Shown piece by piece: positions 1 through 32,000 of a stretch of 32,000 bases of DNA. This DNA is from an uncultured Mycoplasmatota bacterium. Lineage in GTDB: Bacteria; Bacillota_I; Bacilli_A; RF39; UBA660. Positions within the stretch are counted from its first letter, which is position 1; the number at the start of each line of letters is the position of its first letter. A program made the translations under genes and the position numbers. The notes under the pieces are model-generated. The model was not told the DNA's origin. It searched no databases and saw only the letters and a list, made by a program, of their open reading frames with translations. Where the stretch lies: contig CAOJBM010000002.1 in assembly GCA_948329525.1 (NCBI GenBank), positions 12,635 through 44,634 of the forward strand, written 5' to 3'.

Positions 1-1032
1 AATAATATCCATCTTTTCTTTGGAAATATTTTTTATTGGTGTATCTAAGTCAATATTATAGTATTCTGCTACTGTTTCTACCTCCGTAAAAGTTGTATTT
101 TGGTCTTCTTTTAAAACAACAATTCCTCCATCACGAATACTTTTATCTTTATCAGGTATTAGCAATTCTTCATTAATTTTCATCTTCATACCAAGTCCAT
201 TACACTCTGGACATGCTCCAAAAGGAGAATTAAAAGAAAACATTCTTGTTTCTAACTTAGGTAGCGAATAATTACAATGTACACAAGCATAGTTTTCACT
301 CATTAAAAATTCTTCACCACCAATTATGTTAAATAAAACCATGCCATCAGCTAACTTTGTACATGCTTCAATAGCTTCAAAAATTCTTGCTCTTGCATCA
401 CTTTTAACAACTACCCTATCTACTATTACTTCTATTGTATCTTTCTTATTTTTTTCTAATTTTATATCATCTGATAAATCATAAACTTTGCCATTTACTC
501 TAACTCTTGCATATCCTTTCACTCTTAAATCATCTAAAATAGCTATATGACTACCTTTTTCTGCACGTACTACTGGAGCCATAATTTCTAGTTTAGTACC
601 TTCCTCAAAATCTAATATTTTATTAGTCATTTCTTCAATGCTTTGACTTTTAATTGGCTCATGATGATTAGGACAATATGGTACTCCTATTCTTGCATAT
701 AAAAGTCTTAAATAATCATAAATTTCCGTAATAGTTCCCACAGTACTTCTCGGATTATTATTAGTACTTTTTTGGTCAATACTTATGCTTGGACTTAACC
801 CTTCTATTGAATCAACATCTGGTTTACTAGTACCACCTAAAAATTGTCTAGCATAAGCAGACAAACTTTCAACATACCTTCTTTGCCCTTCAGCATAAAT
901 TGTATCAAAAGCTAAACTACTTTTACCACTTCCTGAAACTCCTGTCATAACTACTAATGAATTTTTAGGTATCTCAATATCAATATTCTTTAAATTATTT
1001 TCTCTTGCTCCTTTAATTATTATTTTATCCAT
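1..1032 (-). CDS. uvrA: excinuclease ABC subunit A (UvrA), N-terminal ~343 codons; the gene runs off the left edge
   Basis: Absent from the ORF track because it is open at the edge. My minus-strand translation from ATG 1032..1030 reads MDKIIIKGARENNLKNIDIEIPKNSLVVMTGVSGSGKSSLAFDTIYAEGQRRYVESLSAYARQF. This is the canonical UvrA N-terminus with a Walker A motif. Further on it reads FSFNSPFGACPECNGLG, the zinc-finger module. The ATG overlaps the upstream gene's TAA by 1 nt (TAATG). Confidence 0.92.
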   Translation of the reverse strand, partial: MDKIIIKGARENNLKNIDIEIPKNSLVVMTGVSGSGKSSLAFDTIYAEGQRRYVESLSAYARQFLGGTSKPDVDSIEGLSPSISIDQKSTNNNPRSTVGTITEIYDYLRLLYARIGVPYCPNHHEPIKSQSIEEMTNKILDFEEGTKLEIMAPVVRAEKGSHIAILDDLRVKGYARVRVNGKVYDLSDDIKLEKNKKDTIEVIVDRVVVKSDARARIFEAIEACTKLADGMVLFNIIGGEEFLMSENYACVHCNYSLPKLETRMFSFNSPFGACPECNGLGMKMKINEELLIPDKDKSIRDGGIVVLKEDQNTTFTEVETVAEYYNIDLDTPIKNISKEKMDII

Positions 1033-1838
1033 TACCTCTCACCTCGATAGAATGTACATCTTTTACATAAATCATCTACTTTTATATTTTTCAAAAAACC
1101 TTCATTAATACTTTTAAATAAGTTGCCATTTATTATATCAGCTAATTCATTTTTGTAAATATTTCCTAAGTTAATTATTCCATTATTATCTAAACAACAA
1201 GGAACTACAGTTCCATCAACTAATACTCCTATGTGACTTCTTGTACCCATACAAGTACCAAAATTATTTTCCTCTTTACTTAATATTGGCCATGTAAATG
1301 TCTCATCAAAATCTAAATAAGTATTATCAGCTAATTTAATATGTTCATTTCTAATACTTATTCCATATTCCTTTTCTAATCTGTTAATAACTTCTTCTTT
1401 ATCCCCAAAATTAGTCCATAATCGATAATTAATATATGTTCCATTTAAAACTAATTTATCACAAACTTTAAATATATCATTCAAATACTCATCTAAACTT
1501 TTTCCGTATTTTTGATTAAAACTATGTAATGATATATTAACCTGCCTTATATTAGTATTATTCGCAATATTTTTAATTAAATAACCATTAGTTGTAATAT
1601 TTATATAAAAATCACAACTAGCAATATCAATTAGTTCATTTATATCTTTATGTAATAACGGTTCTCCCATAATATGAAAATATAAATAATTAGTATAACC
1701 TTTTAATTTCTTTAATAATTTCTTAAATCTGGGAATAGTTATATATTCTTTCTTCCGATTATTTCTTGGGCAAAAAGAACAAGTCAAATTACAATCATTA
1801 GTTATTTCCACATAAATTTTCTTAAACATAACTTCCAC
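1032..1838 (-). CDS. small radical SAM protein with a C-terminal SPASM/twitch-like Cys cluster
   Basis: CNLTCSFC (CxxxCxxC) lies at residues 16-23 in the YVEITNDCNLTCSFCP context. The C-terminus is Cys-rich (GTCMG...VVPCCLDNNG...LGNIY...CKRC), typical of SPASM auxiliary clusters. A TTGACA-17/18 nt-TATAAT-like promoter lies upstream at ~1845-1876 on the minus strand. Confidence 0.8.
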   Translation of the reverse strand: MEVMFKKIYVEITNDCNLTCSFCPRNNRKKEYITIPRFKKLLKKLKGYTNYLYFHIMGEPLLHKDINELIDIASCDFYINITTNGYLIKNIANNTNIRQVNISLHSFNQKYGKSLDEYLNDIFKVCDKLVLNGTYINYRLWTNFGDKEEVINRLEKEYGISIRNEHIKLADNTYLDFDETFTWPILSKEENNFGTCMGTRSHIGVLVDGTVVPCCLDNNGIINLGNIYKNELADIINGNLFKSINEGFLKNIKVDDLCKRCTFYRGER

Positions 1839-1894
1839 CTGTTTAATTATAATATAAAATATTTGTTCGTGTCAATTACTTTTAAAAAAGATAT

Positions 1895-2875
1895 TTAGTC
1901 ATTTTTAAATATCAATTTTATTGTATCTTTGACATATTCTTCAACTAATTTACTCTTTTCAATTATTAAAAGCAAATTTATTATATCACCACGATATTCC
2001 TCACAAATATTTTTAGGGTATTCCATTATAGTTTTATAAGTATTCTTATAATCATCACTATCAGCCATACCATAATTTAAATATTTAATAACTTCTTCAA
2101 ATTGATAATTTATAAGTAATTGATATAATTCCCAACTTGATAAATGTCTAGGCATTTTTCTTTGTTCTTCTATTATATCATCTAGTGTCATACCTTTTAT
2201 ATCTTTGATGTATTCATCCATTAACTCAATAACTCCACTAAAATTATCTGTATCAGTTGTTCGATACATAAAATTATTATAATAATCTTCTTTTTTACCA
2301 CTAGGTTTTAAGCCAACCATAGGAATAATATTTTGATAAGACTTATGGACATCTTCATTTAAAGAGTCATCAATCAAAGCAATCCAACCAATATTTAGTT
2401 TATAATTTTCTAAATAATACTCAATAAATGTTTCTACTTTATTTACATTAAATCGAAAATCTACAGGTGTTATACTATTGTATTCATAACTATACATACC
2501 TCCATAAATAAACGAAGTCCCAAAAATAATATTTTCATTTCGATATTTATTTAAAATATCAAAAACCATTTTTATATGAGTAGAAGTACTACTATGTGTT
2601 GAAATACAAATATAAGCATTTGCATTACCAAATTGATTTCTTAGAGTTTCAACTTGTTTCATAAATATTTCTGCTTCTTCATCCGTTATTTTATTACTAG
2701 TTCCTTCTAAATCTAGCATAATAGCGATAGAACGAGGAATAATAATAGGTTCTCTATTTCTAAGATAATTATTAATTATATTGTTATCTTTATTATTTTG
2801 TTTCAAAAGCTTACGCTTTTGATTTTCATAAAATTTTTTCTTTCTAAATTCTGAATTCCAACTGTCTTTTTTCAT
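1895..2875 (-). CDS. hypothetical protein with a basic N-terminus; possibly a divergent HAD-like fold
   Basis: Long ORF with its own TTGAAC-17 nt-TATAAT promoter upstream. MLDLEGT resembles HAD motif I (DxDxT) with Glu in place of the second Asp, and ALIDDS resembles motif IV. I recognise no confident family match. Confidence 0.5.
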   Translation of the reverse strand: MKKDSWNSEFRKKKFYENQKRKLLKQNNKDNNIINNYLRNREPIIIPRSIAIMLDLEGTSNKITDEEAEIFMKQVETLRNQFGNANAYICISTHSSTSTHIKMVFDILNKYRNENIIFGTSFIYGGMYSYEYNSITPVDFRFNVNKVETFIEYYLENYKLNIGWIALIDDSLNEDVHKSYQNIIPMVGLKPSGKKEDYYNNFMYRTTDTDNFSGVIELMDEYIKDIKGMTLDDIIEEQRKMPRHLSSWELYQLLINYQFEEVIKYLNYGMADSDDYKNTYKTIMEYPKNICEEYRGDIINLLLIIEKSKLVEEYVKDTIKLIFKND

Positions 2876-2918
2876 TTCAAAACCTCCATAAAAATTATAT
2901 AATATGCAATATATTTGT

Positions 2919-3434
2919 TCAATAATTTTTAGTATCTTTATTTATAAGGCTTAAGATAAACTGTCTTGTTTCTTTTTCAGCATTTTGACGAATAAGGTCC
3001 TTACTATCTTCAACAAATCTAATTGGTACTTTTTCAGTAAGTTCTTTAAAATTCTCATTAATCCCTTGTTCAATTTTTTTATATGCTGCAATACAATCAT
3101 TTTCATCTTCAAATAATTGAACTATTTCTTCTTTATCTTCTTTTTTACATCTAATTTCATAATATTTATTCACATCAATTATTAAACCACTATTTCCCAA
3201 ATCAATAAAAAATTTATCTATAATGTGCCTTTCATTAAAATTCAAAAATTCTTTTAAAGAATGAACACTTTCAGAAAAAGGACTTTTCTCCGTTATTTCA
3301 TAATTTTCACTTTTATTATCCAAAATAGAATAGTCTTCTTTACTTTCCATATAAATAAAGCCAAGTTCTTTTAATTCTTCTTTTGTATAAAAAACATTTT
3401 TAAATTTATATATTTCAAATTTTTCTATTAACAC
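2919..3434 (-). CDS. hypothetical protein (171 aa, acidic, no recognisable motif)
   Basis: ORF with a GGAGG SD (plus-strand cctcc at 3441-3445) about 6 nt before the ATG. No motif recognised. Confidence 0.5.
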   Translation of the reverse strand: MLIEKFEIYKFKNVFYTKEELKELGFIYMESKEDYSILDNKSENYEITEKSPFSESVHSLKEFLNFNERHIIDKFFIDLGNSGLIIDVNKYYEIRCKKEDKEEIVQLFEDENDCIAAYKKIEQGINENFKELTEKVPIRFVEDSKDLIRQNAEKETRQFILSLINKDTKNY

Positions 3435-3501
3435 TTTATTCCTCCAATCAAATATTTGTTAATTATTATATAATGATAACATTTATCTTTTCAAGGAAAA
3501 T

Positions 3502-3527
3502 AAAAAACCAATACAATTTAGTATCGG
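3502..3527 (-). terminator. rho-independent terminator after the ftsEX-M23 operon
   Basis: The minus strand reads CCGATAC-TAAATT-GTATTGG (one G.U pair) followed by TTTTTT. It lies 45 nt past the stop of the M23 gene. Confidence 0.5.
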
Positions 3528-3571
3528 TCTTTGTAAAGTTTGTTTTTACATTTCAAAAATATATATCTTCA

Positions 3572-4771
3572 TTAATATCTAGATGACCAAGAAAATCCTT
3601 TAGTATTTTTTATACCTGTTACTTTTTGGTCACCAGTAGGAGTTGATTTACTTTGGAAAGTACTATATCTATTATAGCCATTCGCCCCTGATCCTAAATA
3701 AAGTCCAAAAGCTATTGTGTAATGTAAATGTGTTCCAGTTGTGCATCCATCATAATACCACGTAGAAGAATCCCCTCCAACACTACCAATTTGCGTAGCA
3801 GCTGTAACTGTGTCTCCTACTTTAACATTTATGCTTCGCATGTGCGCATACTCAGAAGTATAGGCAACTCCATTAACATAATGATGAATATGAACAATAT
3901 TTCCCCCACAACTATTATGATAGCTTACACTTGCCACTACTCCTGGAGCCGAAGCAAACATTGCTGTACCTGGTGTATTCCCTCCAATATCCATGCCTTT
4001 GTGACCATTATTTCCATAAGCTTGTGTTATTCTTCCTTTTGCAAGTGGTCTTACAAATTTTGAAGCATTAACTATTTTACTATAATAACAATAATCTATC
4101 GAATCATCATCACGACATCCAGCATCTTCATAAGTTTTAATAAGCTCTTTTTGAGCTTTAATTTGTTCGTCATAATCAAGTCCAATACTAGCTAAAGAAT
4201 CAATATAAGCACGCAATTCTTCGATTTTCTTTTCATATTCATTAATAGCTTTTTCTAAAGTTTCATTTTGATTATTTAAGTCAATTTGCAATTGTTTATT
4301 ATCAGCAATTAGTTGCTCTAAACGATGAATTTCACTATCTTGATAACTACTAAGTTGTTCTATAATTGCAGCCCGCTCTAAAAAGTCAGACATCGTTGTT
4401 GATTGTACCATAAATTCTAAATAAACTTTATCTTCATCGATACTTTGCATATAACTAAAAACATCATGTAATTCTTCTGTTGTCTTAACTATTAATGCTT
4501 CACTTTCAATAATTTTTTGTTTTGACTCTTCGACACTTTTCTCATTAGCATCTATCGTATTATTAGCTTCCATAATAGCATTTCTTTTATATTGAACTTC
4601 ATTATTCGCCTGAGTAGATAGTCTTTTATTTTCTCTTTGTTGACTTTGTAGGGCATTTAACTCATTTTTATAATCTCTTAATGTTTTACTATCAGCTTTA
4701 ACATAAAGAGGAGCTACCAGATTAAATAATAAACAAAAACATAAAGTATATCTTCCTAATCTTTTCATCAT
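3572..4771 (-). CDS. secreted coiled-coil M23 (LytM-type) peptidase, an FtsEX-associated murein hydrolase (PcsB/EnvC-like architecture)
   Basis: Signal peptide (MMKRLGRYTLCFCLLFNLVAPLYVKA), then ~200 aa of heptad-rich coiled coil. The C-terminal M23 domain has HKGMDIG and GTHLHY motifs. The start overlaps the ftsX stop by 4 nt (ATGA). Confidence 0.85.
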   Translation of the reverse strand: MMKRLGRYTLCFCLLFNLVAPLYVKADSKTLRDYKNELNALQSQQRENKRLSTQANNEVQYKRNAIMEANNTIDANEKSVEESKQKIIESEALIVKTTEELHDVFSYMQSIDEDKVYLEFMVQSTTMSDFLERAAIIEQLSSYQDSEIHRLEQLIADNKQLQIDLNNQNETLEKAINEYEKKIEELRAYIDSLASIGLDYDEQIKAQKELIKTYEDAGCRDDDSIDYCYYSKIVNASKFVRPLAKGRITQAYGNNGHKGMDIGGNTPGTAMFASAPGVVASVSYHNSCGGNIVHIHHYVNGVAYTSEYAHMRSINVKVGDTVTAATQIGSVGGDSSTWYYDGCTTGTHLHYTIAFGLYLGSGANGYNRYSTFQSKSTPTGDQKVTGIKNTKGFSWSSRY

Positions 4772-5673
4772 ATTTTCAAATACCTCCTTACAGAGCGATA
4801 ACTACCTAACATACCAACTATGACACCAATACCTAGTAATAAAAGAGAGTTATATAAAACAAAAGGTAAAGGCGGAACTAATTTTATTATATTAGAAACA
4901 AAGAAACCATTTAAATTGTCATAAGCAAGAATATAACCATATATAGTAGCAGCTATTGGAATAATTGAACCAGCTATTCCTAAAAATAAGCCTTCAAAGA
5001 CAAATGGTAATCTAATAACTGTATTACTTACTCCAACAAGTCGCATTATGTCTATTTCATTCTTACGAGCAAAGATTGTTAACTTAATTGTGTTACAAAT
5101 TAAGAATACTGTTACAATAATTAAAGCGCCGATAATAACAATAGAAGCTTTTTTAATAACATCAAATATAGGTACTAACTTTGTTACTGTATCTTCTCCA
5201 TAATTAACAAGTTCAATATTTTCAATCTCTTTAATTTGCTCTGCTGTATCTTTCATATCTCTTATGTCTTTAACAGGTACAATAAATTCTGATTTTAAAG
5301 GATTTGTTTCATCAGTCCATGTTTCCATAATACTTTTTAAATCGCTACTTTTTTGCATTGTTTCTATTCTAACTTGTTCCTTGCTTTTATAAACAACATT
5401 TTCTCCTACAACATTTCCTATCTTACTAATCTCATCCTTAGCAATCATATCTTGCTCCTCTGTAGTTCCTTTTTGCATCAATACTAAAATTGTTAATTCT
5501 TCTTCTAATCCTTTGGTAAAATTATTGACATTAACTGTTAAAATTACCGCAATTGATACTAAAATTAAAGTAATTGTTGTACAAACAATTGATGCTAAAC
5601 TTAAACTTAAATTTCGAAAAACACTTTTAAAGGCATGATTTATATTTCTACTTAGAATCCTGAACAACTTCAT
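4768..5673 (-). CDS. ftsX: cell-division ABC transporter permease FtsX
   Basis: N-terminus is FKSVFRNLSLSLASI. The layout is a large extracellular loop followed by three C-terminal TM segments, immediately downstream of and overlapping ftsE. Confidence 0.85.
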   Translation of the reverse strand: MKLFRILSRNINHAFKSVFRNLSLSLASIVCTTITLILVSIAVILTVNVNNFTKGLEEELTILVLMQKGTTEEQDMIAKDEISKIGNVVGENVVYKSKEQVRIETMQKSSDLKSIMETWTDETNPLKSEFIVPVKDIRDMKDTAEQIKEIENIELVNYGEDTVTKLVPIFDVIKKASIVIIGALIIVTVFLICNTIKLTIFARKNEIDIMRLVGVSNTVIRLPFVFEGLFLGIAGSIIPIAATIYGYILAYDNLNGFFVSNIIKLVPPLPFVLYNSLLLLGIGVIVGMLGSYRSVRRYLKI

Positions 5674-6361
5674 CTACAATATACTTTCCTTTCTTTTCAT
5701 CATGAGTTAAAACACCATTTTCAATAGTAATAACTCTTTTTTTCATCGTATTAACAATTTCTCTATCGTGAGTAGCCATTATAATCGTAGTTCCCATATT
5801 TTTATTTATTGAATCAATTACTTTCATTACTTCTTTACTTGTCGCTGGATCTAAATTTCCTGTTGGTTCATCACAAATAAGCAACTTCGGCTCATCAACT
5901 ATAGCTCTTGCAATACATACTCTTTGTTGTTCTCCTCCCGATAATTGATTAGGAAAACTTCTTATTTTTTCTTTTAATCCAACTCGTTCTAAAGCAAGAA
6001 GTACTTTTGGTTTAATATCTTTCGATTTAATTCCTTGATTCTCTAAGCCAAAAGCCACATTTTCATAGACAGTTAATTTTGGAAGTAATTTAAAATCCTG
6101 AAAAACAATACCCAATTTTTTTCTTAGCTTATAAACATTTCCATTTCTTAATTTAGAAACATTTATCCCACCAACATTAACAACTCCTTTTGTTGGTTTT
6201 TCTTCACGATACAGTAACTTAATTAAAGTTGACTTACCACTTCCTGTTGTTCCTATAACAAAGACAAATTCTCCTTTATCTATTTTCAAAGTTAAGTCTG
6301 CCAATGCTGTAACTCCATTTTTATATATTTTATAGCAATGTTCAATATCAATGAACTTCAT
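5648..6361 (-). CDS. ftsE: cell-division ABC transporter ATP-binding protein FtsE
   Basis: Walker A GTTGSGKST, ABC signature LSGGEQQR, Walker B LLICDEPTGNLD. Size is ~230 aa and it is paired with ftsX. Confidence 0.9.
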   Translation of the reverse strand: MKFIDIEHCYKIYKNGVTALADLTLKIDKGEFVFVIGTTGSGKSTLIKLLYREEKPTKGVVNVGGINVSKLRNGNVYKLRKKLGIVFQDFKLLPKLTVYENVAFGLENQGIKSKDIKPKVLLALERVGLKEKIRSFPNQLSGGEQQRVCIARAIVDEPKLLICDEPTGNLDPATSKEVMKVIDSINKNMGTTIIMATHDREIVNTMKKRVITIENGVLTHDEKKGKYIVDEVVQDSK

Positions 6362-6402
6362 TTTACCACCTACTATAAAGTAATTATAACAAAAAAAAGA
6401 GG

Positions 6403-7305
6403 CTAAATAAATGGTAAATTTGACCTCTTAACGCCACCTTTTACTTCATAACAATCACTTATCACAAAGAAAGCATCTTTATCTATTTCTAAAACTGACT
6501 CTTTAAATAAAAAATAATCTCTTGTTGGAACAACACACATTAGCATTTTTCTCTTTGTTTTAGAGTATCCTCCTTCGGTAGTAAGTATTGTATATCCAGC
6601 ATTAATTTCATTGATAATAAAATCTGCTACTTCTTTCTCTTTTTTAGTATATATAAAAAACATTTTACTATCAGAAATCCCAATAAGTATCTTATCAACT
6701 AAAATAGTATTTATAACAATAATAATAATTGCATAAAGCATTTTTGGAATACCAAAAATTAACCCAGCCGCTCCAACTATTACACCATTAACAAATAAAG
6801 AAGCTTTTCCTGTTGGTATATGAAAATATTTATTTACTATTTGCATAATGATATCTGCTCCACCAGTTGTATATCCCATTTTATAAATGACACCTGTTGT
6901 AAAGCCATATATTAAACCACTTACTAGGATAGTTAATAGAAAGTTATCAAAATTAGTGTATGAAATTAAATAAGTTGCTAAAGGTAATGTAATTTCAACA
7001 AACAACGGATATAGTAAAGAACCAATAATTGTTCTTCTTGTTTGTTCTTTACCCAAGGTTAAATAACTTATAATTATTAAAACTAGGTTAAAAATTAAAA
7101 TTATCAGAGAAATAGAAAAACCAAATAAATGATTAAGAATAATAGCAAGACCGCTAGTACCCCCAATAACTAAATTATGATGGACCAAAAACACATTATA
7201 ATTTAGGGCAAGCAAAAATATTGCTAAAGATGAAATTAAAAATCTTAGCCAAAAGTTCTTTTTTGTTACTATTTTAATAATGTCTTTATAATCCATATTT
7301 TTCAC
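6403..7305 (-). CDS. YitT family membrane protein (DUF2179 C-terminal domain)
   Basis: Multi-TM N-terminal part with GGTSGLAIIL. The C-terminal soluble domain reads GYTILTTEGGYSKTKRKMLMCVVPTRDYFLFKESVLEIDKDAFFVISDCYEVKGG, typical of YitT/DUF2179. Confidence 0.75.
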   Translation of the reverse strand: MKNMDYKDIIKIVTKKNFWLRFLISSLAIFLLALNYNVFLVHHNLVIGGTSGLAIILNHLFGFSISLIILIFNLVLIIISYLTLGKEQTRRTIIGSLLYPLFVEITLPLATYLISYTNFDNFLLTILVSGLIYGFTTGVIYKMGYTTGGADIIMQIVNKYFHIPTGKASLFVNGVIVGAAGLIFGIPKMLYAIIIIVINTILVDKILIGISDSKMFFIYTKKEKEVADFIINEINAGYTILTTEGGYSKTKRKMLMCVVPTRDYFLFKESVLEIDKDAFFVISDCYEVKGGVKRSNLPFI

Positions 7306-7364
7306 CTATTATTAGTATACTATATTTTTTTCAAGTCGCATATAGTTAATTGAGGTGAAAATTA

Positions 7365-7724
7365 ATGAACGGAAGTTATTATCCTAATCCAACTTTTCCT
7401 AATGCAACTAATGATACTAGTTTCGAAGATAACTACTACAAAAGTCAAAATGAAAGTATGCCAATGGAACAAAGTTATATCGAAAATATCTTAAGACTTA
7501 ATAAAGGAAAAAAAGTTACTGCTTATGTAAGTTTCCCTGATTCAAATGACTGGCGAGATAGTAGGTTTACAGGTATTATTGAAGAAGCAGGAAGAGACCA
7601 TTTAATCATCAGTGACCCAACGACAGGACACTGGAATTTAATTTTGATGATTTATCTAAACTTTGTTGATTTTGATGAACGAATAAATTATAGTCATGAT
7701 TATTCAGACAAAACGTTTCACTAA
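7365..7724 (+). CDS. gerQ: spore coat protein GerQ-like
   Basis: MEQSYIENILRLNKGKKVTAYVSF...EEAGRDHLIISDPTTG...LMIYLNFVDFDE matches the conserved GerQ/YwdL core as I remember it. Confidence 0.7.
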   Translation: MNGSYYPNPTFPNATNDTSFEDNYYKSQNESMPMEQSYIENILRLNKGKKVTAYVSFPDSNDWRDSRFTGIIEEAGRDHLIISDPTTGHWNLILMIYLNFVDFDERINYSHDYSDKTFH

Positions 7725-8215
7725 TATAAGCTGAAACGTTTTTTTTCTTCACCTAAAATAGTTTTTGGTCCATGTCCTGGATATAAAGTTATATCGTCAT
7801 CATACAAAGATATTTTATCTAAACTTTCTAACATATCACTATCACTTCCACCTAAATCAGTCCTTCCAATACTATGATAAAAGATAAAATCCCCACAAAA
7901 CATAACTTTCTCATTTTTAAAATAGTAAGTCACTGAATCATTAGTATGTCCTTTAGTTTCTAATACTTCATAAGAAAAATTATTTCCTTTATAATCATTT
8001 GGTTTAATATTGTAATAAGAACATATTTCTGTTAATGCTCCAATGTGATCAAAGTGTTTATGTGTTAAAAGACACCCAACCACTTTTTTATCTCCTATTG
8101 CAGTAATAATTTTCTTTGCTTCATCTCCAGGGTCAATTATTAATACTTCATTATTCTTTTCTAAAAGATAACAATTAGTTTGTAAGTCCCCGACAACAAT
8201 AGAATTTATTTTCAT
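7721..8215 (-). CDS. MBL-fold metallo-hydrolase (glyoxalase II-like)
   Basis: THKHFDH (HxHxDH) motif plus downstream GHT and GHG. I place the start at ATG 8215. The track start at 8224 is a GTG lying inside the AAAGGTGA SD. Confidence 0.8.
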   Translation of the reverse strand: MKINSIVVGDLQTNCYLLEKNNEVLIIDPGDEAKKIITAIGDKKVVGCLLTHKHFDHIGALTEICSYYNIKPNDYKGNNFSYEVLETKGHTNDSVTYYFKNEKVMFCGDFIFYHSIGRTDLGGSDSDMLESLDKISLYDDDITLYPGHGPKTILGEEKKRFSLY

Positions 8216-8305
8216 ATCAATCACCTTTTTTACATTGTATTATAATAAACCTTAAATGTAAAATTAATTTATGATATAATGTTTTTAGAATTGAGGTTTT
8301 ATAAT

Positions 8306-8851
8306 ATGATAATTATTTATACATTTTTAGTTTTACTAATTGTTATTTGTGGATTAGCTATTGGTTATATTATTTTATATAATCAACTCCAACACTATAC
8401 TACTAAAGTTGACCAAGCGGAATCTATTATTGATGATACATTAAGAAAACGCTATGACTTAGCAATAAACGCTGCTAACATTATTGAAAAAAGTCTTAAA
8501 GATAAAAAGAAGATTTTCAAAGACTTAAGAAGTTTTAAAGATGTAGCTATTACTAATTTTGATTTTGATAGAAAGTTAAATGAAAATGTTGAATTGATTA
8601 AACAAGTACGTTTTGATTATGATGAACTGAAAGACATTAAAGAACTTAAAACTATTATTAATGATTTAAAAAATACTTCCGAAAAGTTAGAAGCTGCTAA
8701 ATCTTTTTATAATAAATATACTAATAAGTTAAATGATTTAATTAGAAAATTCCCAATTAATATTATTGCTAAAATGCATAATATTGAAATTAGGCTTTTC
8801 TTTGATGGTAAAGATATGCATGATGATATATTAGATGATTTTAAATTATAG
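8306..8851 (+). CDS. lemA: LemA family protein
   Basis: A single N-terminal TM, then LRKRYDL and FYNKYTNKLNDLIRKFPINIIAKM, which are LemA-like motifs. The start moves to ATG 8306 (GAGG SD 9 nt upstream). The track ATG at 8279 lies inside an extended -10 (TGATATAAT, 8272-8280). Confidence 0.75.
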   Translation: MIIIYTFLVLLIVICGLAIGYIILYNQLQHYTTKVDQAESIIDDTLRKRYDLAINAANIIEKSLKDKKKIFKDLRSFKDVAITNFDFDRKLNENVELIKQVRFDYDELKDIKELKTIINDLKNTSEKLEAAKSFYNKYTNKLNDLIRKFPINIIAKMHNIEIRLFFDGKDMHDDILDDFKL

Positions 8852-8904
8852 TTTTAAATAACTATTTTTTATGTTATAATCCTTTTAGAAAGGATGTAAA
8901 TTTT

Positions 8905-9432
8905 GTGAGAAAAAGAGTTTTAGGTTTATTATTAGTAAGTTGTCTTTTGTTAACAGCTGGTTGTGGCGATAAGGAAAATAAAGAAACTAAAAAAGATGAA
9001 AAACAAGAAAATATAATCAAAACAATAAGTTGTGTAAATGAATCTGAAAAATCCGAAATAGACAAGGATGATGAAGGAAACACAATTATGGGAATTCAAG
9101 GGCAAAAAACAGAATACAAATATGATACTAAGAAAAATGAACTAACTGAAGTAACCGCTTCTGTATATGTTAAATTCGAAAATGCTTCGGAAGACTATAT
9201 TTCAAAACAAGCAGAAGAAGCTAAATCTACTTGTGACTTATTTAAAGATGATGACACAATGAAAAATTGCGAAATAAAAAAAGATGGCGATAAAGTAGAA
9301 GTTTATATGGTAGCTGATATTGATAATATTTTAGATGGAGAAGACATTTCTAAAACAGCATCATTTGAAGATATTGAAAAATATGTCAAAGAAGAAGCCA
9401 AAGAAGATGATTTGACTTGTACTATAAATTAG
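8905..9432 (+). CDS. lipoprotein, function unknown
   Basis: MRKRVLGLLLVSCLLLTAGCGDKE carries a classic lipobox (LTAGC). GTG start; extended -10 TGTTATAAT just upstream. Confidence 0.7.
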   Translation: MRKRVLGLLLVSCLLLTAGCGDKENKETKKDEKQENIIKTISCVNESEKSEIDKDDEGNTIMGIQGQKTEYKYDTKKNELTEVTASVYVKFENASEDYISKQAEEAKSTCDLFKDDDTMKNCEIKKDGDKVEVYMVADIDNILDGEDISKTASFEDIEKYVKEEAKEDDLTCTIN

Positions 9433-9433
9433 C

Positions 9434-9459
9434 AAAATCCCACATTTGTGGGATTTTTT
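9434..9459. terminator. hairpin terminator between convergent genes (likely bidirectional)
   Basis: AAATCCCAC-ATTT-GTGGGATTT followed by TTTTT, with an A-run on the other side. Confidence 0.65.
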
Positions 9460-9471
9460 ATTTGAGTAAAT

Positions 9472-9756
9472 TTATTTCTTCTTAGGCTCTTCGAAAAATT
9501 CTTTTATATCTATTTCTAAGGCATCTGCTATACGACCAAGTATAGTTAATGTAAAATACTTTGTAGATTTTTTTCTTTCAATTTGTGAAATATATTGATC
9601 AGAAACATCAATTAATTCAGCAAGTTCTTCTTGAGTGTAATCAGCCATTCTTCGATATCTTCTAATATTATACCTAACTATATCATAATAATGACTATCA
9701 TCATTAAATTTAATGTTTTCTTTAATTTCATTTAAATTTTTCATCAATTTTATCAC
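9472..9756 (-). CDS. XRE-family helix-turn-helix transcriptional regulator
   Basis: YTQEELAELIDVSDQYISQIERKKS is the canonical Cro/C1-type HTH. The gene is divergent from the next operon. Confidence 0.8.
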   Translation of the reverse strand: MIKLMKNLNEIKENIKFNDDSHYYDIVRYNIRRYRRMADYTQEELAELIDVSDQYISQIERKKSTKYFTLTILGRIADALEIDIKEFFEEPKKK

Positions 9757-9873
9757 CTTTAAACTATTATTTCAAACTATAAGGTATAATTTAAATACCT
9801 AGAATAACATTTTTTGTAGCCAATAGTAACAATTTATGCTATAATTAAAAAAATTAAAGAAAGAGGTATATAA

Positions 9874-10437
9874 GTGAAAGTAGAAGTAAAAGAAAAAAAG
9901 AATAAGAAAATAGTTGTAGGACTAGTAATAATGATTACATTATCTATTATGGTAGTAATAGGAGTAAGTTATGCATATTGGCAATTAACTAAAACTCAAG
10001 ATAATAATAATGTTGTAGCAACAGGATGTTTTGATGTAACTCTAACGGGAAAGAATCCTATTAATTTAGCAAGTGCTTATCCGATAACTAGTACAAAAGG
10101 AATGCAAACAACCCCATATGAATTTACAATAACTAACACTTGTAACTATGTTACAGCATATGAAGTAGATCTAGAAGCATTATCAGCAACAACATTTGCA
10201 AGTTCAAGTATCAGAGTAGCATTAAATAGTAATCATAAGTTATATAACGCTTATGAAACAGCAACAAAGCATTATAGTACTTCAAAAGAATCAAGAAAGT
10301 TAATATCAGGAACATTACAAGCAAAAGGAACAATAACATATAGCTTAAGATTATGGGTCGATGAAGCAGTAACAACAAGTGAAGCAAATAAGAAGTTTGA
10401 TAGTAAGATTATCGTAAAAGCTACAGTAGCAAGTTAG
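9874..10437 (+). CDS. secreted TasA/camelysin (CalY)-like protein with a SipW-type signal peptide
   Basis: GTG start with an AGAGG SD 7 nt upstream. Basic N-terminus plus a TM segment, then GVSYAYWQ...NNNVVATGCFDVTL. This parallels CalY GGGTFAYFSD...NNTFAAGTLDLTL and TasA GGGTWAAFND...ASGTLDLS. The ~190-aa size also fits. The comparison is from memory. Confidence 0.55.
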   Translation: MKVEVKEKKNKKIVVGLVIMITLSIMVVIGVSYAYWQLTKTQDNNNVVATGCFDVTLTGKNPINLASAYPITSTKGMQTTPYEFTITNTCNYVTAYEVDLEALSATTFASSSIRVALNSNHKLYNAYETATKHYSTSKESRKLISGTLQAKGTITYSLRLWVDEAVTTSEANKKFDSKIIVKATVAS

Positions 10438-10447
10438 GAGTAGATAT

Positions 10448-11926
10448 ATGAAGAGATTTAAGAAAGTTAATAAAAAGAAAAAAGTAATAATAGGTTTCTT
10501 AGTAGTAATATTAATAGGATTAGTCTTAATTCAAAGTTCCTATGCCTTCTTTCAAAGAGAGAATGAAGTAAGGTTTATAAGTGCTAAAGTAGGAGACTTT
10601 CGAGTTACATTGGGTAGTATAACAGCAACAAGTACAAATAATAGTGTTAATCTTTCATATACAGCAGGAGGATTAAATCCTTCAACAACATGTACATTTG
10701 GAACAACAAAAGGAACATATAATCTCTCATCAACAACAGTAAATAATAGTGCTTGTACTAAAACAGGATTAACACAAAATACCACATATTATTATAAAGT
10801 ATGTACAAAGAATAAGTTAAATCAAGAGTCATGTAAAGAAGGAAGTATTAATACCAAATATGATCCACCAACACTTAGTAGTATCACAGCTACAAGTACT
10901 CGAACTTCAATAAATTTAAGTTATACAGAAAGTGGAACAGTGAGTACAAGGATTTGTAAGTATGGAACAAGTAATGGAAGTTATACAACAAATGCAGCTA
11001 GTCAAACAAGTACAAAGTGTAGTATAACAGGATTAACTTCAGGTGTTACATATTACTATCAAGTATGCGTGTCAAATAATGAAGGACAAAACTGTAAAAC
11101 AGGGGAAGTTGAAACGACATCTTTATCCGACGATGTACATATTGGAGATTATATCAGCATTACTCCTACTAGTAGAAGCTATACAATATCAAAAGATGTG
11201 ACAGGATATACAAATAACCAAACAATCAACCCTAGTGAATTGAAGAAATGGAGGGTACTGAGAAAAATTGGTTACGGAAGGGTAGAAGTGATAAGTGATA
11301 CAATGTCATCCAAACCAGTTCGATTTAAAGGTTTACAGGGGTACGTAAACTTGGTATCAACACTAAATGAAATATCTAAGCAATATACTGACGGAATAAA
11401 CGTTCGGGCTACGAGGCATCTAGGATATAGAGAGGGGGAGTATAACACTCCATCACTATTGATTGAGAATACCGAAAAATTAACACAAACAACCAAACCT
11501 TGGGATAGTTCTATATCATACCCTTGGGGGGAGAGCGTGGGTGTTATGTGCTATGCCGGTACAAAAGAACCTCTAGGTTGGGGCGACTGTGGGTACTTTG
11601 AAGATTATAAGGATGTTGTCTTCGCCCTGGGTAATTTCGAGGTTAAGATTGTTAACGGCTCGACTCCAATAGCAAGTACTGGTGTCTGGTTGTCTTCTAG
11701 ATACTATGGTTTCCCAGCGGTTAATAGTTGGGGATTCGCCGGGAGAATGTCCTCAGGGAACGGGGAGCCTAAATTAGGATGGTTAGTGAGATATGAGAAT
11801 GGTAGGATGACGGAGAATTCGGCGATTGGTTATATTAGACCAATACTAGAATTAAAATCTCTTTCTACGATAAAGAATGGTACAGGAACCAAAGATGATC
11901 CTTATGTATTGTCTGAAATGAGTTAA
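10448..11926 (+). CDS. secreted multidomain surface protein: SipW-type signal, two Cys-containing FN3-like repeats, and a compositionally distinct W/G/Y-rich C-terminal domain
   Basis: AGGAG SD. The N-terminus reads ...QSSYAFFQRENE...GDFRVTL. Two ~82-aa repeats share ITATST..S.NLSYT..G....C..GT..G.Y........C...GLT....YYY.VC......C. The C-terminus reads WLSSRYYGF...SWGFAGR...GYIRPILEL. Confidence 0.7.
   Translation: MKRFKKVNKKKKVIIGFLVVILIGLVLIQSSYAFFQRENEVRFISAKVGDFRVTLGSITATSTNNSVNLSYTAGGLNPSTTCTFGTTKGTYNLSSTTVNNSACTKTGLTQNTTYYYKVCTKNKLNQESCKEGSINTKYDPPTLSSITATSTRTSINLSYTESGTVSTRICKYGTSNGSYTTNAASQTSTKCSITGLTSGVTYYYQVCVSNNEGQNCKTGEVETTSLSDDVHIGDYISITPTSRSYTISKDVTGYTNNQTINPSELKKWRVLRKIGYGRVEVISDTMSSKPVRFKGLQGYVNLVSTLNEISKQYTDGINVRATRHLGYREGEYNTPSLLIENTEKLTQTTKPWDSSISYPWGESVGVMCYAGTKEPLGWGDCGYFEDYKDVVFALGNFEVKIVNGSTPIASTGVWLSSRYYGFPAVNSWGFAGRMSSGNGEPKLGWLVRYENGRMTENSAIGYIRPILELKSLSTIKNGTGTKDDPYVLSEMS
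10607..11116 (+). repeat. tandem in-frame duplication encoding two FN3-like modules (10607-10852 and 10874-11116)
   Basis: The two peptide segments align by eye, LGSITATSTNNSVNLSYTAGG...GLTQNTTYYYKVC versus LSSITATSTRTSINLSYTESG...GLTSGVTYYYQVC. Four Cys positions are conserved in each. Confidence 0.7.
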
Positions 11927-12130
11927 AAGTTCAGCCATGTGATATGATGTCTCCTATTGCTGATCCATACTGTGTGTCTAAAAAGCTTGATAAATGATAA
12001 TTGTAAAAAAAAATTTTATACAAAAATCGATTTAAAAAAAATCTAAATTTCAACAAAAATTTTTCTTTTACTTAAAAAATGATATTAAATATAACTAGTA
12101 ATTATTATGGTATTTCCTTAATTTTATGAA

Positions 12131-12294
12131 TAATTAATTCCCGTATTGAAGAATATTTGAAAGTTTTAGTAAAAATATTTTTTCTTAAGATATGAAACAA
12201 CTTCCATTTGTTTTATACACTTAACTATTATTATTTTTCCCAAAAAATAAATTAAATACTAAAATAAAATATTCTTCAATATGGGGATTAATTA
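12131..12294 (+). repeat. 27/28-bp imperfect inverted repeat flanking a 108-bp A/T-rich core (long hairpin or MITE-like element)
   Basis: AATTAATTCCCGTATTGAAGAATATTT (12132-12158) versus the reverse complement of 12267-12293 (AATTAATCCCCATATTGAAGAATATTT), 25/27 identical. Both mismatches are G.U-compatible on the plus-strand RNA. Confidence 0.6.
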
Positions 12295-12960
12295 AAATTT
12301 AGTTAAATCCCAATCAATTGGGTCTATACCTTTGCTTTCTAGAAAAGTATTAGTTTTAGAAAAAGGTCTACTTCCAAAGAAACCATAACTTGCAGAAAAA
12401 GGAGAAGGATGAGCTGATTCTATCACATAGTGGATAGGATTAGTAATATACTTCTTTTTTTCTTTCGCAAATTTACCCCATAAAATAAATACAACGGGTT
12501 CTTCTTTTAAATTAATTTCTTTAATAATATAATCAGTAAGCCGCTCCCAACCTAAATCTTTATGAGAAGCTGGCTTATCCTTTTCTACAGTTAAAACCGC
12601 ATTTAAAAGAAGTACTCCTTGTTCTGCCCATTTAGTTAAATTACCACTATTTGGTGCTTTTATTCCTAAATCATCATTTAATTCTTTATAAATGTTTTTA
12701 AGTGATGGCGGTATTTTAATTCCATCTTGAACAGAAAAAGATAAGCCATGAGCTTCGCCTACTCCATGATATGGATCTTGACCCATTATAATGACTTTTA
12801 CTTTACTATAAGGAGTTAATTTTAAAGCATTAAAGACATAGTTTTTAGGAGGGAAAATATCTTTAGTTTTATATTCTTCATTAACAATATTCAAAAACTT
12901 TTTAAATCCTTCACTTTCCCAAATAAGTTTTAATACGTTATCCCAATCATTACCTATCAT
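12292..12960 (-). CDS. ung: uracil-DNA glycosylase (family 1)
   Basis: GQDPYHG, the LLLNAVLTV context and HPSPFSA motifs. I place the start at ATG 12960 (MIGNDWDNVL...), with a GAGGT SD upstream. The track start at 12993 adds 11 poorly supported codons. Confidence 0.9.
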   Translation of the reverse strand: MIGNDWDNVLKLIWESEGFKKFLNIVNEEYKTKDIFPPKNYVFNALKLTPYSKVKVIIMGQDPYHGVGEAHGLSFSVQDGIKIPPSLKNIYKELNDDLGIKAPNSGNLTKWAEQGVLLLNAVLTVEKDKPASHKDLGWERLTDYIIKEINLKEEPVVFILWGKFAKEKKKYITNPIHYVIESAHPSPFSASYGFFGSRPFSKTNTFLESKGIDPIDWDLTKF

Positions 12961-12973
12961 AATACCACTACCT

Positions 12974-13311
12974 CTATACATATTTTCCATCAATAATTCT
13001 ATTTTTTAAAATCTGTTTATTATAAATGTCTGTTCCTTCAAGACACTCTTCAATATTTACAATATCATCAACTCTTGCTAGTTCAAAGATATCAACATAA
13101 TCTAAGCCTAGTCTTGTTAAGGAATATTTTAAATGAGCTCTAATATTTCTTATATCCGAATCTACTCCATAATATTTTCCATTTAAATAGTTAATGCGCA
13201 ATATTTTAAAGAAATAACATATTTATCTCTTGGAATATTAATCGACTCTTCTTGATTATCAAAATTCATTCGCATTGTTCCTAGACCAAGTCTTTTAATA
13301 CTTTTACTCAT
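12974..13311 (-). pseudogene. decayed aldo/keto reductase remnant (two out-of-frame fragments, most of the barrel missing)
   Basis: ATG 13311 gives MSKSIKRLGLGTMRMNFDNQEESI..., an AKR-type N-terminus, which hits a stop after ~42 codons. The 12974-13201 ORF carries SLTRLGLDYVDIFELARVD, the AKR 'L..L..DY.DL...H' segment. Together they cover about 110 of roughly 300 residues. Confidence 0.55.
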
Positions 13312-13395
13312 TTTTAATACCTCTTACTATAAAGTATAAACTTTATGACAGTTTTAAACAAGAAAGAATAAATAGCATCATAAAAGCTTTTTAAA

Positions 13396-14697
13396 TTATA
13401 CTTCAATACTATCAATATATTCAATAAAATAAAGAGGTATATTAATTATTTTTCCATTCTTACTTAAATTATTTAATGAAAATCTAAATGAAATTTCATT
13501 ATCATTTTTAGTATTGAACTTTGTCAAACTATTATGATTTGTACTTTTATTAGATTTCACTTCTATTGGAATAATGTTATTTTTTCTTTGAATTACAAAG
13601 TCAATTTCATTTCTATCAAAAGTATAATAATTAGGAGAATTTTCTAATAAATAATTAAGAACATTTGCTACATAATTTTCAGTAAATGAACCCTTAAATT
13701 CTTCAAACAACTTATTACCTTCTGAAATAATTTTGCTATCTAAATCAGACATTCTTCTAAGTAATCCAACATCTAACATATAAATTTTAAAAGCCGATAA
13801 ATCATTATATGCTTTTAGAGGAAAAGCACATTTACTAACAAGAAAATTTTTAGAGATTAAATTGGCATTATATAACCAATTCAAGGCATTTTCATATTCC
13901 CTGGCCCTTGCTCCTTCTTTTACAACCTGATAAACAAATTTTTTATTTTCTTTTGCTAGTTGAGAAGGAATACCATTCCATATTAAAGATACTTTATTAG
14001 CTTCATTGGCATTAAGATGTTTTGAAAAGTCCTGTTCATATGAATCTAAAATATCTTGTTGTATTTTATTAACTTTCTCTATATCTTTATCATTTACCCA
14101 ACTAAATACTACTTCTGGCATACCACCGATTATATAATATGTCTTAAGTTTTTCAATTAAAAGGGATTCAAATATCTTTGGAATCTCTTTTATTTCTTTA
14201 GTTTTCCTCATAACGTCTACTAAATTTGAAGAATTATCAGCAATTAAAAATTCACTAAAAGTCATAGGATACAAATTTAAGAAGTCTACTTTCCCAACTG
14301 GAAATGATGTTTTTGATAAACGGATCCCTAACAAAGATCCAGCACAAACTAAATGATATTCTCTTGCTTCTTCACAAAAATATTTCAATGAATTTAGAGC
14401 ATTAGGGCATTCCTGTATTTCATCAAATATAATCAAAGATGTTCCAGGATTAATTACTTTTCCATTAACAAGTGATAATTGTTCAATTATTCTTTTTGGA
14501 TCTTTAGTATTTAAAAATAACTCTGCTAAACCATCGTCATGATCAAAATTGAAGTAAGCAACATCATCATAATATTCTTCACCAAATTCTTGCAAAATAT
14601 AAGTTTTACCAACTTGCCTTGCTCCTCTTAAAATTAAAGGTTTTCTATCCTTACTATTTTTCCATTTTAATAATTTATCAGTTATAAATCTCTTCAT
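13396..14697 (-). CDS. AAA+ ATPase fused to a PD-(D/E)xK nuclease-like C-terminal domain (AAA_14/DUF4143-type ATP-binding protein)
   Basis: KPLILRGARQVGKTY (Walker A) and LIIFDEIQ (Walker B). The C-terminus reads EIDFVIQRKNNIIPIEVKSNKS, a D...E.K nuclease-like motif. The start moves to ATG 14697, 5 nt after a GAAGGTGA SD. Confidence 0.8.
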   Translation of the reverse strand: MKRFITDKLLKWKNSKDRKPLILRGARQVGKTYILQEFGEEYYDDVAYFNFDHDDGLAELFLNTKDPKRIIEQLSLVNGKVINPGTSLIIFDEIQECPNALNSLKYFCEEAREYHLVCAGSLLGIRLSKTSFPVGKVDFLNLYPMTFSEFLIADNSSNLVDVMRKTKEIKEIPKIFESLLIEKLKTYYIIGGMPEVVFSWVNDKDIEKVNKIQQDILDSYEQDFSKHLNANEANKVSLIWNGIPSQLAKENKKFVYQVVKEGARAREYENALNWLYNANLISKNFLVSKCAFPLKAYNDLSAFKIYMLDVGLLRRMSDLDSKIISEGNKLFEEFKGSFTENYVANVLNYLLENSPNYYTFDRNEIDFVIQRKNNIIPIEVKSNKSTNHNSLTKFNTKNDNEISFRFSLNNLSKNGKIINIPLYFIEYIDSIEV

Positions 14698-14722
14698 ATC
14701 TATCACCTTCAAAAAGATTATA

Positions 14723-14799
14723 TCACACTTTTGCAAGCATTTTAAGTGTATTTCTCACACTTTTGCATAAAATATTTGCATAATTATCACATTTTTGTA
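14723..14799 (-). promoter_or_regulatory. three 13-nt direct repeats phased every 32 bp across the promoter of the AAA+ gene
   Basis: TCACACTTTTGCA at 14723-14735 and 14755-14767 (identical), and TCACATTTTTGTA at 14787-14799 (11/13). The first overlaps an extended -10 (minus strand TGATATAAT). Confidence 0.45.
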
Positions 14800-14807
14800 A
14801 AAATAAA

Positions 14808-15245
14808 TCATTTATGATATGTTTCATTATTAATTATTTTAAAAGAGCGATATATTTGTTCTAGTAATATTCCCCTAAATAATCCATGAGGAAAAGTTAG
14901 GCTAGAAAAAGATAAGCGATAATTAGCTAATGCTTTAATATCATCATGTAACCCTAAAGAACTACCAATAATAAATGTTATTGTACTATGGGAATTAAAT
15001 AAATTATCAATTTTATTAGCTAGTTCAACACTAGTTAGTTTATTACCTTCAATTTCTAAAGTAATAACATAATCATTACTACCAATATACTTTTTTATAC
15101 TATCTCTTTCTTTAGCCAAAGTACTTTCATCTTTTACTTCAATAACATTTAATTTATGATATTTACTTATTCTTTTACTATAGTCTTCGATTAAATCGTT
15201 TAAATATTTCTCTTTTATTTTCCCAACGCAAATAATCTTTATCAT
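14808..15245 (-). CDS. rlmH: 23S rRNA (pseudouridine1915-N3)-methyltransferase RlmH
   Basis: N-terminus MIKIICVGKIKEKYL. The C-terminus reads LSFSSLTFPHGLFRGILLEQIYRSF, typical of the SPOUT RlmH family. It overlaps the upstream gene by 4 nt. Confidence 0.85.
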   Translation of the reverse strand: MIKIICVGKIKEKYLNDLIEDYSKRISKYHKLNVIEVKDESTLAKERDSIKKYIGSNDYVITLEIEGNKLTSVELANKIDNLFNSHSTITFIIGSSLGLHDDIKALANYRLSFSSLTFPHGLFRGILLEQIYRSFKIINNETYHK

Positions 15246-16021
15246 AACACAATAATCTCACTTTTCTCGTCTTGTCTAGCACAAGTAATATTATTAAACT
15301 TAACTCCATACTCATTAAATACATTATTAATGGTTTCTAAAGCTATTTCTTCCGTATTATTTTGTTTACTTAAATGGGTCAAGATAATTTTTTTAGTATT
15401 AGTTCCAACTAACTTAGCTAAATATATTGAAGCATCTTTATTAGATAAATGTCCACTAGCCCCTACAATACGTTTCTTTAACCACTCTGGGTAAGCTCCA
15501 TTCATAAGGAGTTCAACATCGTGATTACTTTCAAATAAGTAAACATCTAAATTACTAAGAACTCTAAAATACCTTTGATTTAAGTACCCTGTATCAGTAA
15601 TATATGCCACACTTTTACCACCACCATTAAAGACAAAACTTCTAGAGTCACTGGTATCATGGCTAGTTTTGATTACACTAATTTTTAAACCATCTAAATA
15701 AATATCATCATCATAAATAATTATATTTCCATAGTCTTTTAAAATAGGTAGTTCATCTAACATTTTTTTAGTAACTAATATAGTTGCATCATATTTGTGC
15801 GTAAAAGTTTTCAATGCTTTAATATGATCATCATGAACATGGCTAATAATAACGAAATTGATGTCCATTATATTAACATCAATTTCTTCTAATTTATTTT
15901 TAATATTTTTAACAGTTGTTCCTAAATCAACTAAAATTTTATGCTTCTCTGTTTCAATATAAGTTGAGTTACCTTCTGAACCACTAGCTAAAACACAAAC
16001 TTTCATCATTTTAAATTCCAT
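15242..16021 (-). CDS. MBL-fold metallo-hydrolase, YycJ/WalJ-like
   Basis: VLASGSEGNSTYIE and ISHVHDDH (HxHxDH) motifs, at the position upstream of rlmH as in Bacillus yycJ. The start is ambiguous. ATG 16009 gives a classic ATGA overlap with the upstream stop, while 16021 is the longest ORF. Confidence 0.8.
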   Translation of the reverse strand: MEFKMMKVCVLASGSEGNSTYIETEKHKILVDLGTTVKNIKNKLEEIDVNIMDINFVIISHVHDDHIKALKTFTHKYDATILVTKKMLDELPILKDYGNIIIYDDDIYLDGLKISVIKTSHDTSDSRSFVFNGGGKSVAYITDTGYLNQRYFRVLSNLDVYLFESNHDVELLMNGAYPEWLKKRIVGASGHLSNKDASIYLAKLVGTNTKKIILTHLSKQNNTEEIALETINNVFNEYGVKFNNITCARQDEKSEIIVL

Positions 16022-17502
16022 AACCTTTTTGGGTCGATTGGATAACCACCATTATAAGGCACACCAACATAAACCGCTAAATGTAAATGAACTCCTGTTA
16101 CAAAACCAGTATCTCCCATTGTACCTATTTTTTGTCTTGATGAAACCATATCTCCCGTTTTTACTTCAATTGAATTTAAATGAGCATAGGCAGAATAATA
16201 GCCATTAGAATGTCTTATAACTACACAATTACCTGCATTTCGACCCATAATGCCACCACGTCCCGCATCTATTACTTCTCCATCTCCTATAGCATAAATT
16301 GGAGAGCCTTTTCCAGTTCCAGAAATATCCAGTCCTTCATGCAAAACACCCCAACGATAACCAAATGGACTAGTTAAAACATATGGCGAATTAGTAGGCC
16401 ATGCCCATGAACCAGTTATAGGAATATAAGTACCATAATTAACCTTACGCCCTACTGTCACAATTTCTTTTTGCATTGGTCTTATTTCAATACTCTTAGC
16501 TTTATCAATAATAGCTTGGGAATTTTCTTCACCATTTTTAACTTGAATTTGTTTCGTAATACGAGTTATACCATTAACTCCTTCTTGTTCTACTTGACGA
16601 TAACCATTACTTTTAGAATAATCATACTTAGTTTCTGTTTCATAAGGTATTTCTTGGTCTTCAACAACTTCTGATTCATAAATTAATGATACCTCTGGAG
16701 AAGGAATTTCTATTGTGACTTTCTGTCCTACTGCTAACATCGCATCTGCACTTTTTATATTTGGATTAGCTATCAAAAATTCTTGCACGTTTAATTTCGC
16801 ATCATAAGCAATACTTTCAATTGTATCTCCTTTTTTTACTTTATAACTTTTTTGTTCCGTTTCATTTCCATACAAAAGATAATGAGTCAAATCCTCTGTA
16901 TTAGTATAAATACGCTCTAAAACACTAATATAAGACTCTTTAATTGTTATCGTTTCATCAAAATACATATTATTAATTATTTGCCCTATATCTACTATTT
17001 CTGGTTGTGTTCCATCTAAATAGTTTTGATATTGAGTTGCGTCAACAAATGTTGTAATAAAGTTTTTAATAGCATTCTCAAAAACGCTTCTATCTAAAAC
17101 ATAAATATATTTAGGAGCTGTATTTTCATCTTTACTTTTTATTGTTATTGTATATCCTTTTATCGTAAAGTTCTTTGCTTCTTTAATTCGGTTATAAATG
17201 TTATCAACCGTTGTTGTTTCAGCATTATATGTGGTATATTCCTCAATTTTAAACCCATTAGGAGGATAAACTTGATTAACATTATAATTATTTTTTATTT
17301 CAATTTGTTCTTTATTTATTAAGTCATATAATTCATCTCTATTGGCAATAAGTCCAACTTTTTCCCCATCAAGATATATTTGATAAACAGTATCAGGTTT
17401 TTCATATTTAAAGTCACCAAAAAACATTAATGCCGTTATTATTGAAAGAACTATTGTAATGATAATACTTGTTCTATATACTTTCAAATTTTCTTTATTC
17501 AT
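16006..17502 (-). CDS. membrane-anchored M23 peptidase with LysM and G5 domains
   Basis: N-terminal TM. LysM: YKVKKGDTIESIAYDAKLNVQEFLIANPNI...GQKVTI. G5-like: EIPYETETKYDYSKSNGYRQVEQEGVNGITRITKQIQVKNGEE...VTVGRK. M23: HEGLDISG and GVHLHLAV. Confidence 0.85.
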   Translation of the reverse strand: MNKENLKVYRTSIIITIVLSIITALMFFGDFKYEKPDTVYQIYLDGEKVGLIANRDELYDLINKEQIEIKNNYNVNQVYPPNGFKIEEYTTYNAETTTVDNIYNRIKEAKNFTIKGYTITIKSKDENTAPKYIYVLDRSVFENAIKNFITTFVDATQYQNYLDGTQPEIVDIGQIINNMYFDETITIKESYISVLERIYTNTEDLTHYLLYGNETEQKSYKVKKGDTIESIAYDAKLNVQEFLIANPNIKSADAMLAVGQKVTIEIPSPEVSLIYESEVVEDQEIPYETETKYDYSKSNGYRQVEQEGVNGITRITKQIQVKNGEENSQAIIDKAKSIEIRPMQKEIVTVGRKVNYGTYIPITGSWAWPTNSPYVLTSPFGYRWGVLHEGLDISGTGKGSPIYAIGDGEVIDAGRGGIMGRNAGNCVVIRHSNGYYSAYAHLNSIEVKTGDMVSSRQKIGTMGDTGFVTGVHLHLAVYVGVPYNGGYPIDPKRLWNLK

Positions 17503-17504
17503 AA

Positions 17505-18863
17505 TTATTCCTCTTCATCTAAATCTGCATCAGTTTCTAAGAAATTTCTAAAATTACTCATATTAAGTTCAAATAGTAGTTTAAACTTACCTGTTGAACC
17601 TTTACGATGCTTAGCTATAATTATATCACATGGAACATTTTTTTCTTTATTTAATTCTTCTTTTGGTTTCATATAATCTTTTCGATTAATAAATAATACC
17701 ATATCTGCATCTTGCTCTATAGAACCAGATTCCCTTAAATCAGCAAGCATTGGTTGATTACTTTCTCTTCTCTCAGCATTTCTTGATAATTGGGCTAGAG
17801 CAATAACAGGAACTTTTAATTCCATAGCCATTGTTTTTAAAGACCTTGATATTTCGGATACCTCTTGTTGTCTTGATTCTGGTCTTCTACCACCTGACGT
17901 AACTAACTGTAAGTAGTCGATAACAACAAGGCCTAAACCATCTTTACTACTAGCAAGACGACGACATTTAGCTCTAATTTCTGATGCTGTAATACTAGCA
18001 TTATCTTCTATATAGATATTTGTTTCAGCTAGTTGACTAATAGCTTCATTATATCTTTTCCAATCATTATGTTCAAGCATTCCTGTTTGTAATTTAAAGG
18101 AGTCAATTTGACCTACAGCACTAATCATTCTATTAGCAAGTTGTTCTGCTGGCATTTCTAAGTTAAATACAGCAATAGCTTTTTTTGTTTTAAATGCTGC
18201 ATTTGTTGCAATATTAAGAGCAAAAGCTGTTTTACCCATACCTGGTCGTGCTGCAATAATTATTAATTCACCTTCATGTAATCCTGCTGTGACATTATCT
18301 AATTTTGTAAATCCAGTTGTTATTCCCGTTACAACATTTTTATTTTGAGATAAAAACTCTAAATGTTCTTGAGCATTTTTTAAAACTTCTCTGATAGATA
18401 CAAATTCACTAGTTTGTCTACTTCTTACAACATTTAAAATATTTTTTTCAGCGTTATCTAAAAGAGCTGTCACGTTTTCAGAATCTTCATAAGCATCAGT
18501 AACAATAGTTGTAGCTGTATCGATTAAGTGTCTAACTGTTGCTTTTTCTTTAACTATTTTTATATAGTAATCTAAGTTAGCCGTCGTGGCTACAGAATCA
18601 ATTACTTCGGAAATATATTCTAATCCACCAACAGCATTTAAATTTTTTTTCTTATCTAATTCTTCTTTTACAGTAGTGATATCAATAGGTGTTTTTTCTT
18701 CGTACATTGTTTTAATTGCATTAAATAATTTTTTATTTTGAGGTTCGTAAAACATATCCTCAGTTAATTCTTCACATATTTTAGATAAAGCTTCTTGATT
18801 TAAAAAACTAACCCCTAAAACACTCATTTCTGCTTCTTTATTTTGAGGCATTTGTCTAGCCAT
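17505..18863 (-). CDS. dnaB: replicative DNA helicase (DnaB family; DnaC in Bacillus nomenclature)
   Basis: PQNKEAEMSVLG N-terminus, Walker A ARPGMGKTAFALN, VVIDYLQL, and SRSLKTMAMELKVPVIALAQLSR. I place the start at ATG 18863 (GAGGTGA SD), 4 nt after the rplI stop. Confidence 0.92.
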   Translation of the reverse strand: MARQMPQNKEAEMSVLGVSFLNQEALSKICEELTEDMFYEPQNKKLFNAIKTMYEEKTPIDITTVKEELDKKKNLNAVGGLEYISEVIDSVATTANLDYYIKIVKEKATVRHLIDTATTIVTDAYEDSENVTALLDNAEKNILNVVRSRQTSEFVSIREVLKNAQEHLEFLSQNKNVVTGITTGFTKLDNVTAGLHEGELIIIAARPGMGKTAFALNIATNAAFKTKKAIAVFNLEMPAEQLANRMISAVGQIDSFKLQTGMLEHNDWKRYNEAISQLAETNIYIEDNASITASEIRAKCRRLASSKDGLGLVVIDYLQLVTSGGRRPESRQQEVSEISRSLKTMAMELKVPVIALAQLSRNAERRESNQPMLADLRESGSIEQDADMVLFINRKDYMKPKEELNKEKNVPCDIIIAKHRKGSTGKFKLLFELNMSNFRNFLETDADLDEEE

Positions 18864-18867
18864 AGTA

Positions 18868-19311
18868 TCACCTCGCTTTAACACTAACTTTGATTTCTGC
18901 AATTACTTTTTTATGTAATTCTATTTTTACATTATGTACTCCTAATGAGTCGATTGGTAAGTCAAGCATTATTTTCTTTTTATCAACATTGTATCCATTA
19001 TTTTTTAATTCATCAACTATTTGTTTTGATGATACATTACCAAAAATACGACCATCATTCCCTGTTTTGACAAAAAACTCTAAATTAACATGTTCTAATT
19101 TTCCTTTTAATTCTTCACAAGATTTAATTAAAGCATCTTCATCTTGTTTTCTTTGTTCTAATTGTTTATTAAGTTGTTTTTTATTTCCTTCATTAGCAGG
19201 AAGAGCTAGACCATTTTTTATTAAGAAATTATTGGCATAACCTTCACTAACTTCAATTATTTCATCTTTCTTTCCTTGTTTCTTTACATCTTGTAATAAA
19301 ATAACTTTCAT
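18868..19311 (-). CDS. rplI: 50S ribosomal protein L9
   Basis: MKVILLQDVKKQGKKDEIIEVSEGYANNFLIKNGLA is the canonical L9 N-terminus. The size is 147 aa and it sits upstream of dnaB as in most Firmicutes. Confidence 0.92.
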   Translation of the reverse strand: MKVILLQDVKKQGKKDEIIEVSEGYANNFLIKNGLALPANEGNKKQLNKQLEQRKQDEDALIKSCEELKGKLEHVNLEFFVKTGNDGRIFGNVSSKQIVDELKNNGYNVDKKKIMLDLPIDSLGVHNVKIELHKKVIAEIKVSVKAR

Positions 19312-19382
19312 CTAATCACTCCTTAATAAGTCATCTTTCATATTATATCAAATTATATAGAAAAGGGAAATGCTTTAAAAAG

Positions 19383-19406
19383 AAAAAAATTCCTTATTTC
19401 AAGGAA
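19383..19406 (-). terminator. rho-independent terminator (minus strand) insulating rplI from upstream transcription
   Basis: The minus strand reads TTCCTT-GAAAT-AAGGAA followed by TTTTTTT. Confidence 0.5.
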
Positions 19407-19554
19407 GTTATTGGTATATTATAATTATCTAAAAATTTTTAAATTTTACTAATTTTTAAATTATTGTCTAAATATTTGAACAATAATTTAATTTTTGCTA
19501 AACAATAACAAGATTATTGCAAGAATTTCTTTTCAACAATCTAAAAATAGTAAT

Positions 19555-19583
19555 TTTACAAATATTTTTATTTGTGCTAAAGT
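19555..19583 (+). promoter_or_regulatory. sigma-A-type promoter for the small-ORF transcript
   Basis: TTTACA (19555-19560), a 17-nt spacer, then extended -10 TGcTAAAGT (hexamer 19578-19583). The predicted +1 is near A19591. Confidence 0.5.
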
Positions 19584-19667
19584 ATGACCTAGACACGAAA
19601 TATTGTTTAATGCCTTTATTTTTAGTGACTTCTTTAGAGGGTATTAAAAATTTGGAGGTGGATGCAT

Positions 19668-19748
19668 ATGAAGAGAATAATTGATCGATTATTTAAAATC
19701 ATATACATAATTCTATTTATGCAAATATGCTTGCTACTGCATAGATAA
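19668..19748 (+). CDS. 26-aa hydrophobic peptide, candidate type I toxin
   Basis: SD GGAGGTG (19654-19660) lies 7 nt before ATG 19668. The ORF reads MKRIIDRLFKIIYIILFMQICLLLHR then TAA. It has charged termini and a ~17-residue hydrophobic core. It is too short for the ORF track. Confidence 0.45.
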   Translation: MKRIIDRLFKIIYIILFMQICLLLHR

Positions 19749-19816
19749 AATAAACTGATACAGCAATGTATCAGCTCCAACCTTTTAAAGGCAACGAACA
19801 TATTTCGTGTCTTTAT
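19746..19816 (-). ncRNA. predicted ~70-nt cis-antisense RNA (candidate antitoxin), convergent with the small ORF
   Basis: Bounded by the minus-strand promoter at 19823-19851 and the hairpin plus T-tract at 19774-19746. The ends are predictions only. Confidence 0.4.
19755..19774. terminator. perfect 8-bp hairpin just after the small ORF; a terminator for the minus-strand antisense RNA
   Basis: CTGATACA-GCAA-TGTATCAG. On the minus strand it is followed by TTTATTTTAT. On the plus strand the tail is CTCCAACCTTTT, so the T-run starts only 8 nt after the stem. Confidence 0.55.
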
Positions 19817-19822
19817 ATTTAG

Positions 19823-19851
19823 ATAATAACATAGTTTTTAATGTATTTCAA
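19823..19851 (-). promoter_or_regulatory. sigma-A-type promoter for the antisense RNA
   Basis: The minus strand reads TTGAAA (19851-19846), a 17-nt spacer, then extended -10 TGtTATTAT (hexamer 19828-19823). Confidence 0.5.
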
Positions 19852-19857
19852 ATAAAT

Positions 19858-20529
19858 TTAATCTCGGTCATTATTTCCAAATATTAAAATAAGCCTTAAT
19901 ATCTGTAAAGCACTAGCTAAGACACCTGCAACGTAAGTCATCGCTGCACTAGTTAGTATTTTTTTACAACCAATATGTTCAGATGAAACAACTATATTTT
20001 CATCTTCTAATATTTTTAGGGCTCTTTTACTAGCATCAAACTCCACAGGTAACGTAATAAGTTGAAAGATAAGTCCTAACCCAGTTAAAGCAATCCCTAC
20101 ATAAACCAAGTCTAAGGCTTGCATAACAATGCCAATTAAAATAATTATATAAGATAAGCTTGTCCCTAAATTAACTATTGGGTAAATAAGACTTCTTAAA
20201 CGAAGCATAAAGTACTTTTCTTTATCTTGAATAGCGTGACCACATTCATGTGCTGCAATAGCAGCAGAAGCTATCGTTTCTCCATGAAATACTTCACTAG
20301 ATAATCTAACTACTTTTCTTGATGGGTCATAATGGTCAGTTAAGTTGCCTTTTACTTCAACAACATAAATATCTGATAAGCCATGGTTATCAAGTATCTT
20401 TCTTGCCACTTCTTGCCCACTTACTTTCTTTTCTAAGGATTGCTTTTTATAATTACTATAATTAATACTAATAAACATTTGGGCTATAGCTGGAATTAAA
20501 AGTATTAAAATTATAAGTATTAAATCCAT
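19858..20529 (-). CDS. YugP-family membrane zinc metallopeptidase
   Basis: LTDHYDPSRKVVRLSSEV and AAHECGHAIQ (HExxH) motifs. TM segments flank the domain, typical of PF04298-type proteins. Confidence 0.85.
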   Translation of the reverse strand: MDLILIILILLIPAIAQMFISINYSNYKKQSLEKKVSGQEVARKILDNHGLSDIYVVEVKGNLTDHYDPSRKVVRLSSEVFHGETIASAAIAAHECGHAIQDKEKYFMLRLRSLIYPIVNLGTSLSYIIILIGIVMQALDLVYVGIALTGLGLIFQLITLPVEFDASKRALKILEDENIVVSSEHIGCKKILTSAAMTYVAGVLASALQILRLILIFGNNDRD

Positions 20530-20581
20530 ATCATCACTCCTAATATAAATATAACACGCTTTTGTGAAGATTATGTTAAAT

Positions 20582-21892
20582 TTATAAAATATTTTTTGCT
20601 ACTAATTCTTCTCTTATTTTATCAGCATTACTAAAGTCTTTAGTTTCTTTATAAGAAAGCCATTTTTGATAAAGTTCTTTATCTTCAGTTGTTAATTCTT
20701 TTAAATCGTACTTCAATCCTAAAATAGTATTAATTAGATTAATTTTATCATAGGAAATAGTTATATCTTCCTTATTTCTTAAAGCACTATTTAAATCTTT
20801 TACTAATTCCATTAAATAACTAAGTAAATTAGGAGTATTAAAATCTTCATCCATTATCTCATTAATTCGTTCATCTATCTTTATTTTACCAACTTCTAAA
20901 TTTCCTAATTGTATTTGCAAATTAGCTTGTTTCAATACATCATTTATTTTTTTATCAACGATATTCGCCTCATTAAATAATTCATCTGTAAAATTAAGTG
21001 GTAGGCGATAATGCGTTTTAAATAAAGCTATTTTAATTATATTAGCTTTATGAAGTTTAATAAAATCTTTGGCTAAAATAAAATTATTTAAGCTCTTACT
21101 CATCTTTTCGCCATCAACATTAATATGGCCATTATGCATCCAGTAGTTAGCTAAAGTATTATTATTTAAGGCGATACTTTGAGCTATTTCATTTTCATGA
21201 TGTGGGAATTTCAAATCTACTCCTCCACCATGGATATCAATTTTTTCACCAAATAAGGAATTAATCATTACAACACATTCAGTGTGCCACCCAGGTATGC
21301 CTAAGCCCCATGGAGACTCAAATTGTTCTCCCTCAGTTGTCTTACGCCATAAAGCGAAATCCAAAGGACTTTCTTTTTTTTCGTCAACTTCTACCCTAAT
21401 CCCGCTTTTTAGTTCATTAATATCTTGATTAGATAAAATCCCGTAATCTTTTATCTTTTCAACCCTAAAATAAACATCACCATCTTTTTCATAAGCCATA
21501 TCTTTTTCAATTAATTTCGTAATAAAATTATAGATATCTTCCATATGTTCTATAACTCTTGGTCGATAATCAATTTTAGAACAATTATAATTTTCTAAAT
21601 CACTTAAGTAAGCTTTAATAAATTTATCAGCCACTTCTCGCTCAGTTATTCCAAGTTCTTTAGCAGCCGTAATTATTTTGGGATTAACATCAGTAAAATT
21701 AGAGGCATACAAAACATCATATCCTAAATACTTAAAATAATTATAAACCATATCAAAATTAATAACAGGACGCATATTACCAATATGAACATAGTTATAG
21801 ACTGTTGGTCCACAAACATACATTTTGACTTTGCCTTTTTCTATAGGAATAAATTCTTCTAACTTATCAGTCAAAGTATTATATATTTTCAT
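20582..21892 (-). CDS. cysS: cysteine--tRNA ligase
   Basis: VCGPTVYNYVHIGN (HIGH-type), GWHTEC, HHENE and KMSKS motifs. It lies 7 nt downstream of gltX. Confidence 0.92.
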   Translation of the reverse strand: MKIYNTLTDKLEEFIPIEKGKVKMYVCGPTVYNYVHIGNMRPVINFDMVYNYFKYLGYDVLYASNFTDVNPKIITAAKELGITEREVADKFIKAYLSDLENYNCSKIDYRPRVIEHMEDIYNFITKLIEKDMAYEKDGDVYFRVEKIKDYGILSNQDINELKSGIRVEVDEKKESPLDFALWRKTTEGEQFESPWGLGIPGWHTECVVMINSLFGEKIDIHGGGVDLKFPHHENEIAQSIALNNNTLANYWMHNGHINVDGEKMSKSLNNFILAKDFIKLHKANIIKIALFKTHYRLPLNFTDELFNEANIVDKKINDVLKQANLQIQLGNLEVGKIKIDERINEIMDEDFNTPNLLSYLMELVKDLNSALRNKEDITISYDKINLINTILGLKYDLKELTTEDKELYQKWLSYKETKDFSNADKIREELVAKNIL

Positions 21893-21899
21893 TAAATCA

Positions 21900-23327
21900 C
21901 TAACTTTCTAAATATTTAATAACTTCCTCTTTACCCATTAAATATACTTCATCGGGTAGCTCTGGTCCATGCATTTGTCCACTTATTTTTATTCTAATAG
22001 GCATATAAAGAAGTTTTCCTTTTACACTTGCTTTCTCTTTCGTGTTTTCGATAGCTAAAGCAATATTCTCTGTGTTCCACTCATCAATACTCTTTAACTC
22101 ATCAGTGAATACTTTTATCGTATTTGGTACAGACTCTTCTGTTTCCATAAACTCTTTACATTCACCAGTAATTTCAAAACCATCTTGGAAGAATAAGCTT
22201 GTAACATCACCAATTTCTTTTCCATAACTAATATGACTTTTATAAACTCTTAATAAATGATTAATCCATTCTTCACTTTTACTACTTAAATCATATGCGG
22301 AAGCCAGGAAAGGTTTAACCCATTTTACAAAGTCATCATCAGGCATATTTTTAATATATTGCTGATTAACCCATCTTAACTTTTTAACATCATATTGACT
22401 AGAGGATTTACTTAGTCTATGTTCATCAAAATTACTTATAAGTTCATCCATAGCAAAAATTTCTTGATTAGTTGCTGGACTCCAACCAAGTAAACATAAA
22501 TAGTTAACTATTGCTTCTGGAAGATACCCTTCATTATATAAATCCATAAATGAGGCATCGCCATTTCTTTTAGATAATTTATTTCCATCTTCGCCCATAA
22601 CCATTGCAACATGAATATATTCAGGTATTTCCCACCCAAAAGCACCATAAACAAGATTGTATTTAGCTGTTTGATCAAGGTATTCATGTCCTCTAATAAC
22701 ATGAGTAATACCCATTAAATGGTCATCAACAATATTGGCAAAATTGTATGTTGGATAGCCATCACTTTTAAGTAATATTTGGTCTTCTAAAACACTATTA
22801 TCTATTTTAATTGTTCCATGAATTAAATCATGAACTTCGGTTACACCTTCTTTAGGCATTTTCTGTCTAATAACATAAGGAATATTTTGAGCCATTTTTT
22901 CTGCAACTTCTTCTTTTGTTAACCTACTACATCTACCATCATATAAGAATGCAGTTTTTTTCTGTTCTGCTACACTTCTTTGATGATTTAGTTCTTCTTC
23001 TGTGCAAAAACAATAATATGCTTTCCCCATTTCAACTAGTTTTTCGGCATATTCCTTATAAATCTCTTTTCGCTCACTTTGAATATAAGGTCCAACACTA
23101 CCTGGATTATTCGGTCCTTCATCAATGTCAAAATGACATAACTCTAAAGTTTTATAGATAAAATCTATAGCACCTTCTACTTTTCTTTCTTGGTCAGTAT
23201 CCTCAATTCTTAAAATAAATTCTCCACTATTTTTTTTAGCAACTAAATATTCAAATATAGCTGTTCTTAAATTTCCTATATGCATAAATCCTGTTGGACT
23301 TGGTGCAAATCTTGTTCTTACTTTCAT
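21900..23327 (-). CDS. gltX: glutamate--tRNA ligase
   Basis: VRTRFAPSPTGFMHIGNLRTA (HIGH) and KLSKR (KMSKS-type). I place the start at ATG 23327, 8 nt after an AAGGAG SD. Confidence 0.92.
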   Translation of the reverse strand: MKVRTRFAPSPTGFMHIGNLRTAIFEYLVAKKNSGEFILRIEDTDQERKVEGAIDFIYKTLELCHFDIDEGPNNPGSVGPYIQSERKEIYKEYAEKLVEMGKAYYCFCTEEELNHQRSVAEQKKTAFLYDGRCSRLTKEEVAEKMAQNIPYVIRQKMPKEGVTEVHDLIHGTIKIDNSVLEDQILLKSDGYPTYNFANIVDDHLMGITHVIRGHEYLDQTAKYNLVYGAFGWEIPEYIHVAMVMGEDGNKLSKRNGDASFMDLYNEGYLPEAIVNYLCLLGWSPATNQEIFAMDELISNFDEHRLSKSSSQYDVKKLRWVNQQYIKNMPDDDFVKWVKPFLASAYDLSSKSEEWINHLLRVYKSHISYGKEIGDVTSLFFQDGFEITGECKEFMETEESVPNTIKVFTDELKSIDEWNTENIALAIENTKEKASVKGKLLYMPIRIKISGQMHGPELPDEVYLMGKEEVIKYLES

Positions 23328-23462
23328 TAAAAACACTCCTTTGTTTACTTATTTTACCATATTTTATGGAAAGTAAAAAAAGAAATTGCAACATAATTTA
23401 AATTTTAATATAATAATCATAATAAAAAATTATTATAGATTTATAAAAAAGGAGAAAGCTCT

Positions 23463-24263
23463 ATGTCAGAAATGAATAACAAAGATGATGTTATTATTCA
23501 ATATAAGAATGATAGTAAATTTAAAAAAAGGCAAAATTTTCACGATAAGTATAGCATCAATAAATATGGTTTTAGAAATTGGATGTTTGATAAATATAAA
23601 ATATTTGATGGTTGTAAAATATTAGAACTAGGTTGTGGCAATGGAATTATGTGGGACGAAAAATATAAAGAATTACCTCAAAATGTTGAATTGGTAATTT
23701 CCGACTTTTCTGAAGGTATGTGCAACATAGTTAAACAAAAACATTTAGAACACAATAACGTTCAAGTTGAACAAATTGATATACAAAAGATTCCTTATAA
23801 AGATGAAACTTTTGATATTGTAATTGCTAATCATATGCTATACCATGTTTCTGATGTAGATAAAGCCATCGAAGAAGTTCATCGTGTTTTAAAAAATAAT
23901 GGTATATTTTATGCTTCAACATTGGGTACTAATGGTTTTCAAAAGTACTTAAATCAGAAATTTGAAGAATTTAACTCAAATATGAATTATTTTAATATAG
24001 AGAACTGGTCTTTTACATTAAAAAACGGAAAAGAAGTATTAGAGAAGAAATTTAATAATATTCAAATGGATGAATATAAAGATTCAATAGAAATATCTGA
24101 TGAAAACGTGTTAGTCGAATGGATTTTTACTAGTGTTGTAATGCAAAATTTAGATAAAAATCAATTTAAAGGATTAGCCCAACACTTTGCTAAAGATAAA
24201 GATGAAAAAGGAATTATTCATATTCCTAAACAAATTGGATGTTTCATTGCGATAAAAGATTAA
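23463..24263 (+). CDS. class I SAM-dependent methyltransferase
   Basis: Motif I ILELGCGNG, a post-I acidic residue (ISDFS), and FDIVIANHMLYHV. GGAG SD upstream. Confidence 0.8.
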   Translation: MSEMNNKDDVIIQYKNDSKFKKRQNFHDKYSINKYGFRNWMFDKYKIFDGCKILELGCGNGIMWDEKYKELPQNVELVISDFSEGMCNIVKQKHLEHNNVQVEQIDIQKIPYKDETFDIVIANHMLYHVSDVDKAIEEVHRVLKNNGIFYASTLGTNGFQKYLNQKFEEFNSNMNYFNIENWSFTLKNGKEVLEKKFNNIQMDEYKDSIEISDENVLVEWIFTSVVMQNLDKNQFKGLAQHFAKDKDEKGIIHIPKQIGCFIAIKD

Positions 24264-24285
24264 CAAAAAAGCACATTACTGTGCT
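24264..24285 (-). terminator. hairpin terminator at the convergent junction
   Basis: AGCACA-TTAC-TGTGCT. On the minus strand it is followed by TTTTTTGTT. The TAA stop of the ClpC-like gene sits in the loop. Confidence 0.5.
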
Positions 24286-26279
24286 AGTACAACCTGTTCT
24301 CTTAATTCTTTATTAATACTCTTTATAACACCTTTATAACCATTTAATTTATAATTTGAAGAAGAAGCAATACTTTCGTAATTTAAGGAAGTATTGTTTT
24401 CTTTATTATATCTATCTATATATGTATTAATATCTTCTTTTGTAACTGCATTAAAGCCAATTACTTCATCAACAATTATATCTTCACTTTCTTTAATATT
24501 TTCTGAAAAACCAATAGAGTTTTTCGTTGTTTCATTAAAAATAACAATTGTATTATTAAAACATATTTTCTCACTATTATAATCTAGACATTCTCCATCA
24601 CTAATAATTGTGTTAAATAACTCTTTAACTTTTAAAGATGCCATATTATAATTATTTATTTCTAAGATACTACAAGGCTCATTTTTTACTTCTTGAAAAA
24701 CATATTTAGTTCGATAAGTTCCACCAACTAGTTTTTCTATAGATTCATCGTAACTATAGTCTTCTAAGTTAATTACTATTTTATTTCTTTTTAAAGTTTT
24801 ACTAATTTCTTCAATAATCATCGATTTCCCAACACCACTACCTCCAACAAATTGTAAACTTAAGACTTCATTATCTTTAAATAATTTATATCTTATATTA
24901 GAAATTATTCTACTTATCGCCTCTTTTTGATTAATTACTTTTTCTTGTAATTTATTATTTAAACTTTTAACTAAGTCCTCTTTCGAAGTTAAAATATCAG
25001 CATTAATAATATTAGAAATTACTGCTAAGATATCTTCTCTAGTAATATAAGTTTGTTTATCAACAGAAGCATTTTCTAACTCTTTTAAAGCTCCCTCATA
25101 GTCATCTTTTAAAATATACTCTTTCTTTTTCTCATTTCTTTCGTTATATTTTTTAATATAATTACAATTACTATTTACTTTGGCACATACTAAATCTAAT
25201 ACCTCTAGTGATTTATCAGGATTATATCTATTATGAATATAACGATTCGAATAGTTCATAATATCTTTAATATTTTCATCTGTTATTACTAAATCATGAA
25301 ATACTTCATATTTATTCTTTACTTTCTCTAAAATATCTTTTGTCGCTTCATAATCAGTTTCTTTAATTGTAATTAAATCAAATCTTCGATTTAAAGCTTT
25401 ATCTTTTAAAATAGTATTGTTGTACTCAGTTATCGTCGTAGCACCAATTATTTTTATATCACCTCTTGCTAAATAAGGTTTTAAAATGTCAGCAGCATTT
25501 ATAGCGCCATCAGCACCACCTGCATTAACTAATGTGTGAATTTCATCTATAAAAAGAATTATTTTGTTATTTATTAGAGAATCTATTAAATTATGAAGTT
25601 TTTCTTCAAATTCTCCCCGATATTTTGTTCCAGCAACTAAAGAACCCATTTCAATACTAATGATTTTATAACCAATTAATTTATCAGGCACTTCTTTTTT
25701 CTTAAGCCTTCTTGCTAATTCCGTAACTATGGCTGTTTTACCAACTCCAGCATTACCAATAAGTAATGGATTACATTTATCTTTTTTTAGTAGAGAGCTA
25801 ATAATTGATTCTATTTCTTTTTCTCTGCCAATTAAAATACTATCACTATCAAGTTCTTTACCTAAAGATAGTGACCCAGTAGAGTTTTTAACTAAGTCAT
25901 TATATAGAGCATCTAAATCGACTCCCATATTTAATAAAACTCTAATCGCTATACCATCACTTTCCTCTATTAAAGAAACTATCAAATGTTTAGCACCTAT
26001 CTCTTCGTTTTTATTACTAGCTATATCATTTGCATTTTCAATAATTCTTTTAAAAAGTGGTGTATGTAAAACATAAGGAGTATCTTTCTTACAATTACCA
26101 ACTATTTTTATTAAGTTTTTAGAAAAACTATTATAAGTAATAGTATATTTATTAAGTGTTGCTACTACTTCATCATCACTTGCTAAAATTGAAAGTAATA
26201 AATGCTCACTTCCAACGTAAGGATGTCTTAATTTCTTCATTTCATACTCGGCATTTTTTAATATTTCATTATATTCCAT
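24276..26279 (-). CDS. ClpC-like AAA+ chaperone with an intact Clp_N and D1 but a short, degenerate D2
   Basis: The Clp_N repeat begins ...HPYVGSEHLLLSIL. D1 has Walker A GNAGVGKTAIV, Walker B ILFIDEIH and ALNRRF. D2 has Walker A GGSGVGKS, but the position of the hhhhDE Walker B reads SILEINNYN. At 667 aa it is about 140 aa shorter than typical ClpC. An IGF tripeptide (NSIGFSEN) sits where the ClpP-docking loop is expected. Confidence 0.8.
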   Translation of the reverse strand: MEYNEILKNAEYEMKKLRHPYVGSEHLLLSILASDDEVVATLNKYTITYNSFSKNLIKIVGNCKKDTPYVLHTPLFKRIIENANDIASNKNEEIGAKHLIVSLIEESDGIAIRVLLNMGVDLDALYNDLVKNSTGSLSLGKELDSDSILIGREKEIESIISSLLKKDKCNPLLIGNAGVGKTAIVTELARRLKKKEVPDKLIGYKIISIEMGSLVAGTKYRGEFEEKLHNLIDSLINNKIILFIDEIHTLVNAGGADGAINAADILKPYLARGDIKIIGATTITEYNNTILKDKALNRRFDLITIKETDYEATKDILEKVKNKYEVFHDLVITDENIKDIMNYSNRYIHNRYNPDKSLEVLDLVCAKVNSNCNYIKKYNERNEKKKEYILKDDYEGALKELENASVDKQTYITREDILAVISNIINADILTSKEDLVKSLNNKLQEKVINQKEAISRIISNIRYKLFKDNEVLSLQFVGGSGVGKSMIIEEISKTLKRNKIVINLEDYSYDESIEKLVGGTYRTKYVFQEVKNEPCSILEINNYNMASLKVKELFNTIISDGECLDYNSEKICFNNTIVIFNETTKNSIGFSENIKESEDIIVDEVIGFNAVTKEDINTYIDRYNKENNTSLNYESIASSSNYKLNGYKGVIKSINKELREQVVLAQ

Positions 26280-26284
26280 AAATA

Positions 26285-26317
26285 AAATCTCCTCTATTAA
26301 TATTATGAAGGAGATTT
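26285..26317 (-). promoter_or_regulatory. 5'-UTR hairpin sequestering the SD of the ClpC-like gene
   Basis: The minus-strand RNA reads AAAUCUCCU-(15 nt)-AGGAGAUUU. The 3' arm contains the AGGAG SD, 9 nt before ATG 26279. Confidence 0.4.
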
Positions 26318-26391
26318 AAAATATTTAATCAAACTTATTATAAATTTTTTATTTAACATGATATAATATTTGTTATAGAGGAGGTTTTTGA

Positions 26392-27090
26392 ATGGCTAAA
26401 GAATGTTCAAATGCTAATGATTGTGAAAAATTAGCTAAATATTTAAAGAATAAAATGGGAAATAGTATTGAATTTGAATATAATGTTCAATATAATGTTC
26501 ACGAAAGCATTGTAAACGGAAAATATTTTCATTATCATAGGGAGCTAAATAGTGAGTTAGAACACTTATTTGAAGATGGAATTTATTTCTTTTTCCAATA
26601 TTGCGAAAATGATTTTTTAAGAATTAGTATAAGTGACTCTAATCATCATAAATGTTCTTTAGGTGAACAGCTAGCTGTTTTGAGTGCATTTTATGGTGTA
26701 CTTAGTGAAAAGTTTGGAGAACCTTTAGTGTTTTATACTTTAAAAGATGATGATAAACAAAAAATAAATTTACAGTGGTCATTTATTAATAAAGAAGAAG
26801 ATATTAAAAATTTTAAAAATGGAACTTATTTTGAAGACGGAGAAATAGACAAGTTAATTATCTTCGGAGAACAAAAAGCTATTGGATATCAAATTGGCGA
26901 AACAGCAAGAAAGAATAATTCGAGAGTTATTGGACTTCCTTTTGATTTATTCCCTTTAGTAGAAGAAAATATGGAAGATTATGTTAAATATAAAACAGGC
27001 AAACCAATTGGTATACCTGAATGTGCTAGGATGGACAGTACTCCTGTAGCATTATACGAAAATAAAATAACTTTAGAAAAAACAATTTAA
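26392..27090 (+). CDS. hypothetical protein (232 aa)
   Basis: A strong GAGGAGG SD lies 7 nt before the ATG, with a TGATATAAT extended -10 upstream. No motif recognised. Confidence 0.55.
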   Translation: MAKECSNANDCEKLAKYLKNKMGNSIEFEYNVQYNVHESIVNGKYFHYHRELNSELEHLFEDGIYFFFQYCENDFLRISISDSNHHKCSLGEQLAVLSAFYGVLSEKFGEPLVFYTLKDDDKQKINLQWSFINKEEDIKNFKNGTYFEDGEIDKLIIFGEQKAIGYQIGETARKNNSRVIGLPFDLFPLVEENMEDYVKYKTGKPIGIPECARMDSTPVALYENKITLEKTI

Positions 27091-27091
27091 A

Positions 27092-27583
27092 TTACTTTTT
27101 AACTATTTCTTTTATAACTTGTAGTTCGACACAAGTTTTTTCTTTTTGAAGTTCTTCACATTTGAGTTTTAAATTTGTAAGTACTTGTAATACTTCTTTT
27201 CTTTTTTTCTGTAATTCATCTAAATCACTTTGATAAAAACTTGTATTACCTTTTTTTACATTTACCGATTCTACTCCATTAAAAGAAACATAAGGCGAAT
27301 AAACATCACTTATACAAATTTCAACATCACAATTTGCATCTTTATTGGAAACTACAAATTTATTAGAGCATTTTAATTTACTTTTTCTGTCCATATCTAC
27401 TAAAGAGGTATCAAAGAAAACTTCTCTACTTGTAATAATAGATTTTTTTATTTCTATCTTTTCCGCTTTGATATTTAATAAACCATTTTTCTCATTTGTT
27501 ATTGAACCATACAGAAAATTTTTTCTTTCAAATTCATATACTAAATTATTTGTTTTTTCTTCAATAAATTTTAATACTTCCAT
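27092..27583 (-). CDS. hypothetical protein (163 aa) with a C-terminal coiled-coil segment
   Basis: ORF with a GGAG SD upstream. The C-terminus reads DLDELQKKRKEVLQVLTNLKLKCEELQKEK, which is heptad-like. No family recognised. Confidence 0.5.
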   Translation of the reverse strand: MEVLKFIEEKTNNLVYEFERKNFLYGSITNEKNGLLNIKAEKIEIKKSIITSREVFFDTSLVDMDRKSKLKCSNKFVVSNKDANCDVEICISDVYSPYVSFNGVESVNVKKGNTSFYQSDLDELQKKRKEVLQVLTNLKLKCEELQKEKTCVELQVIKEIVKK

Positions 27584-27620
27584 ATAACAAACTCCTTAAA
27601 TTATTAAATTGTTTATATAT

Positions 27621-27649
27621 TAACATATTTTTTTGAAAAATATGTTAAT
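27621..27649. promoter_or_regulatory. perfect 13-bp-arm palindrome upstream of the 163-aa gene (operator-like)
   Basis: TTAACATATTTTT-TTG-AAAAATATGTTAA, 38-66 nt upstream of ATG 27583. Confidence 0.4.
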
Positions 27650-27658
27650 TTTATCAAT

Positions 27659-27773
27659 TGAGAAAAAATTATTTTCATTTTTGAGAAAAATTTACTTTAC
27701 AATTTGAGAAAGAATCACTTTACTTTTTGGCTGTGTTTTATTTTACTTTTTGGCTAAAACACAAAAAAAGAAA
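27659..27773. repeat. degenerating tandem array of 23-bp units (4-5 copies)
   Basis: Units start at 27659, 27682, 27705, 27728 and 27751. They read TTGAGAAAAAATTATTTTCATTT / TTGAGAAAAATTTACTTTACAAT / TTGAGAAAGAATCACTTTACTTT / TTGGCTGTGTTTTATTTTACTTT / TTGGCTAAAACAC.... They share a TTG head and an A(C/T)TTTAC tail. Confidence 0.6.
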
Positions 27774-27787
27774 GTTTTAATACTTTC
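27763..27787 (-). terminator. rho-independent terminator of the transporter gene
   Basis: The minus strand reads GAAAGT-ATTAAA-ACTTTC followed by TTTTTTT, beginning at the TAG stop. Confidence 0.55.
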
Positions 27788-29184
27788 TACACATAAGCTG
27801 CAATTATTAATAATATTAACACAATGAATATTAAACCTGATAAAAACTTCCACATATTCTTTAGATAATCTTTATAAGATATATCTAAATAACTTAGGCC
27901 AATCATTAAAATTACACTAGTTGGTAATAAAAACTGTACAACTCCAAAAATACTATTAATAACTAATGATATTACGATACCATTTGAGGCATATAAAGCA
28001 GCAAGATAATTAGCTATTGTAAAACTCATAAAGTCCTTATTTGGCATTAACATTGAGCCGACGAATATTACTAAAATAATTTTAAATAAGTTAAAATCAG
28101 ACCCTACTTCAATTAATTTATTTGTAATATATGGTAATATTGGTGACCAATAAGAAATTACAAACAAACAATTAACCATTAAATAGATAAATATTGGCTT
28201 AGCCATTTTCTTAGCACCATATACACAAGATTCTAAAAATTCGTCTAATTTTATTCTTTCTATTAAAGAAATTGCAAATGCTCCAAGCATTATAATCAAA
28301 GAAATTGTATACAAGTCCCATTCTCCGATAGCTTTTAAACTGCCTAATAAATATCCAAATACAGCATGTTCTCCAATTTTAAATGTTGTAATATTCGTGT
28401 GTAAATCAGCAAAGAAACTAACATTAAAACTACTTTTCCAAGGAATATATCCAACTATTGCAAGAATAGAAACAATAGCTAAAACGATTATTATTGGCCA
28501 TGTACTCTCTTTTTTCTTAACCTCTATAAGTTCAAATCTCGGATTAATTACTTCACTTTCTTTTTTAGCTTTGGGTAATATATGAGCAAAGACCATTAAC
28601 AATACAAATGAAATACCTAAAAAGGCAAATTTATAACCTAATCCATCACTTACTTTTAAACCAAAACTAGATTCTGTATAACCAAGTGCTGAAACTCCAT
28701 AAGTAATTCCTAAAGTTCCAACTAATATCGCTCCAAACGTAATACATAACCCTTTAATTTTACTAACATTATTTTTAGCTAAGATACTTAGAATAAAAGG
28801 CACAAATAAAATACATACTAATGGTTCAGCTGTAAATGATGCAAGAACTGCTAAAAACAAACCACAACCTACAGAAAATATCGTTTCTTTTCCTTTAATT
28901 TTTTTAGCTATTTTATAAACTAAGTAGCTATATCTTTTACTTTTTGATAAAACTCCATATAAACAACCTGTTGCTAGTAAAAATGTAACTTGAAGTAACA
29001 TATAATATGCAGAATAAAATAATTCCAAAAAGAAATCAAAAATACTAATACGATATAACCCTACTTCTTGAAATACTGAGCCACTAAAATTACCTGTTGG
29101 AATAATCCAAGTTAAAATAGTTACTACTAGTACAACTAAAAACAAAATCTTAAATAAATCATTCTTTTTAAATAAATTTTTCAT
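27787..29184 (-). CDS. polytopic membrane transporter, YfcC/DcuC-like (putative basic amino acid or C4-dicarboxylate carrier family)
   Basis: At least 10 hydrophobic segments. The N-terminus MKNLFKK...ILFLVVLVVTILTWIIPTG resembles the YfcC-family start (...LT.IIPAG). The family assignment is from memory only. Confidence 0.6.
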   Translation of the reverse strand: MKNLFKKNDLFKILFLVVLVVTILTWIIPTGNFSGSVFQEVGLYRISIFDFFLELFYSAYYMLLQVTFLLATGCLYGVLSKSKRYSYLVYKIAKKIKGKETIFSVGCGLFLAVLASFTAEPLVCILFVPFILSILAKNNVSKIKGLCITFGAILVGTLGITYGVSALGYTESSFGLKVSDGLGYKFAFLGISFVLLMVFAHILPKAKKESEVINPRFELIEVKKKESTWPIIIVLAIVSILAIVGYIPWKSSFNVSFFADLHTNITTFKIGEHAVFGYLLGSLKAIGEWDLYTISLIIMLGAFAISLIERIKLDEFLESCVYGAKKMAKPIFIYLMVNCLFVISYWSPILPYITNKLIEVGSDFNLFKIILVIFVGSMLMPNKDFMSFTIANYLAALYASNGIVISLVINSIFGVVQFLLPTSVILMIGLSYLDISYKDYLKNMWKFLSGLIFIVLILLIIAAYV

Positions 29185-29204
29185 TTTCTTCCTCCTAAAC
29201 TTAA

Positions 29205-30146
29205 TTATATCACAGTTTTATATTGTTTTGTTTTCTTTATTTGTTGACTTTTTTCTTTAAAGAAAGGCATTTCTTCAATTTGTTCAATATTTTCTCCACA
29301 CATTAGGGAAAATATTTCTTCTTTAAAAGGTAATATTTGATTTATTAAACATCGAAAATGATTAAAAGCTTTGATTCCTGATTTATGTTTATAAATTAAT
29401 TCCTCAATAGTTCCTGATATTGTACTTTTATTATTTGTCCACATATGGCCGTTGTACCAACTTCTATCGACCAAATCAATTTTATTAGTTAAAGATGAAA
29501 AACTTTCACCACTAATTTCACAAGTTTTAATTTCTCTTATTCCATTCTTTTGTTTCATCTTTTGAGGGCAATATCTAATTTGATAAGTATAACCCCTTTT
29601 TTCTCTAAAACTATTTTTGTCAAACACTTCGTACAAAATAGTTTCTTCTATATTAAAGTTCTCTGTATTACTCATAAAACTTATAAATAATCTATTTGGA
29701 TTAATTCTAAAACTCATATTCCCATAGTTCTTACTTTTTAAAGTTAAAGATGCATTATCTCCTAAAATTAGTTCAAGAAAATCAATTGTTCCATCTTCTC
29801 TTTTTATATTTAATTCATAACTAAAATTATCTTGTTCTTCTTTTTTTCTTGTTGATTCATAATAAACATTTTTACTATTTATCTTTATAGTGTATCCAAA
29901 ATCTAAAGAAGAATCTTTCTTAATATAATTATCATATAATTTTTTACATTGCATGAATTTCCTATCGTTTTCATCTAAATTTACCCAATGTTTTAAATTT
30001 TCTTCATAAAGATTATCGCATTTAATATATCCAACTTCATTTTCTTCATCATCTAAAATCAAAAAGCGATTATCGCTATTTGGTCCTACTAAATGAAGCC
30101 CTAAAGCTTCTATTAATCTTACTTCTTTTTCCATATTATAATTCAT
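29205..30146 (-). CDS. hypothetical protein (313 aa)
   Basis: I place the start at ATG 30146 (MNYNMEKEV...), 5 nt after an AAGGGGTG SD. The gene ends 20 nt before the transporter gene. No motif recognised. Confidence 0.5.
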   Translation of the reverse strand: MNYNMEKEVRLIEALGLHLVGPNSDNRFLILDDEENEVGYIKCDNLYEENLKHWVNLDENDRKFMQCKKLYDNYIKKDSSLDFGYTIKINSKNVYYESTRKKEEQDNFSYELNIKREDGTIDFLELILGDNASLTLKSKNYGNMSFRINPNRLFISFMSNTENFNIEETILYEVFDKNSFREKRGYTYQIRYCPQKMKQKNGIREIKTCEISGESFSSLTNKIDLVDRSWYNGHMWTNNKSTISGTIEELIYKHKSGIKAFNHFRCLINQILPFKEEIFSLMCGENIEQIEEMPFFKEKSQQIKKTKQYKTVI

Positions 30147-30231
30147 TATAACACCCCTTAATAGAAGGATATTATATAACAAATCTTAAAAAAAGCAAGT
30201 TTTAGCTTAAAAGTACAATTTTCTTAATTTC

Positions 30232-30822
30232 TTACCTTTTTCTTCTTAAACTTAGTTGATTTAATTGTTCATCACTAAAAGCATCTTGAAATTCCATTAT
30301 TCTTGGCTCAAGTATTTCCCAATATTCATATGTTTCTTTCTCAATTTCTACATCATTATACCGAAAATTTAATATAGGATAAAGTTTATATTTTGCATTT
30401 TTTCTTCGCCAATGAAATACACGAATGATATCTCTTCTAATTAACTCAGGGTCACTACTATAAATCGTGTCAGAATCAAAACATTCTTTTAAAAAGTAAG
30501 AGTACTCTTTATCTAAAAAGCCTAGAACAATATTAGAGGCATTAGAATTAAATCTATTAGCACCATACCCATAGAAAATACTATGATTATTCTTTGTTAT
30601 TTCTACACCCGCTTTTCCGTCTCCAACTACCAAATGACAAAGTAATCTGTCATATGGTTCATAAAATTCAAAGTTTCCTTTATCCCATGCTAAGACAGAA
30701 AAAATTGGTTTATAATAAACTCCATTTATTGTCTTTTCATTTTTCAATGTTTCTTCTGTATCAGATAATTTTAAATCTCCTAAACCTAAAATAATTGATT
30801 TATCACTTTTTAAATCTAGCAT
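30232..30822 (-). CDS. hypothetical protein (196 aa)
   Basis: I place the start at ATG 30822 (MLDLKSDK...), 7 nt after a GGGAGG SD. No motif recognised. Confidence 0.5.
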   Translation of the reverse strand: MLDLKSDKSIILGLGDLKLSDTEETLKNEKTINGVYYKPIFSVLAWDKGNFEFYEPYDRLLCHLVVGDGKAGVEITKNNHSIFYGYGANRFNSNASNIVLGFLDKEYSYFLKECFDSDTIYSSDPELIRRDIIRVFHWRRKNAKYKLYPILNFRYNDVEIEKETYEYWEILEPRIMEFQDAFSDEQLNQLSLRRKR

Positions 30823-30902
30823 ACTAAAACCTCCCATTACTTGTTATTATAGCATATTTAAAATTTTTTGGAATTTTTAAGAGTTATACTATTTTAATTT
30901 AA

Positions 30903-30933
30903 AAAACTTATACTTTTTATTCATATAAGTTTT
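30903..30933 (-). terminator. hairpin terminator at the end of lysS
   Basis: The minus strand reads AAAACTTATA-(11 nt)-TATAAGTTTT followed by TTAAATT, overlapping the TAA stop. Confidence 0.45.
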
Positions 30934-32000
30934 AATCTTCTTTTTTTCTTTCTTTCATTGTTGGGAATAACAAAACATCTCTAATTGATTCTTGTTCTAA
31001 GAATAACATACAAAGTCTATCGATACCATAACCGATACCACCTGCTGGAGGCATTCCATATTCTAACGCCTCAATAAAGTCCATATCAATGTCATTAGCC
31101 TCTTCATTTCCTAAGTCTTTTTCTTTTAATTGTTCTTCAAATCTTTCTAGTTGGTCATCAGGGTCATTTAATTCTGTATAAGCATTAGCAAACTCTTTAC
31201 CACCTATGAACAACTCAAATCTATCAACAAATCTTCCATCTTCTTTATTTTTCTTAGTAAGAGGTGATATTTCGACAGGATGTCCAAATAAGAATGTTGG
31301 TTGAATTAATGTCTCTTCAACATATTTTTCAAAGAATAAATTTATTACATGCCCTACTGTATGTTCATGTTCTTGCACTTCAATATTGTGTTCACTTGCC
31401 AATTTTAAGGCTCCATCTACTGTCATTTCTTTTTTAAAGTCAATACCAGTTTGTTCTTTTATTGCATCAACCATACTAATCCTTTTCCAAGGACCTTCTA
31501 AATTAATTTCATTACCACACCAATTATAAGTCATCTTACCTATTACTTCACGAGCAATAGTTGTATACATCTTTTCTGTTAAATCCATCATGCCTTCTAA
31601 ATCACTATAAGCTAAATAAGCTTCCATTAAAGTAAATTCTGGATTGTGTTTTGGATCCATTCCTTCATTTCTAAAAGTTCGTCCTATTTCATAAACGGCT
31701 TCCATTCCACCAACAAGTAATCTTTTTAAAGGTAGTTCTAAAGCTATTCTTAAGTACATATCAATATCTTGAGTATTATGATGAGTTACAAAAGGACGAG
31801 CTGAAGCACCAGTTAATAATGATGTTAAAATTGGAGTTTCAACTTCACAAAAACCTTGATTATCCATAAAATTTTGAATACATCTAATAATTTTTGGTCT
31901 TGTAGTAGCAACTCTCATTGATTCTTCATTCATAATTAAATCAACATATCTTCTTCTATATCTCTCTTCAATATCAGTTAATCCATGAAATTTTTCAGGT
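30932..32000 (-). CDS. lysS: lysine--tRNA ligase (class II), C-terminal catalytic part; the gene continues past the right edge
   Basis: [35 protein letters not shown] (motif 2 region), and [17 protein letters not shown] (motif 3). The frame stays open upstream of the track's Met (…[22 protein letters not shown]…), so the true start is outside the window. Confidence 0.92.

Follow-up and report, generated by a model that had tools for sequence, protein, structure and literature searches.

The window, the 32,000-nucleotide stretch of DNA analyzed here, carries two minus-strand genes, rplI (18868-19311) and a Zn_peptidase_2/YugP-like gene (19858-20529; yugP below). The initial annotation described the 546 bp between them (19312-19857) as gene-free, and this gap indeed contains no ORF of 60 aa or more. 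All seven sequence features that it listed were found in place when checked against the sequence. A cassette of about 300 bases (19555-19857) sits inside a block of about 445 nt that is missing in close relatives. The ancestral terminator hairpin of yugP and, after it, the rplI promoter (19385-19412, minus strand) mark the edge of the insertion. Next to it, and part of the inserted block, is an AT-rich spacer (19413-19554) with an imperfect 38-nt palindrome (19436-19473/19474-19511).

The block was compared across related loci. L059 and L060 represent the empty site: their 130-nt gap holds only the same yugP hairpin and rplI promoter, and the spacer is absent as well. L084, which is 71% identical, carries the whole block in the opposite orientation. 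Its positions 2200-2330 are homologous to the spacer and include a similar palindrome (2234-2314); the spacer is the most polymorphic segment, with 45 of 142 columns variable. A third lineage, L092, retains a remnant in a second genomic context. Among 53 rplI-anchored loci from GTDB species representatives, the element was found only in L001, the closest relative, and one cassette copy was seen per 32-kb window. In L061, L093 and L054, other cargo occupies the same yugP-rplI gap. By these locus comparisons the cassette is a self-contained accessory unit and the block is both accessory and invertible. They also single out the gap between yugP and rplI as a hypervariable site where, in this lineage, small cargo has its hotspot. 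One metagenome match, L091, was discarded as a chance 25-nt match within a 387-aa ORF. The L084 block is flanked by a 13-nt direct repeat, which we weighed as a candidate target-site duplication and rejected: its 13 bases are all A or T and expected by chance in such AT-rich DNA, and its left copy falls inside the region homologous to the window.

Since the region lies between rplI and yugP, it could be read as a cis-regulatory leader of rplI, or simply as the yugP 3′ UTR with its terminator; in the window, read-through from yugP would stop at a terminator at 19777-19752. However, L059 and L060 have the same yugP hairpin and rplI promoter with nothing between them, and the L084 block is flipped with respect to both genes. 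Rfam covariance models gave no match, be it to an antitoxin sRNA, a ribosomal-protein leader or a riboswitch, over the whole window at the gathering score; at E ≤ 10 over 19250-19920 they gave only a chance match (E = 7). The empty and inverted sites refute both the leader and the 3′ UTR readings, to which we attach almost no probability.

Two convergent promoters are predicted in the cassette. The plus-strand promoter consists of a -35 TTTACA (19555-19560), a 17-nt spacer and an extended -10 TGcTAAAGT (19575-19583); the promoter scan recovered this earlier proposal with 9 of 12 consensus positions and the TG. The predicted +1 is A19591, 8 nt after the -10. In L084 the corresponding promoter is TTTACA-17-TGtTATGGT, and the helix that closes the mRNA (see below) also starts 8 nt after the -10. 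The -35 is kept in L080 and L068 despite diverged flanks. The minus-strand promoter (19851-19823) consists of TTGAAA, 17 nt and an extended -10 TGtTATTAT. This promoter, also proposed earlier, is the top match of the region (10 of 12 with TG). L084 has TGaTAATAT at the same position, and L092 has TTGATT-16-TGaTAATAT. In total, 11 promoter-like matches were counted in the region versus 6.3 ± 2.5 in shuffled sequences, which is not significant alone in AT-rich DNA. What gives such matches weight is conservation in L084 and L092.

The plus-strand transcript would encode a peptide of 26 residues. As first reported, a Shine-Dalgarno (SD) sequence GGAGGTG (19654-19660) precedes ATG 19668, and the ORF of 26 codons plus TAA (19668-19748) encodes MKRIIDRLFKIIYIILFMQICLLLHR. 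The GGAG is invariant in all copies. Between the window and L084 the ORF is 69% identical in nucleotides, with 13 of 26 residues identical and the same length. It is free of indels, whereas every flanking non-coding segment has them. Within the window lineage, the ORF differs by 6 synonymous changes (including AGA/CGA, CTA/TTA and CTG/TTG) and 5 conservative ones. We simulated 25 random substitutions in each of 100,000 runs. Of the simulated ORFs, 2.7% retained ATG, frame and stop, only 0.5% also kept at least 13 identical residues, and none of the 100,000 reached the observed core hydrophobicity. These comparisons show that the ORF evolves under coding constraint. Two other ORF readings were rejected. 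The in-frame ATG at 19662 lies 1 nt from the SD, the codon between the two ATGs varies (H/R/G), and it is out of frame in L084. A 55-aa minus-strand ORF overlapping the peptide ORF (19634-19801) is not conserved.

With its basic ends and hydrophobic core, the peptide is presumed to be a membrane toxin. The initial annotation remarked that it resembled no familiar toxin family, and four peptide variants searched against Pfam and NCBIfam likewise gave no family match at E ≤ 10.

We folded the predicted plus-strand RNA (19591-19815), as had been suggested. Its free energy is -70.1 kcal/mol, far below that of shuffled sequences (-37.2 ± 3.7; z = -9.0), and the L084 mRNA folds with the same architecture (z = -5.8). 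The fold is closed by a long-distance helix between the first nucleotides and the 3′ end. Its 5′ arm (19591-19618) forms 13 perfect pairs from the predicted +1, with an imperfect extension. Its 3′ arm (19786-19812), followed by UUAUAUUU (19813-19820), is invariant in all window-lineage copies. The 13-nt complementarity between 19591-19603 and 19800-19812, noticed earlier, is the perfect end of a longer helix, which continues through 19604-19618/19786-19800 at 80% pairing. By our estimate, about 0.01 perfect 13-mer inverted repeats with 5 G/C would be expected in about 300 nt at 27% GC. Within the 3′ arm, ACGAA (19793-19797) could alternatively pair with UUCGU (19805-19809) as a local hairpin. 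The 5′ UTR forms a further hairpin (19618-19651), which has an equivalent in the L084 fold. Covariation, which the initial annotation proposed to look for in this helix, was found at pair 19599:19804: A:U in the window, G:U in L080 and L068, and G:C in L084. Such events are few, and with two divergent full-length lineages and one remnant as the only material, the covariation has no statistical weight.

The SD and AUG are predicted to be paired in four sequence types, and the probability that the SD is unpaired is mostly below 0.1, with or without the 3′ UTR. It had been proposed that the SD region (19644-19657) pairs with a 3′ element, CTCCAA..TTTTAA (19775-19788). This pairing exists and is used in the minimum free energy fold of the window. 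However, it is not conserved: nowhere in the 3′ region is variation greater than at this element, which reads CTCCAA, TTCCAA, CACCAA or CCCAAAA within the window lineage and is absent in L084. Even without this element the SD remains paired in the modeled folds, which use a conserved anti-SD CCUUU (19613-19617) in the 5′ arm.

Two caveats of the initial annotation concerned the mRNA 3′ end. The first was that no clean plus-strand terminator could be seen, and no canonical one exists. The second was that the mRNA might stop at the hairpin at 19755-19774, which would leave the fold-back elements to the antisense RNA. This is now disfavored and the question is largely resolved. Because the 5′ and 3′ arms covary, and because the hairpin shared by the three lineages has its U-tract only on the antisense strand, transcription of the mRNA most likely continues past the hairpin and reaches 19812 or beyond. 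Its 3′ end would lie, judging from the helix and UUAUAUUU, at a predicted length of about 225-230 nt.

A perfect inverted repeat in a locus that varies in presence and orientation might also indicate a MITE-like or palindromic DNA element, in which the 13-bp terminal repeats (19591-19603/19800-19812) bound a 222-bp mobile unit and the fold and ORF are by-products. Both strands fold well, the minus strand with z = -6.8. However, G:U pairs favor the plus strand (-70.1 versus -65.0 kcal/mol), and A19599G keeps pairing only as G:U in RNA, where the other strand would give C:A. Conservation and the presence/absence boundaries reach past the repeats and take in both promoters. The repeat ends have no target-site duplication, and neither the window nor the 53 related loci yielded a second copy. 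Searches of plasmids and phages with blastn (distant mode) and of plasmids with tblastn using the peptide gave short chance matches or none, and pattern scans of viral contigs gave no hits. Together with the coding constraint on the ORF, this makes a mobile DNA element very improbable.

The minus-strand promoter would drive a short antisense RNA, the candidate antitoxin. The hairpin at 19755-19774 had been noted as having a T-tract only on the minus strand, and it was called as an intrinsic terminator on that strand only (19777-19752 plus T-run; with the complete U-run, 19777-19745). It is the sole terminator-like site in 800 nt, where shuffled sequences average 0.1. The hairpin is kept in L084, with a U:A to C:G change, and in L092, and the U-tract is antisense-only in the window, L084 and L092. 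MAFFT misaligns this hairpin in L084 and L092, so that "broken pair" counts there are artefacts; these pairs were read by eye. Taking the ends from the promoter and terminator positions, we predict an antisense RNA of about 65-70 nt (19816-19746) composed of a 5′ stem-loop, a variable linker and the terminator. Both stems show compensatory changes, and the window, L084 and L092 all have the promoter, the stem-loop and the terminator. Because the two transcripts overlap, the antisense RNA can pair with the mRNA at every position between the stop codon and the end of the 3′ arm, provided that the mRNA reaches 19812, which the covariation supports. If the mRNA does read through to its 3′ arm, the 5′ part of the antisense RNA, which at the sequence level matches the mRNA 5′ end in the same sense, would be a competitor of that end for the 3′ arm.

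No part of the cassette is better conserved than the antisense gene. In 15 copies, its transcription start and promoter have 0 polymorphic columns of 45 and its body has 5 of 65. For comparison, yugP differs at 25% of third positions and at 31-36% of four-fold sites. The very low non-coding divergence could come from recent cassette transfer and not from selection. The gene is also intact in every copy, including those where the ORF is damaged. In four independent assemblies (L079-L082) a 4-nt frameshift breaks the peptide ORF, and L092 has lost the 5′ half of the ORF together with the SD and the mRNA promoter. The decay seen across copies is thus asymmetric and toxin-first: the ORF was broken twice, by frameshift and by 5′ deletion, and the antisense gene was kept both times. 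Another reading of the frameshifted lineage is that cells can do without the peptide.

The cassette has two other possible explanations. The antisense RNA may itself be the functional product, as a trans-acting regulator or a mere terminator module, with the plus-strand mRNA a decaying or incidental partner. Its conservation and its persistence alone in L092 and beside a frameshifted ORF in L079-L082 fit this well, and in the window and L092 it lies directly 3′ of a co-directional gene and doubles as its terminator. However, ORF length, frame and hydrophobicity are maintained at 69% nucleotide identity, and the plus-strand promoter, SD and 5′ arm all lie outside the antisense RNA and are nevertheless conserved, with the arm covarying with the 3′ arm. 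We regard this as quite unlikely. In the second explanation, the ORF encodes a small membrane protein that is not toxic, and a cis-antisense RNA tunes its expression; the architecture is identical, but the two products would not act as toxin and antitoxin. The coding, structural and antisense evidence fits it equally well. The uncharged stretch of the window peptide is short (I11-L24), K10 and Q19 interrupt the hydrophobic core, and the frameshifted lineage shows that the peptide can be lost. On the other hand, the cassette varies in presence, is found inverted and occurs in a second context; copies have lost the ORF more than once but never the antisense gene; and the SD and AUG are heavily occluded. 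Since these features are typical of toxin modules and not of housekeeping small proteins, a non-toxic protein appears unlikely, with a small but real share of the probability.

We conclude that the cassette is probably an accessory unit laid out like a Gram-positive type I toxin-antitoxin system, and we put the probability of this reading at about 0.65. The initial annotation had inferred an unannotated type I-like module. The constrained ORF, the antisense gene, the 5′-3′ helix, the accessory distribution and the lack of a family match in the searches above all support it. Type I loci are recognized by a small, usually hydrophobic ORF with its own SD on a short, structured mRNA (200-400 nt), by a gene for an antisense RNA that pairs with this mRNA, and by SD sequestration and/or a 5′-3′ long-distance interaction. 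The cassette has a 26-aa ORF on a predicted mRNA of about 225 nt, an antisense gene with sequence-level complementarity, and both the SD occlusion and the closing helix in silico. Type I loci are also defined by a peptide that is toxic in excess and an antisense RNA that neutralizes its expression; in the cassette, the two independent ORF disruptions beside a retained antisense gene bear on toxicity indirectly. It is probably a new family of a known kind of system, with a peptide family not yet described.

We infer both transcripts with their ends, the toxicity of the peptide, its neutralization and the RNases that act, and we propose the following mechanism. A sigma-A-type promoter would drive the peptide mRNA. 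A closing helix of about 28 bp would join its first nucleotides to its 3′ end, the SD and AUG would be buried, and the folded mRNA by itself would hold translation low. The convergent promoter would yield the antisense RNA, which would bind the 3′ region of the mRNA, probably through a loop-loop contact first and then as a long duplex. Because the 5′ part of the antisense RNA repeats the mRNA 5′ end in the same sense, this duplex would displace that end from its own helix. The duplexed mRNA would then be open to RNase III and to 5′-end-dependent decay, as with RatA, SR4, SR5 and SR6 in B. subtilis. Sequence does not allow a prediction of the outcome for translation should the bound antisense RNA release the 5′ end together with the 5′ anti-SD. 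We offer a stronger version tentatively, as possible but doubtful: the antitoxin would mimic the 5′ end of the toxin mRNA, sharing its first 13 nt, unzip the closing helix at +1, strip the 5′ protection and create an RNase III duplex, in a small cassette able to flip and to move, with the yugP-rplI gap as its hotspot. To our knowledge, neutralization by strand displacement has not been described for the known type I systems.

With few exceptions, the known type I families stem from cultured Proteobacteria and a small number of Firmicutes. If our reading is true, the cassette would add a type I family from an uncultured low-GC gut Bacilli lineage. There is comparative evidence for every architectural element of the cassette, and natural "experiments" are at hand in the empty site, the inverted site, the frameshifted toxin and the orphan antitoxin. 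The layout joins a Gram-negative-style mRNA with locked 5′ and 3′ ends to a Gram-positive-style 3′-overlapping antisense RNA. It therefore makes a specific, testable prediction of how the antisense RNA destabilizes the mRNA.

Type I mRNAs use 5′-3′ interactions and anti-SD elements (PMC8594479). The cassette resembles hok/Sok and aapA1/IsoA1 in its long-distance mRNA helix, its SD occlusion and the possibility of alternative or metastable pairings (PMC8594479, PMC6733600). Unlike the cassette antisense RNA, the antisense RNAs of these Gram-negative systems target the 5′ region or the ORF and not the 3′ UTR. The peptides have no similarity, and the cassette shows no sign of activation by 3′ processing. 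ShoB of E. coli has the same length as the cassette peptide (26 aa), in a host of a different phylum. It has a basic N-terminus followed by an Ile/Leu-rich core, a likeness in general layout to the cassette peptide. Its antitoxin OhsC is divergent and non-overlapping, unlike the cassette antisense RNA (PMC8594479).

Fst/RNAII, of the par locus of pAD1, and Fst-like systems share with the cassette a peptide of about 30 residues, convergent genes around one hairpin and an mRNA 5′ end locked in a helix. However, the cassette peptide has no match to the Fst/Ldr family at E ≤ 10, and its hairpin terminates on one strand only. Pairing of the two par RNAs relies on 5′-terminal sequences encoded by direct DNA repeats, whereas the repeats of the cassette are inverted and give identical, not complementary, 5′ sequences.

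The peptides of the B. subtilis systems txpA/RatA, bsrG/SR4, bsrE/SR5 and yonT/SR6 have no sequence similarity to MKRIIDRLFKIIYIILFMQICLLLHR, as the Pfam and NCBIfam searches indicate, and only the convergent 3′-overlapping layout is common to both. These peptides have 30-59 residues, and their antisense RNAs are about 100-220 nt long with overlaps of 100-140 bp. In the cassette, the mRNA spans nearly all of the shorter antisense RNA, whose 5′ part has the same sequence as the mRNA 5′ end. In Gram-positive type I systems, antisense RNAs overlap the 3′ ends of the toxin mRNAs (PMC8594479). The B. subtilis antitoxins bind there and promote decay, and the toxin mRNAs keep their SD partly sequestered (PMC6562991, PMC3834814). 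Like the cassette, these four systems set the mRNA of a small hydrophobic peptide against a convergent, 3′-overlapping antisense RNA, and they too are found in accessory or prophage DNA.

The initial annotation had proposed a type I toxin-antitoxin locus in the gap between yugP and rplI, and the individual sequence features on which it rested were recovered. The plus strand carries a promoter (TTTACA-17-TGcTAAAGT, 19555-19583), an SD sequence (GGAGGTG, 19654-19660) and a 26-codon ORF (19668-19748). Terminator scoring assigned the hairpin at 19755-19774 to the minus strand only, and the minus-strand promoter (TTGAAA-17-TGtTATTAT, 19851-19823) was the best promoter match of the region. Positions 19591-19603 and 19800-19812 are perfectly complementary over 13 nt, and 19604-19618 with 19786-19800 extend this pairing into what we call the closing helix. 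We refer to the unit at 19555-19857 as the cassette. No Rfam match was found in the window, and the peptide had no match in Pfam or NCBIfam.

The window comes from a low-GC (~27%) MAG of uncultured gut Bacilli / 'Erysipelotrichaceae'. Its minus-strand gene order is gltX, cysS, Zn_peptidase_2 (YugP-like, 19858-20529), the 546-nt gap (19312-19857), rplI (18868-19311) and dnaB. To compare the contents of this gap, we gathered YugP-homologue neighbourhoods (numbered with an L) at graded identity. Where YugP was at least 94% identical (L001, L062, L064/65, L068, L071/72, L073-78, L079-82 and L090), the gap held the cassette, 88-100% identical. At 88% YugP identity, the gap of L059/L060 was only 130 nt long (L059 3170-3299), with just the yugP terminator hairpin and the rplI promoter (corresponding to window 19385-19412 onwards), and that of L061 (3173-3946) held a 194-aa gene without a Pfam match. 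L093-95 (87%) had an unrelated 304-nt sequence (L093 2170-2473), and L054-58 and L087-89 (87-88%) had still another (L054 3170-3234). The yugP-rplI gap is hypervariable among these loci. At least six contents (empty, cassette, inverted cassette, the 194-aa gene and two further unrelated sequences) occur in genomes whose YugP is 87-100% identical, which suggests a small-cargo hotspot. Because the L059/L060 gap has only the hairpin and promoter, 19413-19857 (~445 nt) is an insertion compared with the empty site. The empty and inverted sites also rule out that the region serves rplI as a leader or yugP as a terminator.

Several further observations were made around the gap. The alternative sequence of L093-95 contains a 12-codon hydrophobic ORF (MKILFYALVFIA, L093 2222-2260) with GAGAAA upstream, which may be other tiny-peptide cargo or chance. 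In L080 the cassette adjoins not rplI but a different minus-strand ORF of at least 154 aa (2596-3155, cut by the contig end, no Pfam match), and its AT-rich spacer has strongly diverged. Both the window (19436-19511) and L084 (2234-2314) have, 5' of the promoter for the peptide mRNA, an imperfect 34-38-nt palindrome with many CAATAAT/ATTATTG motifs, and a related AT-only hairpin (ACAATAATTTAAAAAT...) lies 3' of yugP in L054-58 and L087-89. Possible roles for the palindrome are insulation by termination, protein binding and recombination. A 36-nt direct repeat with 75% identity (19474-19509 and 19553-19588) duplicates the peptide-mRNA promoter region; the upstream copy has a poor -10, TAAACA.

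The plus-strand RNA (19591-19815) folded at -70.1 kcal/mol, compared with -37.2 +/- 3.7 for shuffled sequences (z = -9.0), and the opposite-strand RNA at -65.0 kcal/mol (z = -6.8). Polymorphism was counted over 15 copies from the window lineage, the close relatives with the cassette. The antisense TSS and promoter had 0/45 polymorphic columns, the stretch from stop codon to 3' arm 5/65, the peptide-mRNA promoter 4/36, the 5' UTR 10/78 and the AT-rich spacer 45/142. Across the same genomes, yugP differs at 25% of third positions and 31-36% of four-fold sites. L080/L068 diverge strongly upstream of ~19565, yet retain the -35 hexamer and everything downstream. The low divergence of the cassette, read here as constraint at the RNA level, could also stem from recent transfer. 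Full-length copies that could be recovered were limited, since many short-read contigs (L063, L066-L070, L073-L078 and L082, from Logan and ENA assemblies) end within the cassette at varied points (window 19505-19773), consistent with variation between strains or with assemblies breaking at hairpins.

A divergent homologue was found in L084 (YugP 87%; gap 2170-2728), with partial copies in L085/86. Its block is 70.7% identical over 426 nt and is inverted with respect to yugP and rplI: one strand of L084 matches the window lineage in the flanks, the other in the block. Between L084 and the window, yugP differs at 36% of third positions and 45% of four-fold sites. The peptide-mRNA promoter (TTTACA-17-TGtTATGGT) keeps its spacing and TG, the closing helix starts 8 nt after the -10 in both, the SD is kept, and the ORF has exactly 26 codons (MKKINQSLVVIIYILLFIIAFLLFHK). 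The terminator hairpin again has its U-tract on the antisense strand only, the 3' arm is kept with UUAUAUUU after it, and the antisense extended -10 (TGaTAATAT) is at the same position. With a folding energy of -65.1 kcal/mol (z = -5.8), the L084 RNA has its closing helix, 5' hairpin and terminator hairpin in common with the window RNA. As judged from L084 2200-2621 against window 19425-19836, the inversion takes in the whole block with its AT-rich spacer and, probably, the palindrome that terminates yugP. In L084 the block has a perfect copy of one 13-nt sequence (TTTTTCAATTATT) on each side, in direct orientation (2227-2239 and 2650-2662); with 13 A/T-only bases, this repeat could be chance.

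Paired positions changed together. The closing-helix pair A19599:U19804 becomes G:U in L080/L068 and G:C in L084. This 3'-arm position also pairs in a local hairpin (ACGAA 19793-97 / UUCGU 19805-09), where its partner changes too, seen as A:U to G:C in antisense stem-loop 1 of L084 and of the remnant copy L092. The terminator pair U19756:A19773 becomes C:G in these two. Since the G:U pairs exist on the plus strand only, the plus-strand RNA is favoured as the folded species. The covariation is consistent with the model, as a few events between two lineages that do not amount to statistical proof.

Several comparisons indicate that the 26-codon ORF is coding. Window and L084 ORFs differ by 25 substitutions and no indels, whereas indels occur in 5/5 non-coding segments. 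Thirteen of 26 residues are identical (M1, K2, I4, L8, I11, I12, Y13, I14, L16, F17, L22, L23 and H25), core replacements are hydrophobic to hydrophobic, and the final residue remains basic. When 25 random substitutions were simulated in the ORF 100,000 times, start, frame and stop survived in 2.7% of runs, and with at least 13 identical residues in 0.5%; the observed core hydrophobicity was reached in none. Among window-lineage copies, the cassette proper evolves fastest in the ORF (15/81 columns polymorphic), with six synonymous changes (four at the first position of Arg or Leu codons) and five replacements, all conservative (D6N, R7K, M18I, C21Y and R26K). Two other frames were discarded: the upstream ATG at 19662 is too near the SD, is separated from the ORF start by a codon that varies, and is out of frame in L084, and an overlapping 55-aa minus-strand ORF is not conserved. 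This coding constraint, the RNA-specific G:U pairing and conservation reaching past the 13-nt inverted repeats make a MITE-like element very improbable; there was also no target-site duplication and no extra copy in the window, 53 related loci, or plasmid, phage and viral collections.

The peptide gene has been damaged in some copies. A 4-nt deletion (19712-19715) in four independent assemblies of one sub-lineage (L079, L080, L081 and L082) frameshifts the peptide and replaces its hydrophobic C-terminal half, giving MKRIIDKLFKIIYIILYKFTCYCINKIS, with the surrounding RNA elements unchanged. L092 (733-875) has a different genomic context, bordered by the end of a GAPDH-like gene and the beginning of an ATPase-like one, assignments made by eye from translations. 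Its antisense promoter, stem-loop and terminator remain, along with a degenerate 3' half of the ORF, but the peptide promoter, SD and 5' half are gone, and this copy may be an 'orphan antitoxin'. An intact ORF with a damaged antisense gene was found in no copy. Two independent events broke the peptide gene and spared the antisense gene, as a toxin-antitoxin pair predicts, in a small sample. That the locus encodes a small, non-toxic membrane protein under antisense control seems unlikely. That the antisense small RNA is the only functional product is less probable still, as it accounts neither for the conservation of ORF, SD and promoter nor for the covariation of the 5' arm. A 25-nt exact match to 19805-19829 inside a 387-aa ORF beside unrelated genes (L091 1260-1284) was judged chance for a 21-nt pattern.

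A 3' anti-SD had been proposed. The pairing of the SD region with CTCCAA (19775-19780) is present in the window, but the 3' region varies most at this element (CTCCAA, TTCCAA, CACCAA or CCCAAAA), which is absent from L084. The constant SD partner is instead the 5' CCUUU (19613-19617); its counterpart in the L084 fold, CCUUUAA, is paired to UUAAAGG around the SD. Partition-function folding predicted the SD and AUG to be paired, with P(unpaired) mostly <0.1, in window, L001-type, L075-type and L084 RNAs, whether the 3' UTR was complete, cut off at the hairpin, or blocked to mimic antisense binding.

The predicted antisense RNA runs from 19816 to ~19746 (~70 nt), with a 5' stem-loop, a variable linker and the terminator. 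Its complementarity to the mRNA spans everything from stop codon to 3' arm, both included. In the DNA the two arms form inverted repeats, so the 5' part of the antisense RNA is identical in sequence to the 5' end of the mRNA. Unlike par/Fst antisense RNAs, it thus cannot pair with that end or with the SD, and would rival the 5' end for the 3' arm. In B. subtilis, antitoxins bind toxin-mRNA 3' ends and promote decay, and RNase III cuts the duplex (PMC6562991, PMC3834814). By analogy, the most economical model is that the antisense RNA would bind the mRNA 3' region and cause decay, with the duplex cleaved by RNase III. Displacing a helix that starts at +1 would, we suggest, also strip protection from the mRNA 5' end. 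Neutralisation by a 5'-end mimic that unzips the closing helix would be a possible, if unlikely, mode. The antisense -35 lies 7 nt past the yugP stop codon (window 19823-19860), and read-through from yugP (and cysS-yugP) in the window would stop at the antisense terminator, with the full antisense sequence as 3' UTR. L084 lacks this arrangement; the conserved source of the antisense RNA is thus the promoter within the cassette.

From the comparative evidence, we propose with a probability of about 0.65 that the cassette represents a new family of type I toxin-antitoxin-like elements, with putative toxicity and neutralisation, the functional traits that define the class. By sequence it belongs to none of the txpA, bsrG, bsrE, yonT, SprG, hok and aapA1 families. 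Its mRNA design, with 5'-3' closure and an anti-SD, is like that of hok and aapA1 (PMC8594479, PMC6733600), and in layout its nearest counterparts are the Gram-positive type I systems with 3' overlap, txpA/RatA, bsrG/SR4, bsrE/SR5, yonT/SR6 and SprG/SprF.
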